A stretch of 54,270 nt of DNA, filler included, from Basidioascus undulatus (lineage: Eukaryota): NCBI GenBank assembly GCA_000826855.1. It is 3 parts of 3 records of this genome, joined end to end, with 100 filler letters (N's around TTAATTAATTAA, not from the genome) between each part and the next. Parts side by side here need not be neighbours in the genome. Positions count along the whole stretch, not along the records: positions 1 to 18,036 come from JTLS01000493.1; 2 more parts are not named here. One strand, written 5' to 3'. Position 1 is the stretch's first letter; the number at the start of each line of letters is the position of its first letter. This document shows positions 1-54,270 of this stretch, piece after piece. The translations under genes and the position numbers were made by a program. The notes under the pieces are model-generated. The model searched no databases, was not told where the DNA came from, and worked only from the letters and a program-made list of their open reading frames with translations.

Positions 1-647
1 TCGCAGGGCAACCGCCCACCGACGTTCAAGATCTCTTGCAAGGCATACGACTTGAACATAATGTTGTTATCTCCTTCGTTCCCCGCTCGACCTCCTCCCT
101 GCTCGCCGCGCTCGCCCGCAAGTCATGCAGCTCGTCCTCGACGCGCTCAATGCGCGCAAGGTGCGTCTGCACTTTGGATGTCTCGGAAGCGAGCGAGTTT
201 ATGGTGGACTGCAGAGTTGCGGAGGCAGCCTGTGAAGTATCCAGAGAGGACAATGAGATATGCTACTCAAGATTGACCATGAGTATATGGAAAGACGCAC
301 TTGGTACTCTTGCAGCAGGTAACAGTAGCCCGCTGCTGAGGCCAGAGCGAAGCCAAACGCGAAGCCCATCAACCTATTATCCGTTCACCCATGAGCTCAC
401 CCATGCACCAAACATGCCGTGAATGTGCCATTCACGCCGCTGGTCAAACTCACCCTCCGCGGAACCCACCGACAGGCTGCTTCACCCTCACGCTCCCCGT
501 GAACGCTGGCTCCGGCTCCCGAGGAGAGGCAGGCGGATGGGTGGGCGAGGGCGCGTCCGCCCGACGGGGGATGGAAGTTCCGAACGAACGGCGGATGAAA
601 GCGGGTTGTCTGGGATGTCTAAGGAGGAGGCGGAGTAGTGGAGCCAT
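1..647 (-). CDS. Small mitochondrial membrane protein with coiled coil, function unknown (spliced; 3' end at or beyond window edge)
   Basis: ATG at 647 gives an Arg-rich, acid-free N-terminus (MAPLLRLLLRHPRQPAFIRRSFGTS). It continues VKQPVGGFRGG | intron | LMGFAFGFALASAAGYCYLLQEYQ (TM helix) | intron | heptad-like SSLDTSQAASATLQSTINSLASETSKVQTHLARIERVEDELHDL. Confidence 0.75.
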
Positions 648-870
648 GTTGCTGGGCGGAGGAGAACGAGAAGATCGAGGGCGGAAGACAGTCAGGTCCC
701 AAGGGCGCGCGTGCCAGTTCGTCGCGAGAAGGCGGTCAGTTGGTTCCCTGACGACGCCCATCATCTCAATCCGCATACTGACCCACATATCGAATATCCC
801 ATTTTCGATCTCACGCTGAGATCAATACATTCGAGCTCACGAGGCTTCTCACTCATCTTCGAACGCTCGA

Positions 871-2541
871 ATGCTCGCTCGACGAGCCCTCCCCGGGTTC
901 CGCACCTTCGCTCTGGCCCCGCTGCGGTCATACGCCAAAGCGTATGCGCCCTCGCAGAACTCGCCAAATGCGCATATCGTAGCGCACCTTGTAAGATGTG
1001 CGCTCGTTTCTCGCTCACTTCGTCCTTAATTTAGAGAAATGACGGGGCAAGTGGATAGGCGTGGAGGAAGAGCTGGCGCAGCCATCTCCCAACAAGTTCC
1101 GGATCAAGAGCTTGCGCACGGGGATCCGCATCATCGATGGACTGGGATGGAAACTCGAGAGCGGGGCGCAGGCGAAGGAGGTGTGTCTTTGCGTCTGGAT
1201 CAGAAGGCACATGAGCGCGGCAGCGCTGACTCTTAGCTGTGCAGATCCAAGGGATCGGCGATGGCATCGCTCGTCGGGTGGAAGACGCGCTGCAGGCCGC
1301 ACCCGGCTCCTCCGTGCGTATGATCTTCATTCAAATCCTCCGCCCCGAGCTGATAGCTGTCTCCACCTATGCGTTCTCAGGACCGCCCAGACGAGCCCAA
1401 ATCCGCAGCTTCAACTTTCCTCTCCACTCTCGCGCTCTTGCAGTCTCTCCCAGGCATCGGTCCATCGCGCGCGCGCATGCTGGCTTCCGAGCCACACAAC
1501 TGCACCACTCTCTCCGACCTGCGGCGACTAGAAATCTGGAAGCTCCTCACGCAGGCGCAGCGGACGGCGGTGGACTTCCGGGAGAAGGGCGTGAAGGAGA
1601 GGATTCCGAGGGAGGCGATTGTGGAAGTGGAGGTTCGTGGGAGGATCAAATGGCGCGGTTGAAGAGAAACTTACAGGCAAAAGAGGGGACAGAGAAAAGT
1701 GAAGGGCGCGCTGAGGGAGCTGGATCCAGAGTGGGAAGTACTAGTCGGGGGCTCATAGTTCGTCTCTCGTATCCCACGCTTCCACCCGGTTGATGCTGAC
1801 TGCATTTCCACCCAGTCGACGTCTCTCCCCAACCTCGTCCGACATCGACCTCCTCCTCTTCCACCCGTCGCACACTGCCGCGGTCGAGCCCCGCAGCAAG
1901 GAGGATCCCCTCCGGCTGGTGCTCGATGCGCTCAAGGAGGCTGATGTTTGGGCGGGCAGCTTGTCGGAGGGGAAGAATAAGGCGATGGGTTATTGCCAGC
2001 TGTCGGCGACTGCGCCCTCTGACGCTGAGCCGCAGTCGGAGGCCGAGAAGCCATTCGGACGGATGGACGTCAAGTGCGTTTTGTTCTCTTTGTCTCGCTC
2101 TTCCTCTCACATGTGTTTCGCTCGTGAGGCGCTTCAACTGACGTCGGATGCCCACCTCGCAGTCTCGTCCCGCTCTCCGCGCGGCCTGCGGCACTCCTAG
2201 CCTTCACAGGCGACACGTCCTACAACCAGCACATTCGCAATCTCGCGCGGGAGCGGGGCCTGCGGCTCAACGAGCACGGCCTGTGGGAGCTCGATCCGGA
2301 GACGGGCAAGCCAACGGCGCGGATCCCGACGCCCAGCGCCGAGAACGGGAGCATCGAGGATGCTGAGCGCGGGTTGCTTGAGGTGCTGGGGGACGTGTGG
2401 ATGAGCCCGGAGGACAGGAGGTGGAACGAGATCGCGAGGCTGAAGGTGGAGAAGGACAGGGGGGAGGGCGTCGGTAAGGCGGGAAAGGGCAAGGGCAAGG
2501 GAAAGGGCAAGAAGAAGGGAGAGGCGAACGAAGAGCCATGA
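871..2541 (+). CDS. Family X DNA polymerase, Pol beta-like architecture (8 kDa + polymerase domain, no BRCT), multi-exon
   Basis: Spliced reading: PNAHIVAHLVRCVEEE...KFRIKSLRTG...ESGAQAKEIQGIGDGIARRVED (HhH1), LQSLPGIGPSRA (HhH2), KERIPR, VGGSYRRLSPTSSDIDLLLFHP (GS-x-RR and DxD), GRMDVNLVP (third Asp), LLAFTGDTSYNQHIRNLARERGLRLNEHGL. TGA at 2539-2541. First intron 998-1058. Confidence 0.92.
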
Positions 2542-2789
2542 ACGGGCAGGCGGACGATGCACTACTTTTTCACACGTACTGTGTGCTTCAAATCTCTGTT
2601 TTGCATGAAGGTCCTGCAGTACTGAAAACTGAAAGCAGTCAACCACCCTCTTTCACATTCACGTGTCGTCATCTCTGCGCCGCCAAATTACGTCCGCGCC
2701 ATATCGTCGTGTGTCGAACTGCGCGTCTTTTGGCATCCGATTCGACCTATCCGTATCCACAACACCTGCCTAGCTCATTCAAAGACAGC

Positions 2790-4484
2790 ATGTGCGGTCG
2801 CTTTGCTCTGGGTATTAACCACGACGAGTACGAGGCCCGGATCGAGCGCGACTATGGGCGGCGGTTCGCGCGCTGGGAGGGCAGGGACGAGTTCAGGCCG
2901 AGGTGCGTCCTACTTACTCTTTCTCTTCACACCTTGGGCGAGCTTAACGCGTCCTAAACTGAACATACGTCGCGACTTCTTACAGCTACAACGTCAGTCC
3001 TACAAGCCGCGCGCCGGTGATCAGGGCTGCGCCGGCGCACGTCGACGAATCCGCACCGGCAGCGGAGTTCGTGCAGACCATGGTACGCGTCCTTAGCATA
3101 ATACTACTTACGGTACCAAACTTAGAGTGCGGTGGATAGCGCTGGGGTGTCATTCCTCACTGGCAGAAGGTAAGTGCGTTGGGGCGAATCCCGAGGCGAT
3201 GAAACCCAGCATGCTGATCGCTAGACTTCCGTCCACAGGAGATGCCCGCGCCGGGCCAGACGATGCACACCATCAACGCACGCTGCGAGGCGGTCGAGGA
3301 GGGATCTTCGGGACTCTGGAACAGCTTAAGGGGGTCGAAACGCTGTGTGATCGCGTGCGAGGGGTAAGTCTTGCATTCAATTGTCCACGGCGTCTGGATA
3401 CGCGCTGACCTCGTTCTGGCTCTGGTCTGGCTCTGGCTACTTGGGAAGCTTCTACGAGTGGCTTGCGAAGGGCAAGGAGAAGCTTCCGTACTTCACGAAG
3501 CGCAAGGACGGCCGCATGTAAGTTGATGGCCTGGAAACTGTATGTACCGAGTCGACTGTAATAGACTGACGATGCTGGAGTAGGTTCCTGTTCGCGGGGC
3601 TGTGGGACGTGGTCAACTTCCCAGGTAGGTCCATGCGTCCCTTCTCTTTTTTTTCCTAAGCAGCTCATCCACGTATGGCTCTCGGCAGGCGAACCTCCCC
3701 TGCATACCTTCACGATCCTCACGACCAACGCCGCCCCGTCTCTCACGTTCCTTCACACGCGCATGCCGGTCGTCCTGCCGACGTGGGAGGTTGCGGACGC
3801 GTGGCTGGACTGCAGGAAGGGGTGGACCAAGGAGGTCAGGGGGTTGATGAAGAGCTGGGAGGGTGAGGTCGAGTCGTAAGTTCTTCGAGAACCCTCACAT
3901 TTACCACAGTTGCTTAAGACGGTGTGGGCTGCTCTACAGGTACGCGGTAACGAAGGAGGTAACTTGCAGTCCCCACCAATGCCCTGTTGAACGAGCTTCA
4001 TGTCAAGCATTGACTGACGACCGCGAACCAACAGGTCTCGAAGCCCGGGCCGTCATCTCCCACCTTCATACAGCCCATCTCGCAGCGCAAAGACGGCATT
4101 GCGTCCTTCTTCGCGAAGCAAGCCGTGTCGAAACCGGCGAAGTTCGATACGGTCTCCCCATCCAAGCCGACAACCTCTACCGCCGCAACCGGTCCCTCTT
4201 CGTTCAAATCCGCCATCGCCGCGTCGGAACCGGAGACGAGCTCTCCACCGGCGTCATCTAGCCAGAAACGTCGGGCCGAGGTGATCGACCTGGACGAGGA
4301 GGAGGATGGGGACGGCGCGGATGACCGCGCGGGGGACGCGAAAGGGACGAAAGCGAAGGCTCCGCCTGCGAAGAAGGCCAAGCCGACGCCGACGAAGGCG
4401 CCGGAGAAAGGGGGCGGGAAGGGAGGAGGATCTAAGAAGGACAAGGGGAAGATAACAGGATTCTTCAAAAAGGCTGAGGCCTAG
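2790..4484 (+). CDS. SRAP domain protein (HMCES/YedK family abasic-site protector), multi-exon
   Basis: N-terminal MCGRF (catalytic Cys2), YNVSP, WGVIPHW, TINARCE, KRCVIACEG|FYEW, FAGLWD, TFTILTT, HTRMPVVL. A disordered Lys-rich tail ends ITGFFKKAEA*. Confidence 0.95.
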
Positions 4485-5620
4485 GGATAGGCATCGGAGG
4501 CGGGGGAGAAAGATGGGACAATACGCAGTTCGGGCGCGGGATACTTTTTGGTCGCGGCTCTTTGGCATGGACTGTTGTTGTGCCATTCTGCAGTGCTGAC
4601 TGTGAATATGCCTTAAGGGAATACCAATATGTCAATTTCTTCTTCGTAGACAGGCCCTCGCGCAGTCTGATCGCTGTACAATTTCAACCGGCACTCAATG
4701 AGGATCTCGACGTCGTTGGAACCTGGATAGCATGTTGTGAATACAGCAGAAACAAGCGGTACTAACGGCTTGCAATTCGTGATGTGCCTGAATACTGTGC
4801 AATCAGGCTGCGAAGGGCTCAGACAACGACCGGTGCCGCTGAGAACTTGAGAACCACGAGGAACAGCAGCGTCGACGTAATTTCTGCCCCGAAGGCCGAA
4901 ACTCATGGAACTTCCCTCATGTTCGGGCGTCCAATGCGGATATAGTGCTTTGTGGCAGCCGGACCGCATGATCACGGCGGTGAGAGAGGGGCGACTTTCA
5001 AAGCACACGCGGTCGTGTTCTGGACCTGCTCTGCCGGGCTCACAGCCGGATGAAACTTGATGGTACAGAGCAACCTTGGTTTATTCAATGTACGTAGTAC
5101 CCATGGCGCAATTGAGCGCAGTCAGTATTCGAGATAGCGTCAGTCCCCTGTGCCTCGAAGCAGCTATTCTTGCACACCGTCGTCCGTTCACTCCGTCGGG
5201 TGCTCGCGTGGTCTGCAGCACTTCCACATGCAGACCCACGCAGCGTGAACATTCTGATAAGACTGTCATGCGGCCTCCGGATCAATCTGTCGAATGCCGT
5301 CACTATTACTACGACCCCCTCTCACAGACCGTGCCTGTCGGAATCTGCGAGCCGCGTGCTACGGCCTAAAAATGTTCATGGTGCTCACCTTCCGACAGTG
5401 ATTTTGATTGCGTGAAGACAAATGGGTGATGGGCGGTTGTTATCTAACGGAGTCAAAGTTGCTATAAGTGCGAGAGTCAGAAACGAGCGCTCACGCAGTC
5501 TTTCGTTTCTCGCATCCCCGACCCTTGCTCTTGTAACGCCCTCCCAACTTGCCTCCATCAATGGTGTGGTCACTGTCAGACCCCGATCATGTCCCGGTGG
5601 TGGTATGACCGCTGTCGGCC

Positions 5621-8600
5621 ATGAGTCGGGTTACCAGCTCCGAGTCCCCGGCGTCCGACGAGAAGGACCAGCTCTCCGAGAAGGGCAAAGACCTTGAAGC
5701 AGCCGACGTCGAGTTCCGCACTCACGTTGCCGCTGTTGAGGCTTGGGAGGACACTGGAAAGGAAAAGGTCCTGGGTGAGTTTTATACCACTTCTGTTTAG
5801 ATAAGTCTTCACAAAGTTGCCCTCAGAAACTACCGAGGACTTTGCCACCCACATCGTTTCGCTCGAGGATGACCCGACGTGAGCACCGGCCCCAAACCTT
5901 TATACATATCGCCTTTCTTCCTGACTTGGCGGAATAGTTCGGGTGCGGCTTGTCGTGCTTTGGGGCTGCGCTGGGCGAGGTGCGTATTCACCTGGGGCTA
6001 TTGTGTGGGTTTTTCTAACGCCACACCCAGGTCTTCAACTTCAGGCCTCAGACAGTCTACGTCAGCGCTCTCTGTACGATGTCTATTCCCCGCTGTGCTT
6101 CCTTGGGAGGGACGTAGCTGACTTCAAACGTCAGTCCTGCAACTCAATCTCTTACATTGTCGGGAGGGCTCTCGCCTTGGTCCTTCCCCACCCCGGTTCG
6201 CGCTTTCACAACGGCGGCAAGTTCATGAACTGGCTGAATCCGGGCCCGTTCAGTAAGTGATTACACAGAAGTTTAAGCGATTCTCTTCCGGCTAACCCAT
6301 TCTCGTCAACCCCGGCAGACATCAAAGAGCACGCCGCTGCTCTGGTGATGCAAGTTCGGCCTCAACTAGCGCAACTGCTATCAATGTGCGTTCATCTGGG
6401 CACTTTCCTCATTGGTTTCCCCTTTCGTCGAATGCGGAGGCTCATCAATTCTCGAACAGGTCTTCGCAGTATGACAACCTGGCGGTGACAGAAAGGCTCA
6501 TGTTCTAGCTGGCTCACGCAAATGTGTTCCTGCAGACTGACGACCTGTACAACAACACGAAAATCAATCCTGGGGTTGCGATCTTCACGCTACTTGCATC
6601 CCAACTACGTGAGCAGAAGGAATTTGTTAATCCGGTCGGGGGATTGCTGATGCTCTCGATACTTGCAGTTGGATTCGGCATTGGCGGGCTCCTGCTTAGC
6701 TTCTTGGTCTACCCGACGTGTGAGTATCCGGTAAATTGTGATTCTCGTGATCAGCCCAATCGTAACTAAGTGGGTCGGTTTGTCAAGTCATGCTTTGGCC
6801 ATCCAACCTCATCAAGGTCAACTTATTTGATGCGCTGCACCGCGGACAAGGCAGGGTCCTCTCATGATTGACACTGCAAAGGTTCACGTCGCTAAGCTGT
6901 TCATATAGGAAACCTTGTGCAAGGGAAACGGTAAGTTGCTTGCAATACACTGTTAGGAACTCACTTTGAGTCTGATGCGAATACCCAGTGTGCGCTTCTT
7001 CCGGATCTGAGCAATTGCCATGTGAGGATTTTCCTCTCCGGTTTGCAGGTCAGCAGAATACTGACTCGATCGTATTGCTTTGCCTGGGAATGGGTTCCTG
7101 AGGTGTTTAAACACATCTATTACGGGTGTTCATTCTGTACTGACCGCGTCCCACACAAGTTCGTGGCGCCGACCCTCGCGGGAATCTCGATCGTGTGCTT
7201 GGTACGTCCAGTCGCAGCCTACAACAGGGATTTTACTTACTTGTGGTGCGAGGATAGGTACGCCAGGACTCCGCGTGGGTCAGCCGGCTCTTTTGGTGGT
7301 ACCAATGGTAATGAGGGCTTGGACCTGTTCTCCATCTGCCTGGATCTCTTGAGTGAGCAGGGGCGTGCCATCACTTCTCATGGAGGAGCTTGCTGCATAC
7401 TAACTTTGCACTTTAGTCCTCCGCTAGACACAACTTCAGGTGTGTCCATCCTCGAGCACACAGGCTAACGTTCTGGCTGATATCAATTTGCAATGGAAGC
7501 CCCATTCTACACACCGATCTACACCCAAATCAGCAATTACGCTGGGTACATGCGGCGACCTGTTTTTGCAATTTTGAAAGTTATCTGAACCTCTTTCTCT
7601 TCTCATAGATATGCCGTCTGTGCCATCGTGCTCGCTGCATGCTACCAACAAAACGTCTGGAACGCAATGAGCTTTCCTTCATCTTCCAGAGCTTGTTCTA
7701 CCAAAATGGTATGGCGTACAACCAATGGGCAATCCTGAACGTGCGTATTTTGTTTAATCCGGCCTTACATCCTTCACGCACTTCTTACGAGAACATCGGC
7801 GACGCGAGCAGCCAGGCGACTACACCCTGAATCATAAGCTTTTGGCCGAGCACGGTCAGCCCTGGCAGTCCACCTCGAATGTGCGTTTCTGCCTATTACT
7901 GCATACTTTATACGAACAGCCTGTACTCATCGTCCTTCCTCGTTCTAGGCACTTTACTACATGGCAAGTTGTTGAAATGACGAGGAAGCCCCTTTCCGCT
8001 CTGACAAATCCTCCTTCACAGGGATGCAACTTCAGGTAGGAATTTTCATACTCATTTGAGGGATAAATATCACGTATCGTCATGCCCTACAGCTGTGACG
8101 CCACTATTGTGGTGAGTGATGCTGTGGCCCCCTTCCTTGCTGCGACGACTGACTTGCGGTGGTACAGCACGTTATTTGTATGGGAAGGTGAGAATATCAA
8201 ATTCGGTCCTCAGGAAGCACAATTTTTTTTTTGTTTTTTTTTGGCTCACAGGACATTATCCATGCCTTCAAGGCTTGGTAAGAAACCGGCTCGGTTGGCT
8301 TCCCAGTCAAATCAGCGCAGTTGAAGCTGATCGGTGCCACTTGGGTTCATGACATTCTCAGGAAGAACGGTGAAATCAAGGACCCGCACTACGAGAACAT
8401 GAAGGCATACGAGGAGATTCCGATGTGGTGGTACGTGATCACCATGATTTCGCTGTACTATAAAACAGGTAATGGCATGAGGAGCGTTGCAGGTACGGGG
8501 CGATTATCCTGGGCGGCTTTGCATGGCGGTACGCCCGCTTTCCCTAAATCGTCTTTTCAAATGGCTGAGGTTTAAATAAATTGTTCACAGATGGCTTGCA

Positions 8601-9420
8601 TCTATACCGGGCACAGCGGGTTGCCTTGGTGGGGCCTCATCGCCGCGCTTATGTAAGCTATCATGCGTGCCTGTCCATTCCGATTGGTCGCCGACTAACG
8701 GCTTTATCCGGACAGCATCGGATCCTTCATTCTACCTTTCTTGTGCGGTATGGAGGCCATCACGACGTAGGAACTACGATCCTTTCAATGTGTTGTTGAA
8801 ATCCCCTCAAACGCTGAAGCTCGTCTGCCTTCCAGATTCGCTCCAGAAACCGCTCAGCTGGTAATGAATTACGCCTATGAACGGACCCGATCTGAGCTCA
8901 TTTAAATATACGACCCTCATTTCCAGATGCTTGGAGCGGCTTGCTTCCCGGGATCGCCTCAGGCAAACATGTTGCGCAAAATGCCACAGCACTGACTTAA
9001 CAGGCGGTCTGACCTTCCTGCCTATCAGCGGTTCGAACTCTACAGTGCAACTGCCCTTAAACAAGGGACGATAATGGTTTCTGATCTCAAGCTCGGCCAG
9101 TATGTACGCCAGGGTCTCTCCGCAACCATTCCCCGGCAACCGGTCTAACCCTCACCATTATCATCAAGCTGCCCCCGAGGACGACTTTCTCGGTGCAGTG
9201 CGGTAAGTCCTGCCATAAATCCGACAGCTGAGTAATCTAGTAGCGGTTAAGCAATCTCCCACTTTCTGCAGTGGGCACTGTTATCGGCGCACTCCTCAAC
9301 TACGTCTGTCTCACTGTCACCACACGATGCATATCACCGTCTGTAAGAGAGTGCGCGCTGATCTTGCGTTTGCTCGCACAGATGATCATGGTACCCTCGG
9401 TGACCTTGTGGGCGCTCGGG
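5621..9420 (+). pseudogene. OPT-family oligopeptide transporter, disrupted and 3'-truncated
   Basis: Motifs WLNPGPF.IKEHA, LLASQL.GFGIGG, FAWEWVPE, FGGTNGNEGL, DPHY..MKAYEEIPMWWY, SDLKLGQY..LPPR, GTVIGALLNY. In-frame TGA at 7008-7010 (RVRFFRI*AIA) and an apparent 1-nt frameshift near 7675 (NVWNAMSFP / FIFQSLFYQNG). The C-terminal TM segments are not found. Confidence 0.8.
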
Positions 9421-10369
9421 CGTTTTCAAAATTTGCAACGACTGTTGCGCTATGTCGGAATCTCTTCTTCCCTGGTCTCATTCCATTCTTCTCTGCTTTT
9501 CTTCGTCCTAGGTATTGCCTATGTTTAATTGTAATTGGAATTTTTACGATGCTCGCATAGATGTGATTGATGGCATGCGCACCCCTTTGGCCATGGTCGA
9601 GTCAGCAGTCACTGTTCTTCACCACGTAGCATTCAGAGAAGCATCAAGGTGCCTTTGGGACTCTGAGAACATCAGCTTTGCGCGATAAGCTACTGCTCTT
9701 TCAGTACTCCCATGAAACTTTCACATCCAGGACGTCTGGTGTATCCGCAGCTCCAGGCAGCCATCCTTCCTGACCGCGTCCGGCTGGAACTTGGCTGGGC
9801 CTGACAGCCCGACGCTGCAAGAATGTTCGCTACAGCCTATGCAGACCTCCCGGCCGCGACATCGCAGCGTTCGGATGTACATCATTACACCTGCTCTCCA
9901 ACGTCCGCACGCGCACTGAAAAAAAAAAGAAACTATTCATGTCCTCCCTACCCGTCCTCCCTACCCCGCACCCAGCCGCACCACCGCCGATCCAGTCGAG
10001 CAGCGCGGACGAGAATCAAGGGCGTAGGACGGCGGGAGACGAGGGAAAGCGCCGGAGAAAAGGGCAAGGTATGACTACAACAGTAGAAGCACATGAGTTC
10101 AGGACGAGAGGAGATGCTAGCGCTGCTAGACTGTGTTTGTTTGTTTTTGTCGTTATTGTCTGTTGTGGAGAGAGGGAAGGAGAGTGATGGGACGTCCAGC
10201 CCTGGAAGAGAGGAGAGAGGAGAGGGGAAAGGGAGAGAGGGAGAGGGAGAGTGAGAGTGCCTTGGGACCCAAATGGAAAAACGCAAGAAAGAAGAGTGAG
10301 TGACCGGCGTGTGTTGAGAGGAAAGGGAAAAGGACATGGAGGTGGAAAGCCAGAGAAATCGAAAGCGTG

Positions 10370-11957
10370 TCATGCTGCCTTCTGCTGCTGCGCCCTGAGC
10401 AGAGCGCTCCTGTTTGTGCGAGGGACGATGCTCGGCTGCCTCTGGTGCGCCGACTTCTTCGCGGCCGTCGACGACGTCGCAGTCGTTGCGGACCCTGCAC
10501 TGCTCGCGGGGCGGGGCGGGCTCATAACGGAGGGTGACCTGGAGACGGAGGCGGAAGTGTGGGTGGGGAGGTCAAGCCCGAGCCCGCTCATCTTCGCCGC
10601 GCGCAGCATCGACGAGCGGTTCTGCCGCGCGGCAACGACGGGCGGGGCAGTGCTCGGCACACTGATCGTCTCGCGCCGCTTGTGGCCGGGCACGCCCTCC
10701 CAGTTTGGCTCGGCACGCTCGCGACGGGGCGTGCTGCTGCTGTCCGTGCCCGCGCCGGGAGCGCCTCCTCCAGCGCGAAGCATGGACGCCCGAGACTGGC
10801 GCGGGGCGATACGCGGGGGCGCGGTAGAGGGCACGACGATCTGGAGCGAGAAGCGCTTGTGCCCTGGCGTCTGCGCGAACGGGTTTGGGGGCGTGTCGGG
10901 CGCGGCGGAGGAGGACGCGTCGGACGCGTCGGACGAGGTGGACCCTTGGCAACGGGAGGAGGGGGGCACGCGCGGAGGGGACACGGGTCCGCCTGCGCGG
11001 AGGGAAGACGCGCGCGTGGGCCGCACGGGCACGGTGGGCGCTGCAAGCGACTTGGGGAGAGGGACGACGCGCTTGGGTTGGGCAGGGGTCGCAGCGGGCG
11101 CGGGCGAGTGGGGGGGAGGCGCCGGGGGAGGGAGACCCATGCGCAGCGCGGCAGTGCGGGACAGCGCCGGGGTGATGCTCGCGCGCTTGTGCGATGCCGG
11201 GAGCGGGCGGGCGCGGAATGCACCAGGAGGCGGCGTGCGGCGGACGGGCGTCGCGCCGATGCTGGCGCTCTTGGTCGGAGCGGCGCGCGCAGAGGGAGTG
11301 CGCTCGAGGGTGTGAATGGCCATGATCGACGCAGCATCGTCGGCCCCGCCGACGTAGACGGGCTCAGGGGAGGCCGGCGTGGCAGGGGCGGCAGACTCGG
11401 AGGTGTGTAAGTCGAGGTTAGGGAACAGGAGATCGACTTGGTAGGAGGCGACTTCGGGCGTCTCGGAGCCGTAGACGGCGTTCTCGGAGCGAGTCAAGCC
11501 ATACACGGCGCGTAGACTGCTCCTCCCGTCCCCAACCAGCCTATCAGCATCGTCACGCCTTTTTTAACAGTCAAAAAGTGGGACGCACGAGTGCCCATCG
11601 ACAGCCTTGGCAGCCTGGGGGTCCTCCTCGCCCATGAGCGCGGTCCAACGCTTGACAGCATCGTCCGTGGCCTCAAGAACCCACGCGTGCGCGTCGCCCA
11701 CGAGCCCATGCGCGCAGTCGTGCTTCCTGTCGGAGGAAAGGGCGCTACGCGCGAGGAGCGCGTCGACTGTGCGCGCGTCTAGGTGCATGGGGGCGGAGTG
11801 CACGATGGACAGGTCGGAGGAGAAGATGCGCATCTCGATAGATGTCTGATGCTCGAGCGCGTGAGGGCGGAGGAGGACGAGCGTGTGCCGCTGGAAGAGA
11901 CGACGAGGATCAGCGCAAAGATACGAACCAAGGCGAAGGTGCCCATACGGAGGTCAT
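10370..11957 (-). CDS. Nucleoside-diphosphate-kinase-like domain fused to a long Pro/Ser/Arg-rich repeat tail
   Basis: Model: MTS | intron | RHTLVLLRPHALEHQTSIEMRIFSSDLSIV...AVKRWTALMGEEDPQAAKAVDGHS | intron | LRAVYGLTRSENAVYGSETPEVASYQVDLLF. This follows the NDK pattern RT..IKPD...W..LMG..P..A....SLRA.YG....NAVHGSD. The final exon is the 378-aa ORF 10370-11506. Confidence 0.8.
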
Positions 11958-13340
11958 GTGGACGCGATTCCTGCAGCGAAGGGTGACAGATTGAAATCAA
12001 GAGGTCGTAAGCGTGATGAAAGCAAGCAAATAGGGGGATCGAAAGGGTCGGCTAGCGAGATTGGGAGAATTGGGGTGAGCGGAATGAACGGGGAGGAGGT
12101 CAAGAAGGATGGTCAAAGGAGGAGCGAACAACACGAGGGCGGCGCGATTGCACGGGGCGCCCGGACATCGCGTCGAGCTTGTCACGAAGTATGAAACGCT
12201 TGCGCATCAAGGGGCGGCCCTGAGCCCTGGATTCCCCTGACTTTCTGCGGAAGTTCCATGGCAGACCAACGGTACACCGAGTGCTTAATTACTTACAAGT
12301 GATTCTGAGAGCTTCCAGAAGTCTACGTTGTACCTATGGTGGGTTTTCTGCCAGAAGGTGAACAGGCTATGGGGTAGGTAGCATTGAGGAGCAGCCTGCT
12401 GACGGCAGCTGCGACTCATATGAGCAGAGGATCGAAAGGCAGCTCGGCATTATGCCCAAGACTCGTTCGATAGCCGTGGGGCAGTATTATGCTCTATATT
12501 CCATTGAAGAAGTCAGGTGTAGTTCAGCTGTTCTATTCTCGCCAAGAGTTGGGAGGGATTGGCCAAGCTGAGCGGAGCAATCCCGCTGGATGACTCGTTT
12601 GAGCGGAAAGGGTCTGGAGTTGAAAACTGGAGAGGGCAACAATGGTAGCACGTGCGACTTATCCATTCAAGTAGGGTGTCCCTCAACTTGAGTTCTTTTT
12701 TCTTCTTTCTTTCTCAGAACCGTTTTGCTGCTGTTTATACGCATCGCGTTCCAGGTTATACCTGTGCCAACCACCCATACGGTATGAGACCGGCATCTAC
12801 CTCGGTTACAGAGATGATCAGCTTGCCCGCGTCAGCGCCGATCCCTTGTACACACCTTGAGCTCGCATGGTCCGCCGCCACATCTTTGTCAACAGTGTAA
12901 CGCAGCTTAGGACGATCATGGACTCACGATGCTTGCGCCAGCAATATTCGCAACATAAAAGGCTGTAACTCGGCTGAACCTTCATGAAATGTGAGACTCA
13001 GTGATGGCGGCGCCCGCCGGCAGCCGGTCGGCTAATCCGCAACTGCCCCTGTGCCTTCCTTGCTCGTCCAAAAAATTGGACGAGATCGTCGATTCGGCCG
13101 GTGTGATCCGGGCGGCTGATCCAGGCCTGGTGCTGATGGATGACTTGATCGTCTTCGAATCCTTCCTTGCGAAGGCAGAAGACTCTCACTTGACTCTTCG
13201 TGCACGCTTGGTCTTCACCTCCTGACTCGACACTAACGCCCAGGGACGAAGCTAAAGGCAAGCACTCATACCACGCGACGCGCTCCCTGTTCGATCACAC
13301 GGACCCCATCTCCCTCTCACGCTCTCTTCACACGACCACC

Positions 13341-16218
13341 ATGACCTCCGCCTCATCCACGACCGACTCGGAAAAGGGCGTGAAGCTCGGGTCGAAGCCC
13401 GCCGCGCCCCCGCCGTACGAGGACGGCACTCGCGTTGACCTCCTCGATGCGCCTGCCGAGGCGGACGAGGTCTTCCAGGTTGCGCAGAATGAAGGCATGC
13501 CCGAGTACCGGACGATGACCTGGATGCACACTGGTGAGCTCTTGGTCTGCGTGGTGAGGCCGAGGGGAGGAGCGATGGAGCTGAGTGAGCGGGGTGTGGC
13601 GCAACAGCGGTTTTGTGTACGAAGACGCAGGTGCGCAGGCTATATGATCTTGAGCTGTGAGAGGTCCCATCGCTAAGTTTGGGGATACAATGCCTCAGTT
13701 CGGGTTGGGCGTCCTCTCTATCCCCTCCGCGCTGCACACTCTCGGCGCAGTCCCGGGCATCATTATCCTCCTCGTCCTCGCAGCCATGACGACCTGTGCG
13801 TCCCCCTCTTCCGTTCACACGATCACCCCACGCCACTTTCTTACACACCTTGCGTTACCTTTGGCAAGATGGCAACCACGTCCTGCACCAGTTCCGCATG
13901 CGGCACCGCTCAGTGCACAATGTCGCCGATGTGGGGTTCGTGATTGCAGGACCGCTGGGCAGAGAGTTCTTGGGATTCTTGTGCGTCTTCGTTCGTACTC
14001 TCGTCGCACCGTCCATATCTAACGTATACTCGCTTCACAGTTACTATGTCTTCATGGTCCGCACCCCTTCAAGTCTGCATTATGGGGCAACTGATGCTGA
14101 CACCAGATCTCGCACGCCTAAGGTTTTCGTTGCCGGCTCGGCGATGCTGTCGTTGTCTATCGCCCTGAACGTCATCTCTGAGCACGGGACTTGCACGATC
14201 GTGTCAGTACTCGACTCGAAGTGTTTTTTGAAACCTACGCCCCACTCATAATGATTATACCTTTCCTTGTGCCGGTCGACAGCTTCGTCGCCGTTGCCGC
14301 CATCGCCACCGTCCTCGTTGCGAGCTTCCGGACCTTCGAGCGCATCTCATGGCTTGGTGCGTACCAAATGCGCAAAGTGTATCACCAGTTTATGTTCTGA
14401 CCCCGCTCTCCGTGGTGCAGGATGGGTGGGCGTGCCAGCCATTGTGTCGGTCCTCTCAATTCCTCCAACCCCTCCTCCTGCTGAACACCGACATTTTACA
14501 GCATCGCCGTCATGATTGTGACGATCGCAGTTGGCGTGACCGACCGGGCGGCGGCGGCGCCGCCGACTGGGCCGTTCGACAAGCAAGTTCGTACGTGATC
14601 GCACCTATTCGCACGTGCACAGGTGTTTAATGCTGACGGTGCTACCTCGTGCTGCAGGCGCTTTCAACAACCCCTCGTTCGCTGAGGCTTTCTTGGCTAT
14701 CGTGAACTTGTAAGGAATCATTCGAAGCCGAAAACTCGGACCAGAAATGGGGTTGCAACTGACTGATGGTGACTGTTCCACAGGCTGTTCGCTTACGCTG
14801 GCACTGTGCGTTGCTAAATTATCGTCTCTGCCGCTGCTATTGACGCTGGCATACCTCTTTTCCTACAGCCTGTACGGTTACTATGCACTCTGATACCATA
14901 TGACCTTAAAATTATCTAACTATGCAATACCTCCGCATACGCAGGCATTCTTCTCCAGTGAGTCCAGCTAACGTTCCTTTTGCCTGCTTTCCCTTCCGTC
15001 GAAGACTGACGCATGCTCGTCTCATATCGTCCAGTCATCGCCGAGATGCGTCAGCCCGAAGAGTTTACGAAGTCGATGATCTTCTGCCAAAGCTTCGTCA
15101 CCATCTTCTACATCGCCGTGGGTATCGTCGTGTACTAGTGCGTATAGCCCCGAGTTTCCTCGCTCTGTGAAGGACTCGAGAACTGACATGAAGAGGACTC
15201 TGGCCAACTCAGCTACTGTGGGCAGTACGTTGCGTCGCCGGCGCTGGGATCCGCAGGCTTGTTGATCAAGAAGGTACACTGCTCTGCACGACACAGCCGA
15301 TCCATTTGCCGCCGTACTTACATGTTGCTTAAACGCAGATCGCGTACGGCATTGCGATTCCCGGCTTGCTGGCTACGTCTGTGATCATCACCCACGTAAG
15401 GCTGTTCCATCTATCCTCTTCCGCTCGCATGCAGCCCTCCCGGACGATGCTCAAACGAGCTTGCGCCCGTTTACAGGTCGCCGCCAAGTACATCTTTGTC
15501 CGCACAATGCGGAACACGCGCCACCTGCAAAACAACACGCCGATCCACTGGATCGCGTGGCTGTGCGTTTCGTTTCCTCCTTGCGCCCTATTCTCTCTGG
15601 CTGACGTTTCTATGTCCGTCACAGCACGAGCGTGATCGGCTGCGCGGTCCTCTCGTTCATTATTGCATGCGTCGTACCGTTCTTTGGAAGGTTCGTTTCG
15701 CGACTCCTGGTTGATGCCTGTTGCCTTTTGCTCCAAGCTGACCTCAGTTGTCGTGAAGCTTGCTGGGGCTCATCGGCGCTGTCTTCGCCTCCGTATTCTG
15801 CATTGGCTTGTTGGGAGTACGTTATCTCAACTGCCCCTACTCAGCATGGCTCACATACTCATGAATCGCAGGTCATGTGGATCTTCGACAACCACCACAA
15901 GCTGGCCGGAGGCGGGCCCACCACTCTTTCCTACAAGCTGCTCTACTGCGCCAACATCGCGATGATTCTGATAGGAGGGCTGGTCATGGGTGCGTTCCTT
16001 ATGGGTCTCATTTCTGCTTTGCAGCGTTAACATAGTTTGCACTGGGGCATGACAGGTGCCGGCGCGTATGCAGCAGGCATCTCCATCCGCGACCAGTGCG
16101 TTCGGTCTCAGTTTCATGCTATACCCCTCCTTCCCCGGTTCGAGCCTCACCGCCATCTCTTTCCAGGTTCAATGCTGGTCAAGTCGGGTCTCCTTTCAGC
16201 TGCGCAGACAATTCTTGA
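13341..16218 (+). CDS. AAAP / Aa_trans family amino-acid permease (fungal Mtr-like), many short exons
   Basis: YRTMTWMHTAVLCTKTQFGLGVLSIPSALHTLGAVPG, FRMRHRSVHNVADVG, SIALNVISEHGTCT, FAYAGTPAFFSIIAEMRQP, GQYVASPALGSAG, KIAYGIAIPG, AAKYIFVR. The C-terminus GSPFSCADNS* is typical of this clade. Confidence 0.93.
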
Positions 16219-17039
16219 GATTGTGTGGACGGACACCAAGCATGTTGTAGATGTAGCGGTTGGACAACACATATGTAATAGAGGTGATAGGATAGGATTG
16301 ACATTTAAACATCTCGGAAACATTTTGTTCAGCAATGCAGTGCACAAGCGGTTTAAGAAAAGTACAGATCAAGGCTTGCTGACGGTCGCTCTTCAAAAAC
16401 TTGTGCATGGAGTACAGTAATTTTATTCGCCGCCTCAGGCAGCCAACAGGGTCTAGAAACTTCTGTACAAGCTACTCAGTTCTTGATGTTGGACCAGGAG
16501 GGAGAATGTGTAAGGCTTGACAACTGGGCTGCATGAGCCGCGAGGCAGTGACGTCCGGGATGAGCATACGGCACAACCTGTGCCCCGAGCTCCTTCTGTT
16601 TAGGCCCTGGCGTGCTGCCTTTTATATTGGTGGCCGTTGGCCGTGCGTACATCAAGCCTCAGCTGGCCCTGCCTGGCCCTGCTGCTGGCCTCGATCGATC
16701 GCCTCGCTGGCCGCTTCGGACTGCGTTCATGGACGGGCGTGTGCTGTGAGGCGCATGGGATGCAGAATTGGTGCTTGTTCGTCATGACGCTGGGAGAAGA
16801 ACAGAAAATAAATGAACTTTTCAAGAACTCCCGGACTGCGGTTCTGTTGAGTGGTTTACGGAGCTTTACAGTGCGAGAGGCACAATGCAATGGCAGTCTC
16901 TGCGTCAAAGTCCGGCTTTTGCACGCTCTTGAAACCCACTTGCGTCTTCATATGAGTCACTGAGTCAGAGAAATGCACTTGATTAAGTTACTCTTGCATG
17001 CTTTAACGGTGTGCGTGCAATTGAACTGCAACCGTGACA

Positions 17040-17900
17040 GCTTGCGGCTCACCTACTCACCTCTCAAAGCCTAACGGACCGCGGACTGCACGCGCCAAGC
17101 TGCAAATGCTGAGTCGACCTTCGGAGCTTTCATAGAGGGTCCTTGCAGATAACTTGTAACTCTTTCTCAACTTGTCTCAACTAACTTTGAGAAAGAGGGA
17201 GCCAAGGCAGTTCTCGTGGGATGTTTACGCCAGCACGGAGTCTGGCGTTACGTCGGACGAGACGTCCTTCAGCGTGACCATCCCTTCGGATCTTGGCTCT
17301 AATGCGTTCCCTGTTCTTCCATTATCTGTCATCCGGAGCTCTATTGAATGCTTGATTTTTCAGGTGCTCCAAGGGTGGCGCTTGCGTTCTGCAATGGGTG
17401 CTTTCCTCTTGTTCGTCTGCGGATCCTGAGCGCACTGTAACGATCCAACAATTCCCCATGTCAGTACTGATACGCTGAGTCTATCTAGTAAGTGTATGCA
17501 GCATAGCTGGTCAAACATTCCGCTCATTTAATCAATGATCCCTCAGCCAGAACGAGTCCTGCGTCGACTTCACTGTCGGTGGTTCGGGCGGTGGCTCGGT
17601 CGGCTCCGTAAACATCACATATTTATCACTTAACGACGGCATCCATTCTGATCACGTTGAAACTGTGCCAGGCGTCGTATTCGGCCGCTGGCTCCTCCAC
17701 GCCTGCTGGAGGCACTTCGACTAGCGCTGCGGCCGAGTCCGCTTCTTCGGTGAGCACACCATTTTAATTTGATAGCAAGCACATTCCCCTGACTATACGT
17801 TTCGATTGAAAGGCCCCCGCTACGTCTTCCGAGGCCGCCTCCTCCACCACCGGTTGCAGCCACCGCCACCGTTGCGGCCGGCAAGCGCCGTCTGTACTGA
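17040..17900 (+). pseudogene. Remnant of an AA16-like lytic polysaccharide monooxygenase with Ser/Ala-rich tail
   Basis: Fragments SWDVYASTESGVTSDETSFSVTIPSDLGS | CSKGGACVLQW | ESCVDFTVGGSGGGS match, from recall, the C-terminal half of fungal AA16 proteins. No intact signal peptide or N-terminal His exon found upstream. Confidence 0.55.
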
Positions 17901-18036
17901 GCGATGGTCATGTTTCCGCCATTTCCTTAGATACATTCTACCAGAGGGGAGAACTTCAAAGCCCAGCTTCACATCTTACCCTTCAACCCCCACCCCCCCT
18001 TACTCCCGCTTGTTACGGCCCAGGCGGTCCCTCATC

Positions 18037-18136
18037 NNNNNNNNNNNNNNNNNNNNNNNNNNNNNNNNNNNNNNNNNNNNTTAATTAATTAANNNNNNNN
18101 NNNNNNNNNNNNNNNNNNNNNNNNNNNNNNNNNNNN
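18037..18136. other. Artificial contig spacer / assembly gap
   Basis: 44 N + TTAATTAATTAA (stops in all six frames) + 44 N. Confidence 0.99.
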
Positions 18137-18657
18137 CTGCGCACCCGCACCAGCACCAGTACCTGCACGTCCGCCGCCCCCTGCTAGGCCTCCAGCAGGC
18201 AAGCGCCCCCAGCCGCGGATCACGCAGCCCCCGCCACCGCCCTCGGAGGAGGACGACGGCGGGATGAGCTACGAGAGCGGGTCGGACGGGTCGTCAGGCT
18301 CGGAGGAGGAGGAAGAGGACTTGGACGACTTCGCTGCTGCGCTCGAGGGCGAGCTGGGCGGTCCGGAGCAGCCACAGCAACCTTTAAGACCGCCGGCCCA
18401 GCCGTCGCCGGCGAAACCCAGCAGCAGTGGACGCCAGCCGCCGCCGTTGTCCGTCAAGATCCCTCCGCCCCCGCCGCGCCCGCCGACGGGCAAGCCGAAG
18501 CCGATGAGTCTGAATCAGTTCCTTGGTGTGTTTTTCCTCATTCCTATTTAATATCGTTTACATGTCGGTGCTGATGGTGTTTGGGGCGCTGCCAGGCGAC
18601 GATGGGCCGGACAGGGACGACGATCTCGTATCCTCCTCGGACGACGACGACGATTAG
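18137..18657 (+). CDS. 3' fragment of a Pro-rich/acidic protein (weak resemblance to fungal EAF transcription-elongation factor C-termini)
   Basis: Frame is open from the contig start: PPPPSEEDDGGMSYESGSDGSSGSEEEEEDLDDFAAALEGEL...KPMSLNQFL | intron | DDGPDRDDDLVSSSDDDDD* (TAG 18655-18657). The family assignment is tentative. Confidence 0.6.
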
Positions 18658-18954
18658 CCTCGCGAGCTCGCCTGTATACCTTGTAGACATGGCTTCTGCG
18701 CATTCTATTCTCTCCGATTTATTGCACTTGAACTCTTTGTCTGCTGTTCTTTGAGGCCCTCTTGTCGAAAATCGCCAAACAATACCCCCCGCGCTTGCCC
18801 AACCCGGTAACCGAATGGCGTACTCGGCTTGACGCCGAGAGCGGCATCCCGCCCGCCCACTTGCCCGCCTTCTCTGCTCGCTTGCGTCTCCTTATCGTAC
18901 TCATCTTGCTCCGCTTCCCTTTTTACCTCTTGACTCGACCGCGCTCAAACTCGG

Positions 18955-21581
18955 ATGCACACCATCCGCACCTGCATTGCACGCTCATCACGCTCGTTCT
19001 TGCGGCTTACCAACACCAACACCCACTTTCATAGAAGCATGTCCTCCTCTACCCCCAACGGAGTGCCTGCGGAGAAGGCCAGGAAGCTCGTTACGAGCTC
19101 GCGCATTGCAGGGGAGCTGAGCAGGGCGGCCGACGTGTGGAGCGTAAGCAGCTGGTCCTCGGCTATCTCGAGCGGTGCGAGGCTATGAGGCTGATCGAGG
19201 GAGTTGGGCGGGAGGGCAGTTGTTCGGGCCTGCGTGAGTTCGGGATGGACCACGAGGAACGAGGAGCGGAGGCTGATGGCTATGGGGTTCGGGGACAGTG
19301 CGATGCCGAAGGACAGCATCAGTTTGGGACAGTGAGTCTTCGCGCCGAGAGGGTAGGTGCGGTGGGATGCTGACGGGCGATGGTCGGTCACTCAAGGGGC
19401 TTTATGTCCTGGCAGCCGCCCGCGTACATCCGCAAAGCGCTCGAAGAGGCCGTCGAAACTCGCGTAGACGTGTATGCCTCCTTCCGCTTCCCCGTGCCCC
19501 CTCTTCTCCCCTCACACACACTCGTTCCTCCCCCAACTCGCCCACCCTACCCAGGCATCACTACTCACACGCCAAAGGCCGCCCGCGCCTGCGCGCCGCG
19601 ATCGCGCAGCACTACTCACGCGAGTTCCCGAACCTCGTCGAGGAGGGGCGTGAGCTCGATCCCGAGACGGAGGTGGTTGTCACTGCGGGCGCGAACGAGG
19701 GGATCTATGCTGCGCTTGCGGCGTTCTTGGAGCCCGGGGAGCAGCAGGAGGTTATTCTGTTTGAGCCGGCTTTCGACCAGGTGCGCTTTGGTGGTAGGGA
19801 AGAGGAAGGGAGGGAAGGCTAAAGTATCGGGAGGGAGGTAGTACTCGAGCAGTATCACTTTCAACGGTAGGCTTGGAGTCGGCGATGAAGTGAAGGAATG
19901 GGCATAGTGACTGAGTGGGTGGGCGAAACAGGCGGAAAGGAGGTCTTCGTTCCCATCCGCTTCCATGGCGACCCCGACAAGATCTCCACCGGCAACGACT
20001 GGAAGATCGACATCGAGGAGTTCAAGTTAGTCTTGCTCTTCCTCCTCTCACCCCACCACCGCCTCTCCCTCCCCTAGTCCTTGCTGACCCTTCCTCATGT
20101 AGGACGGCCATCACCCCCAAGACGCGCGCCATCATCCTGAACACGCCCCACAACGTTGCGTCTAACCCTGCCCCCTACGCGCCCGCATCACGTGCTGAGA
20201 AGGGGTGGGAACGCAACACAGCCGATCGGAAAGGTCTTCACAAAAGAGGAGCTCCTTGAGATTGGGAAGGTCGCGGAGGAGCACGACCTGCTGATCATCG
20301 CTGACGAAGTCTGTACGTCGTCGCCCTTAACCCCCTTCTTTCGAAGAGGCTGACTTGAGGACTGCGATGGGGTACGGAGGAACAGACGACTGCCTGACGT
20401 TCGACGGCGTCGACCACGTCCGCATCGCGGGGCTGCCTGGGTTCTGGGAGCGCACCCTGACCGGTACGCTGCGTGGCTGGGCTTCGGCGGGAGCAAGAAG
20501 TTCGTGTGTGACTGAGGCTTCGGGGCGGGGTGGGGACGGACAGTTGGCTCGGCGGGCAAGAGCTTTGCTGCGACGGGCTGGCGCGTCGGTTGGGTGCTGG
20601 GTCACGCGCCGGTGCGTGGCTCTGGTGCTCATGTCTCCAAAGCCAGAACCAATTGAACTGATCGGAGTATGGGATCGCGACAGCTCATCCGCGCCGTCCT
20701 CGCCGCGTCTACGCGCGTCGTCTTCTGTGTCAACTCGCCCACGCAAGAGGCAGCTGCGATCGGACTCGGTGGGTCCCTCCTTCCCCATCCCTTTTCTCCC
20801 AAACAGCGTGTTGATCATGCGAGGGGATGCGCCTGCAGAGCTCGCGGCGCAGGAGAAGTTCTTCGAGACCCAGCGGAAGGAGTACGAGCGTCGCCGGGCC
20901 GCGCTTTTGAAGCACATCGAGTGCGTCCTCCCCTCTCCTCCCGCTCACCTTCCCTCCCACTGCCTCCTCACGCCTTGTGTCCCACAGCGCCCTCGGCCTG
21001 CCCTACACCCTCCCCCAGGGATCGTACTTCGTCCTGATCGGTGCGCATGCGCCTGTCGAATGAAGAAGAGGAGAGAAATGGACTGAGTGAGGTTTGGGGT
21101 TCGCCGGACGGACAGACATCTCGCGCTTGAAGATCCCCGGCCCGGACGAGTACGACTACCCCGAGAGTATCAAGTCCCGCCCGCGCGACTTCCACGCCGC
21201 GTGGTGGCTTGCGCATGAGATTGGCAGTAAGTCTTTCCCTTTTCTCTTCCGTTCTCCTGCCGCTGTCCTAGTGCATGCTTATCCTCTGCTCTCCCGGCAG
21301 TCGTCGCTATCCCGCCGTCGGAGGTACGTGTCTTTACTCCTGCCAAGGTGACGAAGTCCACTGACGCGTCTGGAGGTTATGCAGTTCTACTCCGAGCCTC
21401 ACGCCAAGCTCGGCGAACGCTTCTTGCGTCTCGCGTTTTGCAAGGAGGTGGACGTGAGTGCAGCTTCCACGCGCGAGAGTCCACGTGCGTAGGCAGAACT
21501 GACAGGTGGTCGTTCCGCCAGGTCCTCGAGGCCGCCGGCGAGCGCCTGCAGAAGCTCAAGCCTTACATTGCGCCTGCTTGA
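18955..21581 (+). CDS. Kynurenine/glutamine aminotransferase (class I/II PLP enzyme, Bna3-like)
   Basis: DVWS, ISLGQGFMSWQPP, HYSHAKGRPRLR, VTAGANEGIY, FEPAFDQY, ILNTPHNPIGKVF, IIADEVY, VGSAGKSFAATGWRVGW (PLP Lys), PQGSYFVL, AIPPSEFY, FLRLAFCK. TGA at 21579-21581. Confidence 0.93.
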
Positions 21582-22384
21582 ACGTTCGGCTCCGGTTGGA
21601 AGGAACAGAAGAGGGAGGGCGAAGAAGGGAAAAGGAAGCTGTGGAGGGGGGCGGGGTGGAGGTGAAGGACTTGCAAGTAGGACGGGCAGAGCATGGTGAT
21701 TTAGAGTACATCTGATAATCAAGAGGGTCGTTGCGACGATGAATTGAGCGGAGCTGGTATAGACCGTCCCTCTTTCGCCGGTCTGGACCGCCTGACACTC
21801 TGCAAGCTTGCATACCACATGCGCCAAGTTAAGGTCCGTATTGGCTCAGCTCGAACAAGCGAGATTTTATGCCCATGGCGAGCTGCCAGTCGGTGCCTGG
21901 CTCCATCTCTGCACTGTGATGCTTCCTGCTGATAACATTCGACTGCATCTGAATGGACAGTAGGTTTTTTTTCACAAAATGCGGCAGATACCATGAAAAA
22001 CTGGCTAATTGTTGGGCCGAAGAACACTGCGAGCGGCTTGTAAACCGGAGGCAAGCCAGCGTGGCCTCCCAGGCACAAAGCGGCAAGTGCCGCATGTAGA
22101 CTACTTGTCTGTACTGCGCAAAAGCATACAAAAAGTTGGGGAGGGAGAGGAAAAGGTACGCACAGGCGGCCAGGTCTACTAGCATCGTCACGCGTCCGCC
22201 ATGCGTCCGCCATCCCCCACTCCCCTCCCACATCCCCCACCCTCGTACGTCACACGACATACCAATCCGGAGGCCGTTAATATTACTGAGGGGTCACGTC
22301 CACGGGTATAAGACGCAGCCCACCTCTCTCACACCACTCCCCAGCTTCCAAAGTCTTGCGTCCGACAGCTTCCAGCGTAGCAAC

Positions 22385-23077
22385 ATAAAGTTCACTTTCG
22401 CTGTCGGCACCCCTGCGCTCCTTCCCCCGCTTGCCTTCGCTTCGCCCGTCGGTGCAAGGCTCACCTCGAGTGGGTCGATGTTTCCCGCGGCTGTGCCCGA
22501 CTGACACCCTTGCTTTACAGGAAGCGGCTCTGGATCCGAAATTACGAACCCGACCGAGGGTTCTGTCTGGTACGATTTACTTTGGGTTGGTCCTTATCGT
22601 TATGCTTTTCTGAGGGGTCGTGAAGACTTTGTCTGCAGGATCAAGTACAGTGACCCGGCGCATGTCGAGTGGGGTCCGTTCACTTTTTTTTTCCAGCTGT
22701 ATTCAGTAGCCCAGTTTTCTGATCATTCTTCTCGGATATTTGCTTGTTCCCTTCCATTGCCTACAGGAGCACCGAAGGCATCCCCGAGGGCTACAAGGAC
22801 TAGCCGGCGCACATCCGTCTGAGCTACATCGGCAACCCGGCCGACGACAGCCTGCACCTCTTCAGTGCGCAATCTCCCCCTGCTACAGGTTGGTGATGCT
22901 CACTCATAAAGCCTGCAAGCCGACAACATCAACACTCGCAACGCCACCCTCGGCTCGGGCAAGGCACTCGTGGACGTCGACCCCAACTGGGAGATCCGCG
23001 GCGACTACGTCGTCATCCTTCACGACTCGGGCCACGTTTCGCCCAAGTTCATTATCACCACTCACGGCCACATCTGA
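22385..23077 (+). pseudogene. Decayed small secreted protein with Kre9/KNH-like Ig-fold domain
   Basis: TATAAG at about 22306. Signal-peptide-like (ATA)KFTFAVGTPALLPPLAFASPVGAR has ATA in place of ATG. Then PKITNPTEGSVW and GDYVVILHDSGHVSPKFII, with an in-frame TAG at 22801-22803. Confidence 0.6.
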
Positions 23078-25131
23078 TGGGCCGTTCGCCTTGAGTTTTT
23101 TGGGGAGAAAGCATAGGCTCTGAAACGAACCACTCCCCGGGTGTGAGCACTGTAGAGAATGTGACGGACATGAAGCGCATTTGGCGATTTTCGTTGCGAC
23201 GTCCAATGCAGGAAATCCTAGATTACCTTGTGCCATTCACGACATACGGGTAGAAGCACGCTTAAAGTATTATAACCTTTTCCGTTCATATAGAAGTGTG
23301 GTACTTAATCTGTATGTTCCAGGGAGCTCACATAGTTGCTTTGACGAGCTTGAAACAATCCATTGAGGCAGACAGCACAGAAGTTTTGTACAGTTCCGAC
23401 CAAGGATCAAAGAAACCCACGGGAGAACAAAAAGAAAAGTCCTAAAAGAATAAAAACGGGATAGTAAAATAAGAAGGCGCGGAACGGGTCATAGGCCGGC
23501 TGGTGGGTGAGCGAGATGAAAGCGAGAGCATGGGCGCATGGGATAGGATGCGCCGCCTCCTGTCCATTTGACCCCAACTTGAGCATTCGAGCTATATCCA
23601 CCTCTGGAGAGGAAGAGGCTACTCACCTCAAATCTCATACTCCACAGTTTTCCAAAACGGCCAGCATTGCCTCCGACTCCCCCTGCGCCTCGTGGACGCT
23701 GCGGAGGCGCTCCACCATCTCCAGCAGCTCCTCCTCCATCTCCACGAAAATCACTCTGCATCTCGCAGCTCGTGGAGGCCGGGCGAGCCTCGGCGAGCCA
23801 GCGTACGGCCCTACTCAGCTTCCGCAACCCCCACCCTCGACACCCTCCGCCTCGGTCTCGTCCACGCGGCGCCAGTTCCACGCGAGCATGTCCCAGATGT
23901 GCGCCCCCGTCGCTCTCAATCTCCATAGTCGAGACGATGTGCGGCATTTGAAAGCGCGGACCTCAGCCGGACTGAGCGGCACGGCCACGTCCACCTTGTG
24001 CGCCTCGAGCGACGTGGGCGGTGGCTTGACGTCGGGGGTCGTCGGGCGGTTCGTGTACGGGGTGTGGTGCGTGTTGGGAATTTAATGGGTGGGTGGAGGG
24101 ACTGAATGCTTTTGGGCGCCGATAGACGGTGGCTTGAGCGCAAGGTGGTGAGAGAGAGAAAGCCAGTCTGCAAACTGACCGGGTTGCGCGGTGCCTGCTC
24201 ATCAGGGTCAGGTACAGCTCTTCCCCCTAGCCTAGACGTCGGTACTCATACTTCTCCTGACTAGATATCCTACCTGATTCTTATACTTCTGTGCATTCTA
24301 AGAACTCCTTCCACAGCGATGCGGAGTACGACAAGAGTGCGAAGCAGCAAGGACACCGCCCACGCTGTCGTATTCGGATAGCATTATGGAATGCAATAGT
24401 CTCCTCAATATTATTTCATCATGACATATTCATGGTGAAGAACATCCTCGTTGACGGTCAAGGAAGGAAATCAACCGGAAGGTAGTTCGAAGCATGGCCT
24501 GCTGGACATAACACCTCGCCCTCTTAAACCAGAGGAGGGCAGTTTAATGCTTTCAGCAAGTCCTCTGGTCGTAAGTTAAAGTTTGAAAGTGGTGTAACCC
24601 TCTCAAGCACTCTCCCCCACACAAGTAAAATTTTGTGCACCTTCAGTGTTGCGGCGCTTCACAAACCGAACTACCTCTGTCCATCCATGCCGCCGGCACT
24701 TGCCATATCGCCCTCAACATGGTTTCACAGTTTCCGTTGCAGACAGTAAATACTGAGTGAGCAACTCGAACTGCCGCTTGTACTTGCTTGCCAAGTGACT
24801 CGTGTGGGGGACGTCTGAGGCGATTTCTCCATTCCACCCAATCAGCGTCAGAAGCACAGGTTGGATAGATCACCCTACGGTGATCCTTGCTTGGGAAAAC
24901 ACAAGATATAGTATTATTGTGCTTTCTTCGGCTGCCGAGGAGATTGTCGGAGCCCGGCGAGCGTGGGTGTCTGATTGGAGCACTGTGAGCGTGGACTGAT
25001 ATGACAGCATCGTGCAACGTGCAGCCCGTCGTGCAGCCGGTATGAGACCCATTTAAGGTGCTTCTTTCCTCCTGCCTTGGTCGTCGTCTGTCTGATCGAA
25101 ACCACCTCTCTCTCTCATTCCTCTTCCAGGC

Positions 25132-26583
25132 ATGCACTCAAGCGCACTCCTTGCTGCCTGCCTCGCCGCAGCCGCCTCGGCCAGTCCCCTCGCCGCCTCC
25201 CGTCGGCAAGCAGTCGAGCCTCTTACCCACACCAACTCCTCTCTACCCAATGTCGCTATATTTGCTACGGGGGGGACCATCGCCGGATCGAGCTCGTCAG
25301 CGACCGACACGACCAACTACTCCGCCGGCGCGGTCGGCGTGCAGGCTCTCATCGATGCCGTCCCCCAACTCGCAAACGTCTCAAACGTTTCCGGAGAGCA
25401 GATCGCCAACACTGGGAGCGAGAATGTCAACTCCACTATTCTCCTCAAGCTTTCCCATTCCGCCAACACCCTCCTCTGCGCGGACAACTCGACCACCGAT
25501 GGCCTTGTGATCACTCACGGTGCGTATGGGTCTCATCGACGAGCGGTCCTGACTATTTTCGTTACATGCGCTGACATAAATATGTATGTTGTAGGTACCG
25601 ACACACTCGAAGAGACCGCGTTCTTCCTCGACCTAACGGTAAACTGCCACAAGCCTGTCGTCGTCGTTGGAGCCATGCGACCCTCGACTGCAATTTCTGC
25701 TGTGAGTTACGCTTCCATCTCGCAGAAACTGACTTGATGGCCTTTTCAGGCTGACACTGACTCTTTCTCTACTTAAACTCAGGACGGACCCGCAAATCTG
25801 CTCGAGGCCGTCACTCTTGCGGCTAGCTCGTCGGCGCAGGACCGTGGCGCGATGGTCGTGCTCAACGACCGTATCGGCTCAGCCTTTTACACGCAAAAGA
25901 CGAATGGAAACACTTTGGACACCTTCAAAGCTGTAGAGCAGGGCTAGTGGGTCTTGTTCACGCTCTTCAACCGTGACAGGTTACTGACACCTCGCGCGTA
26001 CAGCCTCGGTGGTTTCCTGTCAACCAAGCCTTTCTTCTATTACCCTCCCGCTCGCCCAACTTTCAAACGGGATTTCGACCTTTCTAACATTACCGATCTT
26101 CCTAAGGCGAGTGATTTAACGAATCTGCACTGAAACAAGCTGACTGTGCACTCGTGATATTATTTCTGTCGCAGGTGGACGTCCTTTACGGCTCGCAAGA
26201 CTTCGATGGCAAGCTCGTTGCTGCATCCGTCGCAAACGGTGCGAAGGGTGTCATCGTCGCCGGAACCGGCGCAGGCAGTTTGAGTACCTCCGCCGAACCC
26301 TACGTGGAGGCTGCTCTCGAGGCGGGCGTACCGGTCGTCCTTGCGGCCAAGCCCGCCAACGGCGCCTCACCGCCTGGGGACACTTCGTACATCAAGTCGG
26401 GATACATTAACCCAGTAAAATCCCGGTAAAAATACACAATCGTCTTTGTGTTGAAACACGGATGCTAACAGAGCCTTCCGTTCCCGTAGTTTGCAACTGC
26501 AGCTCGCGCTTGCAACGGGCCTCACGTTTGACGAGATCCGCAGCCTGTTTGAGGGTGACTTGAGGGAATCTATGGGTCTCTAG
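25132..26583 (+). CDS. Secreted type II-like L-asparaginase
   Basis: Signal peptide [19 protein letters not shown], then [58 protein letters not shown]...KTN, PKVDVLY, AGTGAGS. TAG at 26581-26583. Confidence 0.96.
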
Positions 26584-29499
26584 GTCACTGCATTTTTGGA
26601 ATGCATGTATGAAGCTCTAACATAGGGCACAAGTTAAATGTGCTTGGCACTCTGTGTTGCCACTCGTTATATCAGGCCTGCTGACTTTGACAGAAAGGGG
26701 TTCGAGAAATGCGTGCAAGAACGGGACGACGAGCAAGGACGCGCAAATGAAGAGTATGAGAAATGAGGCTAATAAGATTGCGCTGTGCAGTCTGCAGATC
26801 GTTCCCCATGATGATGCTGTGGACGTAGCGCCCAAGACGGTCGATGAAGTGGTCACTGAGAGCGGTGATCGAGGCTTCCTTCGAAAAGTACAGGGTGCGT
26901 AAGAGGAAGGGCGAATGAAGGGGCAGTGCGAACCTCCCATCTCCTGCAGACAAGGGGGATCGACTTGAGCGGCCCACTGGCTGGTCCGAGCTGCCGTGTA
27001 GGATCGAGAAGATGTGACTCAGTGTCTGTCAGGCAGAAGGCAGGTCATTCTGGTCGGGGTGCGTTAGGTGAGCGGGCTTTGAAGCGGTCCGATCAGTGAG
27101 ATCAATGGTGGGGGGGAATGGTAAGAGGGCAAGCGGAGGTGCGCGGCGCCGACGGTGTCATCCTGCGAGTTGCAAGAAGCCACATGCGTGGTTTACCATC
27201 GGCTTTCCGCTATAGTTCGGGTCGGCCTCTGGACTAGAAAGAATCTACTTGGCGTACATCGCATTCGTCTCAATAAGTGATAGTCGGTGTGGATCGCCCG
27301 TCAGCAGCTGAGGACACACCTACAAGCGAAACGCATTTCATGAAGGATGCGAGGTCAAGGCCAAACAGCGATGGGGTGGGCTATCGAGCGCTCCTTGAAG
27401 TTCAATAGGGCAGGCGGAAAGAAACGTGAGAGCGCCCGCGAGACACATGGGAAGGCTCTGTGGGTAACCTCCTCCACTACCTCCTTCTCATCCCTGAGCG
27501 GGCACTCATTCCAGCCAGACACTTGGGTGAGTGCCCAAAATTAACTACTGTAACGGGACTACCATTGAGAAAGCTGGGGGAACTTAGCTTCATGTTGCTA
27601 GTTTCGTTGGAACTGTTCTCAAAAACTTGGGCGGCACATCGTTCCAGGTGAATATACTCATGGCCAAGAACACATCAAATTTTTCAGATATCGAGAGAAG
27701 AGCCTCTTTGGCAAGTACTTCTTCAACCAACGGATGGTTCACAAACTCCTCGCTCTCTTGCCAATCGAGGCTCACAGCGTCCTCATCAGTATCACCACCA
27801 TTGTAGCATGTCCGCCAATGCCTCACCGCTTTGACCTCCCTATTTCCTTCCTCCTGAGGCTGCTAAAATGATCCCCTTCAGACTATCAATCCTCCCCACA
27901 CTTGGGAGTCCACCCTCTAAACTTCGCAGCCGAGTACTCCTCTTCTGAAGCATCTGCTGCCTCAAGCCTGCACCCCTCAAGTGGCCACTCCCCCCTTGGT
28001 TTCAATCAGAAGCTTCCGCTCAACTGGAAGTGAGTGCTCAAGGGTAGCCCATGAAAAGTGACCATGTTTCAGAAGTGAGACAGGGTGGAAAATCGGCTTG
28101 GGCCAGAGGGAAGTTTTCGGATTTGTGGTGGGCATCCGGCGGCCGAAATGTCACACAATTTCGTTCTATCCCTTGAATGATGCACACCCAGATTGTGTTC
28201 CAACTTAGTACTACCTAGCACATTGTAGGTTGGCATTTCCCTCGGCCCCCGCAATTTTCCTTGGTGGAATTCTAGAATGATGCGCAGAATTTTTCCCGAT
28301 TTAGCACTACGTAGTTCAACTAGGCTCACCTTCCGCTCGGCGCCCCGAATTTCTGAGCGTACGTACTGGAATGATGAGAATCCTATGAATCGCATGCAAG
28401 TGATTCGATCTGATTCAATCTGACCGTTTCTGAACTCAGTCCCTTTGTCTTCAACGATCGATGTGGGCTATGAAGCCAATTTTGCACCTAATTCCTGCTG
28501 GAAACTTCAACTTTTTGCGTTCATTTATTGATAATCACGCCATTCATACATGTGCTTACCTCGTATGGGTGGAAGCAGCCTACCTCGAACCCATCCCTAT
28601 CCCTACCTGCACTCCAAGTGCATCGTCATCCGCATCCATCCCAGTCATGAGTCCATTGCTTGGTGCACACATTGCTACTTATTTTTGCTTTAGGGTACAC
28701 TTGTGAAATCCATGCATAGCCTGCTATCACATGTCACGGTGAGCTTGGTTCTGCAATCCTTGATTTGACTGGTTCTGAGTGATTGTTTCTGCAGCCACCC
28801 CATCTTTGCATCACCGACTGACAGTCTTCTTATTGTGTCTGTCCAGTCAGTCAGGGGACATGGTTGAGGTGCGTTTTCTTTCCTCCATTTGATTGAGTGT
28901 GTACTGATACACTTAATTCATCTTTACAGGATCATCCTGCCTCGTGCAAAGAGCTGAGCTCATAGCCAAGATTATTAGCCAAATTTAAAGCCATAAACAA
29001 ACCATACATACGCACTTTCCAAACAATTCCTGGTTTTCCTACCAGCCGTCGAAGTAGTTTTCAATCACTTCAAGCTGTTCTATCACAAGCTCATTGCCTC
29101 GATCAATGACTAGGTGATATTGACAACGGCAGTTCGACTCGCACTGGACAAGTGTTGACCCCTTGGCTCCATAGCGCTTTTCCTCCCTGAGGAGCAGAGC
29201 AATATGACCGAGATCTCTGCATAACAACGTTCATACATAGGGCTTCAATGTTTCATAGGCCTAGAGAGGCTTCTTCCTATTAGCGAAGCGAGCTACAATA
29301 GCAAAATTTCTGCAGTTCTAATTCCTGGAAGGCATCCCCGTGAGAAAGTCCGCTTTGAATCAGACAGGTAGCTTCACAAATTAGACGGGCTATTACTTGC
29401 CTTGCAGCGAGCAGACATGTCCAAGAGCAGGGAAACGTGAGGTCTCAGAGCTAAGGAGGTGTCAAACTCTATTGGAAAAGTCGCGCTTCCGCGAGTACA

Positions 29500-32400
29500 C
29501 CGCCGATCCTTTGGGGTACCGCGGGGGCACCGGAAGGGTGTCCTGAAGCCGCCTTGCTGTGGCGGAGACAAGTGCATCCTGAAGGCACCTTTAGGGGTAC
29601 CCCGGCATGTCCGGTCACAAATGCGCCTTTTGGGCACCCTGCCTGCGGTGCCTGGCTGGCACGCTAATGTGGTGGCGCCCATACATGTCATTGCATTTGA
29701 CGGCGCTGTGCTGATGTGCCTTTGAAGTACCACTATCCCACCCAAAATCCACCGTGGTAGTTCTCGTGAATGATGAGCCAAGGTGTATTTTGGGCATTTC
29801 TGGGGCATTATCAAGGCGGTTGTGCTGCAGCTGGAGCATGCTTTTAGGGCCTTTCCAAGTCACTTTCTGGATGTCCATGCGGTGCAAGCGAGGTTACGCA
29901 GAAGTGTTTCTGAGACAACATTTGGGATTACAGCTTGCCAGAAAATTCAGTCGAAAAACAAGCATGTCCATTATTCAATCCTTATAGCACAAATTTAGAA
30001 GGAGGAACGAAGCGTAAGATGTTCAAAGATCATCTGCGGGGTTGGCTTGACGGTGTGGAATGACATAATCAGTTGTAAGTTTTCTGTGAAGCAAGTTTTT
30101 AGACAATAGACTGGTTAAAGATTTATTGGAGAGAGTGATCGTACTTGTAAACTGCCACCAGGGAACCTAGCTCCTTGCACATGTTTGAGACAGCGGCAGC
30201 GTAAGCGTGGAAGGCAGCCTTGGACTCCGGGTGCGTATCAAATTGATGAAGCTGTTGGGTGAGGATGGTAAGCCACTGCAAAGGCGGTGAGGTCCGCCCT
30301 GCGCACTTACCAATAAGGCCATCTTAGCATAGTGGGGGGAAGCAACAATGCTGCCCTGCCCATCTGTGGCCACGATTGTTGCGCAGGAAGAGCTTGGTCA
30401 CGAGCCACTCCAGCAAGTGCTGGCAATTTGGAAGGTCGGTGCGGCAGATCTTGATCTGCAGGCAAAGTAATGAGGGTCAGGACCCAAACATGCGTAAGGC
30501 TGTGGTACGAGATGAAAAATGACACACGCGGTCACGATCTTGTCACGACAGTGGTTGAGCGACTCATTGATGCACTTGGAGACCCGGCCCCTCTCGGTTG
30601 TGGAGAGATTGGAAGGGATGGGACGCCCATGCAGGACATAGTTTGCCTGCTGCATGAATGGGGGTAAAATATCTGTAAATATGAGGTCTTGGCGCAAGCT
30701 ATCAGTGGGAAGAGACGCACCCGAATAGTGGGCTTGACATGGTCATTCTGGTAGAAGTCAAACGACGAGGCCTTGAGGACAAAGGCCCAGCAGGCGGCGG
30801 TGATCTGAGGCTGCTTGTGGTCAAGCAGCTATAAAGATTAGCTGGGTTATTTGGTGCGTATCCTTGAAACTTGGTAGAGTTCCAGTAGAGGTCGAAACCT
30901 ATGCACGCAGCAGTTTTAAGTCAATTTGATGGGCAACCTGCAGTTCTACATCAGGAAAGGCTAGTCGTACTACAGCGTAATGTTTACCATATATTATAGT
31001 CTTAAGCAGGTGGTCTGGCATGAAACTCTGCGGAGCTTGTGTACAAGGTGAAAATTGTGCGCGCCACATTTCCCTGCCGATCTGAACGGCGAGCTGGGGT
31101 TACATCGGGTTGCGAGATAGTGCTTTTGTGGGCATGCAATGCACTCCATTGAGATATGTACAAACGGGTCAATCTCCCCCAATATTTGTAGTCTTCAAGA
31201 AGGAAGATGCAAAGAGTCCTGAGAGGGTGTTATAGCTGATTGCATGGTTGCAATGCAATTGTACCAAGGTGTGAAGCTGCATCCTGTACGCCGCCGGGAG
31301 AAACTGTGGCAATTGAACACTAAAACTCAATTTCAATCCAATTGCATGTCCACATCACCCCCAGCTGCTGCAGCTTGTCGTTCAGCGGCTCGCTCCTGCT
31401 TCTCCGCCGCCCGCCACCACGCTGTTGCACTGTCCAACTCCGCCCAGCGTGCCATGGCCTTCTCATACAGATGATCGAGCAAAAAGAGGTGAGGAGTTTG
31501 GGGTAAGAGGTCGCAAAGCAATGAAGAGTGGAGGGTGGCTGTGTTGACGATGAAGGAGACAGTCGTCGCGATGGCGCAGAGGGAATGATATTCCTGGTGT
31601 TCTCCCGTTCTTGCCGATTACGCAGGTACCGTGAATGGTACAGCATGCTGACCACAGTGATGCTGGATGCTGATTACCGCCAGGAGATCCTGACAAGATG
31701 ATACGAGGCTTCTTGTACTGGTCGTCATGGCCGTCGCACTCGAACGTTCTGGTTTAAATTCACAGAGAGGTGTAAGTGCTGGAACCCCTCTCCGGCAGAG
31801 GAGCGAACGATGTACCAGTAGCGCTCGACGGCAGGAGCGACACTCTGGACAACTGCAACTCAGTCACTCTCCAAAGTTCGCATTCACCCTTCCAACAGTA
31901 CACATCAGCCCCACTCTGAGTATTCAGTTTGAACGACTCACAGAATGGGTGTGCACAACGATGCAAGAGCCGACCCGTGCCTTCTCGCCAGCCTTCGTCA
32001 CGACTGAGTCGATGCGCTTATTGCCCTTGTCTCCGAGTCGAATGGTGACAGAGCCTATTTAGAAATAAAAATTAGTATAGGCATAAATGTTTTTGATTTG
32101 AGGAAGCTTGCCGGGTTTGGGTCGGTGCACATCTAGGCGCCCCATCATTTGCACAACTGCAGGATAACGCCTGAAGGTAGAAACAGTCATGTTCAGTGAT
32201 GAATGAGCCGAAAGATGAAGAGACTTGACTCACCTCAGCGCTGGCCCCAATCCAAGCTCCGTCAACTTCCCAGACTCCTACACGGAGTACATGCCGAAGA
32301 CGGTTGCGGTCTGCGAAGGACTGCACGATGTCTCGGCTCAGAGACTGATGGTTTGAGCCGACAAACTCATCCCAGAACTCCCTATTCTTGGATTGGAACT

Positions 32401-34600
32401 TCTCGGTGAGAGCCAGGCGGGCTCAGTCCCGGCGCATGTCGTCGGGGAGGTGGAGGACAATGTGGAACTTGCGCTTGCGCAGCCACGCAACGTCTTTGAG
32501 AACTGCAGCCTGCAAAAATTCCGCAATCGCGCCCTCGAGTCCGGATTCCAACAATCGAGAAAATTCCTATCAGTACACACTTATATACGCGGGCGAAGAG
32601 CAGTGAACGTTACCAGTTAGACAGCCATGTCTGGAACGGTGGGCTGGAACACGTATGCCGCCAACCGCTCGAGTGTCGTCCACATCCGGCGCTCGCGATC
32701 CGTAGCGTAGGGAAGGATGGGCGAACTGCCCAAGCTGTAGGAGGACTCAGAAGTCATGACTGACAAGGCAACCGGTGTATCAGCCAGCCTGGCACCTCAG
32801 AGCGGCGCCATGTCGAGACCTTTGATGTTCAGCGACAATAGGACAGCTGCTATGCGTGCTTTGATCTTCTCCTTCGCCTGTGCGGAGGCTCGATCCGACA
32901 TCTCGCCCACGATGTGGTACCACAGGTACTGACAAACCCAAGAAGGATGACATGCAGAAGCTCGACCGGCATGTTGCGGTGGGCATCGAAACCGTGGCCT
33001 GTTGACAGAACGATAGGCAAGATGTCAGTGTGATCTAGTGTCATTTCAAATAACATACTTAGCAGCCGGAAGAATTTGTTCATCATATGTGGGTCACATG
33101 TCCATCGACACGACCCGCCCTTGCTCGGGGGGCAAGCGGAGTCTCCTGTAGACCGCGATATGACGGCTACGCAGGATCAGATGTCATTCCTGTAATATTG
33201 TGGAGGCATAATAAACCTCAAGCTTACATTTTGCTCGTGTCATTAAGTAAGAAACGCATCGCCAGGGAGTCCTTCACACCCGTTGCCGACAGGGTCCAGT
33301 CCGTCGCCGCCTCGGTCGAAGGCTTCCCGCTCGCACCACTCCCCAGGGTGTCCTTAAACAATCCATGGACGATCTCATTGCTCAGTTATTAGATTCTAAT
33401 ACCTGCAAGCTCATCAGTGGTGACCTGAGCTGGCTGAGCACCACTGTTTCAGCACGTATTTCACCGCAAACACACCATTTGCACGTACTGCCCACAGTCT
33501 TTCTTTCTCCCACTCACTAGCCTTGGGGCCCCCAACTGGAAATACGCAAGAATAGTCCGCGGCCATTCCAGCACATGAGGAGAACTGGGCCTGCATTGGA
33601 TTGTCCCCAAGGCCGGTGAGGATTGCTGGGACACCGAGCATGCTTACACCCTCCTGAGCATCCCAAGACGCTACTCCATCACGGGCGGCCTCCCTATTTT
33701 CCCAAAGAGTCAAATTCAGTAGGAATTATGGACAACCAAAGCAAGGGGAAAGCTTACTCGACCTCCGTAACAATTCCATGTAGCATCTCCGTTGCGGCCG
33801 CGACGTTCGAAGTAGCAACAAAGTGGACGTTGTAGCTCTTGCCGGCCTTGGACTCCAACGGCAACATCGACTCCAAAGAGGCTTTACTACCGTCGTTGAT
33901 GTCTCCCACATTCCGCTCGAAGCCGTACTGCGCAAAAATATCGGTCGATCTAGGACTGCAGCGATGTAATGAGTCGAACGAGAGTCGGAACGTGGTTGCG
34001 TGAGCGGGTAATGGTACGCCTTTGAAGACGAAGACATGCGAGTCGCCGGAGCAAAATGTAATGATGGACGTCAATGCGGCGCCACTAGGTACGTCCCAAG
34101 TACCGTAGACCGGCACTGCAAGTTTCGGCCTTTCTGCACCCTCAACGCCCCCCTCCCCCTTGAACGCCCGGAGCGGCCGACCTGCTGGCGTAGATAGCGC
34201 AGTGTAGACGAGCGAGAGAGACAAGGACGGCGGTTGGGTCTCCGGAAAGGGCTCGAGGCACAGGACTGCAGGCGGTCGAGAAGACACCTGGTCAACTGAG
34301 CGCGAGAGCATCCCCAAGAGAAATGAGATGCCGCTCGTGATCGACTGAGCGTGGCTAAGGAGATCTGTTCGATATCCCTGAGAGGGCGAATGGACAGAGA
34401 TGAGCGGGTGTTGGAAGGGTGTGGATGAGCGAGCAGCTAGCTGACGCGGCTTGATAGAGGAAGATGTGCAAGTCGGTCCATCGCGTGAAAGTAGTGTTAC
34501 GAAGAAGACCTGTAGGTCGGGGCCCCGCTCTGCTTCAGAACATGTCACCGCGGCGCCGTGGTCGAAACCTCAGTGTGACCTCCTCGAGTAAGGAGATGCA
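29500..34600 (-). mobile_element. Degenerate CACTA/EnSpm (CMC)-like DNA transposon; boundaries approximate
   Basis: Broken minus-strand motifs of the basidiomycete transposase family: YNVHFVATSNVAAATEMLHGIV (~33800), GVASWDA...LGDNPMQAQF (~33600), GFDAHRNMPVELLHVILLGFV (~32960), WTTLERLAAYVFQP (~32670), KFHIVLHLPDDMRR..ALTEKFQSKN...SNHQSLSRDIVQSFA (~32320-32470). Many stops and frameshifts. Further ORF debris at 30200-31700. Confidence 0.75.
29508..29679. repeat. Cluster of short GGYRCC / CCTTT(N)GGGYACC motifs
   Basis: GGYRCC at 29515, 29526, 29584, 29596, 29633, 29647 and 29674. Three copies extend to CCTTT(N)GGGYACC. Confidence 0.7.
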
Positions 34601-35283
34601 CCATCCAAGCCTGTGAGAATGCAGAGGCACTACTCCATATGCTCTGCGTGCGAGGGGTTCGCGGCACAGATTGAGGATCGCGTTTAAATGTGCGATCAAG
34701 AAGGCAACTTGACTGAATGAAAGCGGAAGCATTCCGAGAACGAGATGAGATGCCGCGAGCTCAGTCGAGCGAGCGTGGGTGCGAATCATTACTTGCTTGG
34801 GAATGGTAGCGATGGAGGGCTCGAACGCGGGAGCCGGTATTAAGAAGTAAGAGTCAGAATGCTCCGCGAGCGGTCCGGAGCTCAGGATCGAGGATCAAGT
34901 ATCCCGTTTCAGTGCGCGATCGAGATGACGCCCAAGTAGACGCGAGAGCGTCTTAAACAAAGGTGAGAGCCCGTGTGAGCGCGATTGAGCAGGCGTAGGT
35001 TCGAAGTCTCGCTCGATATAGGGCGCCAGCGATCGAATGAGTCGAGCAGGTGCCAGAAGGCGCGGATAAAGTGGTGCGGATTCGAGATGTCGTAGTGATA
35101 CAATGCAATGCTTACGTCGAGGATCTGCTTCTCCAAATGTGTTAGAATGTAGCCATGGAACGAGTCCCCGTCCGGCCCCAGCGCAAGCCCTCAAAAGAGA
35201 AGACGTACCATCCCCATCTCCGTCTCACTCCCCCCATCCCCCATCCCCATCCTTCTCCCTCCCTCTTCCCTCCACCCGACCCC

Positions 35284-35794
35284 TCATCTCCTCCTCCATC
35301 GCCCCTCCTCCGCCCATCTCTGCGCGCTCTCGGGCAGCCCGACATCCCGCACGCCCGGGTCCTCATACGTCTCGAGCATCCGCTCGCCGCGGCGGAGGAG
35401 GTACTCGATCGTGCTCACTACCACCTCCCGCTCACCATTTCAGCTTTCTTCTTGGGATGTTTGTGGAAGGCAGGCGGGAGGAGGAGGAGGTAGGAGGTAG
35501 GAGGCAGGAGTGAGGGAGATGGAAAGAAGGAGGGAACGCACCATCCCTAACCGGCACACCCCCGCCCAGCGCTGGATCCCGGAACTGATACCTTACGAAC
35601 CCGAGCCAGTGATCCCTCTTCTCCTGCTCCACCCCACCTTCCACCCAGTCAGCTCCTTCCCCCCTCCCCTTCGCTCCTCACCCTCTTGTATTTTGTTATC
35701 CAGGACGCACGGAAGGCTTGGACCGCACCATCCGCAATGCGCGACGGTACATCGCGAAGACGGAGCGCTGGAGGCCGGAGTGTTTGGGGGGCAT
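35284..35794 (-). CDS. SDH6: Succinate dehydrogenase assembly factor 1 (LYR-motif protein), 3 exons
   Basis: MPPKHSGLQRSVFAMYRRALRMVRSKPS | EKRDHWLGFVRYQFRDPALGGGVPVRD | VSTIEYLLRRGERMLETYEDPGVRDVGLPESAQRWAEEGRWRRR*. SGLQ..V...YR and IEYLLRRG are Sdh6/SDHAF1 hallmarks. Confidence 0.88.
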
Positions 35795-36170
35795 GGTGGG
35801 GGGTTATGGGGAGGAAGAGAGGGAAGGCGGGGTGTAGGGAGGGAGGTGAGGACGAGGTGAGGAGGATGGAGGGAGGAGGGAGGAGGTAAGAGAGAAGACG
35901 CGAGGAGGGGAGAGGGCAACCGGGCCGATGGGGGCCGATGAGGTCAGGGATGGGCTGGGACGTTTAAGTATGGAGACCTGGCTGATAGTAGTCTCAAGAG
36001 AAAATATAATGAGGGTGTCTTTGTTGTGATATAAAGGTTCTCAGTGGTGTAAAGAGCACTGTTTCTCGTCTGAGCGAGGCTGACAGACGAGCATTGCTGG
36101 TGGAGAGTGGCTCGCAAACTGTCAAGATCGAACTTGAAACCCGCACACAGTCACACTAGTACTGCCTGAG

Positions 36171-36270
36171 NNNNNNNNNNNNNNNNNNNNNNNNNNNNNN
36201 NNNNNNNNNNNNNNTTAATTAATTAANNNNNNNNNNNNNNNNNNNNNNNNNNNNNNNNNNNNNNNNNNNN
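36171..36270. other. Artificial contig spacer / assembly gap
   Basis: 44 N + TTAATTAATTAA + 44 N, identical in design to the spacer at 18037-18136. Confidence 0.99.
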
Positions 36271-36336
36271 CCTCTCACCTTCCCATCCCTCCCTCTCCTC
36301 CATCCCCCTCCCGCTCATCTCCCCTCCCTCACGCAG

Positions 36337-38909
36337 TTTCGCCTACGCACTAATCACCCTCACCTCCGCCCACATCTTCATCAACCCCTCTCAGCTCTCT
36401 TCCAGCGCGTCTGAGGCGCTCGCCCGCGCGGACGTGCAAGTGCGGCCGTATGAGGAGGTGTTTGATGCACTCAGGGCGGAGGGGGAGACGGGGGTGCGTG
36501 CTTTCCGTCTTCCTAATTCCCCAGAAGAGGAGCTGATAGGTGGGATGGGGATGGCGGGCAGAAGAAGGTCCTCCTCGGCAAGCGCGCGAGTCTGGCGCTC
36601 ACCCAAGCGGTCGGAGAGGGGCGGTACGAGCTTGTGCGGTCGCCTGTTGTTGAGTGCGTGTTCTCTCCTTGCCGTCCCCCATCGCGCCCTCCTCGCACTT
36701 CCCTCCTCGTCCCCCCGCCGCTCTTGAACTACTTTTCCCCGTCCGACTTTCACCTTCCCATTCCCCCCTGTGTCTCCCTCTCCCTCCCTCTCTTTCACGC
36801 TGTCCTTACCCCTCCTCGTCCCGACCACCCCCTTTCTCTCTCCGATCTCTCTCCGATCTTCTCTTTTCTGACCATTGATCTCCGAACCCCCAGCGCCAAG
36901 TCCATCAAATCCCCCGCCGAGATCGCGGGGACGCGCGCGGCGCATGTCCGGGACGGGGCGAGCCTAGTGCAGTATTTTGCGTGGCTTGGGGAAGAGCTCC
37001 GTGCGGGGAGGGAGGTTAGCGAGTATGAGGCGGCGGGGAGGTTGGAGGAGTACCGGCGGTGAGTGGTTGGGCTGGCTTCTCTATTTCGGAGGGGTGAGAA
37101 TAGCCGATGGCGCAGGGGAGACGCAAGGGGAGGAGGGTAGAGAGAAGAAGGGGAGAAGAAGGGGAGAAGAAGGGGAGAAGTTGGGGAGAGGGGGAAGCGG
37201 AGAGGAGGGGGCGAGAGGAGGGGGATGGGGCGACGGGCGACGGGAAAGTTTGGTTGGCGAGGGACGACGGAAAGGAGAGAGGGAGAGGAGGAGGGGAGGA
37301 GCGATGCTGATGTGTGAGGGTTGGGGAGGAACAGCGGGAACGACAAGTTCAAGGGTTTGAGCTTCACGACTATCTCGTCGACGGGTCCGAACGGCGCGAG
37401 TGCGTTCTTGTACGTTCTTGCGAGGCTGCGAGGATGAGATTGACGTGAGGGGCACAGTCATCCACTACTCCCCGAGCCCGACGACGTCTGCTAAGATCGA
37501 CGTTAACGCTGTACGTCGTCGGCTCCTTATCCCTCCTTCCTCCCATCTGTCCCAGCCCCTACCCGTCTTCCGAACCCATCCCTTCCCATCTTCTTCCCCG
37601 CCCCGCCCCGCCCACCGCCTCCCTTCTTGCTCCGCCCCTCGCCCTCCCTCTCATCCCTATCATCCCTATTCTCCGTCTATTAGCAATTGCGGAGACGAAG
37701 TAGCGGAGCCCGCTGAACCCCGCCTGCCCTCCCACGCAGATCTACCTCTGCGACTCGGGCGCGCAGTACCTGGACGGGACGACGGACGTCACGCGCACGT
37801 GGCACTTTGGGTTAGCGGGTCCCTCGGCGGAGGAGAAGCGGGCGTTTACGAGGGTGCTGCAGGGTCGGTCGTCCTTTCCCTCCTTCCTTCTTCCCTCCTC
37901 CCTTTTCCCTGCCCCTTCCTCTTTCACTCATCCAACGTCCCCTCCCATCCCATACCTTCTCTTCCATTTCGTTCTCCACCTTTCTTTGTTTTTCTCGATC
38001 CGAAGATGAGAGAGCTCGGAACTGATGAACCGCGTGGAGGAAACCAGGCCACATCGCGATCGACACGGCCGTCATCCCCAACGGGACGACGGGCTACTCG
38101 ATCGACGCGTTTGCGCGGCGGCCGCTGTGGCAGGACGGCTTGGACTACCTGCATGGGACGGGGTGCGTGGGGTTTCTTCTCATCTTCCCTTGCCTTCCCT
38201 TCCTTTCCCCACTCCTTTCCCTTTCCCTCGCATTCCGGCACAGCGTCCTTCGTTTCACGCCTTTTCCGCGCCCCGCGCCGCGCAGAGACGAGAAGGCGAT
38301 AGCTGACTTACGACTCGGAACGGCACAGGCACGGCGTCGGCGCCTTCTTGAACGTGCACGAAGGCCCGCACGGGATCGGCAAGCGCGAGGCTTTCAACGA
38401 GACGCCGCTCAAAGAGGGGATGATCGTCAGCAACGGTCCGTCTTCCTTTTCGCTCTCTGTTCGTTTCTGATGTTTACGGTTTGACCGAACAGAGCCGGGT
38501 TTCTACAAGGTGCGAACTATTCTTGATGAAGGAGGAGTACGGCTTGCTGATGAGCGGTAATAGGACGCCGCCTTCGGCATCCGCATCGAGAACCTCCTTG
38601 TCGTCCGGAAGGCGAGCCTCTTCCCTTCCCTCCCTTCCATCTCCTCTTCTCTCCCTCGCTGACCGCATCCTCCTCACGCAGGCGGACACACCCAACAACT
38701 TCAACTCGACCGGCTACCTCTCCTTCGAGCACCTGACGCTCTGCCCGATCCAGACGTTGCTCGTCGACGCGCATCTGCTAAGCCCCGCCGAGCGCGAGTG
38801 GCTCAATGCGTACCACCAGGAGGTCCGCGAGAAGCTCACGCCCCTCCTGAAGGAGCGCGGGGATGAGCGCGCGCTGGGGTGGTTGGAGAGGGAGACGGAG
38901 GCGATTTGA
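36337..38909 (+). CDS. Xaa-Pro aminopeptidase (M24B, XPNPEP1/Fra1-like), 5' end lost in gap
   Basis: [98 protein letters not shown] ends at 38909. Confidence 0.95.
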
Positions 38910-39413
38910 TGGGAGGGGAGAGAAGGAGATGGATGAGGGGAAGGGTGGATGCTTGATTTCGTGTGAAGACAATAAAGCGACGTTATTAGTTGACATGGGT
39001 GTTACGGTGCATGCCTACTCTATAGCTTGTACGCTTTTCAGCCAGATGAGGATACTTCGAGATTGACCTAGCCGCGTCCGATGGTACTCTGCATCAGGCC
39101 ACAAGAGACGCGCTGCGTGCAAACCGCCCACACGGCGAAGGGCGTGCGGAGAGTCCACGATTGTAACCTGATATATGAACGCCGGGGTGAGCACGCATGT
39201 CTGTTGCGTACCTGCTTTGCCGAAATGTGTAAGAACGATCCTAGCCGCGAGGGCCTTTGCCTTGCAGCCTCGAACCGCCTATTTGCAGCCCTCATATTCC
39301 TCGGAAATCAGCAGCCATGCCCCTGTTTGAGACGTTCGATCCTCGTGCAGACGATGCCCAGCGCTACCTGCATACATTAAGGCTCCGCAACGAAAGACTC
39401 TCCCATCCCAACG

Positions 39414-40604
39414 ATGCGTCTTGTTTCTGCACTGGCTACCGCCTGCTTTGTCGCCGCGCAGGTCGCGGCTAAGTCACACCCTTACCGTGCACTCTTGGCT
39501 TCCGTTGCAGCATCTGCAAATGTCGCGGCATCTGCCAGTGGCGCCAGCTACACACCTTCTTTTTCCTCCAGCGCCAGCTACACTCATTCCTCGGGCGCCA
39601 GCTGCGCTCCTTCTCCTTCCTCCAGCGCCAGCGCCACGCTTTCCGCCGACGCCAACTACACACCTTCCTCTGGCATCTACGCTCTCAACCCTTGGTCACG
39701 GGCTCGCTACCACGTACGTCGGAAAGTGGGAGGCGGCACGTGCGTCTCAAGCCTGTGTTGCAGCTTCTGCTTCGCCTTGCGCTAGTGCTAACTCGGCTGT
39801 TGTCCAGTTGCCTCGTTCTCTGACTACTCCCATGACGGAATCAATGGTTTGGCTCTCGGAGCGGCGCAGCGGTTTGGCGGCGCCGGGTGCGGAGCGTGCA
39901 TCCGCATCAAGGGGACAAGCGGCGAGGTGGGTACGATGGTGAACAACCAGGTAGGTCCCGTTCTATTCTTTTGAGCGATGCGAAATGGGAAGGCTGAAGA
40001 GTAGGATTTCGCATCAGTGCCCAGAATGTACCGATAACCACGAAACTTCGTACGCGTCGCAGGACCAAGTTTGAAATCTCATGGTCGGTTGCGTTCACTT
40101 TCCCTAGTCAGTAAAGCGGTTAATGACGACTGACCCACACGGACGGCCTTGACAGGGAGTTTCTTGCCCTGCGATGTGAGCGGCAACCTGCAGTTTAAAA
40201 ACAAAGAAGGCACGTACTATTTCGCACTTCAGGCAAGTCGCTACCCTCTCGCTCTGCATGCCAACAGGCGGCTGAGTGTATCCGTGGCCTGCAGGTCCGC
40301 AACTCCGTCCTCCCCATCGACAAGCTCGAGGTCTCGACGGACTCTAGATCGACATGGTCCGCGGTTGAGCGGGAAACGTACAACTACTTCACCTACACAC
40401 CGTCAGTAGTTGGCCGCCCATGTTGCTTCCACGTTATATTGCAGACCCGAGAGACTGACGACGTACGCATTCGTTTCCAGCGGTTTTGGGAAGGACACCG
40501 TCGACGTACGCTTTACGCCTTCCACGGGCGCCCAGATCACGGAATCCAACGTAAAGGTCTCGAGTGGGCTGGTGGTCGAAGGCTCGAAGCAATTCAGCGC
40601 CTAA
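39414..40604 (+). pseudogene. Secreted expansin-like protein (Ser/Ala linker + DPBB + CBM63-like), apparently frameshifted
   Basis: Signal peptide MRLVSALATACFVAAQVAA and a Ser/Ala repeat linker. GHGLATTY..W and GGTC fall in different frames near 39730. Then GCGACIRIKG, QCPEC, PCDVSGNLQFKNKEG, QVRNSVLPIDKLEVSTD..TW..VERETYNYF, GFGKDTVDVRFT. The family call is firmer than the pseudogene status. Confidence 0.7.
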
Positions 40605-42289
40605 TGAACTCGCTTTACATTCCTGCTCTCCATCCTTCTCCCTTCATGATCTTTGGCGGATCTTTTGTCCGCCCTTTCCATGCAACATATTGTTCACCGA
40701 GTGCCGTCGACTGTCGGCTCGCTGAAAGAGTGATGTTCGATTTATAGCCGGGCAGCTGGCATTCCAGATTTTCCTGAATCATGCCTGTTCCGTGTGCATT
40801 TAAAATAAGTCAATGTCATGCGGTATTCCAGAACAAAGGGACTCAGGCGTTGACTCTCTCTGGAATCCAATGGAGGCGCAGTAAGGATTGCCCCACCGCA
40901 GCCGTGCTTTGGCGGTGGCATTGACAGTTGATAGACCTAAATGATCCTTAAAAGCTCCAACACCACCTTTCGATGAGGACGTAATCACCAGCAGGGTTAA
41001 CAGGCACCGGCTTAGTGCAGAAGATCGCAGTCGTTACATGTACTGAGGTGACGAGGACTCACCTTCAGCTCTGATAGAGTCGTAGGCTTAGGGAATATAC
41101 AATGTTCCAATCCCTTAATTCATCTGTTGTAACAACCAAGTCCGAGGTCTCCCTTTCGCCTTTGCGGCTTGGAAGCACGCACCCACAGCCGGTTTCACTG
41201 CGGAAGAAGCTCTTTCTCCCTCGGAATCGGAAGATAAATCAGTTCTGGGTGTGATCCATGAAGGTATAGCTCTCCAAATGGTGCATCTGCTCGAAAGGGA
41301 AGGACAGGTTAGCATGTAAAAGCTGCTGGAGCTGGCTTTTATCAGGATCGGATCTCGAGATCGCGCAAACAGTGTCAGGGGTGCATGCCGCCGCACTCCT
41401 CTAGTCTGCTTGAGCTTAGGATCGTCTCCTTCTAGTTGCATACAACCACCATCATGGATACCACTTCCGATCTTTCGGGATTTTCCTCCCAGCTACGGCC
41501 GAACATGCCGAAGCTCGCCCCGCTCACGCCGACCGTTCCCGTTGCTCTGCTTGCCCTCGCCCGAGCGGCCGCTTCCGGGCGCACGCTCGGTCAAGAATAC
41601 GATCAACCAGAATCTCCATCCGACGTGTACCTGCTTCTCGTCTGCAGGGACGCGGCATCCGGCGTGCTGCTGTGTATAGTGGTGCGCATCAATTTTTCCT
41701 TGCCTGGACCGAAGCCTCACTGAACTTGGTCCTCATCTTCAGTTCGGCATTTCCGCTCTGACAATTGGTCATCCGGCCGGGAGTATTCTAGTCGGCTCCA
41801 GGCCAAACGGGACACGATACGTGCTGCGGACTTTTCATCTTACCCAGAGCCGCAGCTGGCGCGAAGCGTGGGCAGCGCTTCATCGGGGAGTGGCGTGATC
41901 TGGTATATCACGGCGATGAGGAGTTTGACCGTCTGCGGCCAAGTTCGGTGACTTTGGATGGTGTAGCTCATTCTGGGTTCGTATCCTCAATCACAAACCG
42001 GCTTCGGTACAGGACGAGATCACCGCTCTTGAGCGACCCGCCCTGGCGAGTGTCGACACTTTCATCTGGTGGCTGTTGGAGGCTTAGGAGATGTGCACAG
42101 ACCGGGGCTCGAGACGGATGCCCGAGCGAGAGTTTCCGTTTGTTTGGGTGACTGGACTGGACTGCGCCCGCATAGTTATCTCCCGCTTTGCTCACCTATC
42201 GCGCCTTGATACGTCCCTATTCAGTCGGCGATTTGGATTGCTCGTACTCTTACCAAAATCAAAGTCTACCAGCTTTGGGGTGCTATCCT

Positions 42290-43928
42290 CGCGGAGCTGC
42301 GCTGGCTTGCGAGCGAGCGCGACATTGCGGCGTCGAGCACGCGGCCGTTCCGGGCATCTTCTTCACGGACTCGCTTATCCTGCCTTTAGACCGCAACGCT
42401 CTTCGTGCTGGAGCCTCCTCTCTCGCTTCCGTCCCAGACCGCGAGAAAGACTGGCATCCCGTTTCCAACAAGCAGGTGCTAGATCTCGTCCACCCCAGCA
42501 TGTTCCCCTATGTCCACGGCCGCACCCATCGCTTCCTTCTGCACTCGTCCCTCAATATTTCGAAGGACTCGGACGAAGGCGATCCGAGCGCGCTCGGCAC
42601 CGACGCAGTCGCTTCTTCGGTCCTCGCCTTCCTGGAATCCGTGCCGTTCCACCCCGGCTTCATCCGTCCCGTCGCCGCGCTCGCGTCTCCGGCGCAGGTG
42701 TCACGACCTCAGCTTCGATGGACAGTGCAGACCAGTTCGAGTCCAAGCAGCCGAAAGTCTCGTCGCCGTACCAGTGGCCTCCCGTCGACATCGACATCTC
42801 GGCTGCGTGGGCGGGCAGCTGTACGGCCCGCTTCCGCTCGTACATCAACAATCTTCACCCCGCCCTAGGGACGCCCAGCGATGCACTCTATCCTGTTCTG
42901 GAGTACATCTTCTCCAGATTCATCCCGCTTTTCGAGCGCGTCCTCACCGACACGCGCCGTCGATGCGGCCCTCGTCCGCAGTTTCTCCCTGATGGCCATG
43001 ACGGCGACTACTGGGAATGCGACTCGTTCGAGCCCAAATAGGAGGAGTATGAACGGTGGATACTTTTCGTTTCTTTTCCGACCACCTAACGCCTGCTGAG
43101 GTAATTATCCCGTCCTTTTCTGCAGCAAAGACCCGTCCTTGTACGACCAGAACTACCGCGAGTGGCACAACGCTCGCAGGTTCATCCGTCCTGTCGTCCA
43201 GCCCTTTATCGCCAGCGCCGCCGACGGAAGCACAGGCCGTGATGCTCGGCGGGAGAACGCTCGAAGTGGTTATCAATATGACCGACGTCCGGCTGTACGC
43301 GGCAGATCCTAGCACGTCGAACGTGCGTCGGCCTCCTGAAATGGTTTTGCTCGGGAGCATTCTAACCCACAAGCTTCATCCTTGCGCCTCTGCAGGAACT
43401 GACAACGAGCGCATTGTCGCGACTGGCATCTATTACTACGCTCGGAGGTGAGCGCTTGCATTCCGGTTGGACATGCAAAGCCCTTCGAACAATTGACCAT
43501 GCTGATGCGGCGATCTGATGCTGTGCGACAGAACATCAAGAGCTCCTCCCTCGGCTTTCGTCAAGCGATCGACGATCCGTACGAGCAGAACGAGTTCGAC
43601 CACGTACGCCTCTCTTCCCGGGGCCGCCACAAACAAGCGAGCTAACGCGGAGCAAGGCCTTTTCTCTTCTGGCGCGGATATTTATGTTTAGCTCAAATTC
43701 CTCTGTGGCGTGCTCCAGCAAGGTGCCGCCAACCAGTACCTCGGCAGCGTGTCGACGCCCGAGGAGCGCTGCGTCTGCTTCCCCAACGGGGTGCAGCATC
43801 GCCTGTCTCCATTCGCGCTCGCCGACCGTATGAAGTCTAGCCACCGAAAGATCCTGGCCTGTTTCCTCGTAGATCCGAGCAGGCGGATTCTCTCCACCTC
43901 GGACGTCCCACCGCAACAGCTCGGGTGA
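42290..43928 (+). pseudogene. DUF4246-family protein, disrupted
   Basis: DWHPVSNKQVLDLVHPSMFPYVHGRT, YQWPP, SYINNLHP, NERIVATGIYYY, LGFRQA, LGSVSTPEERCVCFPNGVQHRLSPF.LAD...HRKILACFLVDP.RRILST.DVPPQQ. Frame change near 42715, in-frame TAG ending the ORF at 43041, WHVEG motif not found, premature end. Confidence 0.78.
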
Positions 43929-44651
43929 GTCTTCCCCCCCACCTACAGACTTGAGAATATTCACCTTCAATAAATGCGTGAAGGTCGGGATGATAGACTA
44001 CATCTCGAACTCGCCGACCTGATATTCTTGTCGCTGCTTGATGAACGCGGTACTGGACGTGTTCTCGTCCCGCCCGCAGTGCGTTCAATGCAGAAGTCTG
44101 ATGAATTCCTCAGCACTGGCGTGCGGTGGAAATGGCCTTTTCGTATGAGGCTCAGTTGATGGGGTCGAAGTATTGGATACACCTGCCTCGCCTTACTGCC
44201 ACCCGTCTCGAGGTCCCTAGCCCAGCTTAATGGCCAACCGACCCCGCGCACAACCATAAACTCCAACAGGCAGCCACCACACGCCCATCTAACCCACACA
44301 AAACAAAAGTTCCGTATGTTCCGTATGCATGGATGCGAACCGAGAAAATGCTGGGTAATGTGCGTGAACGTGTGCGATAAACAAAACAACAGCGAGCGAA
44401 CAAGGAGAACCTCAAACGAGGCTAAATCCAAGTGAAATCAAAGAAAGTGAAGTGAAGGAGCCCGGGAAACGATGGGGAATGATGGGAATGATGGAAATGC
44501 GATGCGGAGGAGCGAAGGAGCGGGAAAGAACGAGCGTGCGGGTTGTTGAAGGGACGGGAGCGAGGGGAGGACGAGAGATCCGGGCGAGCGAGCGGGTAGA
44601 CGAGAGTGGTAGGAAGGGTATCCGGATCCAGATCTACCGCCAAGTATTCTC

Positions 44652-46922
44652 CTACCCCTCCTCCAACCACCTCTCCTCCCCCCTTATCCTTCTACCCCTC
44701 CCCCTCCCCGTCGCGCCAAACCCCTCCCTCTCCCTTTCCCGCTCGCGCTCCTCCAGCTCTCCCCTCGCAGCCAGCAACGCCTCATGGAAGCTAATCATCG
44801 TCCCCGCGGTGCTGGGCTCGCGTTCCCGCGGGTGTGTCGGGGAGGGGTGTGTGGGGGAGCGGGAGAAGGGGGAGAGAGAGGAAGGAGGGGAGGAGAGGAT
44901 TCCGCCGGCGTCGATGAGCATTGGGGAGGGGAGGGGTGAGGGGGGTGTTGAGGTTGTTGAGGCACTGCCGATCGTCGCAAACGCGAAATCAGTCCCGCGC
45001 TCAGAGCGAAGAAGGAGTGATGAAAACGCACTGCCAATTCCCCCCATTCCCCACCTGCGCAAGCCCGTTCTCATGCCAATTCGCCGCCCCACCCACTGGA
45101 CCCATCCCGATCTTCTCCCCCTGCAGTGGCTGCCCGCGACCCGAGCGCGAGCGCCTTCCCATATGCATCCCCGCGGCGCAGGCCCACGACAGCGAGCGGC
45201 CTTTCGTCGCGCCCGAGGGGGTGGTGCGCCGGCGCGAGGCGGGATCGAGCGAGGAGGAGCCCCCGCCTAGGGTCGAGTGGTCTACTTTATCTGATGAGGG
45301 ATGGGGGTGAGAAGATGAATGGGGAGGAGAGGGGGGGGAGACGGGAGGACGGAGGGGAGAGAGAGAAGGAAGGACAAACAGCGCAAGTGCAGGATCAGAT
45401 GCTGCGAGAGGATGAACGTCGCTGCTATTGCGGAGGTGGTGCCGATCTGCAGTATTGTCCGCGCAGGGTAAGCGCTCGCCTACGTTGCGGAAGCGGGAGA
45501 TGGAGAGAGGGGAACGCACGCCTTGCAGCTCCGGGTCGAGCGAGCGGTAGAGGATGAGGTTGACGAGGTTCGCTGCGGTGACTCCCACTTTCCTCCCACC
45601 CACGACCCGCTTCATATCAGTCCTTGCCCTCACCCTCCCCTCACCCAGTTCCCAAACAAACGCACCGGTGTAAAACAGCCCGTGCTTCAGCACCATGCGC
45701 GTAAAGTCGTTCGCCCTGTTGCTTCGCCCCCAGCCCAAATCAGCCTTCATCCCCCAAGGAAGAAAGGGGCAGGGGGAAAGCGCGAACGCACTCTTTGAAC
45801 CCGTCGCTGTGCAGCCACAAGTACCACGTGGCGACGACGGCGCAGACGCCGTCGAAGAGCATGTTGGCGAGGTAGAACACCCACGAGACGCGCACGTGCG
45901 GGTAGTTGGCCGAGACGCAGTTTTGGAGGGTGGGGTCATTGATCGCTGTGGGCGAAGGGCGGGTCAGCATGGGGGGAGGGGTCGGACTCCGCGCTCAAGG
46001 CGCAGAGCTGGAGATGTGAGAAGAAAGGAGGAAGGGGAGAGAGGGGAGGGAGGAAAGGAAGGGAGGAGGAAAGGAAGGGGACTGAGGCTGGGAGAGACGG
46101 AAGGGGAAGAGGAAGAGGAAGGGAGAGGGGAGGGGGACGCACGGTACCGCGCGTGGATGTTTGACCAGATCTCGGGCACGACGCAGGCGATGAGGAGGGC
46201 GAGGAGGAGGTAGAGAATGGGACGGGAGTGCCAAGAGATCGCCCATGTTCTGTTTCCCCCGGAATGTCAGAATGTACGCTCGGGTTTGGGTGGAAGGGTA
46301 AAGGGAGGGGCAAGAGGGAAGGCACGGGCGCACCGGACGAGGATGATCGCCTGCGAGGCGATGGCTGCTAGACACTGTACCACCGCCCTCCGCAGTCAGC
46401 ACCACCTCCTTCCACGGCAGGAGTGGAAAGAACCCGCAACGCACCTTCGTGACGGGCGCAGCAAAGTAGTACGCCTGGCACTGGCTCTTGGTGAACATCC
46501 CGCGCCCGAAGAAGCCGATGCCGTTGGTGATGAGCGCTAAAATTGAGAGGTATCGGACCTGAAGCAGACTCCCCGTAATCAGTGCCTGTGCTGGGGAACG
46601 GAAGGCGCGGAAGGGGAAGGGAAAGGGAAGGGAAAGGGAAGGGGGAGGAAGGGGGAGAAGACGGACGGCGATAAAGAGAAGACAGGCTAGGGAGGGGCGG
46701 AAGGGCTGCTGGTTCTTGTAGAAGCGCCATTCGGAGGCGATGGTGGTGAGGTAGCTGCGCCCGCCCCCAATACCCACATTCAGCTTCCACGCTCCCGGCT
46801 CGAGAGGAAGGGAACGGGACGCACTAGAACCCAGCGATGCTGTAGCTCGCCACGCGCAGGTACGCCGACACGTCCGCGGTCGTCGGCGCGTCGGGGGAGC
46901 ACTGGTCTCCTACGGGCGCCAT
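44652..46922 (-). CDS. Multipass (about 7 TM) membrane protein, DUF6533-type / GPCR-like
   Basis: MAPVGDQC...YLRVASYSIAGF | YLTTIASEWRFY...ACLLFIAVRYLSI...C..YY, QAIILVRTWAIS, MLFDGVCAVVATWYL, MVLKHGLFY, NLVNLILY, QHLILHLR, then a disordered tail in ORF 44652-45092. Confidence 0.8.
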
Positions 46923-49900
46923 CCGGGCGCTGGTGGGGTGTGGGAGGGAAGGTGGGAGTGGATGGAGAGGGAGGTGGAGATGGAGCGAGCGGCGGGGGAC
47001 TGCGTAGGAAGGAGCGCTCAGGCCATGGCTCGCGCGCCAGTCGCTGGGGCCGTCTTCGGCGGCGGAGGGGAAGAGTATAGGACTGTGTGGAATCCGCTGG
47101 CTGATGGGGTATCGAGCGTGTGTGAGGAGGAAGGCGAGAGAGGGCAAGGCGGGTATCGAGCGAGAACGCGACGAGCGGACTAGCGCCGTTCACGTGCTTT
47201 TGATCACTGCAGGCACCGGAATCCGATTGATTGACAGCCTTCCCGGCGTCCAGGCACGGCAAAATGAAAGAGAGAGAGAGACTGGTGAGCTCGCTGTTGA
47301 GAGCGGCGACGGTGAGGATGGAGCAGTGGATGGAGAGACAGCGGACAGAGCAAAAGCTAGCGCTTCGGGTGGGGCGCGGCGGTGTGGAGTTGGATCAGGT
47401 TAAAGTGGGAGAAGGTTGTGGGTCACGTGAGGATTGGTCGCATGAGGATTTGGGAGTATTGAACTTTATCGCTTTCTTTAATGTACTTTAGCTACAGTTA
47501 CATAGGCAAAGCTTTTGGCCGCAGTCAGCGCGCTCTGTTATGAGGCGGACGCGATGGAGGTCGGCGTCTACGAAGATGGTGGACGCCGGTGCGGCTGCGC
47601 TGCAAAAAACATGCTCGCAGTGCAACGCCCGACAGGACGTGTGCTAGTGTCTGGCGATACCGCTTGCTTTTGAACTTGCAAACGCCAAGAGGCGCCGCTT
47701 GAAACGTTCGTACAGGCATCGTCGAGTTTCACTAGAGCCGGAAAGCTACGAGCGCAGGCGTGAGCTTGTGCAGTACTCCTTATTTTAAAATATCTGTTTA
47801 ATATATTTGCTGGCCAACTCGGTGCGGTGCACGCGAAGGGCACGCAGCGATGAAAGCAAGTTCGCGCTGCGTGCCAGTGTGTGCGGCTTGAGCTTGCTGA
47901 AGCACTGCGTGCCCGACTTGCAAGCTCCAGTATTAGGATATGTTCAACTCTCAAATTTCATGGAGCCCGAAGGCTCGCGCACATTGCCCTTGTAAATCTC
48001 GGCGGCAGGCAGTGCGGACACTTTGCATGTTCGCGATGCCAGCATAAGCGTATGCACTTCAGTGTTCATCCGACCACTATGCAGATTAAAAGTATTCGAG
48101 GGTTTCAGTTCACTTGAGAGCGCATAGTCTTTTTCCGAGCCCAGCACAGGTACGCATGCGGCTGAGTGTCCGGTGCAAGCCGAGCAACATCCCGTGTCGA
48201 AAAAGTGCTGAGTCGTCTTCTGGCCACTTTATTATCCAAACTACACTCAGTCCTTGCCAATCGCCCCCATCATCGTCACTGTGTCCTCTCTCAATCTCCG
48301 CAAGGGCTCTTCCCGACGCGCTTGCACCCTTCAAAGCCGTGTCGCTCAAGGAGAACACCAAGACTGCCACGCAGCTCCCTGCGGAGCTCAAGGCGCAGAA
48401 TCTCATGGCTGACGCAGATGTGGGCACAAACCTCTCGCGATCCGACGGCTCGTCTCCTCCCTGACTGGTTCGCATGCTCCCGGACTCCGCCCATCTTTCT
48501 CGAAGGCCCAACCACCAACGCCGGGACAACCTATTGGTTGATGTTACATACGGTCACATCCTCAAAGTCTCAATTGCCTTGTCCAATCCTGCTGCTAACG
48601 TCGACATTGCGTTTAGTGGGACAAAGAGCAGAACGGATGGCATTGCGCGCTGATGGCACCTTCGTGGGGGCCGACTACAAGAAGGGTCTGCTGGTCAATG
48701 ACCCAAGGAACAGTGCAGGGGATTGCGGGCTTCTCGCTTGGTGCACGGCGCCAAAATTCGAGTTGGTCCATGACATTTTGAGGGTGACTTCAGCACATGT
48801 TATGCTGCCGCGCGTCCAGACATCGTCGAGATATCCGTATGCAATGAAAAAGCGGAAACAGGCGGACGGACGGAACGGCATGAGCAGCCTGCCCGATCCG
48901 CTTGTTTTCTTTCTGCCTTCATAGATACTTGATCGTTTTCATGCGAATTGACTTGAAATTGCTGCAGATAGGTAGGTTGTCGACAAAGTTGGTTGGTCAA
49001 AGTGTTATAACTTCGACTCTTCTGTGACTCGCCTGTTCTGCAGTTCGAGCACCGTTCGTGAACGTTGGCCGCCATATATCGGGCGCCTTAGTGAGGGGCG
49101 ACGCTTGTGACTGGCGCGAAGAAAGAGATAACATCCCTCAAGAGGTCAAACTAGAGGGGTGGGATGGAGGTTCGTTGGTCAGCTTAGCTGGGGGAGTCGG
49201 CAGAGCGGCGTCGGTGAGCGGTGTGGAATGTCCCGAGCGTGGCGAGAGCTGGCGAGAGATACGATAAATCCGCCTTTTGGAGGGCGTCGACAGTGACATT
49301 TCTCGAAACTGCAGTAAGACAGACGGTTTAAGCTTCACGACCAACCGGGGCCTGCCACCGGCCGGAGACTATAGATCGTTACCTTCTCTACTGCCTTCGT
49401 TTCCGCGCACAGCGCGTCACACTCCGCAGCGAGATACTTTCCCTTCAACTCCCATTTCACGCTCACTCTCTCCTTTCCCACCCCAAGGCCATTCCCCAGT
49501 CGTCAACTACATCAAATCGACCAACCGCTTCCCACTGCACAACCTCAGGAACGGCGTGTCGTCGAGCTCGGCATATGCCCGCCCGCACCCGTCCCCACCA
49601 TTCCCGCACCACACCGCACCCGGTATCGGCCGGACGTTAAACCAGTTGGTTCTGGTCGAGCCACACAACAACCCTCCAGGCCGGGGGGTTTTTTTCCGTC
49701 CGGTACGGCAGCGACTTTAGCCCCCCCCGGTCCTGCCGACAACGCCAAAACCTGTCCGCGCCGGGCCCGCGTTACGGCCCATTAGTCACGGGCTGGCGGT
49801 AAGCCCCGTCCCAGTGGCCTCGCCCGGGACTGCGTTAAGGTCCACCTTATGCTTTATCCTCCATGCCTTTCCCTCCTCTTCTTCCTTTCCCCCGCGCGCC

Positions 49901-51632
49901 TCTTGCACACCGTCCCCCTTATCTCCCACCACCTCGGTACCCGTACGTTGAAGCCGAAGCAGGCTGTCCCCGAACACCCGCCCCCCCCGAGCCTAGCCCA
50001 TCATTATGGCCCGACGCTCGACGCCGGCTCCCATCCGCACCCACCTCGCCGGTGGTTGTAGCCTGACTCGCGTCCCGCAATCCGCAGCCGCAGGACGTTG
50101 CGCACCCTGCCGCACGTTGCCCCTCTCCCCGCCCCGCTGCGGGGAGTTTCGCAGAAGCAGACACGTCTACGCGGTAACCCCACCCCTTTATAGCCTTGCA
50201 GCGAAAACCCCCGTTTCTTTGTCTTCCTTCGAGTAGACCCGTTTCAACCCCTCCTTCCATACCGATTCCCGCACTCGCCTCGTTGACGACCCCCCACGTT
50301 TTCCCGCGTCCCTTGAGTATCGTGCGCCATATGCCTTATGGGAAATTTGAATACAATAAATTGGATCACAACAGCCGTGGCGCATCGCCTTACTAGGCTC
50401 GACATCACTCTGACCAATACTATCCCGCTAGGCCGCACTTTTCGTTCCCGGCTCTCACCCATCTCTCAATCCGCTTTCGAGATTTCTACCGGAACTCTTA
50501 CTTCGACGGGCGGAAAGGATGCATTTGGCCAGGGGCGGCGGTCCTGTCGCTGTGGTTGATGCGGAGCCGGCGAATCTGCGCGGGGCCAAGCTCATCTGCA
50601 TCTTTCTTCCTCTCGCATACTTTGATCCGGCCGCACGCGTCCATCGCGGTATTCCGGTGCTCAAAGTGCGCCCTCACGTTTTCATTCTATTGCTTTCACA
50701 CGTGCCCTGATGGTTCGCGATCTCGGGCTGGCATCAGACTTCCCCTTCGACCTCGTTCTTCGCCATCTCCCCGCTCACGTCCTTTTGCCATGCACGATCT
50801 CCACGGGCAAATCGATCTTGTACTTCTAATGCGTGAATCTCTTTGAATGTAGCATCGCTGGGTGGGGGATGTGGAGAATATGTGGGAGGAGGTCTTCAAG
50901 GTCGGAGCGCGGATTTGTGTCGGAAGAATGTGCATTCTTCTGGAACAGCTACTCGCGCCTCTCACCCTTATACTTTGCCATTAACTTCCGCTGGACGGAA
51001 CATCACATGCAACGAATGGAGCTTCAAGTCCAAACTGTGCCGTCGACACCTGTGCTCAAAGCAAAAATGTTGTCCTCTCCACACGGCTTGATCCTTCTAG
51101 ATACGGTCACTGGTGAACTGCGCTTCCTGGGAGTACATCTATATGCATTGTACTTATATACACATCTGCATACGCCTTTGCCATTCTGTTTTCATCCGCA
51201 CCATTCAAAGAACGTTTACCCACCCAGAGGAACCGGGGCGTTTGGAAAGCGTCCAGACAAATGTTGGCACTTAGAGTTCTCCAGGGAACTTGGCGTCCTT
51301 CCTAGTTCTTTCGTCGTTCTTTCGCTTGTCATTACTTCGCAGGTTCGCTATCTCCCTTTCTTTTCCCCGTTATAGCTCAACTGTTTTTACGGTGGCATTG
51401 CTTAGCTGATCACCTGTTCGAGACAGCGCCTTTGTTGATCAGCTGGCCAAGAAGGCGGAAGCATGCGGCACAATCCCTGCCGAAGGCGGGTATAGAGTCT
51501 TTTCAGGCGGTTCCCTTTTACTCCATCCGCCCCTGACTTCCCTTCCCGTTCTAGTATTTAGATACCAGCGTCCTATTCAGGCTGACAACGCCCACTCTGC
51601 ACGGCCTGCCTCTTCTCATATTTCCGTCCGCC

Positions 51633-53161
51633 ATGTCTTACACTGTTGAAGATCTGCCGCTGCCCTCCTCCTCTACATCGATCTCCTTCTCGACTCGTCC
51701 TTTAAAACTTTTGAAAGAGGATGTCAAACTGATCATCCGCCAAGGCCTGTGCGCCCTCTCCCGTATTTTCTTGCCTCTGGCTCCTCCTTTCGACCAGCAC
51801 GACGAGCTTGCCCTGGCAAACTTCGGCAACCTTCTCGCCATCGCGCAGCAAATTGGACTCCTCTTCATGAATGTGATAACCGTCGCAGTGCCCATCGCGA
51901 TGCTCTTCACTCCTTTCCTGCCCGCACCCCTGGCCTTTCTTGTGCTCGGTGTATTCGTCCTCTTTTGGGTGGTCATTGTCAATAATGCTTGGCAGGATCC
52001 GAAGATGAAGCCGGACAGGCTTCACCCAACCGAGCGGTGCGCCCTGATATCGCCACTTCGTACCATGCTGTGAGCTGACTGTGCACATTGAGAGGGCAGC
52101 TGGTACTTTGTCAATGGCATATGCACTGGCCGACACTGGACACAAAAGAATATCACCTACCTTTCTGAACTGTTCGGGCGTTCAATCATCGGAATTCACA
52201 ATCGCACACTCGGGTTTCTCTTTGACATTGCAGAGTGCCTGGTTCAGGTCGGCGTTCAAAATTATAACTAGCTTCATGCCGTCGCTCAGATCCTGTGTCC
52301 AACAGCGCGATTTCAGGTACGCAATGTTTACAAGTTCGTACCAACATTTGCTGATGAATTTCGGCCCAGCTATTCCACCAAGGTCATTTTCACTCTGTAC
52401 AGCGAGGCAAAAGCGGCCTTGCTGGACGACACCATTGCAAGGATCATTCTAGTCAGTCTGCTCAGCACTTCCAGAAGCTTGTATCTGAATGAATACTCAT
52501 TACTGCCGTTCCAGATTGGGCACAGTCAGGGAGGCATCGTCGTTTGGCTTGTGATCGACCGGCTCGTTGCGGACACCCCAGTAAAATACCTCCACAAGCT
52601 GGAGATTTACACTTTCGGAAGGTAAGAGGTTGCTAGGGTCTTCAGGACTTTAGGGTCATGCCCTTACTAGAATAAATTCCCAGCGCTGCAAACCATTACT
52701 GCTCGCCCCTCGACGAGCACGGTCACTCGCCTATTCGTCACATGGAGCACTACACCAACGCATGCGAGCTCGTCGCGCGGATCGGCACGCTCAAGTATCA
52801 TCGCTCCAAGCCTGAAATGACTGGGAACAGCTTCTTCGGAAAGGTCAGTACAATATTCAAGCCGTATGACATCTGCTTCGGTCGGGTCTGACGAGAACGC
52901 ACCTTACAGCTTTTCGAGAAGATCAACGGTAGCGGCCACATGTTGAATCAAGTGAATTCTTGAACTCCTCCCATTCGCATTTGACATGCCCTGACACCAA
53001 ACTTTTGGCTCACACAGCACTACCTGAAGAACATGTTTCTGGAGATTGATGATAACGCAAAAGAAAAGTCCCGTCTATACAAGTATCTCCACGGTGGAAA
53101 GCTTAAGCCATCCAAGCCGCCGGTTGCTGTGGATGCTCTAACAGACGGTGACTCTCTTTGA
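51633..53161 (+). CDS. Fungal alpha/beta-hydrolase-fold protein with N-terminal TM segments
   Basis: Two hydrophobic helices, then WYFVNGICTG, GIHNRTLGFLFDIAECLVQ, IGHSQGGIV (nucleophile elbow), LEIYTFGSAANH, HMEHYTN, GHMLNQHYL. TGA at 53159-53161. Confidence 0.88.
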
Positions 53162-54270
53162 TATTGACGACCTTTGTCAATGTGAATTACTCATACATTT
53201 TCGGGAAACAGGTTGATGAAGCCCCATTGTTGTGCAAACAGTTCATTCATCTGAGTCCTTTTCATTGACGAACATATGCATCCTCTTTGGCAAAGGTTTG
53301 GGTGGAGGAGTGTATTCCTGGAGTACACGATTGTGTTTGATTGAATTTAATGTATGATTTGATTGCTTGACTGTACAGACCGCCAGATCTGCGGAAAGCT
53401 GCCGTGCGCACAGTCTGCAAGCCGTATATTGGCCTTTCACATCCGTGCCTTACCCCCCGCAAAGGCTTCACATTGGAGTCTCCTCGTGACGCCACGTATT
53501 CTCTCTTTCTAGTTGTCTCCTCACAGGCCCTCTGAAATGCACCGCCCTTCTCACATGTGTCACTCATTCATGAGGCTGGCGGTCCAGCCAAGATCCACAC
53601 GTCTTCTGGCCCGTTCGTCCAGCGCCCAGAAGATGATATGGAAACGTATCAAATATTCCCGACACGAACGAGCTGCGCATCTACATCATTCGAGACAGTC
53701 TATTCTGGAAGACTGGCCAGGTCCGCTCGGCAAAGGCAAGTTGGTACCCGCGTCTTCAGTCTCTTCGTACGTGGCAGGCACTTCCTGTTCTCCCTGTGGG
53801 GGAAGTGATTCGGGGATTGGCAGGCTCGCTTCAGGGATCCGTAGGATTGGGCGAAGCAGTGGGGGCGGGAGTTCCCCCGGGGATGCTAGGTACTGGGAGC
53901 TGGGTTTTGAAGAGGGACAGGTCCAGAAATATAATAACAATATGGCCGGGTAGAGCTACCGCGGCGAGCGGTGGTCTAGCCGACCCACAGAGTAGCGGCG
54001 CTGGGCGCCATGTACCTCTCCGCGCTACCGAAGTCTGAGCACCACGACCACTTGAGACACAGAAGGCCGCCTCTGACCAGGCACATGCCCATGGAAGTGG
54101 TCACCGTCAAGCCCGTCAACTTCTTACGACAAGTCTGCTTCGATCGATATGCCGCGGCTTGTCCAGACGGCAACAGACCGCAGCGGGGACTACCAGCAGG
54201 GTGTGTCAAGATGCAAGATGGATGAAGAAAGGGCAAGGAGTAGAGGACAAGGCTAAAGGGAGGGTAGGAG

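What the first reader, a model, noticed from the sequence alone, without database searches (positions are those of the whole stretch)
871..997. Pol X has a mitochondrial-type presequence instead of a BRCT domain
Seen: exon 1, missed by the ORF track, encodes MLARRALPGFRTFALAPLRSYAKAYAPSQNSPNAHIVAHL. It is Arg-rich, has no acidic residues, carries an R-x-Y|A (R-3) cleavage-type motif and runs straight into the 8 kDa domain. Established: yeast Pol4 and Pol lambda/mu carry an N-terminal BRCT, and dedicated mitochondrial Pol beta enzymes are known from kinetoplastids. Inference: a fungal mitochondrial repair polymerase besides Pol gamma. The C-terminal KAGKGKGKGKGKKKG tail could be an NLS or a DNA-binding tail.
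Basis: partly seen in the sequence, partly recalled or inferred. Interest (0 to 1): 0.75.

Follow-up and report, generated by a model that had tools for sequence, protein, structure and literature searches.

The report
Fungal Pol-beta-like polymerase with mitochondrial presequence
A small fungal DNA polymerase of the Pol beta type begins with a short leader that looks like a mitochondrial import signal, as do its relatives in mushroom-forming fungi, so it probably acts on mitochondrial DNA, although nobody has tested this.

Summary
ATG 871 opens a 127-nt first exon of a 7-exon, 423-aa family X polymerase gene (871-2541, + strand). Its first 44 residues have no Asp or Glu, carry 4 Arg and 1 Lys, and contain R-S-Y|A. 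They run directly into helix 1 of the 8 kDa domain.

There is no BRCT domain and no room for one. An in-frame stop lies 51 nt upstream, and a divergent gene starts 223 bp away.

The protein is the basal member of a basidiomycete clade (SH-aLRT 99) that is distinct from the long fungal PolX, some of which carry a BRCT. It is nearest to Pol beta by sequence and fold.

Orthologues with complete N-termini (18 Agaricomycete-type entries plus 3 from Serendipita) also carry an Arg/Ser-rich, acid-poor leader, usually ending R-x-Y-S/A just before the 8 kDa domain. Control PolX N-termini do not.

Mitochondrial import is therefore the best reading, but it is inferred: no trained predictor or localisation data were available.

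Two caveats apply to "repair polymerase". The dRP-lyase lysines (K72, K68, K84 of Pol beta) are Arg, Gly and Ser here. Only 13 of 46 clade members, the window's protein among them, keep the full Asp triad.

The parts
648..870 (.). Intergenic region (223 bp) between the putative ATG of a divergent minus-strand gene (647) and ATG 871. It holds the in-frame stop at 817-819.
871..997 (+). Exon 1: start codon, leader, and the first helix of the 8 kDa domain (from N30, nt 958).
   Evidence: Helix 1 aligns with orthologues and, through P0139, with Pol beta residues 9 onward.
871..933 (+). Predicted cleavable presequence, residues 1-21. R19-S20-Y21|A22 is at 925-936. A second R-x-F-A motif starts at R11.
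   Evidence: Composition and motifs; conservation of this type of leader in orthologues. The cleavage site is inferred, not shown.
998..1058 (+). Intron 1 (61 nt, GTGCGC..TAG). The alternative 991-1051 (GTAAGA..AAG) gives the same length and frame.
   Evidence: the family pattern favours 998-1058
1059..1180 (+). Exon 2: 8 kDa domain, helices 1-3.
1245..1313 (+). Exon 3: helix-hairpin-helix of the 8 kDa domain. The Arg at 1275-1277 occupies the position of Pol beta Lys72, and the Gly at 1263-1265 that of Lys68.
   Evidence: (HHH_8, E 0.26 on 23 aa)
1381..1632 (+). Exon 4: fingers subdomain with the second helix-hairpin-helix.
   Evidence: PF10391, 1e-5
1693..1757 (+). Exon 5: start of the palm (G-G-S-Y).
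1816..2073 (+). Exon 6: palm. The D-x-D motif is at 1841-1849 and the third catalytic Asp at 2066-2068.
   Evidence: PF14792, 1.1e-5; (38 of 38 PDB hits at E<=0.01 are Pol beta)
2163..2541 (+). Exon 7: thumb, basic tail and the stop codon (2539-2541).
   Evidence: PF14791, 4.8e-14
2476..2520 (+). Lys/Gly-rich C-terminal tail (tail net charge +5).
   Evidence: Basic tails are a clade feature (33 of 45 with net charge >= +4).

Best explanation
The gene encodes a nuclear-encoded, BRCT-less, Pol-beta-like family X DNA polymerase. It is made with a cleavable N-terminal matrix-targeting presequence of about 21 residues. After import, the matrix processing peptidase would cut two residues after Arg19, and an Icp55-type aminopeptidase would remove Tyr21. 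That would leave a mature protein starting a few residues before the 8 kDa domain. In the matrix it would bind gapped or nicked mitochondrial DNA through its two helix-hairpin-helix motifs and its basic C-terminal tail, and fill short gaps using its intact Asp triad. It probably does not perform the Pol beta dRP-lyase step, because the lyase lysines are replaced. Shown here: the gene structure, the fold family, the absence of a BRCT, the composition and motif of the leader, conservation of this type of leader in orthologues, and the state of the catalytic and lyase positions. Inferred: import, the cleavage site, activity, and the substrate.
For: 1. Leader properties. There is no Asp or Glu in the first 44 residues (P about 0.0012), 4 Arg and 1 Lys in the first 40, and R-S-Y|A at residues 19-22.
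2. Conservation of the leader type. In the 18 orthologues with helix 1 plus an extension of at least 8 residues, the first 20 residues have a median net charge of +3, against -0.5 in 68 non-clade PolX controls (Mann-Whitney 1e-5). Median Asp+Glu is 0 against 2 (1.3e-7). R-x-[YFL]-[SA] occurs in 11 of 18 against 7 of 68 (Fisher 2e-5).
3. Three further distinct Serendipita orthologues end their leaders R-K-Y-S, R-T-Y-S and R-R-Y-S directly before the 8 kDa domain.
4. The leader lies outside the fold. In the AlphaFold model of P0139, residues 1-21 have pLDDT below 50, the first helix spans 31-46, and there is no extra domain.
5. No BRCT. Exon 1 gave 0 Pfam hits. BRCT was found in 0 of 16 clade members but in 6 of the other 62 PolX proteins scanned, and in none of the 27 hits.
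6. Pol beta affinity. P0139 matches Pol beta at 9.4e-29 against 4.9e-19 for Pol lambda. The top 50 Foldseek PDB matches are all Pol beta. All 38 PDB hits of the window's palm exon are Pol beta.
7. The window's protein keeps D-x-D and the third Asp, Arg283 and Asn279.
8. Precedent. [quoted passage not shown] Mammalian Pol beta in mitochondria is known to me only from titles in the reference list of PMC8527207.
Against: 1. No trained targeting predictor, transcript data or localisation data were available. The composition test is crude, and the orthologues are related, so the P values overstate independence.
2. 23 of 42 clade entries examined lack a helix 1 with an extension. Most start inside the polymerase core and look like truncated gene models. 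A few have non-presequence N-termini: P0169 is strongly acidic, and P0129 and P0008 have acidic stretches.
3. 7 of 18 complete orthologues lack the strict R-x-[YFL]-[SA] motif.
4. Three controls also have net charge >= +4 and no acid in their first 20 residues.
5. Lys72, Lys68 and Lys84 of Pol beta are Arg, Gly and Ser in the window's protein. Across aligned clade members, position 72 is Arg in 33 of 36, position 68 is Gly in 32 of 36, and position 84 is Lys in 0 of 36.
6. Only 13 of 46 clade members have D-D-D, and 20 of 46 have all three positions acidic.
7. The basic C-terminal tails could be nuclear localisation signals.
8. The window's thumb exon is not specifically Pol-beta-like: its PDB hits are Pol mu, Leishmania Pol beta and Pol lambda, all with E >= 9e-5.
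Confidence: 0.55

Rival explanations
1. Dual targeting. The same polypeptide goes both to mitochondria, through the N-terminal leader, and to the nucleus, through the basic C-terminal tail. It would fill gaps in both genomes.
For: Basic tails are a clade feature: net charge >= +4 in 33 of 45, and K/R clusters in the Serendipita members. Leishmania Pol beta is nuclear while other trypanosomatid Pol beta enzymes are mitochondrial (PMC8375306). There is only one in-frame ATG before residue ~140, so any dual location would have to come from one protein.
Against: 17 of 45 tails carry GRP-type AT-hook cores, which are DNA-binding rather than import motifs. There is no evidence either way on location.
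Confidence: 0.2
2. Nuclear-only Pol-beta-like gap-filling enzyme. The N-terminal extension would be a disordered basic region with no targeting role.
For: Vertebrate Pol beta is mainly nuclear and also starts with a short basic stretch (recalled). No predictor was run. The leader is disordered in the model of P0139.
Against: The leaders are poor in Lys and rich in Arg and Ser (Lys median 0 against 1 in controls; Arg 3 against 1). They end in a conserved R-x-Y-S/A just before the domain in lineages as far apart as Sebacinales, Russulales and the window. This pattern is expected for a processing site, not for a generic basic tail.
Confidence: 0.13
3. A mitochondrial DNA-binding or nucleoid factor derived from a polymerase, in which synthesis is no longer the selected function.
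For: 33 of 46 clade members lack the full D-D-D triad, and 26 of 46 lack an acidic residue in at least one position (for one of these, P0176, a deletion removes the third position). The leader, the helix-hairpin-helix motifs and the basic tail persist in these members. Inactive PolX cores are known in prokaryotes (PMC9226535, abstract seen).
Against: The window's own protein has D-D-D, Arg283 and Asn279. So do the Serendipita members and several Agaricales and Polyporales members. Some apparent substitutions may be gene-model or alignment errors.
Confidence: 0.1
4. Gene-model artefact: exon 1 is not coding, or the true start lies elsewhere.
For: There is no transcript evidence. The intron-1 boundaries are ambiguous by 7 nt.
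Against: Exon 1 encodes helix 1 of the 8 kDa domain. It aligns without gaps to orthologues and has the same spacing to the next conserved motif. The next in-frame Met is beyond the 8 kDa domain. There is a stop 51 nt upstream and a neighbouring gene 223 bp away. Orthologue leaders are 12-43 residues long, and the window's 31 falls in that range.
Confidence: 0.02

Closest known systems
Vertebrate DNA polymerase beta
   Same: No BRCT. Same layout of 8 kDa domain plus fingers, palm and thumb. It is the best sequence match (9.4e-29 for orthologue P0139) and the best structural match (top 50 Foldseek hits). All 38 PDB hits of the window's palm exon are Pol beta. The Asp triad, Arg283 and Asn279 are kept in the window's protein.
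   Different: The window's leader runs 29 residues before the N-S-P-N motif of helix 1, the point that aligns with Pol beta residue 9. Lys72, Lys68 and Lys84 are Arg, Gly and Ser. Tyr271 is Ala. A basic C-terminal tail is added. Grouping with Pol-beta-like short PolX in the tree has only 85-90 SH-aLRT support and is unstarred.
[quoted passage not shown]
   Same: Pol-beta-type enzymes dedicated to the organelle genome (PMC8375306).
   Different: Those enzymes keep Lys72, Lys68 and Lys84 and have dRP-lyase activity (PMC8375306); the fungal clade does not keep these residues. Leishmania Pol beta (4p4m) matches P0139 less well than human Pol beta does (2.9e-17 against 9.4e-29). No labelled kinetoplastid sequence was in my tree, so common origin was not tested.
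Fungal Pol4 / Pol lambda / Pol mu (S. cerevisiae, S. pombe, C. cinereus, A. fumigatus PolX1 and PolX2)
   Same: Family X core.
   Different: Those proteins are long, with N-terminal extensions and a BRCT (PMC12828229, sections 4, 6, 21 and passages). BRCT was detected in 6 of the 62 non-clade PolX proteins of the 78 scanned. In the tree, 18 of the 20 long PolX sampled sit with 7 short ones in a separate clade of 25 rows (96 SH-aLRT), away from the window's clade (99).
Noncanonical prokaryotic PolX without polymerase activity
   Same: PolX cores with degenerate catalytic carboxylates, as in 33 of 46 members of the fungal clade.
   Different: Those are bacterial and rely on a PHP nuclease domain (PMC9226535, abstract only). 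The fungal proteins have no PHP domain, and the window's copy has an intact triad.

Membership tests
Family X DNA polymerase | Fingers, palm and thumb subdomains of the Pol beta type | tested here: met
   PF10391 at 1e-5, PF14792 at 1.1e-5 and PF14791 at 4.8e-14, each on a single-exon translation
Family X DNA polymerase | D-x-D motif plus a third catalytic Asp (Asp190, Asp192 and Asp256 of Pol beta; roles from PMC8375306) | tested here: met
   D-I-D at 1841-1849 and Asp at 2066-2068. Only 13 of 46 clade members share the full triad.
Family X DNA polymerase | N-terminal 8 kDa domain with a helix-hairpin-helix | tested here: met
   Exon 3 alone gives HHH_8 at only E 0.26. Exons 1-3 align column for column with orthologues whose HHH_8 hits are 1e-12 to 1e-13, and with Pol beta residues 9-77 through P0139.
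Pol beta proper (BER polymerase with dRP lyase) | Schiff-base nucleophile Lys72, with Lys68 (5'-phosphate binding) and Lys84 (back-up nucleophile) (PMC8375306) | tested here: not met
   The window has Arg, Gly and Ser. In the clade, position 72 is Arg in 33 of 36 aligned, position 68 is Gly in 32 of 36, and position 84 is Lys in 0 of 36.
Pol beta proper (BER polymerase with dRP lyase) | No BRCT; the protein starts a few residues before the 8 kDa domain | tested here: met
   No BRCT. However, 29 residues precede the N-S-P-N motif, which aligns with Pol beta residue 9.
Pol beta proper (BER polymerase with dRP lyase) | dNTP-binding motif at residues 271-280 (Y-F-T-G-S-D-I-F-N-K, quoted in PMC8375306) | tested here: inconclusive
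   The window keeps F272, T273, G274, N279 and, beyond the motif, R283. It has Ala at 271, Asp at 275 and Tyr at 278.
Pol beta proper (BER polymerase with dRP lyase) | Groups with Pol beta in a phylogeny | tested here: inconclusive
   The clade sits next to short Pol-beta-like PolX with 85-90 SH-aLRT, unstarred, in a quick IQ-TREE of 67 rows. No named Pol beta sequence was in the tree.
Fungal Pol4 / Pol lambda / Pol mu | N-terminal BRCT domain | tested here: not met
   0 Pfam hits on exon 1. There is a stop 51 nt upstream of ATG 871 and a divergent gene 223 bp away.
Fungal Pol4 / Pol lambda / Pol mu | Membership of the long fungal PolX clade | tested here: not met
   The window's protein lies in a separate clade of 25 rows with 99 SH-aLRT.
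Mitochondrial matrix precursor with cleavable presequence | N-terminal stretch of about 15-50 residues rich in Arg and hydroxylated residues and lacking acidic residues (definition recalled) | tested here: met
   4 Arg, 1 Lys and 0 Asp or Glu in 40 residues; the first acid is at residue 45
Mitochondrial matrix precursor with cleavable presequence | R-2 / R-3 processing motif (R-x-[YFL]|[SA]; definition recalled) | tested here: met
   R-S-Y-A at 19-22 and R-T-F-A at 11-14. The motif is found in 11 of 18 orthologues against 7 of 68 controls, and in 3 of 3 distinct Serendipita orthologues.
Mitochondrial matrix precursor with cleavable presequence | Amphipathic helix potential | tested here: inconclusive
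   The maximum hydrophobic moment is 0.71 (11-residue window) and 0.54 (18-residue window) on the Eisenberg scale. No calibrated threshold was available.
Mitochondrial matrix precursor with cleavable presequence | Positive call by a trained predictor, or demonstrated import and processing | not testable with these tools
   No TargetP, MitoFates or DeepMito was available, and there are no experimental data.

The most novel reading that the evidence does not exclude
Basidiomycetes carry a third PolX lineage that has not been described. It derives from a Pol-beta-like ancestor, is sent to mitochondria by a conserved presequence, and has lost the dRP-lyase lysines. In most mushroom lineages it has also lost catalytic carboxylates, while keeping its DNA-binding modules and gaining AT-hook-like tails. 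It would then be a Pol-beta-derived mitochondrial gap-binding or nucleoid factor, and the window's copy would preserve the ancestral, still-active polymerase state.
Probability: 0.3. Interest if true: 0.7.

Novelty: new variant of a known kind. Interest (0 to 1): 0.58.

Why it matters
Reviews and the most recent fungal PolX survey that I could read describe fungi as having one or two PolX enzymes of the Pol4, lambda or mu type, with long N-termini. These are PMC8375306 (passages) and PMC12828229 (sections 4, 6, 21 and passages).

A short, Pol-beta-like, probably mitochondrial PolX shared across Basidiomycota would add a second nuclear-encoded DNA polymerase to fungal mitochondria besides Pol gamma. 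It would parallel kinetoplastid and (reportedly) mammalian mitochondrial Pol beta. It would also give a tractable system for asking what a lyase-less Pol beta does on mtDNA.

The erosion of the catalytic triad within the clade is an evolutionary puzzle in its own right.

Tried and rejected
1. A word-indexed search with the thumb exon for longer proteins scored 713 candidates and found none. The exhaustive representative search then found 147 hits, none above 39% identity. No close orthologue of the window's protein was obtained, and its own lineage was not determined.
3. Alignment A3, which mixed window exons with Serendipita-type hits, misaligned exon 4 and was not used.
4. Alternative intron 1 (991-1051) cannot be rejected by profile score.
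5. The upstream divergent gene could not be identified. Pfam gave only weak coiled-coil hits below cut-off, and the Atlas scores were <= 0.80.
6. Papers not held: Bienstock 2014, Prasad 2017 and Sykora 2017. I did not try to fetch Sakamoto 2007 or Uchiyama 2009; I know them only from reference lists. They may describe further basidiomycete PolX genes.
7. Seven full-text searches found no paper describing a fungal mitochondrial or Pol-beta-like PolX. The library covers only CC-licensed PMC papers and bioRxiv.
Full report
GENE AND OBSERVATION. The region 871-2541 on the + strand holds a seven-exon gene: 871-997, 1059-1180, 1245-1313, 1381-1632, 1693-1757, 1816-2073 and 2163-2541. The six introns are 58-89 nt and all are GT..AG. 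The CDS is 1272 nt and encodes 423 residues. Pfam on six single-exon translations identifies the fingers (PF10391, 1e-5), palm (PF14792, 1.1e-5) and thumb (PF14791, 4.8e-14) of a family X polymerase. Exons 1 and 2 gave no hit, and exon 3 gave only a weak HHH_8 hit (E 0.26).

ATG 871 is the first ATG after an in-frame stop at 817-819. The first 40 residues hold 4 Arg, 1 Lys and no acidic residue. The first Asp or Glu is residue 45. For a protein with 14.2% Asp+Glu, the chance of such an acid-free run is about 0.0012. R-x-[YFL]-[AS] occurs at residues 11-14 and 19-22.

INTRON 1. They differ only in three junction residues, V-R-C against W-I-G. Russulales-type orthologues have L-x-[RK]-C-[LI]-x-E-E at that place, which favours 998-1058. 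Either way the leader is unchanged.

NO BRCT, AND NO ROOM FOR ONE. Exon 1 has no Pfam hit. Upstream there are only 51 nt to the in-frame stop and 223 bp to the putative ATG (647, minus strand) of a divergent gene. The family profile finds no other PolX piece in the six-frame translation of the window's 54 kb: 4 hits among 1438 ORFs, all within this gene.

RELATIVES. The word-indexed search with the thumb exon found nothing. The exhaustive representative search gave 147 hits at E <= 0.001, none at <= 1e-10, with a best match of 39% identity. Among them is a set of 330-500-residue proteins with a distinctive thumb. A profile of 12 of these (A2) retrieved 27 proteins at E <= 1e-10. Twenty-two of them are named. 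Twenty-one are from Agaricomycetes: Hohenbuehelia, Leucogyrophana, Amylostereum, Pleurotus, Gelatoporia, Auriscalpium, Artomyces, Bondarzewia, Dentipellis, Russula, Lactarius, Astraeus, Vararia, Multifurca and Lentinula. One weak hit is from Lipomyces. The source names are 'hypothetical protein', 'Nucleotidyltransferase', 'DNA polymerase' and 'DNA polymerase IV', and none lists a BRCT. A further search from P0005 added Serendipita (Sebacinales) members. The Atlas's nearest cluster has 120 members; phylum is known for 98, and Basidiomycota is the commonest.

The spliced window protein scores 214.7 bits against the clade profile. Generic PolX proteins score about 130-170 bits and core members 290-590 bits. 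In a quick IQ-TREE of 67 rows (351 columns) the window's protein is the first branch of a 25-row clade with 99 SH-aLRT. That clade contains all 18 core members and 6 of the 8 divergent members sampled. Eighteen of the 20 long PolX sampled sit with 7 short ones in a separate 25-row clade (96). The window's clade sits next to short Pol-beta-like PolX with 85-90 support, unstarred. BRCT was detected in 6 of the 78 proteins scanned, all long non-clade ones, and in 0 of the 16 clade members in that scan.

POL BETA AFFINITY. Orthologue P0139 matches Pol beta at 9.4e-29 (residues 27-223 against 9-205) and Pol lambda at 4.9e-19. Its AlphaFold model has mean pLDDT 74.8. Residues 1-21 and 437-499 fall below 50, and the first helix spans 31-46. 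All of its top 50 Foldseek PDB matches are Pol beta. All 38 PDB hits of the window's palm exon are Pol beta (best 1.5e-5). The window's thumb exon is not discriminating: its hits are Pol mu, Leishmania Pol beta and Pol lambda, all with E >= 9e-5.

THE LEADER IS A CLADE FEATURE. Of 42 clade entries including the window, 19 have helix 1 of the 8 kDa domain preceded by at least 8 residues, with extensions of 12-43 residues. I compared the 18 orthologues with 68 non-clade PolX proteins (>= 300 aa, starting with Met) over their first 20 residues:
- Arg, median 3 against 1 (P = 2.8e-5).
- Lys, median 0 against 1 (P = 4e-4).
- Asp+Glu, median 0 against 2 (P = 1.3e-7).
- Net charge, median +3 against -0.5 (P = 1e-5).
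- R-x-[YFL]-[SA] between residues 9 and 45: 11 of 18 against 7 of 68 (Fisher 2e-5).

In most members the motif sits directly before the [ST]-x-P-N start of helix 1. Three distinct Serendipita orthologues found later show the same arrangement, and a fused S. vermifera model carries it internally.

Results against this reading are as follows. Twenty-three of the 42 entries lack such an N-terminus. Most begin inside the core and look like models that missed a short first exon, as the ORF track did here. P0169, however, has a strongly acidic N-terminus, and P0129 and P0008 have acidic stretches. Seven of the 18 lack the strict motif, and three controls are equally basic and acid-free. The sequences are related, so the P values are not independent tests. 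No trained predictor could be run.

WHAT THE ENZYME CAN AND CANNOT DO. Residue roles come from PMC8375306 (passages). The window's protein keeps the D-x-D motif and the third Asp, and also Arg283, Asn279, Phe272, Thr273 and Gly274. Tyr271 is Ala. Lys72, the dRP-lyase nucleophile, is Arg. Lys68, which binds the 5'-phosphate, is Gly. Lys84, the back-up nucleophile, is Ser. Lys35 is Arg in the window and Lys in 32 of 37 aligned members. Across aligned clade members, position 72 is Arg in 33 of 36, position 68 is Gly in 32 of 36, and position 84 is never Lys. Canonical dRP-lyase chemistry is therefore unlikely.

Unexpectedly, only 13 of 46 clade members have D-D-D, and 20 of 46 have all three positions acidic. 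Russulales-type members mostly read D-T-D or similar, and the three Pleurotus members aligned (of the four retrieved) read S-D-N. The window's copy, the Serendipita members and several Agaricales and Polyporales members are intact.

C-terminal tails are basic in 33 of 45 members (net >= +4), and 17 of 45 contain GRP-type AT-hook cores. The window's tail is Lys/Gly-rich (net +5) and has no GRP core.

MECHANISM PROPOSED. The best-supported reading runs as follows:
- The protein is synthesised as a precursor.
- It is imported through the N-terminal presequence.
- It is processed at R19-S20|Y21 by the matrix peptidase, and Tyr21 is then removed by an Icp55-type aminopeptidase.
- It then acts as a short-gap-filling polymerase on mtDNA, aided by the HhH motifs and the basic tail, without its own dRP-lyase step.

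The import and processing steps rest on the general rules for presequences, which I recall rather than tested. Dual nuclear and mitochondrial location cannot be excluded.

LITERATURE. Seven full-text searches found no description of a fungal mitochondrial or Pol-beta-like PolX. [quoted passage not shown] PMC12828229 surveys fungal PolX starting from human TdT, with a length filter of 400-2000 aa. It describes fungal PolX as long, with N-terminal extensions, names two PolX genes in A. fumigatus, and does not mention mitochondria. Mammalian mitochondrial Pol beta is known to me only from titles in the reference list of PMC8527207. The papers themselves, and Bienstock 2014, were not held.

VERDICT. 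The mitochondrial reading is well supported by comparative evidence but not proven. The 'instead of BRCT' framing and the 'repair (BER) polymerase' label both need qualification. This is a new variant of a known kind: an organellar Pol-beta-type enzyme in a fungal clade that is catalogued in databases but, as far as I could find, undescribed.

Noticed in passing
window 2790-~4481, + strand: The gene immediately downstream is a multi-exon SRAP (HMCES/YedK-type) abasic-site protein. It starts Met-Cys-Gly-Arg. SRAP PF02586 scores 1.2e-13 on 3565-3876 and 4.6e-5 on 3218-3364. It has an acidic then Lys-rich C-terminal region ending in an I-T-G-F-F motif that resembles a PCNA-binding box (resemblance recalled). 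So two DNA-damage genes sit side by side.
   Followed up: partly
window 26-647, - strand: A divergently transcribed gene has a putative start (ATG at 647) that also opens with an Arg/Leu-rich, acid-free stretch resembling a presequence. A hydrophobic segment (ORF 199-384) and a coiled-coil segment (26-262) follow. Pfam gave no hit above cut-off, and Atlas scores were <= 0.80. If this protein is mitochondrial, the 223-bp spacer would be a shared promoter for two mitochondrial proteins.
   Followed up: partly
related proteins P0139-P0170: Only 13 of 46 members of the clade keep the D-D-D catalytic triad. Russulales-type members mostly have D-T-D, E-T-D or E-E-D, and the three Pleurotus members aligned have S-D-N. 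This suggests loss of polymerase chemistry in many mushroom lineages while the leader and the DNA-binding parts persist.
   Followed up: partly
related proteins, C-termini: 17 of 45 clade members carry one to three GRP-type AT-hook-like cores after the thumb (P0139 and P0164 have three each). The window's protein has a Lys/Gly repeat there instead (2476-2520).
   Followed up: partly
related protein P0178 (Serendipita vermifera): This deposited model fuses about 280 unrelated N-terminal residues to the PolX and is cut off in the palm. The presequence-like stretch and its R-A-Y-A motif lie internally, which suggests a merged gene model.
   Followed up: no
window 1816-2073 compared with orthologues: The window's palm lacks the long Pro-rich insertion that Agaricomycete members carry after the H-P-S motif. 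It also keeps a Pol-beta-like K-x-M-G-x-C-Q-L segment where they have K-W-Q-G-I, which fits its basal position in the clade.
   Followed up: partly
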